A stretch of DNA of 64,000 nt from NCBI GenBank assembly GCA_046290465.1, contig JBKAGP010000001.1, positions 3,776,001 through 3,840,000 of the forward strand, read 5' to 3'. Positions within the stretch are counted from its first letter, which is position 1. Every line of letters begins with the position of its first letter. The notes beneath the pieces were generated by a model. It ran no database searches and had not been told where the DNA came from. It saw nothing but the letters and a program-made list of their open reading frames with translations. The translations under genes and the position numbers were made by a program. This document shows positions 1 through 64,000 of this stretch, one piece after another. This DNA is from Planctomycetota bacterium. Its GTDB lineage: Bacteria; Planctomycetota; UBA1135; UBA2386.

Positions 1-765
1 GGCGAGCCGCTGCACGTCGCCGCGACCTACGACGGTGCGACGATGACGCTCTACCTCGACGGCCAGGTCATCGACACGGTCGCGGCGTCCGGCGCATTCA
101 CGCCGTCGACCGGCACGCTGCGCATCGGCAAGGGCGACGACCTCGGCAACGAGGAGTTCCACGGCCGGATCGACTCGGTGCGCCTGTGGCAGGTCGCGCT
201 CCAGCAGCAAGAACTGGTCGCGTTGCTCGACCGCGACGTCGACACGATGCCGGGCATCGTCGGCTCGTGGCAGTTCGACGGCGACCTGACCGACTCGGCC
301 AACGGCAACGACGGCGTCGCCGTCGGCAGCATCGCCTTCGCGGAGCAGTACGGCGGCCAGATCGGCGTGCCGGACACCGGCCTCGAGATCTTCGGCGCCG
401 GCACCAGCAACTGCAGCACGGCCCCGTCGGTGATCGCGCCGCGCCTGCCGGTGCTCGGCACGACCTTCCCGTACGGGTCGGACGGCGGCCCGTCGCCGGG
501 CCTCTGGGCGCACTCGCTGACGCTGGCCCGCCTCCCCGTCGGGGTCGCCGCCCTCGGCGTCGACATCTGGATCGATCCGACCGGCGCCCTGCTGCCGACC
601 TTCGGGCTCGGCACCGTGCTCGGCGACAGCCGCTCAGAGCTGGCGCTGCCGACCGACCCGGCGGCGATCGGCCTGCAGGTGTTCTTCCAGGCGTTCTGGT
701 TCGACTCCTGCGGCCCGGCCGGGCTGACGGCGTCGCCGGGCCTGCAGATCACGCTGCTGCCGTAG
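1..765 (+). CDS. LamG/concanavalin-like domain protein with shared C-terminal domain (5'-partial)
   Basis: Frame open from base 1: HVAATYDGATMTLYLDG...LRIG...FHGRIDSVRLW (LamG pattern); C-terminus LPTDPAAIGLQVFFQAFWFD...SPGLQITLLP. Confidence 0.8.
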   Translation, partial: GEPLHVAATYDGATMTLYLDGQVIDTVAASGAFTPSTGTLRIGKGDDLGNEEFHGRIDSVRLWQVALQQQELVALLDRDVDTMPGIVGSWQFDGDLTDSANGNDGVAVGSIAFAEQYGGQIGVPDTGLEIFGAGTSNCSTAPSVIAPRLPVLGTTFPYGSDGGPSPGLWAHSLTLARLPVGVAALGVDIWIDPTGALLPTFGLGTVLGDSRSELALPTDPAAIGLQVFFQAFWFDSCGPAGLTASPGLQITLLP

Positions 766-771
766 CGGCGG

Positions 772-793
772 GCGCGCGGCTTCGGCCGCGCGC
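772..793. terminator. GC-rich hairpin with cUUCGg tetraloop between convergent genes
   Basis: GCGCGCGGC-TTCG-GCCGCGCGC, 9-bp perfect stem, between stops at 765 (+) and 803 (-); no U-tract. Confidence 0.6.
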
Positions 794-802
794 AGGGCAC
801 CG

Positions 803-1894
803 CTACTGGTGCTCGAAGAACGCCACCGGGCAGTAGGACAGGCTCTTCGAACCCGTCGTCAGGTTGGCGGGCGCGCCCGACGCCGAGACGATCGACGTGC
901 GCGGGCGCGCGCCGGTCAGCACCTCGCCACCGTTCGAGATCGTGACCTGGCCCGGCGTGAAGAAGTCGAGCATCAGCACCTGCGAGCTGATCGGCATGTC
1001 GGCGAACGCGTTGTCGTTGGGGATCTGGAACGACCAGGTCTTGCTGCCGGAGCCGCTGGTGGTGCCGCCGAGCAGGCTGATCGGGCCGAGCGACAGCTGG
1101 CCCTGGCACGCCGGCGCGATGCCCGGGAACACCGCCGAGATCGGGTACGGGGCGACCAGCGAGTTGCCGACCGACAGCGCGACGAACGCCGGCGCATTGG
1201 CCGGGCCCTGCGCGACCGAACCGATCCACGACAGACCGGGGCGCGTCGGCTGCAGCGTGTGGTTGGGCACGCCGCCGCCCGAGTGCTGGCAGCCGGCCGC
1301 GCCGTAGGTGATCGGCGAGTAGAAGTCGGCGCGGTCGATCCGGTAGGTGAACTGCGCGCCGCCGTTGGCCGTGCCGTAGACGCGGTACTCGACGACCAGG
1401 TTGCGGCCGTTGGGCTGGAACGCGAACGGCGTGGTCAGGTCGATGAAGAACTCGCCGTTCGGCAGCGGGTTGGCCGGGTCGCGCAGCGTCGGCGGCGTGT
1501 AGAGCGCCGGGCCGAATACGGTGACCGGCGTGCCGTCGTAGTTGTTGTCGTAGTTGGTGCCCATCGAGGCGTGCGTCTCGGTCGACCAGCCCATGCGGAT
1601 CTCGAGCTGCATCGCGACCCCGACGTCCATCGTCGTGGTCTGCGAGTCCTCGCGGAAGCCGAGCTTGGTGATCTGCTGGCCGACCGGGATGTCGAGGTCG
1701 ACCAGTTCGTAGAGGCACTGCACCCGCGAGGTGCCGCGCGCCAGCGGCAGGTTGGGCGACGACAGCGGGCCCTCCGGGACGGCCGCGTATTCGTCTGGGA
1801 AGACCGCGACTCCCTGGGCGCTGGCGACGTCGGTCGCGGCGGCGAAGGTGGCGGCGGAGAACAGGAAGGAAAGCACGTATGGGTTCGTCTTCAT
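803..1894 (-). CDS. Secreted hypothetical protein with YGxGC...Q-type domain
   Basis: ATG at 1894 after GGAGGGGG RBS; signal peptide MKTNPYVLSFLFSAATFAAATDVASA|Q; TYGAAGC...IPNDNAFADMPISSQVLMLD. Confidence 0.8.
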   Translation of the reverse strand: MKTNPYVLSFLFSAATFAAATDVASAQGVAVFPDEYAAVPEGPLSSPNLPLARGTSRVQCLYELVDLDIPVGQQITKLGFREDSQTTTMDVGVAMQLEIRMGWSTETHASMGTNYDNNYDGTPVTVFGPALYTPPTLRDPANPLPNGEFFIDLTTPFAFQPNGRNLVVEYRVYGTANGGAQFTYRIDRADFYSPITYGAAGCQHSGGGVPNHTLQPTRPGLSWIGSVAQGPANAPAFVALSVGNSLVAPYPISAVFPGIAPACQGQLSLGPISLLGGTTSGSGSKTWSFQIPNDNAFADMPISSQVLMLDFFTPGQVTISNGGEVLTGARPRTSIVSASGAPANLTTGSKSLSYCPVAFFEHQ

Positions 1895-1995
1895 GGCATC
1901 CCCCTCCAGCGAAGGCGGGCGCCGGATCCCAAGGTCGCTTCCTTCGGTTTTCTCGCGGGGGCCGGTCGCGCTGGGCGACCGCGCTGGCTGGCCGC

Positions 1996-2628
1996 TCAGC
2001 CGAGCGTGCGGCCGAAGCCGCGCACGCGCAGCTTGACCAGCAACCGCGCCTGTGCGTCCTGGAACGCCTGGCGGGCGGTCTCGTCGCTCGAGTAGCCGAG
2101 GGCGTCGCGGATCTGCGGGAACGTCGCGTCCTCCAGCAGCCGCAGCTCGAGCAGGCGTCGGTGCCGCTCGGGCAGTTCTTGCAGCGCGTCGCGCACCAGC
2201 GCCGCGCGTTCGCCGAGCGACGCGGCCATCGTCGGGGTCGCCTCGCGCGCGTCGGCGGCCATCGCCGCCATGCCCGCCGTCGGCTCGGCGACCTTCTTGC
2301 GGTCGTCGCGGCGCGCCGCCTCGTGGAAGCGCACCGCGTCCAGCAGCCGGTGCCGCACCAGCGTGCCGAGGTAGGAGTAGAACTTCTCGGGGCCTTCGAA
2401 CGACGTGTCCGACAGGTCCCGCACCACCGCCGCCAGCACCTCGTGCACGACGTCGTGCGTGCTGAACAGCGGCAGGATCCAGCGGTGCCGCTTGCGGAAG
2501 TCCCGCTCGAGGTCGCGGTGCACGAACTGCTTCACCGGCGCGTAGCACGCCGCGACGACCCGTTCCTGGGCGTGCTCGTCCCCGCCCGCGGCGGCGACGA
2601 TCTCCGGGCACAACGTCTGCCAGTCCAT
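1996..2628 (-). CDS. ECF sigma-70 factor
   Basis: AAAGGDEHAQERV, DVVHEV, FYSYLGTLVRHRLLDAVR (sigma2); ALQELPERHRRLLELRLLE...IRDALG (sigma4). Confidence 0.85.
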   Translation of the reverse strand: MDWQTLCPEIVAAAGGDEHAQERVVAACYAPVKQFVHRDLERDFRKRHRWILPLFSTHDVVHEVLAAVVRDLSDTSFEGPEKFYSYLGTLVRHRLLDAVRFHEAARRDDRKKVAEPTAGMAAMAADAREATPTMAASLGERAALVRDALQELPERHRRLLELRLLEDATFPQIRDALGYSSDETARQAFQDAQARLLVKLRVRGFGRTLG

Positions 2629-2656
2629 CTTGCTGCCTCCCGAGTTCGCCGCGGAC

Positions 2657-4123
2657 CTACAGGTAGACCTGGACCGGCCACGCCTCGCTCAGCGCAGCCG
2701 AGTTCCAGTCCAGGTGGAACCAGCGGATCGTGAACCGGCTGCCCGACAACGACAGCGACGGCGGCACCGTGAACGCGGTCGCCTGCGGGTTGCCGGGGAT
2801 CGGGTCCAGCGGGTCGCGCAGCAGCAGGCCGTTGATCAGCACGGGATCGAGGTTGTCCTCGCTGGTCAGGAACGCGAACGCCAGGCTCGGCGCCGGCCCG
2901 GTCGCCGGCGGCCAGCCGACCATCCACGACTCGAACCGCGTCGCCGACGACTCGTAGCGGCGGAACGCCGAGCCGCTGAGTTCGGGCACACCGAGCAGGC
3001 CGTTGCGCGGCGCGCCGCAGCTGTTGCCGAAGTCGTCGCCGCCGGGCGGCGGCAGGTTGACGCCTTCGAGATCGGGGTCGAGCGTGCAGACCGCGTCGAC
3101 GTCGTCGTTCTGCGCCTTGCCGATCTCGTCGCTGACGCGCGTGCCGCTCGGTGTGGTCACCGGCACCGGGTTGCTGGCGCCGTCGGTCGAGAAGTCGAGG
3201 AACAGGAACTGGTCGCGCAGGTTGCCGGTGACCGAGAACAGCACGCGTTCGTTGGCCGCGTCGACGGCCAGCGCGTCGATGTCCTCGTCCTGGCCGAGGC
3301 CCAGCTCGGTGTAGCTCAAGAACACCTGAGGTGCTCCCCAGCCGCCGCCGAACGGCGACGGCTTGACGCACAGGATCGTCGCGCCGCTGCGCGACGTGCT
3401 GCCCCACCAGGCGCCCGGCACGAAGTCGCGGGTCGCGTGCGAGACCGTGAAGTAGATCGCGGGCGAACCGACCAGCGGCCCGAAGCCCGGTTCGACCGCG
3501 GGCATGCCGCTGAGGAGCGCCAGGCCCTGGTCGACGCCGAGCACCAGCGGCAGGTCGAGGCCGTCGACCTCGACGACGCCGCCCGCGCCGAGGCCCAGGT
3601 CGCCGCGCGAGTGCGAACGCTGGGTGCGGCCGACCAGCTGCGGCGGCAGGCCGCTGCCGGGCAGGATGTACGAGAACACGGTCGCGCCGAGGTCGCCTTC
3701 GGCCGCCTGCTGCGCGATCAACGAGCCGGGAGCACCGACCGCGCCCTCGCGCAGCGAGAACGACCAGACGCTCCACAGCTCGGGGTCGATGTCGAGCACG
3801 CCGTTGCCGTCGATCAGCAGCTCATCGCGCCCGGTGCTGAAGTCGTCGAGGTCGACGGTCGACGGCGCGCCGAAGGCCGTCAGGATCGCACGCAGGTCCG
3901 GCGTCATGCTGCCCGGCGCGAACGTGCCGGGCGCCGCCTGCGAGAAGCCGTTGGGGTGCACCAGCGTGGTGCCGTCGGCGTTGCCGGCCGGGTCCGGACC
4001 ATCGACGAACAGGGCCGTCGGCGAGCCGGCGAGCACGCCGCGGGACTCGACCTGGGCGCGCGCGGCACCGGTGAGGCCGGCGGCGACGCCGGCGAGGAGC
4101 AGAGCGGGGACGGTGGATCGCAT
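2657..4123 (-). CDS. Secreted hypothetical protein (repeated DxDA motifs, shared C-terminal domain)
   Basis: Signal peptide MRSTVPALLLAGVAAGLTGAARA|Q; ELGLGQDEDIDALAV, DDVDAVC; FGNSCG...VPPSLSLSG. Confidence 0.75.
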   Translation of the reverse strand: MRSTVPALLLAGVAAGLTGAARAQVESRGVLAGSPTALFVDGPDPAGNADGTTLVHPNGFSQAAPGTFAPGSMTPDLRAILTAFGAPSTVDLDDFSTGRDELLIDGNGVLDIDPELWSVWSFSLREGAVGAPGSLIAQQAAEGDLGATVFSYILPGSGLPPQLVGRTQRSHSRGDLGLGAGGVVEVDGLDLPLVLGVDQGLALLSGMPAVEPGFGPLVGSPAIYFTVSHATRDFVPGAWWGSTSRSGATILCVKPSPFGGGWGAPQVFLSYTELGLGQDEDIDALAVDAANERVLFSVTGNLRDQFLFLDFSTDGASNPVPVTTPSGTRVSDEIGKAQNDDVDAVCTLDPDLEGVNLPPPGGDDFGNSCGAPRNGLLGVPELSGSAFRRYESSATRFESWMVGWPPATGPAPSLAFAFLTSEDNLDPVLINGLLLRDPLDPIPGNPQATAFTVPPSLSLSGSRFTIRWFHLDWNSAALSEAWPVQVYL

Positions 4124-4164
4124 GGAATCGGTAGCGTAGCCGCGACCGCAAACCCCAGGTGGAA

Positions 4165-6714
4165 TCAGCGGAAAGTCTCGAGGCCCACTTCGATCTCGGC
4201 GAGCAGCCGTTCGCGCAGCGCCGCGTTGTCGCCGGCCTCCTGCAGCGCGAGCCGCCGCAGGATGATCGCGAGCCAGGCGGTCTGGTCGACGCCGAGCCCC
4301 GACTGCGGCATCAGGAAGGCGAGGTTGGCCAGGTCGTAGGCAGCGCCCGGCGACTCGTTGACCGCGCGCGCGTAGCTGAGGAACGCCTCGTCGCGATTCT
4401 CCGACGCCAGCGCCTCGGCGATCGCCAGCTGCCGCCGACCGCGCGTGGTCGCGCGCATCGCCAGCGCCGCGCGGTAGCTCGCCGCCGCCTGCTCGGCGAC
4501 GCCGCGCCGTTCTTCCCAGGAGCTGCACAGCGCCGCCCGTTCGAGGTGGATGCTGCCGATCAGGTCGAGGCGCAGACGACCGCGCGTGCCCTCGGTCGGC
4601 AGTTCGTCGCACAGCGCCATCGCCTCGTCGAGCTGGCCGCGGTCGCGCAACACCTGCGCCAGCGTGAAGCGCGTGTTCCACGCGAACGAGCGCAACCGCT
4701 GCGCTTCGCGCAGGTGGCGCTCGGCCGACGCGAGGTCGCCGTGACGTCGATACGCGATGCCGAGGTTCTGGTGCGGGCCGTGGCGCTCGGGCCGCAGCTC
4801 GAGCGAACGCTGCAATGGACCGATCGCCTCGCCGTAGCGGCGCATCATCACCAGCGCGACACCGCGCATCGCCTGCGTGCGCGCGGTCTCGCCGCCGTAG
4901 ATCGCCTCGAGCGCCACCGACTCGTCGTACAGGCGGTTGAGCACCTCACGCTGTTCGTCGCCGGCAGTCCGCTCCGACCGCCCCGCCAGCGACAGCATGC
5001 GCAGGTCGCGCGCCGGCAGGTAGCGGTCCGACGCGCGCGCGAGCAGCGCGTCGGCGCGCGCCGCGTAGCCCTTGACGTGGCGGTTGCGCAGCTCGTGGAA
5101 GCCCTGCACGTAGAGCTCCTGCGGCGTGACCGGCTCGGGCAGCCCCTCGATGCCGACCGCGAACGCGCCGACCTGCTCCGGGTCGCTGTCGAGGTAGCGC
5201 TGCACCAAGGCGCGGAAGTAGTCGCTGTCGCGCTGCGCCGCGATCCACTCGAGGTCGCGCAGCGCCGCGTCACGTTCGCCGAGGTCGAAGCGCAGGCACG
5301 CGCGCCACAGCCGCACCGGCAGGTCGGCGGGATCGAGCGCGAGGATCGCGTCGAGCTGGGCGATCGCCGCCTCGTGTTCGCCGCGCAGCTGGTTGAGCAC
5401 GCGCTCGTCCGGCCAGCCCTCGATCGCGAGCACGCTCGGCAGCGTGCGGTAGAGCGCCAGCTTCTGCTCAGCGCGCTCGAGCTCGCGCTGCCGTTCGAGG
5501 ATCGGCCACGCAATCGCCGCGACCAGCAGGGCCAGCGTCACCGCCGCGATCGCGACCGGTCGCGCCGGCGCGCGCTGCCAGCGACGCAACCGCCGACCGA
5601 ACGACGACAGCGGCCGCGCGGCCACCGGCTGGTGCTGCAAGAACGCTTCGAGGTCGCGGCCGAGCGCCGCGGCGTCCGGATAGCGGCGCGCCGGGTCGCG
5701 CTCGATGCATCGCTCGACGATCGCGACCAGGTCCCGCGGCAGGCCGGGCCTGGCGACCAGCAGCGGCGTCGGGTCGTCGCGCAGCAACGACGCCAGAACC
5801 GTCGCGGCGTCGCCCTCGTACGGCGGGCGACCGGCGAGCAGGTGGTAGAGCGTCGCGCCGAGGCCGTAGACGTCCATGGTCGGATGCGCGGTCTGCATGC
5901 CGCCGCTGGCGACCTGTTCGGGCGGCATGTACCACGGCGTGCCGAGCGTCGTCTGCGTCGCGGTCAGGCGTTCGTCCGAGCCGCGCGAGGCGATGCCGAA
6001 GTCGAGCAGCACCGCGCGGCCGTCGCGGGTCAAGAACGCGTTCGACGGCTTGACGTCGCGGTGCACCAGGCGCTGCTCGTGCGCCGCCGCGAGCCCGCGC
6101 GCGAGCTCGCTGCCCCACAGCGCGACCTGCCGCGGCCAGTGCGGTTCGACCGGCGACTCGATGCACGCTGCGACCGCATCGGCGGCCGGCCGACCGGTCG
6201 CGATCTCGCCGAGCAGTTCGGCCAGCGTCGCACCGCGCAGCCGTTCCATCACCAGGTAGTGGATGCCCTCGGGAGTGCGGCCGCGGTCGTGCACGCCGAC
6301 GATGTTGCGGTGCTGCAGCGCGGCCAGCGACTCGGCCTCGCGCTGGAACCGCTGCTCGGCCGCGTCGTCGCGGAACAGCCGCGCGTCGAGGATCTTGATC
6401 GCGACCTCGCGCTGCAGCTCGCGGTCGTCGGCGAGGTAGACGACCCCCATCGCGCCGCGGCCGAGGCTCTCGGTCAGCTGGTAGCGATCGGCGAGCAGCA
6501 GGCCGGCGAGCGGATCCTCGCGCAACGCCTCCTGCTGCAGTCCGACCAGCGCATCGGTCAGCCCGAGCACCTCGGCGAGCGGACCACGAAGGTGCGGATC
6601 GTCCTGGCAGAGTTCGTCGAGGTCGACGGCTTCTCCTTCGTCGATGCGCGCCAACGCCCGGCGCACGCAGGCGATCAGCCGCTCCTGATCCTCGGGGCTG
6701 CGAGAGAGGGTCAT
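4165..6714 (-). CDS. Hanks-type Ser/Thr protein kinase with TM segment and TPR-like C-terminus
   Basis: LGRGAMGVVY, VAIK, HRDVKPSN, DFG, GTPWYMPPE; hydrophobic segment; HQNLGIAYRRHGDLASAERHLREA TPR-like repeats. Confidence 0.93.
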   Translation of the reverse strand: MTLSRSPEDQERLIACVRRALARIDEGEAVDLDELCQDDPHLRGPLAEVLGLTDALVGLQQEALREDPLAGLLLADRYQLTESLGRGAMGVVYLADDRELQREVAIKILDARLFRDDAAEQRFQREAESLAALQHRNIVGVHDRGRTPEGIHYLVMERLRGATLAELLGEIATGRPAADAVAACIESPVEPHWPRQVALWGSELARGLAAAHEQRLVHRDVKPSNAFLTRDGRAVLLDFGIASRGSDERLTATQTTLGTPWYMPPEQVASGGMQTAHPTMDVYGLGATLYHLLAGRPPYEGDAATVLASLLRDDPTPLLVARPGLPRDLVAIVERCIERDPARRYPDAAALGRDLEAFLQHQPVAARPLSSFGRRLRRWQRAPARPVAIAAVTLALLVAAIAWPILERQRELERAEQKLALYRTLPSVLAIEGWPDERVLNQLRGEHEAAIAQLDAILALDPADLPVRLWRACLRFDLGERDAALRDLEWIAAQRDSDYFRALVQRYLDSDPEQVGAFAVGIEGLPEPVTPQELYVQGFHELRNRHVKGYAARADALLARASDRYLPARDLRMLSLAGRSERTAGDEQREVLNRLYDESVALEAIYGGETARTQAMRGVALVMMRRYGEAIGPLQRSLELRPERHGPHQNLGIAYRRHGDLASAERHLREAQRLRSFAWNTRFTLAQVLRDRGQLDEAMALCDELPTEGTRGRLRLDLIGSIHLERAALCSSWEERRGVAEQAAASYRAALAMRATTRGRRQLAIAEALASENRDEAFLSYARAVNESPGAAYDLANLAFLMPQSGLGVDQTAWLAIILRRLALQEAGDNAALRERLLAEIEVGLETFR

Positions 6715-6747
6715 GGGGCGACGCAGTCTATCCGCAAGCGCCGCGAC

Positions 6748-8298
6748 TCAGCGGCCGCTGGTCCGCTTCACGAACGCGACCAGCGTCTGCCGCCACTGCG
6801 GCAGCAGGCTCTGCTCGACGTACATCATGTGCCCGGCGGCGAAGTCGGCCCGCTGCACGTTGTCGCGCAGGTCCTTGGGCAGGTTGAGGTTGTCGAACGT
6901 CCAGACCGCCGCGAAGTAGGGCGTGGCGAGGTCGTAGATGCCGTTGACCAGCAAGACCTCGAGCTTGGGGTTCTGCCGGATCGCGCGCGCCAGGTCGGGC
7001 GCGACGTTGAGCGCGCCGCCGCCGAAGCCGCCCGCGCCGCGATCCCAGTTCCACGGCCGCGCCCGGCCGCTCGGAACGTACTCCCTGTCCCCGTCGTAGC
7101 CGAGGTCGTCGCGCAGGTAGGCGTTGAAGGCCGACGTGTAGGCGCTCTTGATCGCGGTCGACTGCGGATCGTGCGACGGACGGTCGGCCAGCAGGTCGCC
7201 CGAGGGACCGGTGAAGCGCGCATCGAGTCGCCCGACCACCAGGCCGCGGCTGCGCAGCACTTCTTGTTCGTACTGCGACGCGGTCACCCGCAGGTCGGTG
7301 CGATCCAGGTACTGCTTCGAGATGCCGGTGTAGCGGTGCATCTGCTCGAGCACGCGCTGGCGCTGCGCCGGGTCGACCGCGCTGCCGGCGAGGATCGCGG
7401 TCGCGTAGTCGGTGGTCGCCCACGCCTCGACCTCCTTCATGAACGCGCCGAGGTCCTGCGGCCTGCCGCCGGGCAACGCATCGTGGTAGGCCGACGTGAT
7501 CGCGTACGACGGCACGTTGACCACGAACGGCACGATCGTGCCCTCGCCGAACCGGATCGTCTGGAAGTCGAGCACCGACGACACCAGCACGATGCCGTTG
7601 AGGTCGACGTTGTCACGCTGCAGCCGGCCGGCCAGCACCGCCGAACGGGTCGTGCCGTAGCTTTCGCCGAGCAGATAGCGCGGCGCGTTCCACCGCTGGT
7701 AGCGGCTCAGAAAGCGCCGCACGAACTGCGCCAGCGACGCGGCGTCCTCGTCGACGCCCCAGAAGTCCGAGCCCTTGGCGCCACCGACCGGACGACTGAA
7801 CCCGGTGCCGACCGGATCGACCATCACGATGTCGGCGACGTCGAGCAGGCACGCGGCGTTGTCCTCGATCGGATACGGCGCCGCACCCTGCGGGCCGACC
7901 TCGGACGTGACCACGCGACGCGGCCCCATCACCCCCATGTGCAGCCAGAAGCTGGCCGACCCGGGACCGCCGTTGTAGGCGAAGATCAGCGGCCGCTGCC
8001 GGTCGCGCGTGCCGTCGACGGCGTCGCGGAAGTACGCGGTGTACCACAGCTCGGCGGTCGGTTCGTCGGCGTCGTTGCGCAGCGGGATGTGGTCGACGAC
8101 CGACTGGTAGGTGACCTGCTGTCCCTGCAGTTCGATCGTGTGCCGCCTGGTCCAGCCGCCATCGGGAGGTGAGGTCGGAGGCGAGGCGGGCGACGAGGCG
8201 GCCGGCGCGGCCTCGTCCTGCGCATGCAGGACACCGACCAGCAGCAGGGTGACGAGCGTGTGGACGACGACAGGCGTTCGCAGGCGATTCTCGACCAT
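6748..8298 (-). CDS. Peptidase S10 (serine carboxypeptidase), secreted
   Basis: FAYNGGPGSAS, VDPVGTGFS, GESYG nucleophile, YDLATP, AGHMMY. Confidence 0.92.
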   Translation of the reverse strand: MVENRLRTPVVVHTLVTLLLVGVLHAQDEAAPAASSPASPPTSPPDGGWTRRHTIELQGQQVTYQSVVDHIPLRNDADEPTAELWYTAYFRDAVDGTRDRQRPLIFAYNGGPGSASFWLHMGVMGPRRVVTSEVGPQGAAPYPIEDNAACLLDVADIVMVDPVGTGFSRPVGGAKGSDFWGVDEDAASLAQFVRRFLSRYQRWNAPRYLLGESYGTTRSAVLAGRLQRDNVDLNGIVLVSSVLDFQTIRFGEGTIVPFVVNVPSYAITSAYHDALPGGRPQDLGAFMKEVEAWATTDYATAILAGSAVDPAQRQRVLEQMHRYTGISKQYLDRTDLRVTASQYEQEVLRSRGLVVGRLDARFTGPSGDLLADRPSHDPQSTAIKSAYTSAFNAYLRDDLGYDGDREYVPSGRARPWNWDRGAGGFGGGALNVAPDLARAIRQNPKLEVLLVNGIYDLATPYFAAVWTFDNLNLPKDLRDNVQRADFAAGHMMYVEQSLLPQWRQTLVAFVKRTSGR

Positions 8299-8376
8299 GC
8301 CACCATGCTCGGCAGGGATGCGTCGCGACGCCACCGTGACGATGCAACGTGCTTGCAGCAGCGCGTTCGCCGCGGC

Positions 8377-8868
8377 TCAGCTGGTGACCAGCAGGACCGG
8401 CGTCGTGAACGTGAACTGCTGCGACTGCGGCGATACCGCCAGCCCCTGGAACACGAATTGGCTGCCCGGCGGCAGCGAAGCCGGCACCGCGATGCCGAAG
8501 ATCGCCGCGCTGCTGACCGCGCCACCGCAAAGGAAGCCGCCGGCGGGCAGCACGCCACCGAGCAGCACCGGCGCGCCGCCGAGGCCGAGTTGGTTGCCGA
8601 ACCCGGGCAGCGTCTGGCACTGCAGCGTGCCCGACAGACCGAGCAGGTAGGGCGTCTGCGGCACGCCGAACACGTGCGCGCTGACCACGCTGCCGGCGGC
8701 CACCGTCAGGGTCTCCTGCGGCCCCGGCGCGCAGTTGACGGGCACGCACACCGAGCCCGCGGTCGCTGCGAACGGGCCGGTCGAGCTGCGCAGTTCGAGG
8801 CCGACCTCCTGGCACGGCAGGCAGGAAGCGGCGGTCAGGGAAGAGAGCAGGAGCAGCGTTCGGTTCAT
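8377..8868 (-). CDS. Small secreted protein made largely of the shared C-terminal domain
   Basis: Signal-like N-terminus; VPASLPPGSQFVFQGLAVSP...FTFTTPVLLVTS. Confidence 0.7.
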   Translation of the reverse strand: MNRTLLLLSSLTAASCLPCQEVGLELRSSTGPFAATAGSVCVPVNCAPGPQETLTVAAGSVVSAHVFGVPQTPYLLGLSGTLQCQTLPGFGNQLGLGGAPVLLGGVLPAGGFLCGGAVSSAAIFGIAVPASLPPGSQFVFQGLAVSPQSQQFTFTTPVLLVTS

Positions 8869-9066
8869 GGATCGCGATCGAAGGGGAGCGGCGGACGCGA
8901 GAGGCGGCGGACGTAGTCCCGGACCATGGCGTGCGTCACGCGACGCAGCGCAATTCCCGTCGCGACATGCGCCCTACGCCGCCGGGCCTCGCCGTGCCCC
9001 CGACCTGCGCCGATCGGCCCCGTTCCAACGGCCGCCGCGTCGTCCTAGCATCCGGCCCCCCCCGGT

Positions 9067-12000
9067 TTGCTCCGTCTCCGTTCGATCCTCGTTGCGACCG
9101 TCGCATGCACTGTCGCGTCTGCGCAGCAGTACCGCGTCCAGTCGTACGTCGACCGCGACGAGGTGCCGTGCACGCAGGCCTACGACGCCGTGCAGGGCCC
9201 GGACGGGCGCATGTGGTTCGCGACGCGGCTCGGCGTGACCGACTACGACGGCGCCCACTGGGGCGTCTCCGAGGGCATCGGACAACCGCAGCGCTACCTC
9301 GGCCTCGACGACGACGGCGGCATCTGGGCGGTCACCAGCTACGCGCCGCTGCACGTCGCGCGCTTCGACGGAACGAGCTGGATCGACCACGGCACCGATA
9401 CGTTCGCGACCGACCCGTTTCCGACCGACCTCGTCGGCGTGAACGCGACCCGCGCCTACATCGGCACGTTCCGGCACGGCGTGGTGATGTTCGACGCCGG
9501 CACCTGGACCACGCTGCCCGACGCCGACGACGGGCCGGTCCACGCCAACGCGCTGGCGCGCGTCGACGGCCAGCTGTTGGTCGGCACGCCCGACGGCCTG
9601 ATCGCCTACGACGAGGGCGACCTGTCGAAGGCGCCGCGGACGATCGCCGGGGCGCGCACCGGCGTGCTCGGGATGGCGCGCGATCGGGGCGCCGTCTGGG
9701 TCGTCGGCAGCGACTGGATCGGCAGGTACGAGAACGGCGAACTGCGACCGATCACGCTCGACCGCGCGGTCGACTTCAACACGACGCGCAACCTCTGCCC
9801 GGTCGTCCCGGACGGCGGCGGCGGCGCGCTGGTGGCCGACGGCCCGACCATCCATCACGTGCGCCACGACGGCCGGCTGACGGCCCTCGACGTCGCGACG
9901 CCCCTGCCGTTCTACGGCTCCAACGGCATGGCGCTGGATCGCGAGCACAACATCTGGCTCACCAGCGACCGCGGCATCTGCAGGCTGACCCGCAGCGAGG
10001 TCCGTTCGTACTCGGCCATCAGCGGCCTGCTCGAGAGCGAGGTCTCGGCGATCTGCCGACGCGGCGACGGCACCATGGTGCTCGGCCACAACGGCGGGAT
10101 CTCGCTGTTCGCGGACCATCGCAGCCGGCCGATCCCGTTCGACGCCCCGCCGGTCCGCGGCCGCGTGCTCGACCTCGAGCCGGGCGACGGCAATGAGGTC
10201 TGGATCGCCGCGTCGTGGCTCGGCCTCGGCCGCCTCGACGAGGACGACCGCTGCACGTTCTGGAAGCCGGACGCGACCGGGCAGGTGCATGCGATCGCGC
10301 GACGCGACGGCGAACTCTGGGTTGCCGGCGACTTCGGCCTGATGCGGTTCGACGGCGAGACGTTCTCGCGGGCGGACGGCGACCCGCCGCTGCTGCACAA
10401 GCGGGCCCGGCGTCTGTCCGGCGACGACGAAGGCAACCTGTGGATGTCGACGTCGCTGCACGGCGTGATCCGCTACGGCCGCGACGGCAAGATCCGCCAG
10501 TGGTCGTCCGACAACGGCATCGAACGCTCGACCTACGGCGTCGCCCACCTGCCGGACGGCCGCACGCTGGTCGCGTCGAGCGGCGGCCTGTTGCAGCTGG
10601 GCGAGCACGGCCTGGAGCCGGCGCCCGAGGCGACCCGCGATCGGCCGGTCTACTTCGTCCTGCCAGGGCAACTGCCGGGCGAGCTGTGGCTCGGCAGCAA
10701 CGCCGGCATCGTGTTCCGCGACGCGAACGGACAGCGGCGGATCTCGCGCAGTGACGGCCTGCTCGGCGACGAGGCCAACCGCGACGGCGCGCTCGACAAC
10801 GGCGACGGACGGCTGTGGGTCGGCACCGACGGCGGACTCAACCTGGTGCCCGGCCCGTTCCTGTCGATCCGCCCCGCTCGCCCGACCGTCGAGATGCTAC
10901 GCGTCGAACACGACGGCAAGCCGGTGCCGCTGGAGGACGGCATCTGGCAGGTGCCGGCGGACCCGGGCGAGACCCGGTGGTACTTCCGCGCGATCTCGTT
11001 CTTCGACGAGGACCGCATCCGCTGCTACTACCAACTCGAGGGCCTGCACGACGACTGGGTCGGCCCCACCAGCCTGCCGACGCGCGAGATCTACTTCGCC
11101 TCGCTGGCGCCGGGCACCTACCGGCTGCGGCTGTTCGTCGAAGGCGCCGACAACCAGCGCAGCGACGAGTTCGTGTCGCGGCCGATGTTCGTGGCCACGC
11201 CGCTGACGCAACGCTGGTGGTTCCTGGCGTTGGCAGGCACCGCGATCCTCGGTCTCGGCGCGCTCGGCTTCCGCGAATACAGCCAGCGCCGCTATGCGCG
11301 GCGGCTCAGCGACGAGGTCGAGCGGCGGACCGAGCAGCTGGCTGCCACGCAGCGACAGCTGGCGCAGGACCGCGAACAGCTCGAACGCACCCTCGACAGC
11401 ATCGGCGACGCGGTGATCGCCACCGACCCGATGTGCGAGGTGTTCTTGTGGAACGACGCCGCGTGCGCGTTGACCGGGATCGACGAACGCGCAGCGCTCG
11501 GCCGCAACCTGCGCGACCTGCTGCCCGAACTCGGCGAGCTGCCCGACGAGGGGCCGTTCGTCTGGGACGACCTCAAGGTGGCTGGGCGCGTGCGCACGTT
11601 CGAAGGGACCGTGGCGCCGCTCGGCACGCTCGGTGCCGGCGCCGTGATCGCGTTCCGCGACGTGACCGATCGGCACCTGCTCGAACGCGAGGTCGCGCAC
11701 CGCCAGCGCCTCGAGTCGCTCGGGCAGCTCGCCGGCGGCATCGCGCACGACTTCAACAACTACCTGACCGTGCTCAACGGCACGCTCGACATGCTCGTCG
11801 ACGAGGCCTCGCTGACGCCGGAGCAACGTTCGCAGGCGAGCGTCGCGCGCTCGACGCTGCGACGCGCGGTCTCGCTGACGCAGCAGCTGCTGACGTTCTC
11901 GCGCGGCGGCACGCCGGTCCGTCGTGCGGTCGACCTCGAGGCGCTGATCCACGACGCGGTCGCGTTCGCGCTGAGCGGCTCGCCGATCGAGGCGAAGGTC

Positions 12001-12804
12001 GCGGTCGCACGAGGTCTGCCGCACGCCGACGTCGACGAGGGGCAGATCGCGCAGGCGCTGCACAACCTGCTGCTCAACGCCCGCCAGATCCTGACCCGCG
12101 GCGGCACCGTGCGCATCGAAGCGCGCGTGCCGGAGCCGCCGCCGACGGACCTCGACGGCGACGACTGGATCGAGCTGCAGGTGTCGGACGACGGCCCCGG
12201 CATGCCGGCCGACGTGCGCGCCAAGGTGTTCGATCCGTTCTTCAGTGCGCGCGAGGGCGGCACCGGGCTCGGGCTGAGCGTGGTGCACTCGATCGTCAAC
12301 CGGCACGGCGGCCGCGCCAGCGTCACGTCCGAGCCCGGCGCCGGCACGACCTTCCGCTTGCTGCTGCCGGCCGCGAGGCAGGCTGCCGCCAGCGAACGCG
12401 CTCCTGCCCCGGTCGCGCCCGAGCGCGCCCGCGTGCTGGTCATGGACGACGACGACAACGTGCGGCGCCTGCTGGTGCGCATGCTCGAGCACATCGGCCA
12501 CGAGTGTGTCGCGACCCGACGCGGCGAGGACGCGGTCGACGAGTACGCCAAGGCGGTCGAGCGTGGTCCGGCGTTCGACGCGGTGCTGCTCGACCTGACG
12601 GTCGTCGGCGGGCTCGGCGGTCGCGCGACGGCCGACCGGTTGCTGCAGCTGGACGGCGACGCGCGCCTGGTCGCGATCAGCGGCTACTCCGACGAAGGCA
12701 CGATGGGCGACTTCGCCAAGGCGGGCTTCTGCGCGGCGCTGGCCAAGCCGTTCGACCGCGAGGGCCTGCGCAGCGTGATCGAGCGCGCCACCAGCGGCGG
12801 TTGA
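9067..12804 (+). CDS. Hybrid sensor histidine kinase (beta-propeller/YYY sensor, TM, PAS, HisKA, HATPase, receiver)
   Basis: Repeated D..G.xWxxT..G propeller motifs, YYQLEG...LAPGTY (YYY), AGGIAHDFNN H-box, NLLLNA, DDGPGM, GTGLGL, VMDDD...LLDL...KPF receiver; TTG start uncertain. Confidence 0.92.
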   Translation: MLRLRSILVATVACTVASAQQYRVQSYVDRDEVPCTQAYDAVQGPDGRMWFATRLGVTDYDGAHWGVSEGIGQPQRYLGLDDDGGIWAVTSYAPLHVARFDGTSWIDHGTDTFATDPFPTDLVGVNATRAYIGTFRHGVVMFDAGTWTTLPDADDGPVHANALARVDGQLLVGTPDGLIAYDEGDLSKAPRTIAGARTGVLGMARDRGAVWVVGSDWIGRYENGELRPITLDRAVDFNTTRNLCPVVPDGGGGALVADGPTIHHVRHDGRLTALDVATPLPFYGSNGMALDREHNIWLTSDRGICRLTRSEVRSYSAISGLLESEVSAICRRGDGTMVLGHNGGISLFADHRSRPIPFDAPPVRGRVLDLEPGDGNEVWIAASWLGLGRLDEDDRCTFWKPDATGQVHAIARRDGELWVAGDFGLMRFDGETFSRADGDPPLLHKRARRLSGDDEGNLWMSTSLHGVIRYGRDGKIRQWSSDNGIERSTYGVAHLPDGRTLVASSGGLLQLGEHGLEPAPEATRDRPVYFVLPGQLPGELWLGSNAGIVFRDANGQRRISRSDGLLGDEANRDGALDNGDGRLWVGTDGGLNLVPGPFLSIRPARPTVEMLRVEHDGKPVPLEDGIWQVPADPGETRWYFRAISFFDEDRIRCYYQLEGLHDDWVGPTSLPTREIYFASLAPGTYRLRLFVEGADNQRSDEFVSRPMFVATPLTQRWWFLALAGTAILGLGALGFREYSQRRYARRLSDEVERRTEQLAATQRQLAQDREQLERTLDSIGDAVIATDPMCEVFLWNDAACALTGIDERAALGRNLRDLLPELGELPDEGPFVWDDLKVAGRVRTFEGTVAPLGTLGAGAVIAFRDVTDRHLLEREVAHRQRLESLGQLAGGIAHDFNNYLTVLNGTLDMLVDEASLTPEQRSQASVARSTLRRAVSLTQQLLTFSRGGTPVRRAVDLEALIHDAVAFALSGSPIEAKVAVARGLPHADVDEGQIAQALHNLLLNARQILTRGGTVRIEARVPEPPPTDLDGDDWIELQVSDDGPGMPADVRAKVFDPFFSAREGGTGLGLSVVHSIVNRHGGRASVTSEPGAGTTFRLLLPAARQAAASERAPAPVAPERARVLVMDDDDNVRRLLVRMLEHIGHECVATRRGEDAVDEYAKAVERGPAFDAVLLDLTVVGGLGGRATADRLLQLDGDARLVAISGYSDEGTMGDFAKAGFCAALAKPFDREGLRSVIERATSGG

Positions 12805-12863
12805 GACGCCACGGCCCCATCGGGCGGGACTTCGATCGCGCGTTCGCTATCCTGTTCGCCCCG

Positions 12864-14756
12864 ATGACGCTGGTAACGCTCGAGAAGATCACCCGCCGCT
12901 TCGGCGACTTCCCCGTGCTCGACGGGCTGTCGCTGCGCGTCGACGAGGGCGACCGCATCGGCGTGGTCGGCGACAACGGTGCCGGCAAGACCACGATGAT
13001 CCGGATCCTCGCGGGCGTCGACGACTCCGACTCCGGCAGCCGCAACTGCCGCCGCCACCTGCGCATCGCCTACGGCGCACAGATGCCCAAGATGCCCGAG
13101 GGCACGACGATCGAACAGCTGGTGCAGCACGGCACCGGCGAGCACGCGGCGCTCGAGACGCGCATGCGCGAGCTCGAGGCAAGGATGGCCGAAGGCAGCG
13201 ACTCGGCGCTGGCCGCCTATGGCGAGCTGCAGGCGTCGTTCGAGGCCGGCGGCGGCTACGACCGCAAGCACCAGGTCGAGAAGGTGCTGAGCGGCATCGG
13301 CTTCCCCGATGGCGACCTGCACAAGGACGTGTCGGTGCTGAGCGGTGGCGAGAAGTCGCGCGTGCAGCTGGCGATCCTGATGACCACGCCGGCCGACCTG
13401 CTGATCCTCGACGAGCCGACCAACCACCTCGACCTGCAGGGCATCGAGTTCGTCGAGGACTTCGTCAAGCGCTACCCCGGCGCGGTCGTCGTCGTCAGCC
13501 ACGACCGCCGCTTCCTCGACGGCGTCGCCGACGCGATCGTCGAAGTCGCCGACGGCGTCGCGACCCGCTACAAGGGCAACTTCTCCGCCTATCGCAAGCA
13601 GCGCGACCAGGCGCTGCTGGCGCTGCAGCGGCAGTTCAAGAACCAGGCCGAGTTCGTCGCCAAGGAGATGGACTTCATCCGGCGCAACATCGCCGGCCAG
13701 AAGACCGCGCAGGCCAAGGGACGCCTGAAGCGCCTGCAGAGGCTGCAGCTGATCGGCAAGCCCAAGGGCAAGCGCGCCCAGATGCGGCTGACGTTCGGGC
13801 AGACGACGCGCGGCCAGGAGGGCCAGGTCGCGATCGAGGGCGAACACCTGGTGGTGCGCGCCGGCGACAAGCAGCTGATCGACGACGGCGCCCTGCGGAT
13901 CTGGTTCGGCGAGGTCACCGCACTGCTCGGCCGCAACGGCGCCGGCAAGACCACCCTGCTGCGGCTGCTCGCGCGCGACGGCGCGCCGGCCGGCGGCACG
14001 CTCAAGCACGCGCACAACCTGCGCATCGGCTACTTCAGCCAGGAGAAGAACGACCTGCCGCAGTCCGGCACCGTGCTCGACGCGTTGCGCGAGCTCGACC
14101 GCACCATCGACGACGGCACCCTGCGCGACCACCTGGCGATGTTCCTGTTCGTCGGTCACGAGGTCGAGAAGCCGGTGGCGGACCTGTCCGGCGGCGAGAA
14201 GCAGCGGCTGGCGCTGGCGCGCATGACGCGCGCGCAGTTCGACCTGCTGTGCCTGGACGAGCCGACCAACCACCTCGACGTCGCCGGCACCGAAGGTCTC
14301 GAGCAGGCGTTGAAGGAGTTTCCCGGCACCGTCGTGCTGATCACGCACGATCGCCAGCTGGTCGAAGAGGTCGCCGATCGCGTGCTGTGGGTCGAGGCCG
14401 GCGCGGTGCGCAGCTTCGAGCAGGGCCTGGAGCAGTGCCAGCGCGTGCTCGCCGAGGAGCGCTCGGCACTGCGAGCGGCCGAGTCGGCCGCCAAGGAACG
14501 CGCCGCCAGCAAGGCCGCCGAGGCGAACCAGCCGAAGCCGGCGCGCGAGACCGGCAAGATCCGCAACCCGCTGCTGTTCGAACGCCTCGAGAACCGGATC
14601 ATCGAACTCGAGGGCGAGATCGAAGCCGTGCAGGCGGCGATGCTCGAACCGGAGAACTACGGCAGCGCGCAGAAGATGAAGGACCTGCAGGCCGACGAGG
14701 CGAAGCGCAAGCAGGAGCTCGCCGAGGCCTACGAGCAGTGGGAGAACTGGCAGTAG
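12864..14756 (+). CDS. ABC-F family ATPase (ribosome-associated, Uup/YheS-like)
   Basis: Two ABC cassettes (GDNGAGKTT/LSGGEKSR/LDEPTNHLD and GRNGAGKTT/LSGGEKQR/LDEPTNHLD), no TM segments, C-terminal coiled coil ending YEQWE. Confidence 0.93.
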   Translation: MTLVTLEKITRRFGDFPVLDGLSLRVDEGDRIGVVGDNGAGKTTMIRILAGVDDSDSGSRNCRRHLRIAYGAQMPKMPEGTTIEQLVQHGTGEHAALETRMRELEARMAEGSDSALAAYGELQASFEAGGGYDRKHQVEKVLSGIGFPDGDLHKDVSVLSGGEKSRVQLAILMTTPADLLILDEPTNHLDLQGIEFVEDFVKRYPGAVVVVSHDRRFLDGVADAIVEVADGVATRYKGNFSAYRKQRDQALLALQRQFKNQAEFVAKEMDFIRRNIAGQKTAQAKGRLKRLQRLQLIGKPKGKRAQMRLTFGQTTRGQEGQVAIEGEHLVVRAGDKQLIDDGALRIWFGEVTALLGRNGAGKTTLLRLLARDGAPAGGTLKHAHNLRIGYFSQEKNDLPQSGTVLDALRELDRTIDDGTLRDHLAMFLFVGHEVEKPVADLSGGEKQRLALARMTRAQFDLLCLDEPTNHLDVAGTEGLEQALKEFPGTVVLITHDRQLVEEVADRVLWVEAGAVRSFEQGLEQCQRVLAEERSALRAAESAAKERAASKAAEANQPKPARETGKIRNPLLFERLENRIIELEGEIEAVQAAMLEPENYGSAQKMKDLQADEAKRKQELAEAYEQWENWQ

Positions 14757-14868
14757 ACGCGGCTCCCGGTCGCCCCCGCGCCCTGGTGCAAGTCCAAGCC
14801 ACGTCCTAGCATCGGATCACTGGCACGCTCGGGTAGGCCAGGACCCGAGGGCGCGTGAGGATGCAAGT

Positions 14869-16866
14869 ATGTGGGAATGGCTGAGCGATCTGTTTGCGAC
14901 CGACGGTTTTCCGGCCCGATGGAACTGCGGTTCCTGGCCGGCCTGGCTGGGCTGGCTGCACATCGTCTCGGACCTGGTGACGTTCGCCGCCTACGTCGCG
15001 ATCCCGATCGTGCTGGGCCTGTTCCTGTGGCGCCGCCAAGACCTGCCGGTGCCGCGCGTCGCATGGCTGTTCGTCGCGTTCGTGTTCACCTGCGGCACCG
15101 TGCACCTGTTCGAGGCGGTGATCTTCTGGTGGCCGGTCTACCCGTGGTCTGGCGTGCTCAAGGCGCTGACGGCGATCATCTCGATCCTGACGGTGCTCGC
15201 ACTGGTGCCGACGATGCGCGCGGCGCTGCGCATACCGGCGTTCTCGGAGGCCACCGCGCGCCTCGCCGCGATCATCTCCGCGTCGTCGGACGCGATCGTC
15301 TCCAAGGACCTCGACGGCCACATCACCAGCTGGAACGACGGCGCCACCAGGCTCTACGGGTTGACCGCCGACGAGATGGTGGGCAAGCACGTGACCGCGC
15401 TGGTGCCCGACGACCTGCACCAGCAGGCGATCGACTACACCCGACGCGTGCGCAACGGCGAACGCATCGCGCCGTTCACGACCGAGCGCCTGCACAAGCA
15501 CGGCTACCGGATCCCGGTGTCGGTGTCGCTGTCCCCGGTGTTCGGGCGCAACGGCACCGTCGTCGGCATCTCCGGCATCACCCGTGACATCCGCGACCAG
15601 CTCGCCCACGAACAGGAGCTCGAGCGCGCCGCCCTGCGGCTCAAGCGCGCCAACCGGCGCCTGCGCGAACTGGCCGACCGCGACCCCCTCACCGGCCTGC
15701 TCAACCGACGCGGCTTCGAGGACGCGCTGGCCGTCGAGGTCGAACGCATCCGCCGCTACGGCACCAGCGCTGCGGTCATCCTGATCGACGTCGACGACTT
15801 CAAGGACATCAACGAGCGACACGGCCACGACACCGGCGACGCGGCGCTGCGCGAGATCGGCGACCGACTCGACGATGCCGCCCGCGAGACCGACCTGGTC
15901 GGGCGGATCGGCGGCGACGAGTTCATGGTGCTCGCTCCGGAGACCCGCATCGGCGGCGCGATGCGGCTGGCCCAACGCCTGCGGGAGGCGATCGCCGCGT
16001 CGACGATGGACGTCGCCTCACCGCCGCTGCAGGTGTCCGTCAGCTGTGGCGTCGAGACGGTCACGCCCGAACGTTCGCAGCTCAAGGACCTGCTCGGCGA
16101 CGCCAGCAACGCGCTGTCGGTCGCCAAGAGCATGGGCAAGAACACGGTCTGCTCGTCGCGCACGCAGCAGGAGCCGGACGAACCCGACGCGCTCGAACTG
16201 CGGGCCCTGACCCAGCCGATCGTCGAACTGGCAACCGGCCGCGAGGTCGCGTGCGAACTACTGATCCGCGGCCCGCGCGGCCCGCTGGAGTCGCCCGACC
16301 GCCTGTTCGCGCTGCACCGCGAGCGCAAGACGCTGACGGCGATGGACTTGGCCTGCCTCGACCGCTGCATCGACACGATCCGGGCCCGCGGCGACAACGC
16401 GCCAACGCACGTCAACGTCTTTCCGTCGACGCTGCTTGAGGCCGACATCGACGAGATCGCCCAGCGCCTGTCGCGCGGCGGCACCGGCTGCCAGGTGTGC
16501 ATCGAGCTCAACGAGTCGATGCTGGTCGGCGACCCGAAGCAGCTGATCGAACGCGTCAAGGTGCTGCGCGATCGGGTCGGCTGCCAGGTCGCACTCGACG
16601 ACGTCGGCTACGGCCGCAGTTCGATCGAAGCGCTGATCGTGCTCGAGCCCGACACGATCAAGATCGACCGTCGCTACGTGCACGGCGTCGCCGACGACCC
16701 GGCGATGCGCCGCCACCTCGAACGGTTGATCCTGGCCGCGCGCGCGCTCGACGCGCGGATCATCGCCGAGGGCCTCGAACGCGGCGAGGACCGCGACGTG
16801 CTGCAGGAACTCGGGGTCGAGTTCGCGCAGGGCTACCTGTTCGGGCGGCCGGCCGCGCGCAACTGA
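14869..16866 (+). CDS. Diguanylate cyclase/phosphodiesterase with ethylene-receptor-like N-terminal TM domain, PAS, GGDEF, EAL
   Basis: SDLVTFAAYVAIP...FVFTCGTVHL; PAS (SDAIVSKDLDGHITSWNDGA); DPLTGLLNRR, RETD I-site, GGDEF; ELLIR, DDVGYG, IKIDR, AEGLE, QGYLF. Confidence 0.9.
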   Translation: MWEWLSDLFATDGFPARWNCGSWPAWLGWLHIVSDLVTFAAYVAIPIVLGLFLWRRQDLPVPRVAWLFVAFVFTCGTVHLFEAVIFWWPVYPWSGVLKALTAIISILTVLALVPTMRAALRIPAFSEATARLAAIISASSDAIVSKDLDGHITSWNDGATRLYGLTADEMVGKHVTALVPDDLHQQAIDYTRRVRNGERIAPFTTERLHKHGYRIPVSVSLSPVFGRNGTVVGISGITRDIRDQLAHEQELERAALRLKRANRRLRELADRDPLTGLLNRRGFEDALAVEVERIRRYGTSAAVILIDVDDFKDINERHGHDTGDAALREIGDRLDDAARETDLVGRIGGDEFMVLAPETRIGGAMRLAQRLREAIAASTMDVASPPLQVSVSCGVETVTPERSQLKDLLGDASNALSVAKSMGKNTVCSSRTQQEPDEPDALELRALTQPIVELATGREVACELLIRGPRGPLESPDRLFALHRERKTLTAMDLACLDRCIDTIRARGDNAPTHVNVFPSTLLEADIDEIAQRLSRGGTGCQVCIELNESMLVGDPKQLIERVKVLRDRVGCQVALDDVGYGRSSIEALIVLEPDTIKIDRRYVHGVADDPAMRRHLERLILAARALDARIIAEGLERGEDRDVLQELGVEFAQGYLFGRPAARN

Positions 16867-16926
16867 CCCCGGCACACCACGGCGGCACCCAGAACGGGTA
16901 GCCTCGCGCGCCGGAGGAACTGCCCG

Positions 16927-17417
16927 ATGCCCGCCGTCGTACCCCTGGCCCTGATCGTGCTCTGCTGCCCGCAACAGCCGACCGTGCGCACCTACGCGCT
17001 GACCGGTGAGGTCGTCGACATACTCGGCGAGCCGATCGTCGGTGCGACCGCCTCCGCGTCGTCGTGCGCAGCCAGCACGGTTCGCTGAACCACCGGTCGG
17101 ACGACCTGAAGCTGGCCGAGAGCGGCACCCGCGTGCAGCTCGGCACGCTGAAGCTGACGCCACCCGCGATCGTCACCGGCATCGTCGCGACCGACGACGG
17201 CGCGCCGATCGCCGGCGTGTTCGTGTCGCTGCACGGCAAGGACGACGGCGGCGACTACCAGGAGAATGCGGTCACCGACGCCGCGGGCCGGTTCCGGTTC
17301 GTCGGCGTGCCGCCGGGCCGGGGCGAGGTCTACGTCGGCATCGACGGTGGCCGACGATCGGCCTACCAGGTGCAGGCGGGGCAGCGCTTCGAGTGGCGGC
17401 GGGACCACGGGCGCTAG
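16927..17417 (+). pseudogene. Frameshifted or internally deleted carboxypeptidase-regulatory-like (Ig-like) repeat protein
   Basis: Frame from ATG 16927 gives a signal peptide plus LTGEVVDILGEPIVGAT and stops at 17086-17088; a second frame (track ORF 17064..17417) carries VTGIVATDDGAPIAGVFV...TDAAGRFRFVGVPPG. Confidence 0.6.
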
Positions 17418-17500
17418 GAGCGCGTCCATGTAGTGGACGCGCTGCCGACCGTGATCGCGGAAGCGGCGTGTACGCGTGCGGACGGGGCTTTGCCCACTAG
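17414..17500 (+). mobile_element. 83-bp CTAG-bounded palindromic element (copy 1)
   Basis: CTAG at 17414-17417 and 17497-17500; 10-bp hairpin AGCGCGTCCA-TGTAG-TGGACGCGCT; 4 mismatches to the reverse complement of 38086-38172. Confidence 0.75.
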
Positions 17501-17613
17501 TCGCCCGCGTCGCGGCGCCCCGACGCGGCGGGCGCCATCCGCGCCGGCACGGCCAGCCCCACGACGGCCGACCGCGCGCGAATCGGCTACGCTCTGCCGG
17601 CCCTCCCGCCGCC

Positions 17614-20600
17614 ATGACGCTCCGAACCAACGCGCCCCTGCTCGGGGCCCTGCTCCTCCTCGCGGCCCCGGTCGCCGCGCAATCGTCCCTGCCGATCCAG
17701 GCCGACGCGAAGGTCGTGACCGACGCGCTCGCGACGACCGGCCGCGCGACGCTGCAGCTGCGGTTCACGACCGAGACCCGGCTGAACACGCCGTATGCGG
17801 TGCGCGTCGAACTGCACTCCGGTGGCCGCCTGCTGCAGCGTCGCGACCACGCGCCGCCGACGCCGACGACCGACTGGCAGGCGGACGCCGAAGTCGCGTA
17901 CGACCTGCCGCTCTACTTCCCGCTGACGCCGAAGACGCGCGGCGCGGTGCGCGTGCTGATCGGGTTCCTCGATCCCGACGAGAAGCAGCCGCTGCCGCCG
18001 CTGACCCGCCGGCGCGCCAGCGGCGGCCTGGTCGAGGTCGCGACGTTCCGCTTCCCCGAGATCGAGGCCGAGGTCACCGCCGAGTCGGTCGCTGCAACCG
18101 TCAAGGCCGCGCTCGAGCTCGCCAGGTCGGATGCGCGCGCGGCCTGGGACCAGCTGGAGTTCTCGTTCCGCCGCACGGACAGCTACCCGCTGAAGCGCGA
18201 ACTGCAGAAGGCGCTGCTGCAGGTCGGCAGGATGCCGCCGGCCGAACTGTCGTTCGAGGAGGTCGGCGTCGTGCAGCGCCGCATCGACGGCGAACGGGCC
18301 CGCTACCTGCGCCAGGTCGCCGGCCGGCTCTACGACCGCGGTCGCCTGTTCGCGGCGCTGGTGCTGCTCGACGAGGTCGGCGGCGCGCTGCAGGAGGACG
18401 CCGACCGCGCCGTGCTCGGCGCGCTCGACCAGGCCCGCCGCGTGACCAAGGACCGCGACGGCATCGCCGAGAAGGTGTTTGCGATCACGGCCGAGCAGAA
18501 GGCGGAGGTCGACGCGCTGGTCGCGCAGCACAAGGACGAGGCGGAGCGGCTGGCGTTCGGCGTCGAGCTGGCCAAGGACCGCAAGCGGCGGCCGATCGCG
18601 CGCGAGCTGGTGCGCACGATCGAGTTCACGCCCGAACTGCGCGAAGAGGCGGCCGACGCGCGGCGGCAGATCGAGCGGGCCTGGCTGAAGGACGTTCCTG
18701 CCGACCAGCGCAAGGAGGCCGACGAGGCGCTCCAACATCCGTGCTGGGCGCGCACGACCCAGCGCGTCAGCCACCGCTTCGTGCTGATCGGCCCGCAGAA
18801 GCTGCTGAAGGGCATCCCGGCCGACAGCCTGCTGCTGTTCGACCTCGCCTACCTCTACCAGACCGACCTGTTCGGTCGGGTGCCCAACCCGCAGGGCGAC
18901 CGCGTCACCGTCTACTTCAAGGAGCTGTGGGAGTTCGGCGGCGGCGTCGGCGGCGGCAAGATCATCGACATCGGCCGCGCCGATCCCGACGAGAAGAAGC
19001 GTCGCGTCGACGGCGGGCTCTTCTACCACGAGCTGGCGCACTGCGTCGACGACACCAACCCGATCTATCCGGGCTTCCGCGAGGGGCTGGCCGACTTCGC
19101 CGCCGCGTTCACCTACCACGAGCTCGGCCAGGTCGCGCAGGCCCGGGCTGCGATCGGCGCCGCTCGGCGCGCGTTCCTCGGCGACTACCTGGAGCGCGAC
19201 CTCGAATACTGGCGCATCCCCAACTACGGGCCGAGCGCCGGCTTTTTGCTGCACTTCATCAACGAGTACGGCAAGCAGCAGGGCGGCGGGTTCGAGTGGC
19301 AACGCTACCGCCGGTTCTTCCGCGACTATCGCACCCGCGCCGTCGACGACGGCCGCACGCCGACGTTGGCGCGCGCGTTTGCGTTCCACCTGGTGGAGGC
19401 GTTCGGCGAGGCGGCGTTCGACGACCTGGTCCGATTCCGATGGCCGCTGCTGCCGCAGGACCTGGAGGCGATCCGGGCCGAGCAGAAGGCCGCGCGACGG
19501 CCGCGCTCGCTCAGCGGGCTCGACACCGAGCCGGGTTCGCCGGTGCCACGCGACGTCGCGGCGCGCCGCCTGCGCGGCGACAAGGCCGGCGTCGACGACC
19601 ACGAGGCGGAGCTGGGTGTCGTGCAGGACTGGTGGGTGATCGGGCCGTTCAAGAAGCGCGGCATCGACCCGGACGCGTTCCGGTTCGCGCCGGAGCTCGA
19701 GGTCGACCTGAAGAAGCGCTACGAGAGCATCAACAACAACCCGACGTGGCGGCGGCCCGGCCGCAAGCCGGTCACGGTCGACCCGTCGGGCTGGCTGCAG
19801 TTTCACTTCTCCTACATGGACGACAGCGCGATCTACGCGCTGACGCACGTGACGGTCGAGAAGCAGACCGAGACCTTCTTGCACGTTCGCGGCGACGACG
19901 ACGTGACGGTGTTCGTCGACGACCAGCTGGTCGGCAAGTACACGAACATCGGACGCGGCCTCGGTCCGTGGCGGCCCAACTGGACCGTCAACCTGCCGGA
20001 TGCGGCGCGGTTCCGCGTCGACCTGCAGCCGGGCCGGCACAAGGTGCTGCTCAAGGTGCGCAACCGGACCGGCGGCTCGGGCTGCACGCTCGCGATCGCG
20101 CAGCGCAACGGCACGCCGCTGCCGGGCTGGAGCACCGACGTGCTGCCGGCCAAGCAGGTCGAGAACCGCATCGAGTTCCCGGACGGCAAGCGTTGGAAGT
20201 CGCTGCTCAAGCTCAAGGGCTCGAGCCGCAGTTCGTCGCGCAAGCTGGACGCGACCGTCGGCAAGTGGCGCGTGCGCAACAAGGCGATCGAAGCCACCTC
20301 GACGAACCGCGGCGTCGAGTGGCGCAAGTACACGGTTCGCCCCGGCTTTCCCAAGGACTCGCCGTCGAACCTGGCCTGGCTGCCGGAGAAGGCGACCAGG
20401 GAGCTCGGCGCGTTCTTGCTGCGCATCGACCTCGAGGAGAAGTCGCGCGCGCCGAAGATGTGCGTGACGTTCCAGGGGGACGGCATGCGCGACGGCCTGG
20501 CCGGCTGGACGCTGATCCTCAGCCCGCGCGGGCGGGACAAGGTCCAGGCGCGCATCGAGCGCTACGACCGGCTGGTCTACCAGAGCGACGTGGTCGCCTA

Positions 20601-20808
20601 CGAGTCGGACCCGAAGAAGCCGACGACGCTCGAACTGCACCACTGGGCGGACCGGCTGACGGTCCGCCTGGGCTCGCAGACGCTGTTCGACCAGGCGCCG
20701 ATCCGCCGCATCGACGGCCGGCACCGGGTCGGCATCGCGACGTGGGGTCCGCAGCTGCGCATCACCGAGATCGAGCTGCGGGCGCCGTCGCGCACGCGCA
20801 CGCGCTGA
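17614..20808 (+). CDS. Large secreted protein with zincin-like HExxH motif and PA14-like domain
   Basis: Signal peptide MTLRTNAPLLGALLLLAAPVAA|Q; FYHELAHC...FREGLADF; WWVIGPF...GDDDVTVFVD...LQPGRHKVLLKV. Confidence 0.75.
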   Translation: MTLRTNAPLLGALLLLAAPVAAQSSLPIQADAKVVTDALATTGRATLQLRFTTETRLNTPYAVRVELHSGGRLLQRRDHAPPTPTTDWQADAEVAYDLPLYFPLTPKTRGAVRVLIGFLDPDEKQPLPPLTRRRASGGLVEVATFRFPEIEAEVTAESVAATVKAALELARSDARAAWDQLEFSFRRTDSYPLKRELQKALLQVGRMPPAELSFEEVGVVQRRIDGERARYLRQVAGRLYDRGRLFAALVLLDEVGGALQEDADRAVLGALDQARRVTKDRDGIAEKVFAITAEQKAEVDALVAQHKDEAERLAFGVELAKDRKRRPIARELVRTIEFTPELREEAADARRQIERAWLKDVPADQRKEADEALQHPCWARTTQRVSHRFVLIGPQKLLKGIPADSLLLFDLAYLYQTDLFGRVPNPQGDRVTVYFKELWEFGGGVGGGKIIDIGRADPDEKKRRVDGGLFYHELAHCVDDTNPIYPGFREGLADFAAAFTYHELGQVAQARAAIGAARRAFLGDYLERDLEYWRIPNYGPSAGFLLHFINEYGKQQGGGFEWQRYRRFFRDYRTRAVDDGRTPTLARAFAFHLVEAFGEAAFDDLVRFRWPLLPQDLEAIRAEQKAARRPRSLSGLDTEPGSPVPRDVAARRLRGDKAGVDDHEAELGVVQDWWVIGPFKKRGIDPDAFRFAPELEVDLKKRYESINNNPTWRRPGRKPVTVDPSGWLQFHFSYMDDSAIYALTHVTVEKQTETFLHVRGDDDVTVFVDDQLVGKYTNIGRGLGPWRPNWTVNLPDAARFRVDLQPGRHKVLLKVRNRTGGSGCTLAIAQRNGTPLPGWSTDVLPAKQVENRIEFPDGKRWKSLLKLKGSSRSSSRKLDATVGKWRVRNKAIEATSTNRGVEWRKYTVRPGFPKDSPSNLAWLPEKATRELGAFLLRIDLEEKSRAPKMCVTFQGDGMRDGLAGWTLILSPRGRDKVQARIERYDRLVYQSDVVAYESDPKKPTTLELHHWADRLTVRLGSQTLFDQAPIRRIDGRHRVGIATWGPQLRITEIELRAPSRTRTR

Positions 20809-21987
20809 TCACTCGGCCTCGACGCCGACCGTGACCGGCACGCGGATGCGCTTGCCGGCGCGGATGATGTCGAGCTGGATCGTGCCCTGGTAGCCGACGC
20901 GCTGCTTGGCCTTGGTGAACGCGCTGTCGGTCGCGGCCTTGCCGTCGACGCCGGTGATGATGTCGTAGCGCTGCAGGCCGGCCTTCGAGGCGCCGCTGTC
21001 ATCGGTCACGCTGGTGATGATCAGCGTCTTGTGGCGGTCGAGGTCGAACTGCGAAGCGAGCGCGGCGCTCGGCGCCTCGAAGCGCACGCCGACCACGAGG
21101 CGGCCCTTCGGTGCCGGCGGCGCCGGCGGGATCAGCACCTGGTCGATGACGTGCACGACGCCGTTGCTGGCGTTGACGTCGGTGCGGGTCACGGTGGCGC
21201 CGCGCACCCGCAGCTGGCCGCCGGCGATCTCGAAGCCGACCGGCTGGCCGTTGAGCGTCTCGGCGCTGCCCGCCGCGATCGCCTGCGCCGCCGACACGCG
21301 GCCCGGGATCACGTGGTACTTCAGGATCGCCTGCAGCTGGCCGCGGTTCTCGGGCTTCAGCAGGTTCTCGACCGTGCCCTTCGGCAGCTTCGCGAACGCC
21401 TGGTCGGTCGGCGCCAACACCGTGAACGGGCCCTTGCCGCTGAGCGGCTCGAGCAGGCCGGCGGCCTTGACGGCGGCCAGCAGGGTGCCGAAGTAGCGCT
21501 GGTTGGCGACCTGCGGCAGCGTGCGCGCCTCGGGCATCAGCACCGTGTCGACGACGTGGATCACGCCGTTGCTGCACGCGATGTCGGTCAGCACCAGCTT
21601 GCTGCGGTCGACGCGAACGGTCTTGCCGTGCACGTTGACGGCCAGGCGCTGGCCGTTGGCCATGTCGAGCCCGCTGCGACGGACGACGTCGTCGGCCAGG
21701 TAGCGACCCGCGGCGACGTGATAGGTCAGCAGGTTGTCGAGCGTCGCCTGGTTGCGCTTCTTCAGCAGGTCGCCCAGCGCGTGCTGGTCGAGCTTGGCGA
21801 ACGCGTCGTCGGTCGGCGCGAACACCGTGAACGGCCCGTCCCCCTTCAGGGTCTCGATCGCGGTCGACTTGCCGAGCGCGGTGACAAGCGTCTTGAAGCG
21901 ACCGTCCTTCTGGGCGGTCTCGAGGATGGATGCTTGCGCGGACAGCGCCCCGGACAGGAGCGCGACGAGGATGGCGGTCTTGGTCAT
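20809..21987 (-). CDS. Secreted fasciclin (two FAS1 domains) plus C-terminal PDZ domain
   Basis: Two copies of GPFTVxAPTDxAFAKL...L.YHV...NGVxHVxD.VL; GVRF...GLQRYDIITGVDG (PDZ). Confidence 0.9.
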   Translation of the reverse strand: MTKTAILVALLSGALSAQASILETAQKDGRFKTLVTALGKSTAIETLKGDGPFTVFAPTDDAFAKLDQHALGDLLKKRNQATLDNLLTYHVAAGRYLADDVVRRSGLDMANGQRLAVNVHGKTVRVDRSKLVLTDIACSNGVIHVVDTVLMPEARTLPQVANQRYFGTLLAAVKAAGLLEPLSGKGPFTVLAPTDQAFAKLPKGTVENLLKPENRGQLQAILKYHVIPGRVSAAQAIAAGSAETLNGQPVGFEIAGGQLRVRGATVTRTDVNASNGVVHVIDQVLIPPAPPAPKGRLVVGVRFEAPSAALASQFDLDRHKTLIITSVTDDSGASKAGLQRYDIITGVDGKAATDSAFTKAKQRVGYQGTIQLDIIRAGKRIRVPVTVGVEAE

Positions 21988-22157
21988 TGGTCTCTCTCTC
22001 GAATGGTCTCTCTCGGACGGAAGCGCGGTTCGCCGCCCCGGCGCATGCCGGATGCAGAAGGGGCAGATGTCCGGGGCATTCGGCGAAATTCGGCCGACCT
22101 CGGAGTTCGCCGCTCCCGGCGGTCGTCCTGCCGCGCCGCCCCTGCGACGATGTGCCG

Positions 22158-23117
22158 ATGGCGATCGTCGAGCACCTGGCGCTGCAGTTCGCAGCGGTTC
22201 GCGAGGATCCGTGCATCGAGGAGCGCGTGCTGCGCGAGGGCGCGCACCGCCGCGTGCTGCTGGTCGGCTCGGCCGGCTGCACCGCGCTCTACCTGCACGC
22301 GGTGATGCCGGAGCTGGAGATCGAGCTGGTCGACCCCAACCCGGCGCAGCTCGCGCACGTCGCGCTGAAGCAGCGTGCGCTCGGCAGCTTCGCGCCGGCC
22401 CGCTTCAACGTCGGCACCGCCGATCCGCAGGGCCTGCACGAGTGCGGCAACTTCGAACGGCTGTTCCGCCTGTTCCGCGACGCGCTCGACCGGTTCGTGA
22501 TCTCGGCCGACGAACGGCGTCGTCGCTTCGAGGACGAGGGCAGCGACTGGCAGGACGTGGTCGAACATCGCTACTGGCCGGCTGCGTTCGCGACCGTGTT
22601 CTCCGACGAACTGCTGGTCGCGATGTTCGGCCCCGACGCCGTGCAGCACGCGCGCCCGCACAGCTATCCGTCGTACTTCCGGCAGCGCATCGAACTCGGC
22701 CTGCGCGACCCCGAACGCAACCGGAACCCGTGGCTGCACCACGTGCTGCTCGGTCACTACCGTGAGGCCGACGGCGCCTGGCCTCCCTACCTGCAGAAGC
22801 GCGTCGCCATCCTGCAGCCGTTCGTGACCCACGGCTGCGCGCTGCTCGAGGTCGACAGCTTCGCGCCGTACGACTTCGTGCAGCTGTCCAACGTGATGGA
22901 CTGGATGGCGCCGGACGACTGCGCGGCGCTGGCCACGCGGCTCTCCGCCGAACTCGCACCCGGCGCCAGGATTCTCTGGCGCCAGCTCAACAACAACCGG
23001 GACCTGACCGGCCACTTCGCCCCCGCATTCGCGTTCGACACCGAACGGGACGCGTCGCTGACCGCCGACGAGCGCAGCCTGTTCTACAATCGCGTGCACT
23101 GCGGAGTCCGCGCATGA
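22158..23117 (+). CDS. DUF3419/BtaA-like SAM-dependent transferase
   Basis: REDPCIE, VLLVGSAGCTAL, VDPNPAQL, GNFERLF, PPYL, LSNVMDWM, PGARILWR follow the BtaA/DUF3419 motif order. Confidence 0.75.
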   Translation: MAIVEHLALQFAAVREDPCIEERVLREGAHRRVLLVGSAGCTALYLHAVMPELEIELVDPNPAQLAHVALKQRALGSFAPARFNVGTADPQGLHECGNFERLFRLFRDALDRFVISADERRRRFEDEGSDWQDVVEHRYWPAAFATVFSDELLVAMFGPDAVQHARPHSYPSYFRQRIELGLRDPERNRNPWLHHVLLGHYREADGAWPPYLQKRVAILQPFVTHGCALLEVDSFAPYDFVQLSNVMDWMAPDDCAALATRLSAELAPGARILWRQLNNNRDLTGHFAPAFAFDTERDASLTADERSLFYNRVHCGVRA

Positions 23118-23839
23118 GCCTGCAAGACCGAATCCAGTCGGTGCTCGACGAGCACCCCGTCGCCGCCAACCCTTACCTGTCGTCGCTGCGCGACGGCGCC
23201 CTGACCCGCGAGGACTTCCTCGAGACGCAGATCCAGTTCTACTACGCGGTGGTGTTCTTCAGCCGGCCGATGGCCGTGCTCGCGGCCAAGATCCCGTCGG
23301 CCGCCACCCGCACCGAGATCCTGCGCAACGTGTGGGAGGAGCACGGGGAGGGCGACGCCGAGTCCCGGCACGGCGCGACCTTCCTGGAGCTGCTGCACCG
23401 GCTGGGCGGCCTCGGCAAGGACGACGTCGAGGCGCGCGCGCTGTGGCCGGAGCTGCGCGCCTTCAACACGACGCTGATCGGCTGCTGCGCGCTCGACGAC
23501 TGGGAGATCGGCGCCGGCTGCCTCGGCATCATCGAGCGCATGTTCGTCGACATCTCCGCGTGGATCGGCCAGAGCATCGCCGACCGCGGCTGGCTGCCGA
23601 AGGACCGCATCGTGCACTACTCGGTGCACGAGGTGCTCGACATCAAACACAGCGAGGACTTCTTCGCGACGCTCGCGCCGACGTGGGAACGCAGCGAGGA
23701 GAAGCGCTACCTGATCACGCAGGGGCTCCAGCTCGGCGCCTACACGTTCGACCGGCTCTATCGCGACCTGTTCGCCGCGCGTCTGCGCCGCGTGATGTCG
23801 CCGGTCGTGCGGCCGCAGCGACACGTCTACGACGAATGA
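23114..23839 (+). CDS. Heme-oxygenase-like di-iron oxidase (CADD/PqqC/TenA superfamily)
   Basis: E76 (WEEHG), H86, E141, H172/D176/H179 (VHEVLDIKH) match the CADD-type metal ligand spacing; ATGA overlap with upstream stop. Confidence 0.8.
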   Translation: MSLQDRIQSVLDEHPVAANPYLSSLRDGALTREDFLETQIQFYYAVVFFSRPMAVLAAKIPSAATRTEILRNVWEEHGEGDAESRHGATFLELLHRLGGLGKDDVEARALWPELRAFNTTLIGCCALDDWEIGAGCLGIIERMFVDISAWIGQSIADRGWLPKDRIVHYSVHEVLDIKHSEDFFATLAPTWERSEEKRYLITQGLQLGAYTFDRLYRDLFAARLRRVMSPVVRPQRHVYDE

Positions 23840-24621
23840 GCGACCTGCGGGTCCTGCAGGTCCGTCCCGACCGCTTCGCGAACTGGCAGGACGACCTGCG
23901 CACGTTCGAAGAACGGTTCGAGTATCCGCTCGGCGACGACCACTTCCACATCGACCACGGCGAGGACTACCTGGCGTTCTTCCGCCGACTCGGTGAGCCG
24001 GCGCCGTTCCTGGCGACCGTCGCGCGCCGCGTCGTCGGTGTGCTGGTCGCGGTGCGACGGCGCGTCGGCCGTCGCGAGGGCTGGTATCTGTGCGACCTCA
24101 AGGTCGACCCGGTCTACGCGCGCTACCGCGCCGCGACGCGCCTGTTGACGTCGTGGGCGCGCGCGCACCTGCAGGATGGCGAGCCGGTGTTCGGCGTGTC
24201 GATGAACCCCGCGCGCGGCGACAACCGGCTGGTGCGCGCGATGCGCCGCTGGCGCGCCGACGAACTGTCGCACGCGCCGATCGTGCTCTACTCGCTGAGC
24301 CACGAGCAGTGGCTCGATCGGGCCGACGAGATCACGGCGGCGCTCGGACCGATCGGCTGGTTTGACCCGCACGGCGTCAAGGACATCGTGCTGCGCAGCA
24401 GCGGCGCCCCGATGCCGCTGCTGCACGCCCAGCACGGCCCGTTCGCGCGGGCCAACGCCGAGGCCCGAGCAGGCGCCGTGCACATGTTCTGCCTGCCTGC
24501 CGACGACGTGCTGGTGGAACGGATGCGGCAGCGCGGCCTGCGGCCGGACGCGACCGCGACGATCGTGCATCGCGACGCCGACGGCGCCAACTGGCGTCAC
24601 CTGCTGAGCAGCGACATCTGA
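23836..24621 (+). CDS. GNAT-like acyltransferase
   Basis: ATG 23836 overlaps the upstream TGA; VVGVLVAVRR...WYLCDLKVDPVYARYRAATRLL resembles GNAT motif A. Confidence 0.6.
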   Translation: MSDLRVLQVRPDRFANWQDDLRTFEERFEYPLGDDHFHIDHGEDYLAFFRRLGEPAPFLATVARRVVGVLVAVRRRVGRREGWYLCDLKVDPVYARYRAATRLLTSWARAHLQDGEPVFGVSMNPARGDNRLVRAMRRWRADELSHAPIVLYSLSHEQWLDRADEITAALGPIGWFDPHGVKDIVLRSSGAPMPLLHAQHGPFARANAEARAGAVHMFCLPADDVLVERMRQRGLRPDATATIVHRDADGANWRHLLSSDI

Positions 24622-24671
24622 GACCACGGGGGCGAGCCTGCGACACCGGACTCGTCGCCGGCCGCCATGAC

Positions 24672-26498
24672 TCAGCGCAGCTGCTTCAGCAGGTCCTGCA
24701 CCACCTGCAGGTCCGGCCGCAGCTTCGCCGCGCGTTCGAGTTCGCGCCGGGCGTCCGCCTTGCGCCCCCTCGCCATCAGCACGCGGCCGAGGTTGAAGCG
24801 CGCGTTGAAGTAGTCCGGGTCGATGCCGAGCGCGAGCCGGTAGTGGCGCTCGGCGACCTCCAGCCGTTCGGCCGCGAAGTTGGCCGTCGCAAAGTTCTGG
24901 TGCGCGGCCGCGGCGTTCGGCAGCGCCCGGACCGCAGCCCCGAAGTGCCGCAGCGCTCCCTGGTTGTCGCCGCGCCGCCCGCAGATGGTGCCGAGCTGCA
25001 TGTGCGTCATCGCGTGGCCGGGATCGACCTGCAGCGCACGCCGGTAGTGGCGCTCGGCCTCCTGCGGCTGCTTGCGGAACTCGGCCAGCAAGCCGCGTTC
25101 GTACCAGACGTCCGGGGCCCCCGGGGAGATCTCGCAGGCCTTCTCGATCGCATCCTGCGCGACCGCGAAGTTGCCGCGACCGCGTTCGAGCTGGGCCTTG
25201 CGCATCAGCAGGTTCCAGGCCCTGGGCAGCTTCTCGAGATCCCGGTCGACGCTGGCGAGCTGCAGCAGGTCGCGTTCTTGCGGGCTGCGCACCGTCAGCG
25301 ACAGCGTCAGCGTGCCCATCTCGTCCGCCGACTGCTGGCCGAAGCGCACCCGCTGCAGCGGGCGCACCGGGTTGTTGTCGTTGGCCTCGCTGTTGTCGTA
25401 GACGTACTCGATCGCGAGGCGCGTGCCCGCGGGCAGCACGATCGGCTCTCGGTAGCGGTAGTCGTCCTGCCAGTCGAAGTCCCAGTCGTCGATCGCGAAC
25501 AGCGTGCGCACCGAACCGTCGGGCAGCGTCGCCGTCGCGCGCATGCGCCGACACACGTAGTGCGCGTGCGGGTAGATCGCGTGCAGCTGCACCGGCACCG
25601 GCAGCACGATGTGGTCGCGCAGCACGAAGTTGTCGTCACCGGGCGCGATGTCGATCTCCTCGGAGAACAGCATCAGCAGCTCGTACGGCTGCCGCATCGG
25701 CCGGTCGGTGAACCAGATGCCGATGCGCGGCTGCACCTTCTCGGCCTTGCCGACCGGCACCGCGTGCAGCTGCAGCACCAGGTCGTCGCCGGGGAACAGC
25801 CGCCACGACATGCCGTCGGCGCTGCGGCGCACGGTCTTGCCCGGTGTCCAGCCGAGGAAGTGGCCGTCGGGCGAACCGGCGGCGCCGAGCGTCATGCCCG
25901 GAAAGCCCGGCTCGGCGTCGCGCGCGTCGGCCTGCCGCGACAGCCGCGTGCGGTCGACGCCGAGCACCGCGTGGTGCACGGCGGCGTTGCCCGGCAGGAT
26001 CTCGACCGCGGCCACGAATCGCATGCGCTCGACGTCGATCGGCACGACAAAGTTGCGCACGATGTCCGGGCCCGCCGCCGGCACTTCGAGCACGTCCGGC
26101 ATCTCGACGACCAGGTCCGGCTCACCGAGCTGCCACCCGGACGGATAGGTCGGCGGCGCCGGCTCCTGCTCGCGGTCGCCGCGCGGCGCGCCGGCGTCGA
26201 CCCAGGCCTCGAGCGTCGCGATGTCCGCCGCAGCCATGCGACGATCGCCGACGAACTCGCCGTGGCTCGGCTGCCACGGCGGCATGTAGCCGTCCTTGAC
26301 CACCTCGAGCACGAACGCGCGCTTCTTGAACACGTCCTCGTAGCTGCGCAGCGAGAACGGCGCCGGCTGGCCCGGCCGATGGCACGGCGTGCACGACCGG
26401 TGCACGATCGCGGCGACGTCGGCCGCCCACGTCGGCGCCTGCGCGGGCAGCGCGGCGAGGCCGACCAGGCTTTTGAGCACGAGGCGGATGGCGGACAT
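24672..26498 (-). CDS. Secreted c-type heme / copper type II (PHM/DBH-like) monooxygenase-domain protein with TPRs
   Basis: CTPCH heme motif, MPPW, VHHAVL (CuH), LQLH, YPHAH and DEM (CuM), WDFDWQ; C-terminal TPRs. Confidence 0.8.
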   Translation of the reverse strand: MSAIRLVLKSLVGLAALPAQAPTWAADVAAIVHRSCTPCHRPGQPAPFSLRSYEDVFKKRAFVLEVVKDGYMPPWQPSHGEFVGDRRMAAADIATLEAWVDAGAPRGDREQEPAPPTYPSGWQLGEPDLVVEMPDVLEVPAAGPDIVRNFVVPIDVERMRFVAAVEILPGNAAVHHAVLGVDRTRLSRQADARDAEPGFPGMTLGAAGSPDGHFLGWTPGKTVRRSADGMSWRLFPGDDLVLQLHAVPVGKAEKVQPRIGIWFTDRPMRQPYELLMLFSEEIDIAPGDDNFVLRDHIVLPVPVQLHAIYPHAHYVCRRMRATATLPDGSVRTLFAIDDWDFDWQDDYRYREPIVLPAGTRLAIEYVYDNSEANDNNPVRPLQRVRFGQQSADEMGTLTLSLTVRSPQERDLLQLASVDRDLEKLPRAWNLLMRKAQLERGRGNFAVAQDAIEKACEISPGAPDVWYERGLLAEFRKQPQEAERHYRRALQVDPGHAMTHMQLGTICGRRGDNQGALRHFGAAVRALPNAAAAHQNFATANFAAERLEVAERHYRLALGIDPDYFNARFNLGRVLMARGRKADARRELERAAKLRPDLQVVQDLLKQLR

Positions 26499-26544
26499 GC
26501 GGCAACGATCATCATCGCTGCCGGCGGGATGTCCAGCGGGGTCG

Positions 26545-28041
26545 CTACTCGAGCACGACGACGCGCGTCACCTGCTGGTTGACGCCGAGCCCGCCGATGG
26601 CGAACGCGACGATCGCGCGGCCGGCGTCGTCGAGGCCGCCGTGGAACTCGCCGATCGTCTGCATCGGCTCCGGGATCCGGTAGAGCAACCGGTCCAGCTC
26701 GCTCTGGGCGCGCGGCCGGCTGCGCTGAAACGCGAGTTCCCTGCCGTCGGCGCTGCGCAGCAGCCCCCAGGTCTCGGCCCGCACCGGCGACTGCAGCAGC
26801 TTGCGTTCGAACGTCGTCGCCGAGAACGCGTTGGGGATGCTGACCCAGCCGTCGCGTTCGAGCCGCACGAACTGCCGGTAGGCGTTGCCGATGCCGCTGA
26901 CGTTGAGTTCGACGACCGTCGAGCCGGCGACGCCGGTCCGCACCGCCTCGATGCCGAGGAACGTGAAGCCGGGCCCCGGCTCCCAGACCACCAGGTCGAC
27001 GGCGTCGCCGAGCCCGGTCTCCGGCTCGAACCGCCGGCCGCGCAGGATCCACCGCGGGTCGTCGCGCACGGTCCACAGCAGCCAGCCGCTGCCGTCCGCG
27101 GCCACGTCCCAGCGCGGCTGCGGCGTCAGGCCGGCTTCCTCGAACTCCAACGGCACCTGGCTGCCCGCCGCGAAGCGAACGAAGCGCAGCTTGCCCGGCT
27201 CGCCCCACGCGCCCGACACCGCCCCGTCGTCGGCGATGCGCGGCGTCGGCCCGTAGATCGTCACGTACGGGATGCGGTCGAAGGCCAGCCCGTCCGCGCC
27301 GAGCACCCAGAAGCCACCCTGGCCGGGGAGCACGGTGTTCTCGCGCGTGAACGTCACCACGTCGCCGCGCGTGTTGAGGTCGATCGGCCCGCTGGTCGCC
27401 GGCATCAGCACGCGGTCGCGTTCGCCGTCGAGACCGGTGCGCACCAGCCACTGCTCGGTGGCCACCGGGTCGTACTCGACCTGCACCGCGCGGCCGTCGC
27501 CGAACGGCAGCGCGTCAGGTCGCAGGTTGGTGGACCGTTCGACGGTGCCGGTGGCGGTGACCTCGAACCACCGCTGGTCCGCGCAGACGGCGCTGCGACC
27601 GTTGGGCCAGACCATCACCCGCTCGACGGTGACGCCCGCGAGGTCGTAGCTGCGCAACGTCGCCGCTTCGCGCACGGCGAAGCGAGCCACGGGTCCCTGC
27701 GTCCGCGACGCGATCTCGACCGTGCTGCCGCGCGGCAGCTGGTTCTGCGGAACCCAGCGCCAGGTGCCGCCGCCGACCAGCACGAACGTGCCGGGCAGCT
27801 GGTTGACGCCATCGCCGACGGTGACGTCGCCGTTGGGCGAGCCGCCGATCGGCAGCGCGACCTCGATGCGCACCTCGGCCGTCGGTTCGACGTCGGCGGC
27901 GCCGTCGGCCGGCTCGGTGCGCAGGATCGTCGGAGTGGTCGCGAACGGCGCGTTGGCGCCGCCGCCGTTGCTGCAGGCCGCGAACGTCGCCGCGGCCAAC
28001 AGCACGCAGACGGACGGACGCAGGGGTTTCGAGGGGGTCAT
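26545..28041 (-). CDS. Lipoprotein with N-terminal Ig-like domain (paralog A)
   Basis: ATG 28041 after GGAGA; lipobox FAA|C; TEPADGAADVEPTAEV Ig-like start. Confidence 0.75.
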   Translation of the reverse strand: MTPSKPLRPSVCVLLAAATFAACSNGGGANAPFATTPTILRTEPADGAADVEPTAEVRIEVALPIGGSPNGDVTVGDGVNQLPGTFVLVGGGTWRWVPQNQLPRGSTVEIASRTQGPVARFAVREAATLRSYDLAGVTVERVMVWPNGRSAVCADQRWFEVTATGTVERSTNLRPDALPFGDGRAVQVEYDPVATEQWLVRTGLDGERDRVLMPATSGPIDLNTRGDVVTFTRENTVLPGQGGFWVLGADGLAFDRIPYVTIYGPTPRIADDGAVSGAWGEPGKLRFVRFAAGSQVPLEFEEAGLTPQPRWDVAADGSGWLLWTVRDDPRWILRGRRFEPETGLGDAVDLVVWEPGPGFTFLGIEAVRTGVAGSTVVELNVSGIGNAYRQFVRLERDGWVSIPNAFSATTFERKLLQSPVRAETWGLLRSADGRELAFQRSRPRAQSELDRLLYRIPEPMQTIGEFHGGLDDAGRAIVAFAIGGLGVNQQVTRVVVLE

Positions 28042-28100
28042 GTTCTCTCCAGTCGACTCACGGGTCCGGCGACCGCCGCAGAGCTTACCCGATCCCGCAC

Positions 28101-29666
28101 CTACTCGAGCACCACGACGTGCGCGGCGGTCGCGGCGTTGCCCGGCTGCACGGTCTGGTAGACCGAGAACATCCGGCCGCTCTCGTCGGCGAGCGGGCCC
28201 TCGGTGAGCTCCCACAGCGGATCGATCGGCGCCAACGGGATGCCGGGATCGGCGATCTGCTCGCTCTCGGTGCCGGGTCGGCTGCGCCAACCGATCGCGA
28301 CCGTCGCGTACGGCGCGAGCAGCAGGTACGGCCGCACCCAGAACTCGGCGCGGCCCGGCGCCAGGATGATCTCGTTGGTGCCGCTGCCGGTCGCGTAGGC
28401 CCACGGCTCGCTGGTCCAGCCGTCGGGCTCGACGCGCAGCGCCTCCTGACGGGTCGAGTAGACGCCGACGCCCTGGGTCTGCAGCCGCAGCAGCACCGAG
28501 CCACCGCGGCCGGCGAGCGCCGCGAAGCGATCGGGTTCGAACGACAGCAGCGGCAGCGCCAGGCGGTCCGCCCACCGGTGCAGTTCGACGGCCGCCCCGA
28601 GCCCGACTCCGGGTTGGTAGCGGGCGCCGTAGAGCGTGCCCGAACCGCCGAGGAGCGGGCCCGGCGACTCGACCTCGAACCAGAACGCCCAGCCGGCGCC
28701 GTGCTTGTCCTGCGCCACGTAGGTGTACAGGAAGCCCTCGGGCAGCGCCGTGATCTCGGCGTCCAGGCTGCCGCGCGCGAAGCGGCGCAGCTCGGGCTGC
28801 GGCAGGTCCGCCACGATCGACACGGCGCCGTCGTCGGCGATGTGCGGCAGGCGGAACACCGCCAGCTGCGGCTCGACGTCGGTCGGACCCGCCAGCTCCC
28901 AGGCCACCGCGTCGTGGTCGAGCCGCCACAGGCCGCGCTCGGACGGCTCCGGGTGCGAACCCGACACGAACATCACGAAGTCGCCGCGGCCGTTGACCGC
29001 CACCGGCCCGGTCACCGAAGGCGGCAGCGTGCGGTCACGTTCGCCGTCGAGCCCGCCGCGCACGCTCCACCACTGCTGGCTGCTCGGGTCCTGTTCGTAC
29101 CACAGCGCCTCGCCGTCGCCGTAGGCGAAGATCGTGTCCGGCATCTGCACGAAGCGCTCGACCAGGCCGCCATCGGTGACCTCGAACCAGCGTCCGTCGG
29201 CACGCAGCGCCGCACGCCCGTTGGGCCAGACCCGCAGCGCGCTCGCCGTCATGCCCGGCAGTTCGTAGCTGCGCTGCGCATCGGCCTCGCGCACCGAGAA
29301 CGACGCGACGGCACCCTGCGATCGCGAACGGATCTCGATGCGGTTGCCGCGCGGCAGTTGGCCGAGCGGCTGCCATCGCCAGCGGATCCCACCGAGCGCC
29401 ACCAGTTCGCCGTCGAGCTCGTTGCCGCCATCGTAGACGGTGATGTCGCCGACCGGCGTGCCGCCCTCGGGCAGCGCGATGTCGAGCAGCACCGGTGCGG
29501 TCGGTTCCACATCCACCGCGCCGTCGGGCGGCGAGGTGGTCAGGATCGTCGGCGTCGACACGGTCGGGATCGACGGACCGCCGCCGCCGCCACTGCAGGC
29601 TGCCGCGACTCCCAGGACGACCACGAGCGTGCCGAACGTCCGCATCGAGGGCAGCGGGGTCGGCAT
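28101..29666 (-). CDS. Lipoprotein with N-terminal Ig-like domain (paralog B)
   Basis: Lipobox AAA|C; TSPPDGAVDVEPTAPV; colinear with the downstream gene, both end VVVLE. Confidence 0.75.
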   Translation of the reverse strand: MPTPLPSMRTFGTLVVVLGVAAACSGGGGGPSIPTVSTPTILTTSPPDGAVDVEPTAPVLLDIALPEGGTPVGDITVYDGGNELDGELVALGGIRWRWQPLGQLPRGNRIEIRSRSQGAVASFSVREADAQRSYELPGMTASALRVWPNGRAALRADGRWFEVTDGGLVERFVQMPDTIFAYGDGEALWYEQDPSSQQWWSVRGGLDGERDRTLPPSVTGPVAVNGRGDFVMFVSGSHPEPSERGLWRLDHDAVAWELAGPTDVEPQLAVFRLPHIADDGAVSIVADLPQPELRRFARGSLDAEITALPEGFLYTYVAQDKHGAGWAFWFEVESPGPLLGGSGTLYGARYQPGVGLGAAVELHRWADRLALPLLSFEPDRFAALAGRGGSVLLRLQTQGVGVYSTRQEALRVEPDGWTSEPWAYATGSGTNEIILAPGRAEFWVRPYLLLAPYATVAIGWRSRPGTESEQIADPGIPLAPIDPLWELTEGPLADESGRMFSVYQTVQPGNAATAAHVVVLE

Positions 29667-29849
29667 CGCCGACGAGTATCGCACGACCGGACGCAGGTAA
29701 CAGGTCCCCTGGACGCGCCTCGCTGCTGCGCAACGAGCGCGCCGGTGCGCGCACGCCCCACGGCCGCCGTGGCAGGGAACTCCCACGAAGCGTGCCCGCC
29801 GCGGGCGAACGGTCGCTATCCTGTTCGCCCCCGAACCGGGACCAACGCC

Positions 29850-31580
29850 GTGACCGACCTGCACCAACATCTCCGCGAGCGCGTGCTCGCCGCCGTCGCC
29901 GAACTCGGCCTCGACCGCTCGCAGGTCGAAGGCCTCGTGCGCCTCGATCCGCCGAAGAACCGCGACCACGGTGACGTGGCGCTCGGCTCGTTCCAGCTGG
30001 CCAAGCTCGCCAAGCAGCCGCCGCCGGCGTTCGCCGCCGCGCTGGTCGAGAAGATCACCCCCGACGACGTCATCGAGTCGGCGCAGGCGGCCGGTCCGTT
30101 CGTCAACTTCAGGTTCCGGCGCGCGGCGATGGCCAGGCAGGTGCTGACCGCGATCTGCACGGATGCGGCGCCCTACGGCAAGGCCGCGAGCAACGAGCAG
30201 GTCGTGTGCATCGACTTCAGCTCGCCGAACATCGCCAAGCCGTTCCATATCGGCCACATGCGCAGCACGGTGCTCGGCAACGCGCTGTGTCGCATCCACC
30301 GCCACCTCGGCGCCGAGGTGCACGGCATCAACCACCTAAGGGACTGGGGGATGCCGTTCGCGAAGATGATGACGGCGTACATGCACTTCGGTGACGAGGC
30401 CGAACTGCACAAGTCCCCGATGCGCTACATGTTCGAGCTCTACAAGCGGTACGGCAAGGAGGCCGAGGCCAACCCGGAGCTCGACGTCGAGGCCGCCCGG
30501 CACTTCAAGGCGCTCGAGTCCGGCGAGGACAACGAAGAACGCCGCATGTGGCAGCTGCTGCGCGACGAATCCCTGGAGGCGTTCCAGGGTCCGTACTCGC
30601 GTCTCGGCGTGACCTTCGACCACATCACCGGCGAGTCGTTCTTCGAGGACAAGATGGAAGCCGCGATGCAGCGCGTCGAGGCCGCTGGCGTACTCGAACA
30701 GAGCGAGGGAGCCGAAGTCGTCACGCTCAAGGAGCAGGGCATCAAGGTCCCGTGCCTGCTGCGCAAGTCGGACGGCACGACGCTCTACCACACTCGCGAC
30801 CTGGCGGCGGCCTTCTACCGCGAAGAGCAGTACCACCCGACGCGCATCCTCTACATCGTCGGGGCCGAACAGAAGCTGCACTTCGCGCAGCTGAAGGGTG
30901 TGCTCACCAAGATGAAGGAGCCGGTCGCCGACGCGGTCGAGCACGTGCCGTTCGGCCTGGTGCTGTCGAAGGGCCCGGAGGGCAAGTGGGAGAAGTTCGC
31001 GTCGCGCAGCGGCAACGCGGTCTTCCTCGACGAGATCCTCGACGAATCCGTCAACAAGGTGCAGAAGGTCATCGCCGAGAAGAACCCCGATCTCGACGAC
31101 AAGGACGCCGTTGCCGAGCAGGTTGGCGTGTCGGCGATCGTCTTCAACGACCTGAAGAACGGCCGCATCAAGGACGTCAAGTTCGACTGGGACACGATGC
31201 TCAACTTCGAGGGTGAGACCGGGCCGTACGTGCAGTATGCCTGCGCCCGCCTGAGCTCGATCCTGCGCAAGGCCGGCGGCGACGTCCCGGACGTCACCAG
31301 CATCGACTTCGCCCATCTCGCCGACGCCGAGAACGTGCTGCTGACGATGATGGCGTTCGGCAGTGCGGTGCAGCGCGCCGCCGACCAGTCGGAGCCGAGC
31401 GTCGTGACCAACTACACGATCGCGCTCGCCGGCGAGATCCACAGCTACCTGGTCGACCACCACGTGCTCGGCGCCGAGCCGGCCGTTCGCGACGCGCGCC
31501 TGGTGCTCGTCGACGCCGCCCGCAAGCTGCTGACGACCGGCCTGGACCTGATCGGGATCGCGGCGCCCGAGCGCATGTAG
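29850..31580 (+). CDS. argS: Arginine--tRNA ligase
   Basis: IDFSSPNIAKPFHIGHMRS (HIGH), KSDGTTLYHTRDLA, EQKLHF, FEGETGPYVQYACAR, C-terminal GIAAPERM. Confidence 0.96.
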   Translation: MTDLHQHLRERVLAAVAELGLDRSQVEGLVRLDPPKNRDHGDVALGSFQLAKLAKQPPPAFAAALVEKITPDDVIESAQAAGPFVNFRFRRAAMARQVLTAICTDAAPYGKAASNEQVVCIDFSSPNIAKPFHIGHMRSTVLGNALCRIHRHLGAEVHGINHLRDWGMPFAKMMTAYMHFGDEAELHKSPMRYMFELYKRYGKEAEANPELDVEAARHFKALESGEDNEERRMWQLLRDESLEAFQGPYSRLGVTFDHITGESFFEDKMEAAMQRVEAAGVLEQSEGAEVVTLKEQGIKVPCLLRKSDGTTLYHTRDLAAAFYREEQYHPTRILYIVGAEQKLHFAQLKGVLTKMKEPVADAVEHVPFGLVLSKGPEGKWEKFASRSGNAVFLDEILDESVNKVQKVIAEKNPDLDDKDAVAEQVGVSAIVFNDLKNGRIKDVKFDWDTMLNFEGETGPYVQYACARLSSILRKAGGDVPDVTSIDFAHLADAENVLLTMMAFGSAVQRAADQSEPSVVTNYTIALAGEIHSYLVDHHVLGAEPAVRDARLVLVDAARKLLTTGLDLIGIAAPERM

Positions 31581-31709
31581 GCGACGGCGCCGCCCGGTGC
31601 ATCAGCGGGCCTTAGCCTGCAGCACGGTCTCGAGCTGCTGCATTGGCGAGACGTCTCCCGACCACATGGTCCACCAGCTCTGCGCCGCCGACAAGGCCGT
31701 CGGGCCGCC

Positions 31710-32597
31710 TCAGCTCGCGGCGAGTTCCACCAGCCGCGAAGCCGCCGTCGGACCGCGGCCGAGGACCGTGCGGTGCACGGCGAACACCGGCGTCGGCGCG
31801 ATCGACACGGCTTCGACGCGGCGCAGGTCGCCACCGTGCTGCGCCGCGAGCACGTCGGGCAGCACCGCCAGCATGCCCTGGGTCAGGCACAGCTCGAGGC
31901 CGACGCGCAGCTGGTCGGCCGTGACCGCGATGCGTCGCTGCAGCTCGGGTGGCCAGCCGTCGGGGGTCGTGCCGTCCCGCAGCTGCGGCGGCGCGACGAA
32001 GTCGAGGTCCGCGAGCCGTGCCGGCTGGAGGTCGCCTTCGTCGAACAGCGCGTGCCCGCGCGGCACGTAGACCGCGCGCGTCAGGTCGGCGATCCGCCGC
32101 ACGGTCAGGCTGTCGTGCTGGATCGGATCCTCCTGGAACGCGACGTCCAGTTCGCCGCGCATCAGTTCGGTCAGGATCACGCCGAGCGGACGCGTCAGCA
32201 GCTGGGGCACCACCTCGGGATGCTCCTGGCGCAGCCGCTGCACGGCGGGAGCGACCAGCGCGGTGGTGCCGGCACCGAGCGACGAGATCCGCAGGGGGCC
32301 GGTGAGCCCGGTCTGCGCCAACTCGTGGCGCGCGTCGTCGACGCGGCGCATCGCCTCGCGCACCGCGGCCAGCAGCGCCTCGCCGTGGTGGTTGAGCCGC
32401 AGCGTGCGCCCGGTCCGTTCGAACAGTTGCTGGCCGAGCGCGCGCTCGAGCAGGCCGAGCGTTCGCGACAGCGACGACGCCCCGACGCCGCAGATCGTCG
32501 CCGCGCTCGGCAGGTGCTCGGTCTCGGCGATCGCGCGGAACTGCGGCAACCACGGCCAGATCGAGAGCAGGCTGCGCATCGGAGCCAGGCCATCCAT
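31710..32597 (-). CDS. LysR family transcriptional regulator
   Basis: FRAIAETEHLPSAA...SSLSRTLGLLERALGQQLFERTGRTLRLNHHG HTH; substrate-binding domain. Confidence 0.9.
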   Translation of the reverse strand: MDGLAPMRSLLSIWPWLPQFRAIAETEHLPSAATICGVGASSLSRTLGLLERALGQQLFERTGRTLRLNHHGEALLAAVREAMRRVDDARHELAQTGLTGPLRISSLGAGTTALVAPAVQRLRQEHPEVVPQLLTRPLGVILTELMRGELDVAFQEDPIQHDSLTVRRIADLTRAVYVPRGHALFDEGDLQPARLADLDFVAPPQLRDGTTPDGWPPELQRRIAVTADQLRVGLELCLTQGMLAVLPDVLAAQHGGDLRRVEAVSIAPTPVFAVHRTVLGRGPTAASRLVELAAS

Positions 32598-32720
32598 GCA
32601 CGGATTCGAATGGTGGCTTCGAAACATTGCAAGGAACGCAACAGATGCCGCCGCGAACCAGTCGCCCGTCGCCGTGACTCCCCTGCGGCGAATCGACCCA
32701 ACACCCTTCTGCTGAACAAG

Positions 32721-33803
32721 ATGAAGCTGCTTTCCATCCTCGCGGGCGCCCTCCTGGCGGTCTCCGCATCTGCCCAACACTTCGGCACGGTCTTCTCCCT
32801 CGACAACGATCCCACCGACAACCGCGTGCACGTGATGTTCCGCGGTCCGACCGGCAACCTGATCCCCGTCGGCTCCCACTCGACCGGCGGCACCGGCACC
32901 GGCAGCGGCCTCGGCTCGCAGGGCGCCCTCGCGACCAACAAGTCGGGTCGCACGCTGCTGGCCGTCAACCCGGGCAGCAACGAGGTCTCGATGTTCCGCG
33001 TGATCGCGGGCATCTACCCGGTCCTGCTCGACCGCGAGCCGAGCGGCGGCATGCGGCCGACGAGCGTCGCCGTGCACGGCCGGCTGGTCTACGTGCTCAA
33101 CGCGGACAGTGACTCGATCACCGGCTTCCGGCGCCGCGGCCCGCGCCTGATCCCGATCGCCGGCGCCACCTACCCGCTCAGCGGCGCCAGCGTCGCGGCG
33201 GCACAGGTCGGCTTCAGCCCGGACGGCAGCCACCTCGTCGTGACCGAACGTGCGACCGACACGATCGCGGTGTTCCCGGTCAAGCCCAACGGCAGGCTCG
33301 GCAACGCGCAGTTCGTGCCGTCGGCCGGCCCGACGCCGTTCGGGTTCCTGTTCCGCGACGACGGCACGTTGGTCGTCAGCGAGGCCGCGGGCGGCGCCGC
33401 CGGCGCGAGCGTCGTGTCGAGCTACTACATCGACGGCAACGGCGGCCTGCAGGTCGTCACCGGCGCCGCCGCGACCAACCAGGCCGCCGCGTGCTGGATC
33501 GCGATCCCGAAGAACGGCGACTTCGCCTACACCACCAACACCGCCGACGGCACGCTGTCCGGGTTCTCGCTCGACGCGACCGGCAACCTGGCGCTGCTCG
33601 ACCCGAGCGGCGTGACCGGCAACCTCGGCGCGGCGGCGCGGCCGATCGACTTCGACTTCACCGCCAACGGCCGGTTCCTCTACGTGCTCGACTCGGCGGG
33701 CGACGAGATCCGCGGCTTCTACCGGAAGCCGGACGGCAGCCTGCTGCCGCTGTCGGTCCAGGTGCCGCTGGCCGACGGCCACGCCGGCCTGCTGGCGCGC
33801 TGA
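32721..33803 (+). CDS. Secreted lactonase-family beta-propeller protein
   Basis: Signal peptide; LLAVNPGSNEVSMF, VYVLNA, VGFSPDG, ACWIAI..NGDFAYTTN, GRFLYVL blades; divergent from LysR. Confidence 0.8.
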   Translation: MKLLSILAGALLAVSASAQHFGTVFSLDNDPTDNRVHVMFRGPTGNLIPVGSHSTGGTGTGSGLGSQGALATNKSGRTLLAVNPGSNEVSMFRVIAGIYPVLLDREPSGGMRPTSVAVHGRLVYVLNADSDSITGFRRRGPRLIPIAGATYPLSGASVAAAQVGFSPDGSHLVVTERATDTIAVFPVKPNGRLGNAQFVPSAGPTPFGFLFRDDGTLVVSEAAGGAAGASVVSSYYIDGNGGLQVVTGAAATNQAAACWIAIPKNGDFAYTTNTADGTLSGFSLDATGNLALLDPSGVTGNLGAAARPIDFDFTANGRFLYVLDSAGDEIRGFYRKPDGSLLPLSVQVPLADGHAGLLAR

Positions 33804-33837
33804 TCGCAATCGGCGGACGCTGCGCCGCCGGCCCCGC

Positions 33838-35550
33838 TCACTTCGGCAGGAACGGCTCGACGCCGTGGCCCCAGCAGCGGTTGCAGGTGCCAGGCACAAA
33901 CACCTTGCGGTGCACGAAGTTGCCCTGCCGCACGACGTTGCCCACGCGCAGGCGCCGCTGCTCCCAGCGGTAGCCGTTGATCTTGTCGTAGACGAGCACC
34001 TCGCGCCAACGGCGCTCGACGCCATCGCCACCACAGCGGCCGCACTCGGCCAGCAGTTCCGCCGCGGCCACCGGCACGATGTAGGTGCCGTTGAGTTCGT
34101 TCTTGAGGCGCGTCTGCAGCCGACCGCTCCACTGCATCAGCACGCGCTCGTAGCCGTCGCCGGTGTTGACCTTCATCGCAGACTGCCAGTTGTCGCCGTC
34201 CCACCACAGAAAGCACTTCGGCGCGTGCTCCCAGTCGATGCTGCCGTCGTAGACGACGCCGTCGACGGTCACGATGCGCTGGCCGGCGTAGCTCTTGCCC
34301 CCGACGACCACCATCGGCGTGTCGTTGCGCTCGTAGCGATCGATCTCCCACTCGGCGATGCCTCCCTTGACCAGCGCCTGGCGGAACGCGACGCGCTCCT
34401 TCTCGGCGGCGATCGCGCGCTGGCGACGTTCTTCGGCCTCTTGCTGCCGGCGGTCGCGCTCGCGCTGCTCCTCCTCGCGCTTCTTCGCGAGGGCGCGTTC
34501 GAGGGCGAGACCTCGCTCGACGCGGGCACGATCCTCGGCCTCGCGGAATTCGGTGAGCAACCGCGCACTCGTACGCTGCAAAGCGGCCCCGACGTCGTCG
34601 GCCCTTGCCAGCTCGCGCTCGTCCTCGTCCCACGAGAGCACCCGCCACGGCTCGGCCTCGCCGTCGCGCTGCACGACGACGACGCGGCGCTGCGCACTGA
34701 CGCCCGGCGCGCGGACCCAGGCGGCGCGCTCGATCTCGACGAAGTCGGCCGCGGTCCGTAGCTCCAGGTCCGTACCCGCCAGCCCGAATCCTGCGTCACC
34801 CGTTCGACGGAGCGCCCAGACCTCGACCCGACGACCTTCGCCGAACGACAGCGGCCGAACCTCTGCGTACGGTCCGTCGCCGACGAAGCGTCGTTCGGTC
34901 GCCACGCGCACCCCGTCCGCGCTGCGGACCAGCCAGACCTTGCCGAGGCCAACCGCGTCGAACGGCTCGAGCGGTGCGGTCGTGCGCGGCCGCAGATCGC
35001 GATCGACGTAGTCGATCAGTTGGTCGCCGCGCCGCACCAGCAGCCCGCCCGCGGCCAATTCGAAGTCGTCGCCGGCGACGCGTGCGAGTTCGCGACCGGC
35101 GGCGTCGATGCGGATCAGTGCCGTCTGCTCGTCGAGCAACACGTAATGGCCGAGGAATCCCTCGGCGACAGCGCGGAACACGTGGTTCCAACCGTTCATG
35201 ACCGCCACCGGCTCATCGGCCCGACGACGCAGCCAGTCACGGCTGCCGCGATCACGCACGAAGAAGGTCCGGTCGTCGGTCACCCGCAGCTGCTCCCATG
35301 GCCCCCACGGCACCACCTGCTCAGCGAGTTCGTCGCCGCGCAGCCGCCACAGCGACTGCTCCGGCGCCCGCGGGTTGCCGCGCCACTGGATGCGATACAG
35401 CTGACCGCCGTAGCTCTCCAGGTCGTCGTCGGACGCATCGTGCAACCCCGTCGACGATGTCGGATCGACCCAGTCGTCGGGGTAGGACGCGCACGCCGCG
35501 AACAGGAAGGGCAGGGGCCACCAGATCGTGTTCCGCATCGCCCGCATCAT
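33838..35550 (-). CDS. Lipoprotein with coiled coil and C-terminal DnaJ-type CxxCxGxG zinc-finger pair
   Basis: Lipobox FAA|C; E/R/Q-rich coil; CGRCGGDG and CNRCWGHG. Confidence 0.7.
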   Translation of the reverse strand: MMRAMRNTIWWPLPFLFAACASYPDDWVDPTSSTGLHDASDDDLESYGGQLYRIQWRGNPRAPEQSLWRLRGDELAEQVVPWGPWEQLRVTDDRTFFVRDRGSRDWLRRRADEPVAVMNGWNHVFRAVAEGFLGHYVLLDEQTALIRIDAAGRELARVAGDDFELAAGGLLVRRGDQLIDYVDRDLRPRTTAPLEPFDAVGLGKVWLVRSADGVRVATERRFVGDGPYAEVRPLSFGEGRRVEVWALRRTGDAGFGLAGTDLELRTAADFVEIERAAWVRAPGVSAQRRVVVVQRDGEAEPWRVLSWDEDERELARADDVGAALQRTSARLLTEFREAEDRARVERGLALERALAKKREEEQRERDRRQQEAEERRQRAIAAEKERVAFRQALVKGGIAEWEIDRYERNDTPMVVVGGKSYAGQRIVTVDGVVYDGSIDWEHAPKCFLWWDGDNWQSAMKVNTGDGYERVLMQWSGRLQTRLKNELNGTYIVPVAAAELLAECGRCGGDGVERRWREVLVYDKINGYRWEQRRLRVGNVVRQGNFVHRKVFVPGTCNRCWGHGVEPFLPK

Positions 35551-35766
35551 CGACGCCAGCCGAGCGACCGATCAAGCGGTGCACGCGCGGCGCTGCTATC
35601 GTGCCCCATGTTCGACCGGGATCCTCGATGCCACCGCAGCGTGCTCGCCACGCTGCGGCTGCTGACCGCCGCCTGCACCCGGGATGCAACGCCCCACCGC
35701 CGACCAGCTCAGCCCGCGCGTTCACTTTCGCGAACCGATCGCTCCCCTCCACGTAGAATGCGCGCC

Positions 35767-36534
35767 ATGATCCGTTCGACCCTTCCGGTGGCCTTCGCGC
35801 TCGCCGCCGCTGCCTGCAGCGGCACCGAGCGCCACCCGCAGGCCGCCGTCGAGACGACGACCCGGAGGCAGATGATGCGACCCGAAACCGACACCCACGT
35901 ACGGCCGGCGATCGACCTCGAAGCGCCCGCCGCGTTCCAGACCGCCACGTTCGCCCTCGGTTGATTCTGGGGACCCGACTCCCGGTTCGGGAGTCTCGAC
36001 GGCGTGCTGCGCACCCGCGTCGGCTACTGCGGCGGCACCACCGACGCGCCGACCTATCGCAAGATCGGCGACCACGCCGAGACCATCCAGATCGACTTCG
36101 ATCCCAAACGCATCAGCTACGACCGGCTGCTCGAGATCTTCTGGACCACGCACAACCCGTGTCGCACCGCGTGGAGCCGTCAGTACATGTCGGCGATCTT
36201 CTACGCCGACGACGCGCAGCGCGACGCGATCGAACGCACGCGCAAGCAGTTCGTCGGTGAGGACAAGGAGGTCCAGACCGAGGTCCAGCGCCTCGAGCGG
36301 TTCTGGATCGCCGAGGACTATCACCAGAAGTACCGGCTGCGGCACGAACCGGAGCTGCTCGACGAGATCCGCGCGATCTACCCGGACGAACGCGACTTCG
36401 TCGACTCGACCGCGGCGGCGCGGCTCAACGGCTACCTCGACGGGCACGGCGGCCGGCGCCAGCTCGACGCCGAGATCGGCAGGCTGGGCCTGACCGAGAA
36501 GGGCCAGCAGCACCTGCGCAAGCTCTGGCGCTGA
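35767..36534 (+). CDS. msrA: Selenocysteine-containing peptide-methionine (S)-S-oxide reductase, lipoprotein (UGA = Sec at 35962-35964)
   Basis: Reading through TGA gives TATFALG-U-FWGPD...RTRVGYCGG...PTY...DHAETIQIDFDP...QYMSAIF...FWIAEDYHQKY; TGA is at the catalytic Cys of GCFWG. Confidence 0.92.
35977..35995 (+). promoter_or_regulatory. Putative bacterial SECIS of msrA
   Basis: GACTCCC-GGTTC-GGGAGTC perfect stem starting 12 nt after the UGA; loop starts with G. Confidence 0.8.
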
Positions 36535-36636
36535 CGCGGCGCGGTCCTCAGCAGGCACGACGCGACGACGCGTGCGAGCATGGCCGCCGTCCTCGCCGAT
36601 CGGTGGCCGCCGGCCAGGGCCGGATGCGCCGGCGGG

Positions 36637-37314
36637 CTACAGCGGCTGCGTCGGCGTGCGCTTGAGCAGCCAGGTGCCGAAGTAGAACAGCGGCGTGTCG
36701 GCCAGCGCGACCAGCGCCTTGAACAGCCACAGGTCCAGGACCGTCGACAGGATCTGGTCGGACTCCCAGACGCCCGCGAACAGCACCAGCACCACCAGCA
36801 CCGAGTCGAGCAGCTGTGAGAGCACCGTCGACGCGTTGTTGCGCAGCCAGAGGTGGCGGCCGTTCGTCAGGTCCTTCCAGAAGTGGAACAGGCGAACGTC
36901 GACGAACTGCGCGAACAGGTAGGCCGTCATCGAGGCGGCGATCACGCGCCACGTGTTGGAGAAAGCCTGCCCGTAGGTCTCGTCGCCGACGGGGCTCCCC
37001 TCGATCGCGGGAAACTGTGCCCCGAGCCACAGCGCCAGCAGCGCGAACAGCGACGCGGCGAAGCCGGCCCAGACGACGCGGTTGGCGCGGCGTCGGCCGT
37101 AGAGTTCGGACAGCAGGTCGGTCGCCAGGAACGTGATCGGGTACGGCAGCGCCCCGGCCGACAGCGTGAACACCTTGAAGCCGAGATCGACCGTCAGGAA
37201 CTTGTTGGCGATCAGGTTGCAGGTGACCAGCGACGACAGGAACACCGCCGCCAGCACCAGGAACACGAAGTCGACCGGCCGGTCGCCCGCGTTGTCGAAC
37301 TCGACCGCCGTCAT
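36637..37314 (-). CDS. Queuosine precursor transporter (VUT/YhhQ family)
   Basis: NLIANK, YPITFLATDLLSELYG, ASMTAYLFAQFVDV, WLRNNAST..SQLLDS, LADTP. Confidence 0.9.
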   Translation of the reverse strand: MTAVEFDNAGDRPVDFVFLVLAAVFLSSLVTCNLIANKFLTVDLGFKVFTLSAGALPYPITFLATDLLSELYGRRRANRVVWAGFAASLFALLALWLGAQFPAIEGSPVGDETYGQAFSNTWRVIAASMTAYLFAQFVDVRLFHFWKDLTNGRHLWLRNNASTVLSQLLDSVLVVLVLFAGVWESDQILSTVLDLWLFKALVALADTPLFYFGTWLLKRTPTQPL

Positions 37315-37317
37315 CGC

Positions 37318-37959
37318 CTACTCCCAGCGCAGCGTCTCGATGAACCCGATCACGCCGCCACAGTTGATCTGGTGGCACTGGATGCAGGCGTTGACCACCG
37401 CGTTGTAGGTCTCCTTGTCGGGCGCCTCGTCGAACGCACGCACGGTCGCGAGGTAGCTCTGGGCGCGGCCGTCGTAGCCTTCGTTGCGCTCCTTGGGGTT
37501 GGTCGGCCACGCGCACCGCATCGTGCGATGCGTCGGGAACAGCTTCTCGACCGACTCGCCGTTCTTGACGCGCAGACGGTTCTCCTTCAGTTGATCGACG
37601 AACCGACGCATCAGCACGGCGAGTTCGCTGTCGCCGTTGGGGTTGCGCGGCGACTCGATCAGGTGCCCAGGCGCACCCGGCTTGTTCGGGTCGAGCACCG
37701 TCTGCAGGTTGCAGTCGGAGTCGTCGTAGGCACCCTGCCCGGACGGGTTGTCTGCGGCCCCTCCCTGCTCGGGCCGATCGGCGCCGGCGGCACCGGTCGG
37801 GTTGTCTCCGGATGGGGCCTGACCGGACGGGGTCTGACCGGATTGGGCCTGACCGGATTGGGCCTGACCGGATTGGGCCTGGCCAGATTGCGTGGGCTCG
37901 TCCGCGGTGCACGCGACGAAGAACAGGGAGAGGAACGACAGCGTCAGGAATCGGGACAC
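37318..37959 (-). CDS. Lipoprotein c-type cytochrome (C-terminal CxxCH) with QSGQA-repeat linker
   Basis: GTG 37959, lipobox FVA|C, NPNGDSELAVLMR, CIQCH near the C-terminus. Confidence 0.7.
   Translation of the reverse strand: MSRFLTLSFLSLFFVACTADEPTQSGQAQSGQAQSGQAQSGQTPSGQAPSGDNPTGAAGADRPEQGGAADNPSGQGAYDDSDCNLQTVLDPNKPGAPGHLIESPRNPNGDSELAVLMRRFVDQLKENRLRVKNGESVEKLFPTHRTMRCAWPTNPKERNEGYDGRAQSYLATVRAFDEAPDKETYNAVVNACIQCHQINCGGVIGFIETLRWE
37808..37890. repeat. In-frame 15-bp tandem repeat (about 5 units) encoding QSGQA
   Basis: GGCCTGACCGGATTG units with variants. Confidence 0.85.
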
Positions 37960-38002
37960 GGCAGTCGCGATGCTGGGCCCCGATCGCTCGCCTTGCAAGC
38001 CG

Positions 38003-38172
38003 CTAGCGGGCAAAGCCCCGTCCGCAAGCGTACACGCCGCTTTCGCGATCACGGTTGGCAGCGCGTCCACTACCTGGACGCGCTCCTAGCGGGCAAAGCC
38101 CCGTCCGCAAGCGTACACGCCGCTTCCGCGATCACGGTTGGCAGCGCGTCCACTACCTGGACGCGCTCCTAG
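38003..38172 (-). mobile_element. Two head-to-tail copies of the 83-bp CTAG-bounded element
   Basis: CTAG at 38003, 38086 and 38169; the two units differ by 1 nt; reverse orientation relative to 17414-17500. Confidence 0.8.
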
Positions 38173-39164
38173 GGCCAGAACGCGCGCCTGGCGGACGTTC
38201 CGAGCAGCTGCCCGGACGGCGAGACGACCAGCCCCTGGCAGAACCACTCGGTGCCGGGCGGCAGCGACGGCATCGCGATCAGCAGCTGGTCGGCCACGAC
38301 GAAGCTGTCGACCGCGACCAGCTGCGTCAGCGTCGGCGTCCACGCGACCGACGTCGACTGCAGACCGAACGCGAACAGGCCCGGCTGGCCGGTCGGATAC
38401 AGCCGCAGGTCGACGACGTTGTCGCGACGGTGCTCGGCATGGAGCTGCGCCGTCGCGCTGGCCCAGCCGAACCCCTCGATCACCGGCTGCCCCGGAAAGA
38501 ACCGCACCTCGAACGTCAACCCGGCGCCGTGCCCGTCGAACTGGCCGTTGACCGCCGATGCGCCGGCCGTGTTGTCGACCTGCAGCTGGATCGGCACGGG
38601 CTGCGCGCCGATCACCAACGGCAGATCGAGCGCGATCTCCGACAGCGACGGCGAGAACACTTGCGACGACGCGGCGACCTCGACCGACCCGTCGGCGCCG
38701 ACGTCCATCGCGACGTGCGCCGCGCCGATGTCGTACTCGTAGCCCGAGTAGACGACCTGCAGGCGTCCGCGGGTCGGCTGCATCGCCGCCAGCGTCAGCC
38801 GCACCGTCGCCTGCATGCTGGTGCTCACCGCTTCGGCGACCGGACCGGTCGGCGGGCTTGCAACCGCGCTCGCCGACGACTCGATCGCAAACGCGAACGG
38901 CGCGACCTGGTTGGACACCGAGTCGAGCACGGTCACGCTGCTCTGGCCCGAGCTCGCACCGAACGAGGCGGAGTTGACGAACACCGTGCCCGGCGGCACG
39001 ACGCCAGGCTGCGCCGACACGTTGCTGACGACCGCCGCGGCATAGCTGGGATTGACGGTCGCGCTGGCGCTGCCCCCGGTGACCTCGATCGTCATGCTGA
39101 CGTTCTGGGCACAGAGGCTGCCGGCGCACGCGATCGCCACGATCGAATACTGTCTCACCTTCAT
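38169..39164 (-). CDS. Secreted hypothetical protein with shared C-terminal domain
   Basis: MKVRQYSIVAIACAGSLCA|Q; MPSLPPGTEWFCQGLVVSPSGQLLGTS; its TAG stop lies in the element's CTAG. Confidence 0.75.
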   Translation of the reverse strand: MKVRQYSIVAIACAGSLCAQNVSMTIEVTGGSASATVNPSYAAAVVSNVSAQPGVVPPGTVFVNSASFGASSGQSSVTVLDSVSNQVAPFAFAIESSASAVASPPTGPVAEAVSTSMQATVRLTLAAMQPTRGRLQVVYSGYEYDIGAAHVAMDVGADGSVEVAASSQVFSPSLSEIALDLPLVIGAQPVPIQLQVDNTAGASAVNGQFDGHGAGLTFEVRFFPGQPVIEGFGWASATAQLHAEHRRDNVVDLRLYPTGQPGLFAFGLQSTSVAWTPTLTQLVAVDSFVVADQLLIAMPSLPPGTEWFCQGLVVSPSGQLLGTSARRAFWP

Positions 39165-39242
39165 CGCAGTGGGCGATCGTAGCGCCGTCGGGGAAGACGC
39201 GCCCCCCCCACCCTCAGCACCGACCTCGACCTTGGTGACCCA

Positions 39243-39740
39243 TTGAAAGGAACGCCGACCCACCCCCTGCTGATCCTCTGCGTGGCCCTGTTCGGCCTGC
39301 TGATGATGCTCCCCGACCTGGACCACGCCTGGTCGGGCCTGCCCGATGGCACCTGGCCGACGAGCGAGGCGAGGGTCGTCGCAAGCGAGGTCGAGGCCCA
39401 CAGCAACTACAACAGCGCGACGCACGTCCACTCGACCCACTACATCGCGCGCATCACCTATCGCTACCAGCACGAGGGCACGTCGTACGACTCGTACTGG
39501 TGGAACCCCGGTGGCTCGCGCTCGTTCGCCGACAAGCAGGACGCGCAGGCGGCGGTTGCGGCGAGCCCGGTCGGCGCTTCGCTGACGGTGCACGTCAACC
39601 CCAAGATCCCGTCGCGCGCCGTCGTCGACCCCACGCCGCCGCAGGACTACGGCGCGTGGTTCGTGCGCGGCGGCATCATCATCGGCATCGCGCTGCTGAT
39701 GCTGGTCGTCGAGATCGTGCGCCGCCGCCGCTCGGCGTAG
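39243..39740 (+). CDS. DUF3592-like membrane protein
   Basis: TM, WPTSEARVVAS, ITYRYQHEG, PVGASLTVHVNPKIPSRAVV, TM; TTG start uncertain. Confidence 0.75.
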   Translation: MKGTPTHPLLILCVALFGLLMMLPDLDHAWSGLPDGTWPTSEARVVASEVEAHSNYNSATHVHSTHYIARITYRYQHEGTSYDSYWWNPGGSRSFADKQDAQAAVAASPVGASLTVHVNPKIPSRAVVDPTPPQDYGAWFVRGGIIIGIALLMLVVEIVRRRRSA

Positions 39741-39761
39741 CCGCGACGCGCCCGTCCGGCG

Positions 39762-40214
39762 CTACGGCTTGCCGTCGCCGCTGCGCGTCTCCGTCGGCGG
39801 CGACGTCTCGGGCGGCTTGCGCAGCTCCATCGCCTTCTCGAGGCCGACGACCTTGACGAGTTCGGCCCACGAAGGCTCGTACTCGATGTAGACCTCGGTC
39901 GTCACCGGCGTGACCAGCAGCGTCAGCGGCCAGTAGGCGAGCGAGTAGTTGACGGAGCCGGTCTGCACGACCCGCACGCGCGTGCCGTCATGCCGGGCGA
40001 TCGCCGCGGTGGTGACGTCGACCATCTCGTCGAGCGTGATGTTGCCGAGCAGCGGGATGAACACGAGCAGGTTGATGCCGACGTTGGTGGTCGCCTTCAT
40101 CAACACCGGCCGGCCCTCGGGGTCGAGCCGACCGTTCCAGTGGGTGGCGGTGCTGGTGAACGAGCAGGACGTCAGCGCGCCGGCTACGGCTACGGCGAGG
40201 ACACGAAGTCGCAT
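39762..40214 (-). CDS. Small lipoprotein, unknown function
   Basis: GGAGG RBS, lipobox LTS|C. Confidence 0.7.
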   Translation of the reverse strand: MRLRVLAVAVAGALTSCSFTSTATHWNGRLDPEGRPVLMKATTNVGINLLVFIPLLGNITLDEMVDVTTAAIARHDGTRVRVVQTGSVNYSLAYWPLTLLVTPVTTEVYIEYEPSWAELVKVVGLEKAMELRKPPETSPPTETRSGDGKP

Positions 40215-40280
40215 GGCTACACCCTCCATGAACGTGGCCGGCGCGGCCAGCATCGCGGCAGGAATCGCCGCGCCTCGCTG

Positions 40281-41294
40281 CTAGGAGCGACCTTCCGTTC
40301 TGCCGACAACGCCGGCCGACATGGCCTGCTGCAGCGCCCGCTGCAGCTCCCGTTCGGCGCGCTCGGGCAGGCCGCGCTGGATCCAGACGACCTCGGCACC
40401 GGCCAGGCCGCGCGGCGCGCGCGGCAGCGGCATCGGCGGCGAGACCGAACGGCCGGCGCTCTGCAGCGCGTAGACCGTCCCGGTCGCCGCGCAGCGCGCC
40501 ACCATCTTGACGCGCAGCAACCGCTCGCCGTCCAGCTGTGTCGCCAGCCGCAGCCACAGCTGCAGGGCATCGATGTCGACCGGAGCGTCGCCGCGCACGC
40601 TGCGGGTGACGGCGGCGCCGTGGTCGACCGCGCCGGACTCACCGGCAGGCATCGTGACCAGCCACCGATGCGCCATGCCGTCGCCACCGAACGGCGCCGC
40701 GAACAGCCAGTCCAGGTCCACGGCACCTTCACCGGACTCGCGCACGTCCCGGCCGCCGAACTGCTCGGCCAGCAGCTGCCGCAGCGGCTCGACGCGCTGC
40801 GGCGCGACGTCGCACCGGGTCAGCAGCACGCGATCCCCGAGGTCGAGCTGGCGGCGGAACTCCGGCTCGGTCTCGAGCAGCCGCTCGCCGCGTTCGCAGT
40901 CGACGACGGCGATCACGCCGCGCGGCGCGACCAGCCGGCCGAGGCGCGCATCGGCGGTCAACGCCCCGAGCATCGGCGCCGGATCGGCGAGCCCCGACGT
41001 CTCCAGCACGATGCGGTCCGGCCCGAGCGCCTGCAACCGCAGCAGCGACTCGTGCAGGTCGTCGCGCAGCGCGCAGCAGATGCAGCCGCCTGGCAGCGTC
41101 AGCACGTCCTCGTCGTAGTCGACCAGCAGGTGGCCGTCGATCGGCAGGTCCGCGACCTCGTTGACGAGCACGGCGATCCGTTCTCCGGTCGCCTCCAGCA
41201 CGCGTCGCAGCAGTGTGGTCTTGCCGCTGCCGAGAAAACCGGTCAGCACGTGCAGCGGCGTCGGCGCGGTCGGGGATCCTGGTTGCGGAGTCAT
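40281..41294 (-). CDS. CobW/COG0523 G3E-family metallochaperone GTPase
   Basis: LTGFLGSGKTTLL, AVLVNE, GCICC, ETSGLADP, CobW_C-like LLRVK. Confidence 0.9.
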   Translation of the reverse strand: MTPQPGSPTAPTPLHVLTGFLGSGKTTLLRRVLEATGERIAVLVNEVADLPIDGHLLVDYDEDVLTLPGGCICCALRDDLHESLLRLQALGPDRIVLETSGLADPAPMLGALTADARLGRLVAPRGVIAVVDCERGERLLETEPEFRRQLDLGDRVLLTRCDVAPQRVEPLRQLLAEQFGGRDVRESGEGAVDLDWLFAAPFGGDGMAHRWLVTMPAGESGAVDHGAAVTRSVRGDAPVDIDALQLWLRLATQLDGERLLRVKMVARCAATGTVYALQSAGRSVSPPMPLPRAPRGLAGAEVVWIQRGLPERAERELQRALQQAMSAGVVGRTEGRS

Positions 41295-41324
41295 CGCGGC
41301 GGGTTCGAAGCTACCATGCGGGCG

Positions 41325-42191
41325 ATGGCCGAACCGTACCTGATCGACGCGCACGTCCACCTCAACAACTACCACGAGGCGACCCGCAAGCCGACGGTCG
41401 ACAACGTGCGCGAGCTGGTCGAGAAGATGGACGAGATCGGGGTCGACCACGCGATCGTGATCACGTCCTACAAGGTCGACCTGGATCGGCCGAGCGTCGA
41501 GCAGGTGCTCGAGTCCCTCGCCGACAGCCCGCGCGTCACGGTCGTCGAAGGCCTGCGCTGGCGCGGCGAGCAGCGCACCGACCTGTTCACGCTCGAAGAA
41601 CGCATCCGCGACGGTCTCGTGCGCGGCATCAAGCTCTACCCGGGCTACGACCACTATCCGATCAACGACCCGTCGCTCGAGACGGTGTTCCGGATCGCCG
41701 CCAAGCACGACGTGCCGGTGATGATCCACACCGGGGACACCTATTCGAAGACCGCGAAGGTGCGGATGGCGCACCCGCTGCTGGTCGACGACATCGCCGT
41801 CGACTACCCGGACGTTCGCTTCGTCATGTGCCACCTCGGCAACCCCTGGTTCCAGGACGCGGCCGAGGTGCTCTACAAGAACGACAACGTGTTCGCCGAC
41901 ATCTCCGGCCTGACGCTCGGCGAGTTCACCTACGAGTTCGAGCGCTACGTCGCGATGCGGCTGAAGGACATGATCACCTACATGGGCGATCCGGGTAAGC
42001 AGCTGATGTACGGCACCGACTGGCCGCTGGTCCGCATGAAGCCCTACATCAAGCTGCTGCACGAACTCGAGTTCGACGACGAGCAGTTCGAGAACGTCTC
42101 GTGGCGCACCGCGGCCCGGGTGTTCGGGATCACCGAGTCGCAGCTGGCGAAGAGCCGGGCGGCGCGCGGCGGTGGGCCGGGCGCGGGCTGA
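41325..42191 (+). CDS. Amidohydrolase_2 family metallohydrolase
   Basis: IDAHVH, GIKLYPGY, VMIHTG, MCHLGNPW, ADISG, YGTDWP. Confidence 0.9.
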   Translation: MAEPYLIDAHVHLNNYHEATRKPTVDNVRELVEKMDEIGVDHAIVITSYKVDLDRPSVEQVLESLADSPRVTVVEGLRWRGEQRTDLFTLEERIRDGLVRGIKLYPGYDHYPINDPSLETVFRIAAKHDVPVMIHTGDTYSKTAKVRMAHPLLVDDIAVDYPDVRFVMCHLGNPWFQDAAEVLYKNDNVFADISGLTLGEFTYEFERYVAMRLKDMITYMGDPGKQLMYGTDWPLVRMKPYIKLLHELEFDDEQFENVSWRTAARVFGITESQLAKSRAARGGGPGAG

Positions 42192-42195
42192 CGCA

Positions 42196-42846
42196 TCAGC
42201 GCAGCGAACGGATCGCCGCCAGCGTCTCCTCCGGCTCGGGGCGCCGCGTGTAGTCCGGGTCGGCGTCGATCCGGTGGATGCGGCCGCCGGCCGCGACGAC
42301 GATGCGCGTCGACAGCGGCAACTCCCACGAATCGTCGCCGTTGTGGTCCGGCAGCGAGATGCCGGCACCGAGATAGACCTGGCGCAGGTCCTCGGGCAGC
42401 GTGAACACCAGTCCGAGCTGGCGCGCATACGCGTTGCCGGAGTCACGGAGCACGCGGAACGTCAGGCGATGGCGTTGCCGGACCTCGGCGTTCTTCTCGA
42501 TCGACTGCGGTGAGATCGCGACCAGGTCGGCCCCGAGCTTCTGCAACTCGTCGTGAACCTGCTGCAGAGCGTACAGCTCCGCGTTGCAATAGGGTCACCA
42601 GACGCCGCGGTAGAACGTCACGACCAGCGGCCCGTCACCGTGCAGGTCGACGGCTCGCACGGCGTGGCCGTTCGTGTCGGGCAGCTCGAACGGCGGCAAT
42701 GCCGCGCCGGGTCGGGGCAGGCGGTCGAGGATCCCGGAGTCGCGCAGGTCCTGGGTGGCGCGGTTCATGATCGCCTTGGCTTCGGGCGGCGTGCGCTCGG
42801 CCGAGGCCTGCTTGAGACGGTCCAGTCGTTCTTTCAGAGTCGGCAT
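42196..42846 (-). CDS. Selenocysteine-containing AhpC/TSA (peroxiredoxin-like) protein, UxxC motif (UGA at 42597-42595)
   Basis: Track ORFs 42595..42846 and 42196..42546 are in frame; read-through gives GPLVVTFYRGVW-U-PYCNAEL...GADLVAISPQ...DYTRRPEP, matching the FYRGxWCPYCN pattern. Confidence 0.9.
42564..42582 (-). promoter_or_regulatory. Putative bacterial SECIS of the AhpC/TSA gene
   Basis: GCGGAGC-TGTAC-GCTCTGC (7 bp including one G-U) starting 12 nt after the UGA; G at loop position 2. Confidence 0.75.
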
Positions 42847-42977
42847 GACGGGCTTCGATCGGGGTTGCAGGGTTGGATCCTGCGGTCGGCGTCAGGCGTG
42901 CCTGCTGCGGGCCAGGATTTCCGACGGACGTGTCGACCCCGCAGGGCCGCCCCACAAGGGCCTTGCCGCGAACCTCC

Positions 42978-44630
42978 CTACCGCTCCTCGACCGTCATGT
43001 AGTAGTTGCGGTCGAGTTCGAACGACTCCAGCGCCCCCTCGACCGGCACCCGCACCTTCTGCTCGCCGACCGTCACGCGCCGCTCGGCGCCGTTGACCGT
43101 CACCGCGACCGGCACCTCGAAGCCCGGCACCACCCCTTCGAACCACAGCACCAGTTCGCCCGCGTCGTCGTCGAAGCTGCGGCACAGCACCGGGATCCTG
43201 GTCGTGCGCAGGTACTGGTCGAACACCTTGCCGAAGTCGAACCCGCACTCGCGGCTCATGTAGGCCTCGAACTCCGCGGTGCCGATCGTCTGGTGCCAGA
43301 AGTGCTCGTTGAGGCCGCGCAGCACCTTGCGCCAGCGCACGTCGTCGTCCAGCACGTGCCGCATCGTGTGCAGCATGTTGCCGCCCTTGTAGTACATGTC
43401 GCCCGAACCCGAGTGGTTGACGCCATACGTGCCGATGATCGGCCGGTCGTTGCGGATCAGCGCGCGGCACCCGATCACGTAGTCCTGCGCCTCCTTCTCG
43501 GTGAAGTGGTATTCGACGAACAGGTTCTCGGCGTAGTTCGCGAAGCTCTCGTGGATCCACATGTCGGCGGCATCCTTCATCGAGATGTTGTTGCCCCACC
43601 ACTCGTGCGCCGACTCGTGCACGACGATGAAGTCGAACTTCATACCGACACCGGTCCGACTCAGATCGCGGCCGCGGTAGCCGTTCTGGAAGCCGTTGCC
43701 GTAGGTCACCGAACTCTGGTGCTCCATGCCGAGGTAGGGCACCACGACGATCTTGTAGCTGTCCTCGTAGAACGGGTAGCGGCCGAACCAGTGCTCGAAT
43801 GCGGCCAGCGTGCGCGGCACCTCCGCAAACTGCTTCTTCGCCTGTTCGACCTGGTGCGCCAGCATCCAGTACTGCAGATCGAGCGTGCCGCCCTCGCCCT
43901 CGTAGGTGCCGTCGATCGACACGTAGTTGCCGATGTTGACGTTGACGCCGTAGTTGTTGATCGGGTTGGTGACCTGCCAGTGGAACGTGCTGCGCTTGCC
44001 GTCGTCGCTGTCGGAGCGCTCCTTCAAGCGGCCGTTGCTGACCGCGACCAGCCCCTTCGGAACGGTCACGCGCACGTCCATGCCGCGGTCGGGCTCGTCG
44101 TAGCCGTGGTCCTTGTTGGGCCACCAGATGCTGGCCCCGATCCCCTGGCAGGTCGTCGCGATGAAGTGGTCGCCGTGGTCGTCCTTGCGCCACGAGAACC
44201 CGCCGCTCCACGGCGGGCGCGTGCTCTGCCGCGGCCGGCCGCCGTAGGCGAGCCGCAGCTGGTAGTCGCGCCCCTTCTCGAGCTCGAGGTCGCCGAGCGA
44301 GATCCAGTAGACGTTCTGCTGGCGCTCGAACGCGAGCACCGCGTCCCCGATGCGCGCCTCGTCGAGCTGCAGCGGCGGCTGCAGGTCGATCTGCATGCGA
44401 TCGCCGGCGTCGAGGACCGCGAACGTGATCACGTTGACGCCCTGGATCGACTTGCTGTCGGGGTGCACGTCGAGCGACAGGTCGTAGTGCCGCACGTCCC
44501 ACCAGGCGCGCTCGTCGGTGATCGAGCCGCGGCGGACGTCGTGCTCGGTGAAGCCACTCGGGATGGCCTTCGGAGCGGACTGCGCGAGGCACGCGCTGAG
44601 CGCGGACAGGACGGCGACGATCGAACGCAT
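42978..44630 (-). CDS. M1 family zinc aminopeptidase, secreted
   Basis: WWDVRHYDL, GMEHQS, VHESAHEWWGN...WIHESFA (HExxH...E), MYYKG. Confidence 0.92.
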   Translation of the reverse strand: MRSIVAVLSALSACLAQSAPKAIPSGFTEHDVRRGSITDERAWWDVRHYDLSLDVHPDSKSIQGVNVITFAVLDAGDRMQIDLQPPLQLDEARIGDAVLAFERQQNVYWISLGDLELEKGRDYQLRLAYGGRPRQSTRPPWSGGFSWRKDDHGDHFIATTCQGIGASIWWPNKDHGYDEPDRGMDVRVTVPKGLVAVSNGRLKERSDSDDGKRSTFHWQVTNPINNYGVNVNIGNYVSIDGTYEGEGGTLDLQYWMLAHQVEQAKKQFAEVPRTLAAFEHWFGRYPFYEDSYKIVVVPYLGMEHQSSVTYGNGFQNGYRGRDLSRTGVGMKFDFIVVHESAHEWWGNNISMKDAADMWIHESFANYAENLFVEYHFTEKEAQDYVIGCRALIRNDRPIIGTYGVNHSGSGDMYYKGGNMLHTMRHVLDDDVRWRKVLRGLNEHFWHQTIGTAEFEAYMSRECGFDFGKVFDQYLRTTRIPVLCRSFDDDAGELVLWFEGVVPGFEVPVAVTVNGAERRVTVGEQKVRVPVEGALESFELDRNYYMTVEER

Positions 44631-44664
44631 GGGCAACGTTGTAGACGATCGTCGCCCGCATGGT

Positions 44665-44692
44665 AGGCCGCCGGCGGGATGGCCGGCGGCCT
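44665..44692. terminator. 11-bp stem hairpin between the beta-helix gene and the M1 peptidase
   Basis: AGGCCGCCGGC-GGGATG-GCCGGCGGCCT. Confidence 0.5.
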
Positions 44693-44699
44693 GCGATTC

Positions 44700-46104
44700 G
44701 ATCGTCCTGCTGGGGCTCGATCGGCAGGAAGGGCTCGAACGCGCCGCGGTCGATCTGGCTGCCCTTGATGCGCATCGTGCCGTCGTAGTCGAACGGCATC
44801 GGCTCGGTCACGTTGCCGTCCCCGTCCGCGTCGAAGTAGTCCTGCTGCACGAACGCCTGCGTGCCGGTGTTGACGCAGAAGCTGCTGGTGCTGATGTGCA
44901 GGTTGCCGTTGGCCGGGTCGAGGAACAGCGGGTCGACGTAGAAGTTGTTGGCGATCGTCGCGCCACAGGCCGGCGCACCGATGGCCGCGTTGGTCAGATC
45001 GTTGTTGGCGATCACGACCGGCAGGTCGCTGCACTGCAGCGTGATCGCGTACCAGGTCTGGAACTCCGGCTCGGTCAGGGCCGTGTTGCCGTAGCTGATG
45101 CAGTTCCAGATGCGCGTCTGGATCTCCGGCAGGCCGTGGCCCTGGTCGTGCGACAGGCCGCCGCCCATGCCCGAGCGGTTGCCCGAGAAGCTGCAGTTGG
45201 CGATGTCCGACGCGGCCCACGCGCCGAGGTGCAGACCACCGCCCATGTCGACCGCCGCGTTGCGATCGAACACGCAGTTCATGAAGCGAACGCGCGGGTC
45301 CTGCTGGACGAAGTCCTGCGGCGTGTCGATCATGCAGCCGCCGCCGAGGTCACCGGCGACGTTGAGGCGGAACAGCGTGTTGTAGACGTGCGAGTGCTGC
45401 GACAGCTCGCCGCTGCCGTGATCCATCACGTAGATGCCGCCACCGGCGATGCCGGCGTTGTTGCTGATCAGCCGGCACTGGTAGGCGTTGAGCGTGCCGC
45501 CCTGCGCGTAGATGCCGGCGCCGGCCGTGTCGGCCTTGCAGTCGCGCACGCGCACGTCGCGCAGCTCCAGCGAGTGGCCGCCGATCGGACCGCCGGTCAG
45601 CGGCGCGGTGTAGAGGATGCCGGCGCCGACGTCCTCGTAGCTGCCGTTGCCGGTCGCGTTGCCGTCGATGATCTTGACGCGTTCGATCCGGGTCGTGCCG
45701 GTGACGCCGGGAGGGATGACGACGCTGACGACGTGACGCGCGCGGCTCGGACCACCCGAGACGACTTCGCCGTCGAGGATCGTCTTGGCCGGCAGGCCGA
45801 GCGGCGTGCCGTTGGTCTCGTTGCCGAGGAAGCCGCCGATCAACGTGACGTTGGGCCCGACCTGGAACGTCGAGTTGGCGAGCTGATTGAGCTGGCCGGC
45901 AGGGATCGTGCTCGGTCGGTAGGTGCCTTCGGCGACGTAGATGAGGGCGCTGCCGCCGCTCATCGCCAGTGCGGTGTTGAGGTCGTTGTAGGCCGTCGCC
46001 CAGCTGACGCCGTTGCCGCCGGCGGGGGCGCTGTCGTCGACGAAGACCTGGGCTTGCGCGCTCGCGGACAGGACGGCGGCGAGCAGGATGGTGTGCTTGT
46101 TCAT
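44700..46104 (-). CDS. Secreted right-handed beta-helix (pectin-lyase-like, choice-of-anchor-Q-type) protein; 3' end uncertain because no stop codon follows the domain
   Basis: AGGAG RBS; signal peptide; FVDDSA..GGNGVSWATAY..L, VAEGTYRP, repeated N.A...GGG, VDPLF...SFCVNTG...IDRGAFE. Confidence 0.75.
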
Positions 46105-46259
46105 GGGTTCTCCTTGGGTTTCCCGGCGAGCGACGTTGCTCGCGCTGCCCCCAGGGCGGACTTCGACCGCCGCCGTTACGGCACGGAATCACGGTTTGCC
46201 GGGCGTTCGAACGCGTCCGTCGCTATCGTGCTTGCCCCCGAACCGCGGGGAGCAAGCAC

Positions 46260-47621
46260 ATGCGCGACAAGATCCACATCGGTTACGGCCAGGGATTCTG
46301 GGGCGACTCGATCCTCGGCCCCGTTCGCCTGGTCAACGAAGGTCCGCTCGACTACCTCGCCCTCGACTACCTGGCCGAGGTGACGATGAGCATCATGCAG
46401 AAGCTCAAGAGCCGGAATCCCGACGCCGGCTACGCGACCGACTTCGTGCGCATGCTCGACCGCACCCTCGACCAGATCGCCGACAAGGGCATCAAGGTCA
46501 TCGCCAACGCGGGCGGCGTGAACCCCGAGGCCTGCCTCAACGCGGTGCTCGACCTCGCCAGGAAGAAGGGCATCCAGGGACTCAAGGTCGGCATCGTCGA
46601 GGGCGACGACATCCTGACGCGCGTGCCCGAGCTGCTCGCCGCCGGCCACGACATGAAGAACATGGACGACGGCCGGCCGCTGTCGGAGGTGCAGGACAAG
46701 CTGCTCAGCGCCAACGCCTACATCGGCGCGTTCTCGGTGGCGGAGTGCCTGGCCGCCGGCGCGCAGATCGTCATCTGCGGCCGCGTCACCGACCCGGCGC
46801 TGGTCGGCGGCCCGATGGTGCACGAGTTCGGCTGGCAGCCGACCGACTACGACAAGCTCGCGGCGAGCACCGTCGCCGGCCACATCGGCGAGTGTGGCGC
46901 GCAGTGCACCGGCGGCAACTACACGCGCTGGCGCGAGGTCGAGGACTTCGTGCGGATCGGCTACCCGGTGATCGAAGCGACGCCCGACGGCACCTTCACG
47001 GTCACCAAGCACGAAGGCACCGGCGGCCTGCTGACCCGCAACACGGTCGTCTCGCAGCTGCTCTACGAGATGGGCGACCCCAACAACTACCTCGGCCCCG
47101 ACTGCGCCGCGGACTTCACCAGCGCCAGGATCGAAGAGGTCGGGCCGAACCGCGTGCAGATCTCGGGCGTCAAGGGCAGCGCGCCGACCGACACCTACAA
47201 GGTCTCGCTGAGCTACCAGAACGGCTACAAGGCGACGGGTCAGCTGACCATCGCGGGCCCGGACGCCATCGACAAGGCGAAGCTGTGCGCCGACATCGTC
47301 TGGGGCCGGCTGGCGTTCGACGGCTGCGAGTTCGCCGACGACGAGAAGATGGTCGAGTTCGTCGGCGCGGGCATGACCCACGCCGGCATCCTCGAATCCA
47401 ACGACCCGCCCGAGGTCGTGCTGCGCATGGGCGTCAAGTGCGGCCACAAGGCCCGGGTCGATCGCTTCGGCAGCGAACTGGTGCCGCTGGTCACGTCCGG
47501 ACCACCGGGCGTCACCGGCTTCGCGGGCGGCCGCCCGAAGGCGACGGACATCGTCGGCTACTGGCCGGCACTGCTCGACAAGAACCAGGTCAAGACGCGC
47601 GTGCGCGTGGAGGAGTCGTAA
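46260..47621 (+). CDS. Acyclic terpene utilization AtuA family protein (DUF1446), N-terminal part
   Basis: GQGFWGD, DYLAEVTM, NAGGVNP, ANAYIGA, GRVTD, GHIGECGAQCTGGN, QLLYEM. Confidence 0.9.
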   Translation: MRDKIHIGYGQGFWGDSILGPVRLVNEGPLDYLALDYLAEVTMSIMQKLKSRNPDAGYATDFVRMLDRTLDQIADKGIKVIANAGGVNPEACLNAVLDLARKKGIQGLKVGIVEGDDILTRVPELLAAGHDMKNMDDGRPLSEVQDKLLSANAYIGAFSVAECLAAGAQIVICGRVTDPALVGGPMVHEFGWQPTDYDKLAASTVAGHIGECGAQCTGGNYTRWREVEDFVRIGYPVIEATPDGTFTVTKHEGTGGLLTRNTVVSQLLYEMGDPNNYLGPDCAADFTSARIEEVGPNRVQISGVKGSAPTDTYKVSLSYQNGYKATGQLTIAGPDAIDKAKLCADIVWGRLAFDGCEFADDEKMVEFVGAGMTHAGILESNDPPEVVLRMGVKCGHKARVDRFGSELVPLVTSGPPGVTGFAGGRPKATDIVGYWPALLDKNQVKTRVRVEES

Positions 47622-47935
47622 TGGCGAAGGTCAAGCTGAGTGAGTTCGCGATGGCGCGCAGCGGCGACAAGGGTGACGGCAGCAACGTCGGCATCTTCGT
47701 CACCAACGAAGCCGACTACGAGGTGATCAAGCGCGAGCTGACGGTCGAACGCGTGCAGCAGCACTTCCGGGAGATCTGCTTCGGCGAGATCACCCGCTAC
47801 GAAGCGCCCAACATGCTCGCGCTCAACTTCCTGCTGCGCGACAGCCTCGGCGGCGGTGGCAGCGAGAGCCTGAAGACCGACGCGCAGGGCAAGACGCACG
47901 GCCTCGGCCTGCTCGAGCTCGAGGTCGAGCGCTGA
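47621..47935 (+). CDS. AtuA-related small protein (split C-terminal domain)
   Basis: TAATG overlap; ARSGDKGDGSNVG...ALNFLL..SLGGGG..SLKTDAQGK. Confidence 0.85.
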   Translation: MAKVKLSEFAMARSGDKGDGSNVGIFVTNEADYEVIKRELTVERVQQHFREICFGEITRYEAPNMLALNFLLRDSLGGGGSESLKTDAQGKTHGLGLLELEVER

Positions 47936-48114
47936 TTGGCGGGGCGGCAATCGGCCGCCGCAAACAAAGAACGGCGAGGCGCGCCGGCCGCACTGCGCGC
48001 CGAAATGCGTAACCCGCCGCGGAGACCCTGCTTCGGCGACAGACGCGAAAGCGTCATTACGGACCTGCGCCAGGAGGCTCCAACTGGCGCGTAAGACGCT
48101 ATGTTCTCCGCGTC

Positions 48115-49716
48115 ATGAGGAAGGCCCTCTTCATCAGTTTCGTGGTCGCCATGCCGGTTGTCGCGCAATCGCCCGGCCTGCGCCTGTTCTCCCCCACCCA
48201 GACGAACAACACGCAGATCGTGGACGGCAACGGCACCACGGTCCACTCGTGGAGCGGGTTCAACAGCACCGTCGTGCACATGGATCACGACGGCAACCTG
48301 ATCCGCGGCATGGTCGAGCCGAACTCGGGCTTCCCCGGCACGACCGGTCGCCTGCAGCGTCGCGACATCAACGACAACCTGCTGTGGGATCTCGTCGTCA
48401 CGGACTCCGAGCACCTGATGCACCACGACATCTGTGCGCTGCCCAACGGCAACGTGCTGGTCATGGCCTCGGACATCATGACGCAGGCCGAGGCGATCGC
48501 CGACGGCCGCGACCCGGCGCTGCTGACCGCGCCCGACTGGTTCCCGGCGGGCATCCTCGAGATCCAGCAGACCGGTCCGACCACCGGCCAGATCGTCTGG
48601 GAGTGGCACGTCCAGGATCACCTGGTGCAGGACTTCGATCCGACCAAGAACAACTTCGGCGTCGTGTCGGACCACCCGGAGCTGGTCGACATCAACTACC
48701 CGCCGATCCTGCTCGACGTGATCGGGGACTGGACCCACGCCAACGGCATCGACTACGACCCGATCAACGACTGGATCATCATCAGCTCGCGCGCGCAGGA
48801 CGAATGCTGGCTGATCGACCACTCGACGACCACCGCCGAGGCGGCCGGGCACACCGGCGGCGCGCGCGGCCGCGGCGGCGACATCCTGTGGCGCTGGGGC
48901 AACCCGCAGTGCTACGGCCGCGGCACGTCGGCCGACCGGCAGCTGTTCAAGCAGCACGACCCGCGCTTCATCCCGCCGGGCTGCCCGGGCGCTGGCAACA
49001 TCACGATCTTCAACAACCAGGCGATGCCCGGTCAGTCCTCGGTGATCGAACTGACGATGCCGGTCGACACCCAGGGCAACCCGTTCGTCGATCCGGTCAG
49101 CAACGTCTTCGGGCCGGCCGCGCCGGTGTGGACGTTCACCGAGCCGGGCTTCTTCTCGGCGTTCGTGTCGGGTGCGCAGCGCCTGCGCAACGGCAACACG
49201 TTGATCTGCAGCGGCGCCAACTCGCTGCTGTTCGAGGTCACCCCGGCCGGCCAGACCGTCTGGAGCTACACCTACCCGACCGGCGACATCATCTTCCAGT
49301 GCGACGCGATCGAGCGCCGGATGTGGACGAGCGGCAAGGAACTGTCGGTCGCCAACGGCGGCATCATCGACTGCACGCACATCTGCGACACCGAGCGCAC
49401 CGGCGACTTCTACTACCTGCTCGGCTCGCTGGCCGGCACGACGCCGGGCACGACGCTGCCGGGCGGCGTGATCCTGCCGCTCAACACCGACGTGCTGCTG
49501 GTCGGCATGGTCACGCACCCGAACATCACGGTGTTCGTCGACACGCTCGGCACGGTCGACGCGGTCGGCAAGGCCAACTCGTCGATCCAGATCCCGCCGG
49601 GTCTGCTGGTGCCCGCGCTGATCGGCGCGGAGATGAACCTCTGCCACGCGCTGATCGACAGCACCGGCTACGTGGTCGAGATCAGCAACGTCGAGTCGGT
49701 GCAGATCACGCCGTAG
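48115..49716 (+). CDS. Aryl-sulfate sulfotransferase-like protein with shared C-terminal domain
   Basis: HHDI..LPNGNVL, IVWEW...DH, DWTHANGIDY, IISSR, ILWRWGNP, QHD, SGAQRLRNGNTLIC. Confidence 0.85.
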   Translation: MRKALFISFVVAMPVVAQSPGLRLFSPTQTNNTQIVDGNGTTVHSWSGFNSTVVHMDHDGNLIRGMVEPNSGFPGTTGRLQRRDINDNLLWDLVVTDSEHLMHHDICALPNGNVLVMASDIMTQAEAIADGRDPALLTAPDWFPAGILEIQQTGPTTGQIVWEWHVQDHLVQDFDPTKNNFGVVSDHPELVDINYPPILLDVIGDWTHANGIDYDPINDWIIISSRAQDECWLIDHSTTTAEAAGHTGGARGRGGDILWRWGNPQCYGRGTSADRQLFKQHDPRFIPPGCPGAGNITIFNNQAMPGQSSVIELTMPVDTQGNPFVDPVSNVFGPAAPVWTFTEPGFFSAFVSGAQRLRNGNTLICSGANSLLFEVTPAGQTVWSYTYPTGDIIFQCDAIERRMWTSGKELSVANGGIIDCTHICDTERTGDFYYLLGSLAGTTPGTTLPGGVILPLNTDVLLVGMVTHPNITVFVDTLGTVDAVGKANSSIQIPPGLLVPALIGAEMNLCHALIDSTGYVVEISNVESVQITP

Positions 49717-49767
49717 CGGCGGAGCCGCTGCAGCCGGGCATGTCTGCCCGGCCGCCGGCGGCAGGGC

Positions 49768-49871
49768 TCAGGCCAACCCCGATCAGGCCAACCCCGATCA
49801 GGCCAACCCCGATCAGGCCAACCCCGATCAGGCCAACCCCGATCAGGCCAGCCCCGATCAGGCCAGCCCCG
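49768..49871. repeat. 15-bp tandem repeat, 7 units (TCAGGCCAACCCCGA)
   Basis: 5 identical units plus 2 with an A>G change; the last unit overlaps the stop of the small gene. Confidence 0.9.
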
Positions 49872-50013
49872 CCAGCGTGCGCTCGACCTTGTCGGCCTCG
49901 GCGGTCTTGGCCGCGAACGCGACGATGTCGCCGCGCCGCTGCAGATCGCGGGCTTCCTGCAGGAGCTTCCGGTGCAGTCGCTCGAGGCGACGACGCTTCC
50001 ACCACTTGAGCAT
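49858..50013 (-). CDS. 51-aa small protein resembling the DUF6435/Lacal_2735 family (absent from the ORF track)
   Basis: MLKWWKRRRLERLHRKLLQEARDLQRRGDIVAFAAKTAEADKVERTLAGLA*; typical GC3-rich codons. Confidence 0.7.
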   Translation of the reverse strand: MLKWWKRRRLERLHRKLLQEARDLQRRGDIVAFAAKTAEADKVERTLAGLA

Positions 50014-50063
50014 GCGGAGCCGTTCGCGCGGCCGCCGGCCACGGATGCGCCGGCGGGCCGCGA

Positions 50064-50984
50064 TCAGTCGCCGAGCAGGAACGTCAGCTCGTGCTTGTTG
50101 TGGTGCAGGTGCAGCACCCGCGCACTGTCGATCTCGGCGAAGCCGCGCGCAGCCTCGTGCTCGCCCTCACCCTGGAACTTGATCGTGCAGACGAAGCGGC
50201 GCGCCATGCCGGCCTCCCGCCACCGCTGCACCAGCTCCAACAGCCGCGGCGGGTAGCAGATCACGTCGCTGAACAGCCAGTCGACCGGGCCGACTTCGCG
50301 CGGATCCAGACCGAACGCGCTCTCGGTGCGCACTTCGACGTTCGGCAGCGCGGCGACCGAAGCATCCATGTCGGCCTTGTCGACGGCGACCACGTCGGCG
50401 CCCAGGCGCGCCAGCGCCCAGGTCCAGCCGCCGGGCGCCGCACCCAGGTCGATGCATCGCTCCCCCGGTTGCGGCAGCGGACCGAACCGCAGCAATGCCT
50501 CCCACAGCTTGCGATAGGCGCGGCTCGGCGGCCCCGTCCGGTCCTCGACGAACTGCAGCTCACCGTTGCCGAACGGCGACGAGCAGCGCGCGCTGGCCAG
50601 CATCAGGTCGTGCTCCCACAACGTCCACGATCCCATCGGGGACGTCGGCACCTCGAACGGGAACTCCCGCGGCCTCGATCGCAGCGGCGGCAGCTTGTCG
50701 ACCAGCAGCGTCGCCCGCCGGTAGAAGTCGTCGCCGTAGAACGTCCAGTTGCGCTGCATCGAGCGCAGCCAGCGGGCGCCGTCGCCGATCGAGCCGATCC
50801 GCCGCCACTCCGGCTCCAGCCAGGTGTTGGCGGCCCACCACGAGGCCTCGTCGCACGGCTCGGCGGCGAGCACCAGCCGCCCGCGCACGGCGAGCACCCG
50901 GTCGCCGAGCGCGTCGACGATCGGCGCGACCAGCCCTTCGGGCGCGAGGTAGGCGACGGCGACGGGGGACGGTTCGGCGGACAC
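50064..50984 (-). CDS. FtsJ/RlmM-like SAM-dependent RNA methyltransferase
   Basis: PPSRAYRKLWEA, IDLGAAPGGWT, VAVD, DWLFSDV, TIKF, HNKHELT. Confidence 0.8.
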   Translation of the reverse strand: MSAEPSPVAVAYLAPEGLVAPIVDALGDRVLAVRGRLVLAAEPCDEASWWAANTWLEPEWRRIGSIGDGARWLRSMQRNWTFYGDDFYRRATLLVDKLPPLRSRPREFPFEVPTSPMGSWTLWEHDLMLASARCSSPFGNGELQFVEDRTGPPSRAYRKLWEALLRFGPLPQPGERCIDLGAAPGGWTWALARLGADVVAVDKADMDASVAALPNVEVRTESAFGLDPREVGPVDWLFSDVICYPPRLLELVQRWREAGMARRFVCTIKFQGEGEHEAARGFAEIDSARVLHLHHNKHELTFLLGD

Positions 50985-51163
50985 GGCCGGCAGCGTAGCC
51001 GGCCACGGCACCGCCCGCGACACACCCATGCCGCCGGCCGGTCGCCCCGGTCGACGCCCCCGATCGACACCCCCGGTCGACACCCCCGGTCGCCCGCCCG
51101 CGGCCACCAACCCGCCCGAAGGACCGGGGGCGGCCCGTGTCGACGCGGTATCCTTGCGACGCG

Positions 51164-54100
51164 ATGGTGGCCGATCCAGCACAGCCCGACGACGCCCCGA
51201 CCGAGGATCCGGTCGAGAAGCTGCTGTTCGAATGCCTCGAGTCGAACGATCCGGAGGCCGCGATCGAAGCTGCTGCGGCCGACCACCCGTCGCTCGCCGA
51301 CGAACTGCGCCGCGCCTACGCCGAGATGGCGCACTTCGACCTGATCGGCGACGCGACCGCGCCGCGCAGCTCACCCGAACAGGTCCCCGAGAAGCTCGGG
51401 GAGTACCGCCTGCTCGAGCGCCTCGGCGCCGGCGGCATGGGCGTCGTCTACCTGGCGCGCGACGACGTGCTGCAGCGCACCGTGGCGCTCAAGCTGATCC
51501 GCCCCGAGCACCTCTACCTGCCGGGCGCGCGCGAACGCTTCCAGCGCGAGGTCGAGACCATCGCGCGCCTGCAGCACGCCGGCATCGTGCCGATCTACGG
51601 CGTCGGCAAGGCCGATGGCATGCCGTACTTCACGATGCAGCACATCGGCGGCTGCTCGCTGTCGCAGGCCCTCACCGAACTGCAGCAGCAGGAGACGGCG
51701 CCGGACGGCCGCGCGCTGACGCGCGTGGCGGCGGCCGGCTCGGAGCGCGTCGATGCGCACGGCAGCGGTTCCCCGTCGGGCACGAGGTCGGGATCCAGGT
51801 CCGGCTCCAACTCCGGCAGCGGCAGCAGCACGCACGGCATCGACGGCCTCTCGTGGCCCGACACGTGCGTCGCGATCGCGACCGAGATCGCCGCGGCGCT
51901 GCACCATGCGCACGAACGCGGCGTGCTGCACCGCGACGTCAAGCCGTCCAACATCCTGCTGTCGGCGGACTGCCGACCGATGATCGTCGACTTCGGCCTG
52001 GCGTGGGCCGACGACACCGACCAGCGCCTGACGCGCTCGACCAGCCAGCTCGGTTCGCTGCCGTACCTGCCGCCGGAACACATCACCGGCGACACCCCCG
52101 ATCCCAACCGCGCGACCGACGTCTACTCGCTCGGCGTGACGCTCTACGAGATGTTGACGCTGCGCAACCCGTTCCTCGGCAAGAACGGCGAGGAGACGCG
52201 GCGCAACATCCTCGGCGCCCGCGCCCTGCGCCTGCGTCGCGAACAGCGCGGCGTGTCGTGGGAGCTCGAGACCGTCTGCATGAAGGCGCTCGATCCGGAC
52301 CCGAGCAAGCGCTACCGGACGATGCTCGACTTCCAGCGCGACCTCGAGCGGGTGCGGAACCGCCAGACGATCGAGGCGCGGCGACCCGGGGTGCTGCGGC
52401 GCACGCGGCGGTGGACGCAACGACACCCGACGGTGATGGTCGCGTTCGCGGTGGCGCTGCTCGTGTCGATCGTCGCGCTGGTCGCGTTCGGCGTGCAGCA
52501 GCGCGACCAGCGGGTCCAGTCGGACAACCTGCGCGAGACCGCCGAGATCGAGCGCTACAGCGCCCTGGTCTCGAGCGCCGACGTCGAGATGCGCGCGAGC
52601 GGCCGGCCGGCACGCGCCCGCCTGCAGCTGTCGCAGTGCCGCGAACAGGACCGCGGCTGGGAGTGGCTGCAGCTCGAATACGCGACCGACCAGAGCCGGT
52701 CGGTCAACAGCGAGCTCGCCGGGCCGGTGCAGGACCTGCTCTGGCATCCGGACGGCGACCGCTACGTCGCGTGCACGCAGGAGCGCGAACTGGTCTGCTA
52801 CACGCGCGACCAGCAGCAGGTCTGGCGACACCAGGGACAGCCGATCTCGTCGTTCGTGTTCCGCGCGGTCGACGGCGGCCACGAACTGATCGCCGGCATG
52901 CTGGGCGCGCTCATCGAGGTGCGCGACGCGGCGAACGGCGTGCGCACCGGCACCTACGAACGGCCCACCGACGCGCTCGCCGGCGAGCTGACGTCGCTGG
53001 CGATCACCGCCGACGGCAGCCGCGTGTTCTCGACCTGCTCCGATGGCAACGTCAGCGTCTGGGACGCGCGCGAACGGCGCTTCGTCGAGACCTTCGGCCA
53101 CCACGACGCGCAGGCGCACTGCCTGGCGTTGAGCAGCGACGGCAGCCGGCTCGCGACCGGCGGCTTCGACAACATGGTGCGGGTGTTCGACACAAAGACG
53201 CTCGAAGAGGTGGCGTCCTGGCGCATGGGCCGCTGGGTGCTGGACCTGTTCTTCTCGCCCGACGGCGCCTCGGTCTGCGCCACCGACGGCCTGTTCCTCT
53301 ACGCCAAGACGATCGCCGAGGCCGACGAGGCGCCGCGCGTGCTCGACCGCAACGCGCGCACCGTGCTGGCCAGCAAGATCAGCCCCGACGGCAAGTGGGT
53401 CGCGATCTCCGCGACGCGCCGCAAGCTGCAGATCTACCGGGTCGCGCAGCAGCAGCCGTTCCGCATCGAACGCTACGCGCAGCTGCTCGGCCACGAAGGA
53501 CTGCTGCAGCACCTCACCTTCGCGAGCGACAGCCGGCACCTGCTGAGCGGCAGCACCGACCAGACCGTGCGGATCTGGGACCCGATGCGCAGCGCCGAGA
53601 CCGGCGCGCGCCCCCACCGGCGGCTGGTCCAGGAGCTGGTGTTCGTCGGCGACGGCGCCTGCATCAGCGGCGACTCGATGGGCAACCTGTGCGCCACCGA
53701 CGACGACGGCCAGATCACGCGGCTCGAGGCGATCGAAGGCCAGGCCGCGCACGGCAACGCGGTGAGCGCGCTGCTGTACCGCGACGGGCAGCTGACCAGC
53801 ATCGACGAGGGCGGCCGCGTGATCCTCTGGCATCGCGCCGACGGCAGCTGGCAGCCGACGACGACGATCGAACTCGAGACCCAGGTGACCACGGCGCAGC
53901 GGCTCGACGACGGCCGGCTGGCGATGGCCACCGGCGACGGCCAGGTGGTCGTGCTGGGCGACGACCGTTCGGCGTGGCGGGCGCACGATGCGCACATCAC
54001 CTCGCTGGTCGTGCACGGCAACCGCGCCTGGACCGCCTGCGTCGACGGCCAGCTGAAGCGTTGGGACCTCGACACGGGCGCGCTCGATGCGACGGGACCG

Positions 54101-54535
54101 ACCCACCCGGAGTGGATCGCGTCGATGACGATCGCCCCGGACGGCTCGTGGATCGCGACCGGCTGCGCCGACACGATCATCCGGATCCTCGACGCAGAGA
54201 CGTTCGCGCTGCGCCACGAACTCGAGGGCCACGCCCGCGTGCCGATGGCGATGGTCACCGACACCGACGGCGCGCGGCTGATCTCGGGCGGCGGCTTCGA
54301 CGCCGAACTGCGCTTCTGGACGCCGGACACCGGCCGCTGCCTCGTCAGCCAGGGCCGCCCCGACGCGGTGCTGTCGCTCGCGTTCGACCCCGAGACGCTG
54401 TCGCTGGCCCTCGGCGGCCGCGTCGGCCACGTGCGCCGGCTGCGCACGCGCCCCGGCGGACCGCGCAGCTACGTTCGCCGCGCGACTCCGGTCGATCGCA
54501 TCACGTCACCGCCCGGCCAGCCCAGCCACCGCTGA
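51164..54535 (+). CDS. Ser/Thr protein kinase with TM segment and WD40 repeats
   Basis: LGAGGMGVVY, VALK, HRDVKPSN, DFG, YLPPE; RGWEW; GH...WD repeats. Confidence 0.93.
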   Translation: MVADPAQPDDAPTEDPVEKLLFECLESNDPEAAIEAAAADHPSLADELRRAYAEMAHFDLIGDATAPRSSPEQVPEKLGEYRLLERLGAGGMGVVYLARDDVLQRTVALKLIRPEHLYLPGARERFQREVETIARLQHAGIVPIYGVGKADGMPYFTMQHIGGCSLSQALTELQQQETAPDGRALTRVAAAGSERVDAHGSGSPSGTRSGSRSGSNSGSGSSTHGIDGLSWPDTCVAIATEIAAALHHAHERGVLHRDVKPSNILLSADCRPMIVDFGLAWADDTDQRLTRSTSQLGSLPYLPPEHITGDTPDPNRATDVYSLGVTLYEMLTLRNPFLGKNGEETRRNILGARALRLRREQRGVSWELETVCMKALDPDPSKRYRTMLDFQRDLERVRNRQTIEARRPGVLRRTRRWTQRHPTVMVAFAVALLVSIVALVAFGVQQRDQRVQSDNLRETAEIERYSALVSSADVEMRASGRPARARLQLSQCREQDRGWEWLQLEYATDQSRSVNSELAGPVQDLLWHPDGDRYVACTQERELVCYTRDQQQVWRHQGQPISSFVFRAVDGGHELIAGMLGALIEVRDAANGVRTGTYERPTDALAGELTSLAITADGSRVFSTCSDGNVSVWDARERRFVETFGHHDAQAHCLALSSDGSRLATGGFDNMVRVFDTKTLEEVASWRMGRWVLDLFFSPDGASVCATDGLFLYAKTIAEADEAPRVLDRNARTVLASKISPDGKWVAISATRRKLQIYRVAQQQPFRIERYAQLLGHEGLLQHLTFASDSRHLLSGSTDQTVRIWDPMRSAETGARPHRRLVQELVFVGDGACISGDSMGNLCATDDDGQITRLEAIEGQAAHGNAVSALLYRDGQLTSIDEGGRVILWHRADGSWQPTTTIELETQVTTAQRLDDGRLAMATGDGQVVVLGDDRSAWRAHDAHITSLVVHGNRAWTACVDGQLKRWDLDTGALDATGPTHPEWIASMTIAPDGSWIATGCADTIIRILDAETFALRHELEGHARVPMAMVTDTDGARLISGGGFDAELRFWTPDTGRCLVSQGRPDAVLSLAFDPETLSLALGGRVGHVRRLRTRPGGPRSYVRRATPVDRITSPPGQPSHR

Positions 54536-54536
54536 G

Positions 54537-55145
54537 TCAGCGCCCCTCGGGCACGAACGGCAGCGTCGGCGGCCGTTCGACGTGGTCGTCGCCGAACACG
54601 TCGATCAGCAGCAGGCCGAGCGCGAAGTCGACGAACTCGGCGACGTTGAAGCCGACGTGCGCGTGCACGAACACCGGCGTCAACCCGAGTTCGACGCCGA
54701 ACAGGTCGACGACCTTCTGCTCCGGCGTCAGTGCGAACGGCGCGCTGTCGTCGAGGTCGAACACGTCGCTGAGCAGGATCCACGAGCTGACGTCGTCGAA
54801 TCCCTGCGGATCCTCGACGTGGTTGCCGGTCGTGCTCGTCGCGAGGAAGCGCGACCACGACTGGCCGTAGCCGAGCGGGCCGAGCGTCGTGAACGGAATG
54901 CCGTAGCCGTGGTTGGTCAGCGTGTAGCCCGGCCGCTGCCACCACGTGTCCTTGCCGACGCCCCACTCGGCATACCAGCCGCCGACGTTGACCGCGAGCG
55001 GCCCGACCTTGGCGTCGACGTTGGCGCCGAGCGCGCTCTGGTGCCAACGCCAGACGAAGCAGTCGCCGAGATCGGTCAGCCTCTGGTCGACGTACGTGCA
55101 CGCCGCGAACGGCAGCAACAACAGCATCTGGGCAACGCGGCGCAT
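54537..55145 (-). CDS. Lipoprotein, unknown function
   Basis: Lipobox FAA|C; R..DLGDCF...GFNVAEFVDFALGLLLIDVFGDD. Confidence 0.7.
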   Translation of the reverse strand: MRRVAQMLLLLPFAACTYVDQRLTDLGDCFVWRWHQSALGANVDAKVGPLAVNVGGWYAEWGVGKDTWWQRPGYTLTNHGYGIPFTTLGPLGYGQSWSRFLATSTTGNHVEDPQGFDDVSSWILLSDVFDLDDSAPFALTPEQKVVDLFGVELGLTPVFVHAHVGFNVAEFVDFALGLLLIDVFGDDHVERPPTLPFVPEGR

Positions 55146-55264
55146 GGCGGCCCGCAGTTCTAACCCGCTTCGCGCGTCGACGGTGCGCTCGAGTGCGTCG
55201 GAAATCGTGACCGGGCGCGGCAGAGCTTGCCGCGCACGGGGCAGCCGCGCTCGCGACGCGCCCT

Positions 55265-55292
55265 TTGCAAGCGAACGGACCGCCCGCAGAAT
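55265..55292 (+). promoter_or_regulatory. Putative sigma70 promoter of pta
   Basis: TTGCAA-16 nt-CAGAAT, with ATG 7 nt downstream. Confidence 0.5.
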
Positions 55293-55299
55293 GCCCTGC

Positions 55300-56211
55300 A
55301 TGATCGACGTGCTGGACCGCCTGCGCGACCGCGCCCGCAGCCGCAGGGCGCGCATCGTGCTGCCCGAGACCGACGACGAACGCGCCGTCGCCGCGCGACA
55401 GCGCATCGAGAGAGACGGCCTCGGCGAGGTCGTGTGGGTCGAATCCCCGCGCGACGACGCGCGTTTCGACGAGGTCGCCGCGCTGGTGCACGAGCGACGC
55501 CGGCACAAGGGGATCGACGAACAGCAGGCGCGCGACCTGGCGGCGCAGCCGCTGGTGTTCGGGGCCGGCCTGTGCGCGCTCGACCACGCCGACTGCGGCG
55601 TCAGCGGCGCCGCGCACTCGACCGCCGACGTGATCCGCGCCGGCCTGTTCTGCCTCGGCACGGCGCCGTCGATCCCGCTGGTCTCGTCGATGTTCCTGAT
55701 GGTGCGCGGCGACGAGGTGCTGTCCTACGCGGACTGCGGCGTGATCCCGGACCCGGACCCGGGACAACTCGTGCACATCGCCAACGCGACCGCGCACAAC
55801 CACCGGCTGTTCACCGACGACGAGCCGCGCGTGGCGTTCTTGTCGTTCAGCACGCACGGCAGCGCCGAGCACGACAAGGTCACCAAGGTGCGCGCGGCGT
55901 GCGCCGCGTTCCGCGAGGCGCACCCGGACGTGCTGGCCGACGGCGAACTGCAGTTCGACGCCGCCTACGTGCCGTCGGTGGCGCAGCGCAAGTGCCCGGA
56001 CAGCCCGATCGAGGGCCGCGCCAACGTGCTGGTGTTCCCCGACCTCGACGCCGGCAACCTCGCCTACAAGCTGACCCAGCGGCTGGGCGGCTTCGACGCC
56101 TACGGCCCGCTGCTGCAGGGCCTGCGCAAGCCGTGGCTGGACCTCTCGCGCGGCTGCACGGCCGACGACGTCGTCGGGGTCGCCGTGATCGCCAGCGCGA
56201 TGCTCGGCTGA
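55300..56211 (+). CDS. pta: Phosphate acetyltransferase (short form)
   Basis: RIVLPE, SGAAHSTADV, VSSMFLM, YADCG, VAFLSFST.GS, DGELQFDAA, ANVLVFPDLDAGN..YK, GPLLQG..KP..DLSRG. Confidence 0.9.
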   Translation: MIDVLDRLRDRARSRRARIVLPETDDERAVAARQRIERDGLGEVVWVESPRDDARFDEVAALVHERRRHKGIDEQQARDLAAQPLVFGAGLCALDHADCGVSGAAHSTADVIRAGLFCLGTAPSIPLVSSMFLMVRGDEVLSYADCGVIPDPDPGQLVHIANATAHNHRLFTDDEPRVAFLSFSTHGSAEHDKVTKVRAACAAFREAHPDVLADGELQFDAAYVPSVAQRKCPDSPIEGRANVLVFPDLDAGNLAYKLTQRLGGFDAYGPLLQGLRKPWLDLSRGCTADDVVGVAVIASAMLG

Positions 56212-56320
56212 GCCCGACCGCCCCTGGCGAGACGATCGCAGGTCGCCGATCGGGAGCATTGCCGCACCAGCCCGCTTGCGCCGGCGCATCGGGCGGCGGA
56301 GACTCGCGCTGGGAGCTGCC

Positions 56321-57355
56321 ATGAACCGGATCCGAGTCGCCGTTCTTCTTTCCCTGCTGGTCTGCCTCGGCGGATGCCTCGAACTCGACGGCCAGGACGT
56401 CTACCTGCGCTTCGACGTCGACAACGACCGCATCGACGCGATGTTCATCCACCGCGGCGTGTTCGCCGAGGGTGGCAACGGCAGCGGCAGCGACCCGATC
56501 GCCAAGGCGATCAAGGACCTCGACGAGGCCAGCCAGACCGGCGAGTTCGTGTTCTGGAACAACTGGCCGATGTCGTGCAACCCGAGCCGCGACTACGACG
56601 CGCCGCGCAACGCGCTGCTGAAGCACATCGACGTCGAGAACGGCGGCCTGTTCACCGATCCCAAGGGCGAGCTTTGCGCCTACCAGTTCGTGCGGATCAA
56701 CAAGGCGAAGTCGTTCGTCAAGAAGCTCAACACGCTGCTCGAACTCGCGGTGCAGGCGACCGGCGGCATCAAGCCGCTCGGCAACCACCAGCTCGACGAC
56801 GAGTCGAAGGACAACATCCGCGAGTTCCTGCGCAGCCGCGAGAAGATGCTGACGATCGAGGACGGCCGCATCGAGCTGCGCCTGCCGTTCTCGCCGAAGG
56901 ACCACCGGTGGTTCAAGAAGGCGATCGAGGACCACTTCCTCGACAACATGCCCAACGAGATCACGCGCCGCGAAGCGGTCGCGCAGCGCCGCAAGAACGG
57001 CGGCGTCGTCACCGACACGACGCTCAGCAACGAGACGGTCGCGATCGACGGGGTCGACATGCGCAAGGCGATCGAGCGCGCGCCGAGCTACCGGTTCTTC
57101 TGGGACAACGACATCTCGATCCAACGCACGCTGGAGCTGACCACGATCGGCATCGGCGTCACCGGCGCCGACGAACTGCACGTGCACAAGGCCCGCTCGG
57201 GCCTCTACAACGACGCACTGCTGAAGAAGCTCAACGGCAACGAGGATCACAAGATCGAGAGCGGCCTGCCCGACCAGGAGCTGATGCGCCGCTTCGACGC
57301 GTTCGGCACCCGCGACGCGAAGCTGCCCGAACTGCTGGCGAAGAAGCGCGCCTAG
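56321..57355 (+). CDS. Lipoprotein, unknown function
   Basis: GGGAG RBS; lipobox LGG|C; strong coding codon bias. Confidence 0.75.
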   Translation: MNRIRVAVLLSLLVCLGGCLELDGQDVYLRFDVDNDRIDAMFIHRGVFAEGGNGSGSDPIAKAIKDLDEASQTGEFVFWNNWPMSCNPSRDYDAPRNALLKHIDVENGGLFTDPKGELCAYQFVRINKAKSFVKKLNTLLELAVQATGGIKPLGNHQLDDESKDNIREFLRSREKMLTIEDGRIELRLPFSPKDHRWFKKAIEDHFLDNMPNEITRREAVAQRRKNGGVVTDTTLSNETVAIDGVDMRKAIERAPSYRFFWDNDISIQRTLELTTIGIGVTGADELHVHKARSGLYNDALLKKLNGNEDHKIESGLPDQELMRRFDAFGTRDAKLPELLAKKRA

Positions 57356-57394
57356 CACAGCCTGGCCGCACGGCCCGGATCGCTGCCGCGGGCC

Positions 57395-60300
57395 TCACAG
57401 GCCGACGCCCCAGACCATCACGAAGCACTCGGCGCCGGACAGCGAGCTGAGCCCGATCAGCCGTTCACCGCCGTGCACGAACGCCAGTCGCGCGACCGCC
57501 TTGGGCGCGTCGGACAGCGACAGCAGTTCGACCCCGTCGCGACTGATCAGGTGCACGATCGCGCGATCGTCGCTGGCGGCGATCCGCCCCTCGCCCGGCT
57601 CGATCGCCAACGCCGAGTAGGGCGCCCGGTCGAGCAGCGTCGTCGACGCGGCCGCCCCGGCCGGCTGCCACGCGATCCGCTCGCGCTCGCTGCGCACCAG
57701 CTCGCCGCCACGCAGCGCGAACGCGGTCACGTCGGCGGCAGCCTCGCGGCGGCCGACCCGCCCGGTCTCGGGCTCGATCCAGCGCAGCTCGTCGGCGCCC
57801 ACTCCACAGACGAAGCAGCCGCTCGCCCGGTCCCAGCGGACCCGTTCGCCGACGCCCTGGTCGAGCCGATGGCGCAGCTTCATGTCGGGCAGGCTCCAGA
57901 TCCGGGCGCCGCCCGCACCCCAGGTCGTGCCGAGCAACCAGCGGCCGTCGTGCGACACCTCGAGGTGCGCGATCGGGCGACCGGGGCGATCGCCATGGCG
58001 GACCTCTCCCGTCGTCCGGTCGATGGCCATCAGGGCGTGGCCCGCGACGAAGACCTCGCCGCCGGTCACCGCGCACCCCATCAACCACGCGGCCTTGTCC
58101 CCGTCGACCAAGTCGCGCTCGAACTCGAGTTCGAGCGTGGCCGCGTTCCAGCACTTGACGTTGCCGCGCGAATTGCAGACCGCGAACGTGCTGCCGTCGG
58201 CAGCGACGCCGAGGTCGGTCACGTTGAAGCCCGCCGGCAGCGCCACCGCGCGGCGCCGCGGCGTGGTCGACCAGACGCTGGTCGAACGCTCGGAGGTGCA
58301 CGCGAGCAGCTTCCCGTCGGGGCTCAGCTCCAACGCCTCGCACGGACCGTCCAGGCCGTGGAACCGGCCGTGCAGCTCCAACGTCTCGGCCGACCAGGCC
58401 AGCACGCTGGTGCCGGGCGCACCCGCGCCGAACAGCACCCGGCGATCGTCGGACAGCCGCAGGGCGTTGAGTTCGAAGCCGACGTGCACGCGCTGCCGCA
58501 GCCGCATCGTGCTGAGGTCGACGCGGTGCAGCTTCGGGCCGCCGCCGACGAACACCGCGTCGCGCGGCTCGTCGACGGCGAGGGTCTTGGCCCCCTCCTT
58601 GTCGAGCGCGACCTCGGCGACCAGCGCGCCGTCGCGCACCCGCCGCCGCTGCAGGCGGCCGTCGGCGAGCGCCAACAGCAGTTCTTCGCCATCGGCGACG
58701 AACTCCATGCGCCATGCGAACTGCTCGCCCGGGACGTTGCACAGGCGACGCGGCGGCTGGCGGCCGAAGATGTCGAGCAGGGTCACGTCGCCGACGTTCT
58801 GCGAGATCGCCAGCACCCGTTCGTCCGGCGACAGCGCCAGCGAGCGGATGTCGAGCAGGCGGCCGCGGGCGCCGCGCGGAGCCACGTCGTGCAGCGTGCG
58901 CCGCAGGCCGATCACCGTGTCGATCATCGTGACCCGCGAGTAGTTGTCGGTGACCGCGAACGCGCGCCGCCGATCCCGACTGTGCACGAACTGGGTGACG
59001 TGGCCGGCGAACTTCAGCAGGCGCGTGTGCTCGCTCGGATCCGACGGGTCCCAGCGCGCGACGTTGGCGTCGTAGTAGACCTGGCAGAGCTGGTCGTCGT
59101 CGAGCCACAGCAGGCCGCCGATCTCCTGGTCGACGACGCTCGGCAACCTCGCGATCGACGTGTCGCAGAGGCTCGCCAGGTAGCGCCACTCCCAGCCGCG
59201 CAGCGGCGGCGCCGCCGCGTCGAGGTGCCGCTGGGCCGACGCGACGTCCCCGGTCTCGATCGCCGCCTGCGCCGCAGCCATATGGGCCGCGTATTCGTTG
59301 CGAGTCGCCAGCTCGCGACGCTGCTCGGCGACGTCGTTGGCGAGCGACACCTGCCGCAGCGACCACCACAGCCCGGCCACCCCGACACCGACGCCGAGCA
59401 GCACGGTCAGGGTCAGCGCAACCGCGACGCGATGCCGGTCGACGAACCGTCGCAGCAGGTAGAGGACCTCGGGTTCCCGCGCGCTGACCGGTTCGCGGCG
59501 GCGGTAGCGTTCGACGTCGGCGATCAAGTCCCCGACGGCGCCGTAGCGCTGCTCGGGACTCCGGGCCAGCGACTTGCGCACGATCCACTCGAGGTCACCG
59601 GTCAACGCCCGCTGCAGCGCCGCCGCGCTCGAGGCCCGCCGCGCCGCGATCGCCTCGCCCGCCGCCTCGGCATCGCGCAACGCCGTGCTGAGCCGGCGCG
59701 GCTCCTCCTGCTGGACCAACCTCGCGAGCTCGCCGAGGCCGACCTCGCACAGCCGCGTGCGCGCGAACGGCAGGTCGCCGCTGAGCAGTTCGTAGAGCAG
59801 CGCGCCGAGCGCGTAGACGTCGGCGCGCGTGTCGACCGGTTCGCCGGCGGCCTGTTCGGGGCTCATGTAGCCCGGCGTGCCGATCATCGCGCCGTCGCGC
59901 GTGACCAGCGACTTGCCGTCGGCGTCCTCGAGCACCTTGGCGACGCCAAAGTCGATGACCTTCGGGGTCGGCTCGCCGTCCTCGAGCTTGACCATCACGT
60001 TGTTGGGCGTCAGGTCGCGGTGCACCACGCCGCGCTGGTGGGCGTGCTGCACGGCGGCGCAGACCTTGAGGAACAGCGCGACGCGGTCGTCGAGCGACAG
60101 CCGGAAGCGGTCGCACCACGCCGTGATCGGCTCGCCGTCGACGAACTCCATCGCGAAGTAGTGCAGGCCCTCGTCGGTGCTGCCGGCGTCGAAGATCTGC
60201 GCGATGAACGGGTGCTGCATGCGCGCCAGCACCTGACGTTCGGCCTGGAAGCGCCACTTCGAACGTTCGTCGAGCCGCAGCGGGTGCAGCACCTTGAGCG

Positions 60301-60643
60301 CGACGACGCGCCGCACCGGTTCGTGCTGCAGCGCGCGGTAGACGGTGCCGAAGCCGCCCTCGCCGAGCAGCGACTCGACCCGGTAGTCGCCGACCCGTTC
60401 GGGCAGCGGCGTCTCCGCGAGCGGATCGCGCACCCGCTCGAGCATGCGGTCGCCGGTCTGCATCATGTCGACGCGGGCGCGGATCGCCGCGCGGCTGTCC
60501 GGACGCCGATCGCACAGCCCGGCCAAGAGCCGCGGCCGTTCGTCGGCGCCGCGATCGAGCAGGATCTCGTAGAGCTCGGTCTCGACGTCCTCCGGCAGCG
60601 GCGGCAGGTCGTCGGGCTCCTGGTCCGGTTGGTGCGAAGACAT
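57395..60643 (-). CDS. Ser/Thr protein kinase with TM segment and WD40-like propeller
   Basis: LGEGGFGTVY, VALK, HRDLTPNN, DFG, GTPGYMSPE; LRGWEWRYL; ALSPD repeats. Confidence 0.92.
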   Translation of the reverse strand: MSSHQPDQEPDDLPPLPEDVETELYEILLDRGADERPRLLAGLCDRRPDSRAAIRARVDMMQTGDRMLERVRDPLAETPLPERVGDYRVESLLGEGGFGTVYRALQHEPVRRVVALKVLHPLRLDERSKWRFQAERQVLARMQHPFIAQIFDAGSTDEGLHYFAMEFVDGEPITAWCDRFRLSLDDRVALFLKVCAAVQHAHQRGVVHRDLTPNNVMVKLEDGEPTPKVIDFGVAKVLEDADGKSLVTRDGAMIGTPGYMSPEQAAGEPVDTRADVYALGALLYELLSGDLPFARTRLCEVGLGELARLVQQEEPRRLSTALRDAEAAGEAIAARRASSAAALQRALTGDLEWIVRKSLARSPEQRYGAVGDLIADVERYRRREPVSAREPEVLYLLRRFVDRHRVAVALTLTVLLGVGVGVAGLWWSLRQVSLANDVAEQRRELATRNEYAAHMAAAQAAIETGDVASAQRHLDAAAPPLRGWEWRYLASLCDTSIARLPSVVDQEIGGLLWLDDDQLCQVYYDANVARWDPSDPSEHTRLLKFAGHVTQFVHSRDRRRAFAVTDNYSRVTMIDTVIGLRRTLHDVAPRGARGRLLDIRSLALSPDERVLAISQNVGDVTLLDIFGRQPPRRLCNVPGEQFAWRMEFVADGEELLLALADGRLQRRRVRDGALVAEVALDKEGAKTLAVDEPRDAVFVGGGPKLHRVDLSTMRLRQRVHVGFELNALRLSDDRRVLFGAGAPGTSVLAWSAETLELHGRFHGLDGPCEALELSPDGKLLACTSERSTSVWSTTPRRRAVALPAGFNVTDLGVAADGSTFAVCNSRGNVKCWNAATLELEFERDLVDGDKAAWLMGCAVTGGEVFVAGHALMAIDRTTGEVRHGDRPGRPIAHLEVSHDGRWLLGTTWGAGGARIWSLPDMKLRHRLDQGVGERVRWDRASGCFVCGVGADELRWIEPETGRVGRREAAADVTAFALRGGELVRSERERIAWQPAGAAASTTLLDRAPYSALAIEPGEGRIAASDDRAIVHLISRDGVELLSLSDAPKAVARLAFVHGGERLIGLSSLSGAECFVMVWGVGL

Positions 60644-60696
60644 GGCGAAGGCGACGCGTTGGCCGAATGCTAGCCGGACGGCGTTAGGATGCGGGA

Positions 60697-61290
60697 GTGA
60701 GCGGCGACTTCGACGAGCTGCAGCGGAGCGTGACCAATGGTGACGAGCAGGCGCTCGATCGCATGGTCGCCCGCTTCCTGCCGCGCCTGCACGCGTTCGT
60801 GCGGGTGCAGATGGGGCCGGGCCTGCGTCGGCGCGAAGCCTCCGTCGACGTCGTGCAATCGGTCTGCCGCGAGGTGCTCGAAGAACGTGACTCGTTCGAG
60901 TTCCGCGGCGAGGGCGCGTTCTTGAGCTGGCTGCTGACCGCCGCGATGAACAAGCTGCGCGAACGGGCGCGGTTCTTCTCTCGACAGCGCCGCGACGTCG
61001 CCCGCGAGGCGGTGCTGCCGGACGCGATCGCGTATCGCGGGCTGTCGCCGAGTCGCGAGGTCATGGATCAGGAAGAGGTCGGCCGGCTCGAAGACGCACT
61101 CGCGCAGCTGCCGGACGACTACCGCGAGATCCTGGTGCTGGCGCGCATCGTCGGCATGCCGCACGCGGACATCGCCGAACACCTCGGCCGCTCGCTGCCA
61201 TCCGTCCGCAACGCGCTCGGGCGGGCCGTGACCCGCCTCGGCAAGTTGATGAAGGACGGCGCGAGCGGCGACGGCGCCGACCGCGACTAG
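60697..61290 (+). CDS. ECF sigma-70 factor divergent from a kinase
   Basis: GDEQALDRM, DVVQSV, FEFRGEGAFLSWL, SPSR, ALAQLPDDYREILVL. Confidence 0.9.
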   Translation: MSGDFDELQRSVTNGDEQALDRMVARFLPRLHAFVRVQMGPGLRRREASVDVVQSVCREVLEERDSFEFRGEGAFLSWLLTAAMNKLRERARFFSRQRRDVAREAVLPDAIAYRGLSPSREVMDQEEVGRLEDALAQLPDDYREILVLARIVGMPHADIAEHLGRSLPSVRNALGRAVTRLGKLMKDGASGDGADRD

Positions 61291-63800
61291 AGATCGCCGA
61301 TGGTGCCGCGCAGGCCCTGGCTCAACGCGATGTTGATCTGGTTGATGCCGGGCACCCAGGCGCCACCCTGCGCGTAGACCATCTGCCCGACCAGCGCCGG
61401 GTTGGCCGGCACGAACAGCGAGTAGACCGGGTTGGGCGACGGCAGCAGGAACGCCTCGGTCACGGCGCCGCCGGTCAGCACCGTGCAGCCGGGCGCGAGC
61501 AGGCCGAGCGGCGTGTTGGCCGCGACCATGTCGAGCTGCAGGATGCCGATCAACGCGCCCGCCGGCACGCTGTCGAGGTTGATCTGCCACGGCTGGCACA
61601 GCATCGGACGGGTGTTGCCGCTGATCGTCATGCCGTAGCAGCCGTTGCCGTAGCTGTCGTTCTGCGCGACCTGGTCGCCGTTGGCGCGATCGTCCGACAG
61701 GTAGAGCATCGTGAACGCCTCGTCGGCCGGCGCACCCGCGGCGTCGTAGCAGCGAACGGTCACCTGCGTGCCGCCGCTGCCGTTGCCGGCCCAGCCGCTG
61801 ACCGACGCGTATTCGCTGCCGCCGCCGTAGGCCGTGACCTGCACGGTCGAGCTGTCGAACGCCGCGAGCGTCGGCAGCTCGACCTGGTAGACCCCGACGC
61901 CGAGGCGTGAGACCTCGATCGGATCGGTCGACGGCACGGTGCCGTTCTCGTCGGTGTAGGCCGCACCCGGCAGGTAGCTGGCCGTGAACGGCTGCCCCGC
62001 CCAGACGTGCGCGCCGGAGCCCTGCATGTCGCCGATCGGCGCCGCCACCTCGTTGTAGCTGACCATGAAGCGGCCGTTGCTCGGGTTGCCGGCGCCGTCG
62101 TAGACGCGCACGCCGATGGTCACGCCGGTCGAGCCTGCCGCCCAGCCGCTGACCTTGGCACGCAGCAGACCAGGACCGTACGGCGTCACCTGCACGTGGC
62201 CGAGTTCGGCGCCGAGCGGATCGAGCCCGGGGAAGAAGACCGTGTAGCTGCCGGTGCCGCCGCGCGTGATCGTCGGATCCGGACGGTCGGCGTTGAACGA
62301 GAAGTCGGTCGCCGGCGTGTAGCTGTTGGCGTTGGGCGAGTTGGCGAAGCAGTAGGCCTCGCGGGTGCGGTCGTTGCCACCCGAACGGAAGTGCACCGTG
62401 AACGCCGCGTCGTTGGCCGGGCCGCCGCTCGGCGTCCAGCAGTCGACGTAGATCCACACCGCCGAACCGACCAGCGACCAGCTGTTGACGACCGCCGTGT
62501 GGTTGCCGCCGTAGGCCGACGCGTGCGCCGTTCCGTTGGCCGTGCTCATGCCGGGGATCTTCACGACGTAGCGGTGCTGCAGGCCAGCGAAGCGGTCGAC
62601 GGTGATCGTCTGCCCCGAGGTCGTGTGCTGGTAGGTCGCCGACGGCGTGAACGACGCGCCCTGGTTGACCGGGTAGACCCAGGCCCAGGCGACCTCGCGC
62701 TGCCGCGCCGGCTCGTCGCTCAGGTAGATCAGGTCGAAGCGCGCGTCAGCCGGCCCGCCGTTGGCGTCGAACGTGCGCACGCGCACGATCGTGCCGCCGC
62801 AGCCGTCACCGCTCCAGTACTGCACCACCGCGTGGCTGTTGTCGTTGCCGTAGCTGGTCGCCGCCGCGTAGCTCTTGTTGGTCGGGATCATGTCCGGCAG
62901 GTAGACGTCGTAGCTGCCGACCCCGACGCGCGTGATGCGCTCGACGCCGTCGGGCCCGCCGGGGCCGTTGCTGTCGGTGTAGGTCGGGGTCGGCACGTAG
63001 CTCGCGGCGAACGGATCGTTCGCCCAGACGTGCGCGCCCGAACCGGCGTTGCCGTCGATCGCCGCCGCCGTCTCCTGGTAGCTCAGCGTGAAGCGCTGGT
63101 CCGCCAGCGAGCCGGTCGCGTCGTAGGTGCGCACGTCGACGAGCTGGTCGCCGCCGCCGGGGTTCCAGGTCGCGACCTTGGCGCGCATCGCGCTCGAACC
63201 GTACGGCGTGACCTGCACGTGCCCGCCCTCGGCGCCGAGCGGCGCGAGCCCCGGCAGCCGCACGCGGTAGTGGCCGGTGTTGAGCCGCTGGATCGTCGGC
63301 GCGGCGCGGTTGCCGTTCCACGCGTAGATGGCGCTCGGCGTGTAGCTGGCCGCGGTCGGGTTGTTGGCCCACAGGTAGGCTTCGCGGCGTTCGTCGTCGC
63401 CCTCCAGCCGGTACGAGATCGTGAACGCGGCGTCGTTGGCCGCGACGCCGTTGAGGTCGAACATCTCGACCGACGCGCGCACGGTGCCGGCGGTGATGCC
63501 CCAACCGTTGACGACCGCGACGCTGTCGCCGCCGTAGGCGTGCGCCTGCACCACCCCGGTCCCGGCCGAGAAGCCCGGCATGTCGACGTAGTAGAGGTTC
63601 TGCTGCGTCGGCGAACGGCTGACCGTGATGGTCCCGCCGGAGCTGGTGTACTGGTAGTTGGGGTTGGGAGTGAAGGTCGCGCCGGCGGTGCTCGGCGTGA
63701 CCCAGGCCCATGCAACCTCCTGCGCGAGCAGCGAGGGAGCGGACAGCAGGACGGCGGCCGCCGCGGTGGCAACGAACGGACGGAACGGGGATCGGATCAT
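61287..63800 (-). CDS. Secreted internally repetitive protein with shared C-terminal domain
   Basis: GAGG RBS; signal peptide ending LLA|Q; six W-A..P..ASYTP...Y units; SYGNGC...VPANPALVGQMVYAQG...LSQGLRGTIG. Confidence 0.8.
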   Translation of the reverse strand: MIRSPFRPFVATAAAAVLLSAPSLLAQEVAWAWVTPSTAGATFTPNPNYQYTSSGGTITVSRSPTQQNLYYVDMPGFSAGTGVVQAHAYGGDSVAVVNGWGITAGTVRASVEMFDLNGVAANDAAFTISYRLEGDDERREAYLWANNPTAASYTPSAIYAWNGNRAAPTIQRLNTGHYRVRLPGLAPLGAEGGHVQVTPYGSSAMRAKVATWNPGGGDQLVDVRTYDATGSLADQRFTLSYQETAAAIDGNAGSGAHVWANDPFAASYVPTPTYTDSNGPGGPDGVERITRVGVGSYDVYLPDMIPTNKSYAAATSYGNDNSHAVVQYWSGDGCGGTIVRVRTFDANGGPADARFDLIYLSDEPARQREVAWAWVYPVNQGASFTPSATYQHTTSGQTITVDRFAGLQHRYVVKIPGMSTANGTAHASAYGGNHTAVVNSWSLVGSAVWIYVDCWTPSGGPANDAAFTVHFRSGGNDRTREAYCFANSPNANSYTPATDFSFNADRPDPTITRGGTGSYTVFFPGLDPLGAELGHVQVTPYGPGLLRAKVSGWAAGSTGVTIGVRVYDGAGNPSNGRFMVSYNEVAAPIGDMQGSGAHVWAGQPFTASYLPGAAYTDENGTVPSTDPIEVSRLGVGVYQVELPTLAAFDSSTVQVTAYGGGSEYASVSGWAGNGSGGTQVTVRCYDAAGAPADEAFTMLYLSDDRANGDQVAQNDSYGNGCYGMTISGNTRPMLCQPWQINLDSVPAGALIGILQLDMVAANTPLGLLAPGCTVLTGGAVTEAFLLPSPNPVYSLFVPANPALVGQMVYAQGGAWVPGINQINIALSQGLRGTIGDL

Positions 63801-64000
63801 GGTGGGGACCTCGATGGATCGGGGAAGGGATGCGTCGGCCCCCACCAGTGCCACCCACCGACGATGTGCTCGCGCGTGCTCGCGATTTCCTCCGCTCATC
63901 GCCGCGCCGTAAGCGCCGGCGATCCCCGCGCGCATCCGTCAGGAAGCGAATGGCCTCATTGCGCTCATTGCCTATGATGCTCGCGCGATCGACGGCGGAG

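Follow-up and report, generated by a model that had tools for sequence, protein, structure and literature searches.

A conserved three-gene cassette of a DUF3419 protein, a heme-oxygenase-like dimetal oxidase and a tandem GNAT: a likely source of a small acylated metabolite

RESULTS

A compact three-gene unit

Reading the locus from its upstream end, we find three genes on the forward strand of the window (the whole 64,000-nucleotide stretch of DNA that was analysed). Gene 1 (22158..23117; 319 aa, P0001) encodes a class I SAM enzyme of the DUF3419/BtaA family, a predicted 3-amino-3-carboxypropyl (ACP) transferase; gene 2 (23114..23839; 241 aa, P0002) a heme-oxygenase-like dimetal oxidase (HDO) of the 3-His/3-carboxylate type; and gene 3 (23836..24621; 261 aa, P0003) a predicted tandem-GNAT acyltransferase, with a fold resembling that of N-myristoyltransferase (NMT) and a fixed C-terminus, [TS]-x-[DE]-I. 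Successive genes are joined by ATGA stop/start overlaps, read directly in the sequence, at 23114..23117 (gene 1 into gene 2) and 23836..23839 (gene 2 into gene 3), both on the plus strand. The ORF list and Pfam place a divergent fasciclin-PDZ gene (21987-20809) 170 bp to one side of the trio and a convergent TPR gene (26498-24672) 50 bp to the other; the original prediction, which had described both the overlaps and this arrangement of neighbours, is accurate in each respect.

By themselves, two ATGA overlaps are weak evidence in DNA of 70% GC, but this is offset by the tight packing that recurs in homologous loci: the same -4 overlap is seen between genes 1 and 2 in 17 of 59 scorable loci and between genes 2 and 3 in 11 of 52, with gaps of ≤30 nt in 56 of the 59 and 51 of the 52, respectively (from 80 loci, only gene pairs with a locatable start were counted). 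A check of codon bias gives a GC3 of 0.91–0.96 for the trio, similar to that of neighbouring genes, and the window's genome—one contig, 94% complete—holds one copy of each trio gene and no second DUF3419. The closest named relatives belong to the Planctomycetota. No NCBIfam cut-off was reached by the trio proteins, none of the three matched a PADLOC anti-phage model, and a search for sigma-70 promoters and terminators at the trio returned no match. One sequencing run of unrecorded type, possibly that of the source sample, spans the greater part of the trio, no piece showing more than one difference.

The three genes form a conserved cassette

An HDO-anchored scan of species genomes returned 151 relatives, the best 80 loci of which were analysed: all three genes are present together in 75, and in the order seen in the window in 72. 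Three of the five incomplete loci are broken by a contig end or probable misjoin, the fourth has its GNAT on another contig, and the fifth starts 140 bp before the HDO, with no GNAT seen downstream. Loci named as Poribacteria make up 22 of the 80 and are not independent; the remainder come from Planctomycetota, Myxococcota, Bdellovibrionota, Pseudomonadota, Acidobacteriota, Bacillota and others. Taking the GNAT as anchor in metagenomes, we see the complete trio in 51 of 80 loci (some of them duplicates), and in 38 of the 41 that have at least 1.9 kb of upstream sequence.

A stronger test of linkage than the anchored loci is provided by 301 genomes of the window's phylum, examined without an anchor: 26 carry the HDO clade and 25 the GNAT clade, and each of these 25 GNAT-bearing genomes has the HDO and a PF11899 match as well. 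In all 5 cases checked in which the HDO is not adjacent, the genome carries it at another place; two HDO–GNAT fusions occur among 500 proteins; gene order varies between loci, the genes remaining packed; and no universal fourth gene emerged among the surveyed loci and flanks. On the strength of these observations the three genes are one conserved, self-contained cassette, both real and widespread; the trio that the original prediction had described from a single locus is conserved in other genomes.

The spread of the cassette is patchy: it is present in about 8% of sampled genomes from the window's phylum (25/301) and in many other phyla too, and the GNAT was detected in a single one of 40 relatives and, within the same family, in none of 24 other genomes. 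Its carriers include predatory, sponge-type and amoeba-linked bacteria, as well as giant viruses in which the cassette is intact. Among the harmless bacteria available in culture, Calothrix sp. PCC 7716, Dulcicalothrix desertica PCC 7102 and Hahella ganghwensis carry it.

Cassettes in giant viruses

The GNAT is present in six viral loci, five of which (four distinct) also carry the HDO and DUF3419 genes within about 3.5 kb, the HDOs having all six metal ligands intact. Three of the four distinct trio loci adjoin a mimivirus-type poly(A) polymerase, and hence lie within viral DNA; in Megavirus chiliensis, for which a 12.8 kb locus only was examined, the GNAT alone remains at the poly(A) polymerase position. 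Across the viral loci, the neighbours are the poly(A) polymerase (four distinct loci, including the GNAT-only one), TFIIS, RNase III or an eIF2-gamma-like gene. The viral DUF3419s cluster together (support 97) beside a mainly cyanobacterial subtype, on branches that are long and AT-biased, and for this reason we infer no donor. Phage records searched with the HDO gave no match, and a pattern scan of viral contigs also returned no HDO, a blank that reflects the patterns used, since divergent viral HDOs exist. Retention of the intact cassette in giant viruses points to a function that is useful inside a eukaryotic host cell.

Gene 2 has an intact dimetal site

Gene 2 matches PF14518 (Haem_oxygenas_2; Pfam) at 67.2 bits against a cut-off of 28.9 (E 2e-18). 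Residues E76, H86, E141, H172, D176 and H179 do not vary across a set of diverse homologues that takes in viral sequences (38 of 38), and further invariant HDO residues are H168, Y169, N72, N118 and A45. The six had been described as a complete CADD-type ligand set: all are indeed present, but the set is the general 3-His/3-carboxylate one of HDOs rather than a signature of CADD (PMC13108848).

With the single sequence as query, the closest solved relative is HrmI (E 1.4e-8), in which the E-to-H spacing is the same; with a broad profile it is CADD (E 2e-16), BesC also being among the solved relatives. CADD has the same six ligands and excises pABA from two of its own residues, Tyr27 and Lys152 (PMC13108848), and it is in these sources that the trio HDO differs: across 138 sequences, the equivalent of Lys152 (position 151) is never Lys but Ile/Leu, and that of Tyr27 (position 22) is Tyr in at most three, Phe/Leu being found instead. 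Together with a score of 32.8 bits against the TIGR04305 (CADD) cut-off of 200, and a pabB gene scoring above cut-off in the host genome, this led us to reject CADD as the identity of gene 2; some caution is due, in that a Tyr one residue before the Tyr27 position (Y21) is kept in 127 of the 138. BesC was rejected on its NF042919 score (20.4 bits against 500), and TenA/PqqC, with its metal-free site, on the invariance of the six ligands, a borderline PF03070 match (22 bits at a cut-off of 22) and E-values of 0.08 or worse against PqqC chains. The original prediction had allowed that gene 2 might prove an ordinary TenA, PqqC or CADD orthologue; with its ligands invariant, the CADD source residues absent and pabB present, it is not.

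FlcE, HrmI/BelK, AetD, UndA and BesC share with gene 2 the HDO fold family and its 3-His/3-carboxylate site (PMC13108848, PMC11363339, PMC11611017); the similarity is remote, and in the available text of these sources none is reported with this GNAT and a DUF3419 as its partners. The chemistry of an HDO cannot be predicted from the six ligands (PMC13108848), nor does the set tell N-oxygenation from C–C cleavage. The conserved lining of the HDO is largely hydrophobic (F42, A45, V46, F49, F90, L94 and F117) and would be compatible equally well with a lipid carboxylate of the kind bound by UndA, in which iron binds the carboxylate of a fatty acid and a hydrophobic channel takes up the chain (PMC13108848).

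Gene 1 shares a core with BtaA and stands apart from it

Gene 1 matches PF11899 (DUF3419; Pfam) at 81.4 bits against a cut-off of 28.2 (E 1e-22). Its model (pLDDT 96.5) shows a class I methyltransferase/SAM fold topped by a helical cap. No solved structure is closely related to it: Foldseek returned nothing at E ≤ 0.001, and in a fold search the best score (Z 12.9) is tied among many methyltransferases, with the ACP transferase MccD at rank 42. From the modelled fold as such, ACP transfer, methyl transfer and SAM cyclisation cannot be told apart.

The likeness to the BtaA/BtaB pathway for betaine lipid (DGTS) lies in the PF11899 family and in 20 conserved residues common to trio DUF3419s (n = 46) and canonical BtaA (n = 29), including E16-D17-P18, S38-x-G40-C41 and D248-W249 (the EDP, SxGC and DW motifs) as well as R275, R306 and Y310. 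The differences are polar swaps, in that R15, E100, S244, N245 and N278 are specific to the trio where BtaA has W, A, L, D and a non-conserved position; a protein some 60 aa shorter (median 329 vs 391 aa) that has no membrane helix; and a median pI of 5.8 as against 8.5 in 29 BtaA (from trimmed ORFs, the BtaA set coming mostly from one phylum). In a DUF3419 tree, midpoint-rooted and made by a quick method with the window's protein represented by its relative L004 (63% identical), 115 trio-linked rows are split from 34 others by one branch (SH-aLRT 94), with BtaA on the opposite side. The partners differ too: canonical BtaA has a BtaB-like gene at its side in 28 of 28 loci, whereas the trio DUF3419 is accompanied by the HDO and GNAT. 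Searching with one BtaB query, we found no BtaB at trio loci, only weak generic methyltransferase matches in three of them, and none in the window's 94% complete genome (best match E 6e-6); the absence of BtaB noted earlier for the window thus extends to the trio loci and the genome.

Gene 1 probably acts like BtaA on another acceptor and, because the trio proteins sit on a separate side of the tree from BtaA and BtaB is missing, lies outside DGTS synthesis. Its polar swaps, acidic pI and lack of a membrane helix make it look suited to a small polar acceptor. As to the reaction itself, we are reasonably confident in ACP transfer.

Gene 3 is modelled as a tandem GNAT with a fixed C-terminus

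In Pfam, gene 3 gives only a weak GNAT match (E 0.097); its AlphaFold model (pLDDT 95.2) is that of a tandem GNAT, with the double GNAT fold of 4zm6 (Z 13.9, rmsd 3.3, 213 aligned) and 2wpw (Z 13.0). NMTs match at Z 11.3 and 11.2 (rank 15–16), tied with many GNATs and below other tandem GNATs, and in a viral structure library the viral NMTs rank directly after three close structural matches to gene 3. Sequence-profile searches with gene 3 returned no NMT, the best sequence matches being aminoglycoside acetyltransferases, weak at E about 1e-3. The family is a large one (975 clusters at 50% identity), and its C-terminus is fixed: across distinct homologous ORFs, the final residue is Ile in 149 of 154 and the residue four from the end Thr/Ser in 153 of 154.

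In NMT, the enzyme's own C-terminal carboxylate acts as base on the alpha-amine. Gene 3 shares with NMT and the tandem GNATs the double GNAT fold, this fixed C-terminus and an alignment that, for NMT, reaches its last residue, 261 (Z 11.3, rmsd 3.7, 209 aligned); it differs from NMT in being only 9% identical, at 261 aa, and without a match at the sequence level. We treat NMT-like catalysis by the C-terminal carboxylate of gene 3 as a lead suggested by the model, NMT not being the top fold match.

Neighbouring genes and a related cluster

In the cyanobacterial subtype (15 loci, some of them duplicates) a PF00487 desaturase lies directly upstream of the trio; among NCBIfam models it comes closest to the arginine hydroxylase GntB, at 78.5 bits against a cut-off of 380, so that it need not act on a lipid. 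An MmpL exporter is found 106 bp downstream of the trio in Mycobacterium riyadhense, at this one locus. Among 68 flanking ORFs, isoprenylcysteine-methyltransferase-like genes stand beside two cassettes and PAP2 beside one, most of the flanking ORFs being unrelated to lipids, and tRNA genes near the cassette number 10 in 165 loci (1.44 Mb). On a Deefgea plasmid, an analogous HDO–DUF3419 pair adjoins a SAM decarboxylase (SpeD), with a weak FeeM-like gene (E 0.004) in the GNAT's place. Across 87 loci, DUF3419 distances track HDO distances (Spearman 0.84) more closely than the DUF3419 or the HDO tracks the GNAT (0.33, 0.23), these being related loci gathered by similarity to one gene and so not independent.

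DISCUSSION

A proposed pathway

Starting from what is observed (the linkage and co-occurrence of the three genes, their folds and the intact metal ligands), we infer all of the chemistry that follows. The cassette's likely product is one small acylated metabolite, for which SAM, an acyl thioester, an amino acid and O2 would serve as starting materials; that the three enzymes serve one pathway with one small product we hold with high confidence. The reading in the original prediction, in which SAM-dependent transfer, oxidation and acylation would act on one substrate, is in line with this and is supported. There are no dedicated precursor genes, and the substrates should therefore be common metabolites.

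The explanation we find best, while granting it somewhat less than an even chance, is that an N-acyl amino acid receives an ACP arm and is then oxidised by the HDO to an oxime or nitrile. The GNAT would attach the acyl group to a free alpha-amine, with the carboxylate at its own C-terminus as the base, to give the N-acyl amino acid; the DUF3419 enzyme would then move the ACP arm of SAM onto an O or N of this scaffold, with release of methylthioadenosine; and the HDO could finally oxidise the free amino-acid end that this arm brings, releasing CO2 and leaving an oxime or nitrile, in the manner of FlcE. The exact order GNAT–DUF3419–HDO and the oxime/nitrile end group are more doubtful details. 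We favour that order because DUF3419 and HDO distances co-track, because the GNAT stands alone in Megavirus and is seemingly replaceable by a FeeM-like gene in Deefgea, and because gene 1 would suit a small polar acceptor and both the ACP and HDO steps have precedent; ACP chemistry is favoured since the BtaA core residues are kept and the Deefgea HDO–DUF3419 pair adjoins a SAM decarboxylase.

For the HDO step, the precedent is FlcE, which carries out oxidative decarboxylation with N-hydroxylation on S-succinyl-cysteine (PMC11363339). For the ACP step it is the bursatellin pathway of molluscs (bur-ox), in which an N-acylated amino-acid scaffold, N-acyl tyrosinol, is given the ACP arm of SAM and later a nitrile, a step there only predicted (PMC11869996). 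The enzymes differ: as described in the available text, bursatellin is made by an NRPS, an isonocardicin-synthase-like ACP transferase and flavin monooxygenases or a P450, with no DUF3419, HDO or GNAT (PMC11869996).

Alternative explanations

Our main alternative, which we consider rather unlikely, is an amino-lipid route in which the GNAT replaces BtaB: the DUF3419 enzyme would form an O-homoseryl lipid (from diacylglycerol, a fatty alcohol or a fatty acid), the GNAT would N-acylate it, and an UndA-like HDO would decarboxylate or desaturate the N-acyl homoserine to an enamide-type membrane lipid. The BtaA core kept in gene 1, the cyanobacterial desaturase, the mycobacterial MmpL, the isoprenylcysteine-methyltransferase-like and PAP2 genes, and the hydrophobic HDO lining with its UndA precedent (PMC13108848) all lean this way; yet the desaturase best resembles an arginine hydroxylase, MmpL is seen at one locus only, most flanking ORFs have nothing to do with lipids, and gene 1 is acidic, shorter and, at the conserved positions that differ, more polar than BtaA. 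Of the two products that the original prediction had put forward, an unusual amino-lipid or a small metabolite, the former is weaker than ‘small acylated metabolite’, as the lipid-type neighbours are lineage-limited and ambiguous. A scheme without any outside acceptor is improbable in our estimate: the DUF3419 enzyme would cyclise SAM to azetidine-2-carboxylate or homoserine lactone, with the GNAT acylating the ring amine and the HDO oxidising. It would explain why three genes suffice, even in a virus, and cyclases with a methyltransferase fold, VioH and AzeJ, are known (PMC10491745). No SAM cyclase appears among the 50 fold matches listed for gene 1, which may count against it, and the cap and trio-specific conserved residues would suggest a second binding site.

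About as improbable is modification of a macromolecule, either tRNA or a translation factor, by ACP transfer, di-iron oxidation and acylation, to which acp3U, wybutosine, diphthamide and hypusine offer analogies. The viral neighbours (poly(A) polymerase, TFIIS, RNase III or the eIF2-gamma-like gene) fit such a role, and tRNA and rRNA are known acceptors of the ACP group (PMC10491745); set against this are the lack of a conserved target gene near the cassette, the small number of tRNA genes in its surroundings, the acidity of the gene 1 and gene 2 proteins and a spread so patchy that the other genomes of the same family have none. The notion that these are ordinary parts lying side by side, namely a betaine-lipid BtaA, a CADD-type pABA synthase and a drug acetyltransferase, draws on CADD as the best solved relative of the HDO with a broad profile and on the weak aminoglycoside acetyltransferase matches of the GNAT; with no BtaB, the CADD residues lost, pabB present and a strict three-way co-occurrence, it is largely refuted, and we give it very little credence.

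Novelty and related biosynthesis

Each of the three enzyme families is known; for the combination of DUF3419, HDO and GNAT, no description was found in the literature searched, which lay outside most subscription journals and all supplements, in keeping with the original prediction, which knew of no described pathway with this trio. Supplementary tables of HDO neighbourhoods (PMC13185094, PMC11363339) might list the trio. Validated functions exist for about a dozen HDOs (PMC13108848), and characterised ACP transferases are few (PMC11869996); this cassette offers a soluble, easily expressed three-gene system through which both groups would gain new substrates. Returning to the preferred pathway, its full promise is a speculative one that we think unlikely to hold in every part: a new class of lipo-amino acids, tipped with an oxime or nitrile and needing three enzymes only, a new role for the BtaA family, new HDO chemistry and a virus-encoded specialised-metabolite pathway, which in giant viruses would act on protist hosts or their competitors.

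Two neighbouring areas of biosynthesis deserve mention. The fischerazole enzyme FshF is CFAS-like and not a DUF3419 (PMC13548996). The cly/noc locus has a DUF3419 gene at its border (PMC7923214), and C2–C4 of methionine are incorporated into nocuolin A (PMC9486936); the available text of neither source links the two, and we have not used them as support. Lastly, in other phyla databases mislabel the cassette genes as BtaA or PQQ synthase.

Gene content and order around the cassette

Among the loci gathered in our searches for relatives of the DUF3419–HDO–GNAT trio (L-numbers; coordinates local to each locus), we see a cyanobacteria-type subtype in which a desaturase lies upstream of the HDO (the heme-oxygenase-like di-iron oxidase), giving the order desaturase–HDO–DUF3419–GNAT (L123, L126, L132, L150, L158, L165, L173, L174, L178 and L179); the top NCBIfam match of this desaturase is GntB, at a score far under the cut-off. 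In four loci from different groups, the cassette is immediately preceded by a conserved membrane protein of ~230 amino acids (L054:4137–4877, L044:1401–2210, L071:4354–5016 and L077:2267–2857), for which a Pfam search gave no match.

Megavirus chiliensis carries a lone GNAT acyltransferase (L092:5716–6780), with a poly(A) polymerase on one side and TFIIS on the other. As the whole trio occupies this same position in L089 and L090, the arrangement suggests that two of the cassette genes have been lost from this locus in Megavirus chiliensis.

Two HDO–GNAT fusions (P0448 and P0366, of 487 and 540 amino acids), each alone in its cluster, may include gene-calling artefacts, and an HDO truncated at its 5′ end and joined to unrelated DNA (L007:5900–6020) is probably the product of an assembly join. 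On Streptomyces plasmids, a solitary cassette-clade HDO follows an EF-hand gene and is surrounded by transposases (L083:11262–12660); no match to DUF3419 or GNAT was found in 24 kb.

Other DUF3419 clusters

A cluster analogous to the trio, built from other clades, is found on a Deefgea piscis plasmid (NZ_CP054144.1; L241:5571–8469), where a weak FeeM-like acyltransferase, an HDO, a DUF3419 and a SAM decarboxylase (speD) lie between IS elements; the cassette profiles matched neither its HDO nor its GNAT. Brevibacillus laterosporus (NZ_CP011076.1; L240:1839–13233) presents a different setting for DUF3419: HMG-CoA-reductase-like, UbiA, PEP-utilising enzyme, DUF3419, membrane protein, GNAT and AMP-binding enzyme, followed by a gene that by eye is P450-like. 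BtaB, the methyltransferase partner of BtaA, is absent from this cluster, which possibly encodes a lipid pathway; related DUF3419 proteins occur in L218 and L219.

Genes flanking the trio in the window

The convergent neighbour of the trio (24672–26498, minus strand; 608 amino acids) combines a signal-like start, a CxxCH motif, a His-rich middle and C-terminal TPR repeats; the TPRs provide its only firm family match, and by eye it resembles a copper-monooxygenase. The divergent neighbour (20809–21987, minus strand) has a PDZ domain in addition to its two fasciclin domains, and this gene is the stretch that a possible RNA run covers. Further downstream lie two convergent lipoprotein-like genes (26500–28158, plus strand, without a match in a Pfam search; ~28280–29690, minus strand), which are alike and have an N-terminal repeat in common.

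Follow-up and report, generated by a model that had tools for sequence, protein, structure and literature searches.

A selenocysteine-containing MsrA with a predicted lipoprotein signal, encoded by a gene split at an in-frame TGA in a planctomycete genome

We analyzed a 64,000-nucleotide stretch (hereafter the window) of the genome of a Planctomycetota bacterium, which consists of a single contig of 6.59 Mb (70% G+C, 94% complete), and found that two open reading frames of the forward strand form one msrA coding sequence (35767..36534) of 255 amino acids with selenocysteine (Sec) at residue 66, as indicated by in-frame translation and by profile and structure-database matches. We concluded that this is a single intact gene, not two, that its product is a methionine-S-sulfoxide reductase A, and that the catalytic residue is almost certainly selenocysteine. 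The combined evidence makes it quite probable that the product is an exported Sec-lipoprotein MsrA of the Alkaliphilus oremlandii type, with a cytoplasmic form likely made in addition and with recycling likely proceeding through Cys132 and Sec-containing TlpA-like and DsbD proteins. Both the recoding and the family are already known, and in this respect the result is the correct re-annotation of a mis-split gene; Sec-MsrA, which the original prediction had described as a known kind of protein, is indeed among the prokaryotic selenoproteins listed in the available text of a 2026 review (PMC13188914). The internal start, Cys132, and the Sec-bearing reductants had no place in that prediction and are described here in addition.

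Translation from ATG 35767 places the TGA at 35962–35964 (codon 66) within the segment ATFALG-U-FWG, that is, at the catalytic Cys position of MsrA, exactly where it had been proposed; this assignment is supported by the translation, by the orthologues, and by the Cys/Sec alignment of homologues. Beyond this single internal TGA, the frame stays open for the whole of its 255 codons to the terminal TGA at 36532–36534 and continues as MsrA, passing the PF01625 and TIGR00401 thresholds, as had also been expected. The prediction that gene callers split such genes held for this copy as well: the standard ORF listing gave two pieces, the first ending at TGA66 and the second comprising 176 amino acids from 36004. 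These two pieces, together with the nearest database proteins, which are mostly fragments of ~156–184 amino acids with some full-length entries showing W at residue 66, would speak for a genuine stop (a pseudogene, a sequencing error, or a split gene) or for a Trp codon under another genetic code. We consider either exceedingly improbable, because the same codon is TGA in all 18 close orthologues and in 54 loci across phyla, because the hairpin described below goes with TGA and not with a Cys codon in a set of 90 loci, and because the catalytic motif is missing from the downstream piece taken by itself. The reading as Trp, in particular, was rejected, since homologues carry Cys at this site and TGA terminates 3,001 of the 4,892 called genes in this genome.

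The apparatus for selenocysteine insertion, which the original prediction implied to be encoded elsewhere in the genome, was found in full by a genome search: selA, selB, selD (which has an in-frame TGA of its own), and tRNA-Sec for selC; selA was found in 60 of the 61 genomes of the group. A close orthologue of this MsrA (E 2e-60 or better) was present in 18 of 60 relatives, these being the orthologues that share the TGA. For broader comparison, we used 90 distinct loci, comprising the relatives' loci and the best 80 of 234 from the species collection after removal of duplicates; eleven canonical-type MsrA loci (L028–L038) were excluded from the count. The catalytic codon was TGA in 54 of these loci and TGC or TGT in 36, and the pairing of Cys with Sec anticipated for aligned homologues was thus observed, with the reservation that related loci are not independent, so that p-values are overstated.

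A perfect hairpin had been noted 12 nt downstream of the TGA, and its position was borne out at 35977..35995 of the forward strand. The element, GACTCCCG-GTT-CGGGAGTC, begins 12 nt past TGA66 and can be drawn as 7 bp with a GGUUC loop or as 8 bp with a GUU loop; its position, conservation, and agreement with consensus rules identify it as a bacterial SECIS hairpin. With at least 7 Watson–Crick pairs and a G in the first two loop positions as the genome-wide background criterion, similar hairpins were rare downstream of both Cys codons (111 of 19,974) and called TGA stops (34 of 3,001). In a fixed register, a stem of at least 4 pairs with G at loop position 2 was seen at 50 of 54 TGA loci versus 5 of 36 Cys loci. 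Moreover, synonymous codons tracked the stem: the Gly codon in the stem was GGG at 51 of 53 TGA loci versus 11 of 36 Cys loci, and the Ala codon was GCC at 17 of 17 versus 5 of 21. The stem of the present gene uses AGT and GGG, which account for 1.9% of Ser codons and 10.5% of Gly codons here, respectively. Among 20 hand-picked TGA loci, 84% of cells paired, eight cells had two-sided changes, and none of 500 shuffles scored as high, a covariation figure that is inflated because the loci are related. The 69 nt after the TGA, taken as a whole, showed no excess stability over shuffles (z −0.22); thus, what supports the SECIS element is its position and conservation rather than its folding energy. 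According to the available text of the same review (PMC13188914), the bSECIS model comprises a loop of 3–9 nt, a stem of 4–16 bp, a G in the first two loop positions, a spacing of 16–37 nt, and an energy below −7.5 kcal/mol; the hairpin agrees with every one of these rules and differs from the consensus in nothing of substance. Together, the sel genes, a TGA that falls at a conserved Cys position and is shared by the orthologues, and a hairpin that follows the bSECIS rules are what is looked for in a selenoprotein gene, and there is very little doubt that SelB and Sec-tRNA would read UGA66 by means of the hairpin 12 nt downstream.

In profile searches, the protein scored 143.1 bits against PF01625 (E 1e-41; cut-off 23.7) and 120.6 bits against TIGR00401 (cut-off 108.1), which defined an MsrA catalytic domain at residues 59–194 (35941..36348, forward strand). 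It is followed by a C-terminal helical domain (36349..36531, forward strand) of the type found in the A. oremlandii enzyme, CoMsrA: PF20939 alone gave 20.0 bits, below its cut-off of 23.7, and the domain is indicated by the helices of the predicted model and by its similarity to 4LWJ. The best solved relative was CoMsrA itself (4LWJ; E 6e-55, 44% identity), matched over its full length by residues 58–244. A model of residues 50–255 with Cys replacing Sec reached a pLDDT of 94.9 and a TM score of 0.88 against 4LWJ, compared with ~0.6 against E. coli MsrA and canonical MsrAs. The active-site residues, mapped with the CoMsrA list given in the available part of PMC4333827, were all present (U66, W68, Y97, E105, Q139, Y140, H186, and Y189), and Y97, E105, Q139, Y140, and H186 were invariant in the 90-locus set, which includes the best 80 of the 234 matches. 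Judged by sequence and predicted structure, the protein is a member of the known Alkaliphilus (Clostridium) oremlandii Sec-MsrA family, and by homology Sec66 would very probably attack Met-S-sulfoxide in envelope proteins and release Met, as in CoMsrA. A different assignment, to the VPGUxxT type 2 thioredoxin-like family (NF041383), was rejected: that family likewise has an MsrA-like U-F-W segment, but the match was weak (37.7 bits, far below the cut-off of 275), and the genome's true member is located elsewhere (362.9 bits).

The likeness to CoMsrA (PDB 4LWJ–4LWM and 4U66; PF01625 plus PF20939) thus extends to the GUFWG motif, the catalytic and helical domains, and the active-site residues. 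CoMsrA as described in the available accounts is a protein of 209 amino acids that has neither Cys nor a signal; its activity exceeds that of the Cys form 20-fold, and its reductant is glutaredoxin, not thioredoxin (PMC4479559, available text). In contrast, the planctomycete MsrA has a predicted lipoprotein signal, a start-like Met in the linker that follows, and two cysteines, Cys88 and Cys132, and its genome encodes a Sec-DsbD and Sec-TlpA-like proteins. The mature protein therefore has more than the catalytic residue alone that defines the 1-Cys/1-Sec class, and the extra Cys88 and Cys132 indicate that, although it belongs to the CoMsrA fold family, its mechanism may not be of the 1-Sec type.

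The N-terminus, MIRSTLPVAFALAAAA|C17, contains a basic n-region, a hydrophobic core, and a lipobox as scored by our own heuristic; these form a predicted lipoprotein signal peptide (35767..35817, forward strand) with the lipobox Cys17 at 35815–35817, and the signal peptide and lipobox (AAA|C) originally proposed were thereby recovered from the sequence. The −3 residue of this lipobox is Ala; the commonest residue at that position is Leu. Both lgt and lspA were found in the genome. A hydrophobic N-terminal segment is shared by all 18 orthologues, and 13 of them have the lipobox Cys, the exceptions being L010, L011, L012, L020, and L027: four have W near that place, and one has neither residue. 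The four with W (L010, L011, L012, and L020, from same-genus genomes) have this residue, and no Cys, closing the hydrophobic segment, and their proteins are thus likely anchored or released differently. Export of the full-length protein is highly probable on the strength of these features, and lipidation at Cys17 is probable, if somewhat less so. Lgt and LspA would anchor the preprotein made from ATG 35767 through Cys17, placing the enzyme at the outer face of the inner membrane or, after onward transfer, at the outer membrane. A signal-like N-terminus was scored by the heuristic in 75 of the 90 loci (best 80 of 234 included), with similar frequencies in TGA (48/54) and Cys (27/36) forms, so that export appears to be a trait of the family and not special to this copy. 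The original description of the enzyme as exported and membrane anchored stands as a prediction, whereas its characterization as unusual was overstated. An MsrP-type domain was not found in this genome. Some Deltaproteobacterial (Desulfobacterota-type) Sec-MsrAs (L083, L086, L088, and L100) carry twin-arginine-like signals with the motif RR-x-F/M-x-K, which suggests, from sequence, Tat export of a selenoprotein at these loci.

The region upstream of ATG 35767 bears on where translation begins. A −10-like box, TAGAAT, lies at 35754..35759 of the forward strand, 7 nt upstream of this ATG, and it was singled out by the frequency of TANNNT in the clade: such a box occurs 6–8 nt before the signal-peptide ATG at 10 of 19 clade loci, compared with ~9% of 3,314 ATG starts in the genome. 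A sigma-70 scan found no full match upstream of ATG 35767, only this box. Its distance from the ATG fits a leaderless transcript and would favor the start at 35767 over ATG 35758, and a promoter giving a leaderless msrA transcript is likely. It might be argued instead that the internal ATG at 35872 or 35875 is the sole start, the enzyme being cytoplasmic and the upstream hydrophobic stretch untranslated, given that GGAGG stands 6 nt before ATG 35875, that ATG 35767 has no Shine–Dalgarno sequence, and that CoMsrA itself lacks a signal. However, the open upstream frame with its hydrophobic core persists in every one of the 18 orthologues, the lipobox Cys persists in most of them, and the −10-like box recurs before the upstream ATG at 10 of 19 clade loci; we therefore regard an internal start as the only start as very improbable and retain ATG 35767 as the start of the exported form.

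The same internal site could nevertheless provide a second, signal-less isoform. GGAGG at 35864–35868 precedes two consecutive ATG codons (Met36 and Met37), which together form the candidate start (35864..35877, forward strand) identified from sequence and clade comparison; initiation at ATG 35872 or 35875 would, slightly better than evenly in our estimate, give a cytoplasmic isoform of 219–220 amino acids. The genome contains two MsrA matches and one MsrB match, all three with a lipoprotein-type signal followed by a Met-containing linker, and the profile search found no signal-less MsrA or MsrB in this genome. The other two, a Cys-type MsrA (L007:1264-2010) and the MsrB (L120:1246-1899), are likewise predicted lipoproteins with a linker Met. 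A linker Met occurs at 21 of 23 clade loci, where ~12 would be expected, and at 22 of 26 signal-bearing MsrB loci (30 MsrB loci examined); among other predicted lipoproteins, it occurs in 60 of 150. The start-like score was reached by 25 of 30 linker Mets (21 of the Sec type and 9 of Cys-type paralogues), compared with 10 of 89 tether Mets in other lipoproteins, and local RNA folding was weaker at the former (−3.0 vs. −11.1 kcal/mol). The residue after the linker Met was T, P, N, or S in 27 of the 30. Outside the clade, where 52 loci were signal bearing, a strong Shine–Dalgarno sequence (−6 kcal/mol or better) was found at 22 of 50 linker Mets versus 191 of 1,507 other linker codons; within the planctomycete clade, such a sequence was present at only 4 of 27 linker Mets, this copy included. 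An upstream matrix failed to separate the linker Met from its neighbors (72% over threshold, median rank of Met 0.57, p 0.17); since neighboring linker codons are nearly as start-like, part of the signal reflects linker composition. For the Neisseria MsrA/B protein PilB, a truncated cytoplasmic form was once proposed and was not seen by later authors, as stated in the available text of PMC6372556.

Cys132 (36160..36162, forward strand), in the motif H-N-P-C, emerged from the 90-locus alignment as a candidate resolving cysteine. It was present in 27 of 29 Planctomycetota loci, whether of Sec or Cys type, and in none of the 61 others (within the set that includes the best 80 of 234), whereas Cys88 was present in 14 of the 29. 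The equivalent residue of CoMsrA in the alignment is Val82, and Cys132 lies four residues ahead of the CoMsrA stretch 86–91, which moves by 6–7 Å in the dimer (PMC4479559, available text). On sequence grounds, a resolving role is plausible, and the chances are about even that Cys132 would resolve the selenenic acid to an Se–S bond. A simpler reading holds that the protein is an exported lipoprotein only and a 1-Sec enzyme like CoMsrA, regenerated through a dimer or by glutaredoxin-like attack, with neither the linker Met nor Cys132 having any role in localization or recycling. CoMsrA, after all, is recycled by glutaredoxin with no Cys of its own (PMC4479559); Cys132 is absent from all 61 loci outside Planctomycetota; and a tether Met is found in 40% of lipoproteins anyway and is not distinguished from its neighbors by the upstream matrix. 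This reading nonetheless seems rather unlikely, because Cys132 is kept among Planctomycetota while neighboring residues vary, three Msr families, unrelated or only distantly related, share the linker Met, which carries a Shine–Dalgarno sequence in other phyla, and a genome without the internal start would have no signal-less MsrA or MsrB among the matches found. We favor the exported Sec-lipoprotein with a likely second start and Cys132 as a candidate resolving residue.

Candidates for the electron supply of such an enzyme were found elsewhere in the genome. In its sole DsbD (L119:433-2871; genome ~4518361–4520799), the first position of the C-terminal CxxC is encoded by TGA (F-N-U-G-S-C); 27 of 30 related loci likewise have TGA at this codon, and a DsbD match with TGA was present in 17 of the 19 genomes having this MsrA. 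In the DsbD hairpin of this genome, the G usually seen at the first two loop positions is missing. Four TlpA/ResA-like genes encode W-U-x-P-C, two of them with clear signal peptides. UxxC thiol:disulfide interchange proteins and TlpA-type selenoproteins are already listed in the 2026 review (PMC13188914, available text). We proposed, as somewhat the better bet, that electrons would flow from cytoplasmic thioredoxin to DsbD and on to an exported TlpA-like protein, the latter two both with UxxC motifs. An operon of msrA with its partner was rejected, since msrA has a divergent ORF on one side and the convergent yhhQ on the other, with no reductant gene adjoining it, and the flanks of the 98 loci surveyed yielded neither a DsbD nor a TlpA match. 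In addition, Sec-DsbD occurs much more widely than this MsrA, so that their co-occurrence is not specific, and two genes with glutaredoxin domains, the kind of reductant used by CoMsrA, are present in this genome; for these reasons, the relay is rated only slightly more likely than not. Comparable systems are the CcdA-Etrx-MsrAB2 system of Streptococcus pneumoniae (PMC3914529) and PilB of Neisseria (PMC6372556), in which, according to the available texts, electrons reach an Msr outside the cytoplasm through a membrane carrier and a protein of the thioredoxin fold. Those systems, however, rely on Cys, their MsrA and MsrB are canonical and fused, and their partners are part of a fusion or encoded alongside; here, by contrast, a CoMsrA-type MsrA is encoded by itself, and Sec is present at each predicted link.

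Several further observations concern the neighborhood and the genome at large. On the reverse strand, 36637–38070 contains the convergent yhhQ queuosine-precursor transporter gene (TIGR00697) along with an unnamed, lipoprotein-like ORF bearing one C-x-x-C-H motif, and both stay beside msrA in several same-genus genomes. A probable second selenoprotein of the window, a 216-residue AhpC/TSA-like redoxin with W-U-P-Y-C, is encoded at 42196–42846 on the reverse strand (TGA 42597–42595); its TGA is followed by a hairpin, and standard calling again gives two ORFs. The genome appears rich in selenoproteins (L121–L140): in-frame TGA was seen in genes for four TlpA-like proteins, a thioredoxin-like protein, a two-Sec VPGUxxT member, a rhodanese lipoprotein, HMA lipoproteins, deiodinase-like, Prx, Bcp, SelL-like, AhpD-like, and MetE-like proteins, and two FG-GAP-like repeat proteins, many of the candidates having signal peptides. 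The scan behind this list was a rough filter: many of its 79 candidates were false, and it overlooked SelD and DsbD; 22 Sec candidates were checked against NCBIfam. Outside the planctomycete clade, msrB is adjacent or fused to this type of msrA at 18 distant loci (e.g., L050, L054, L065, L079, and L111). Canonical-type MsrA matches with TGA were seen in other genomes of the order (L037 of G057, and G017, G051, and G044); L037 is an MsrB-MsrA fusion with U-F-W-G and possibly represents a separate Sec-MsrA lineage. In G068, a genome of the same family, an MsrB match (C49:141330-141653) contains a single in-frame TGA.

In the openly accessible literature searched, we found no title or abstract on an exported or two-start Sec-MsrA. 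The available text of the 2026 review (PMC13188914) has no mention of periplasm, signal peptide, lipoprotein, or Planctomyc, and that of a 2022 review (PMC9312934) adds nothing further on location. Sec-MsrA is a catalogued and experimentally proven bacterial selenoprotein, and the variant form found here matters more than the recoding: the sole characterized member of the family is a signal-less 1-Sec enzyme that works through glutaredoxin, whereas most loci examined here look exported. If Cys132 has the proposed role, it would be a new position for the resolving cysteine of MsrA, and if the internal start is used, msrA would show dual localization of Msr enzymes through two start codons. More speculatively, and with considerable doubt, we suggest that the lineage may run an all-selenium envelope repair chain: Sec-DsbD would feed Sec-TlpA, and Sec-TlpA a lipid-anchored Sec-MsrA whose active-site loop has newly gained a resolving Cys, and single msrA and msrB genes would supply both compartments by leaderless starts for export and internal starts for the cytoplasm. 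Should these inferences hold, the lineage would serve as a test case for reduction outside the cytoplasm by a selenium-based chain.
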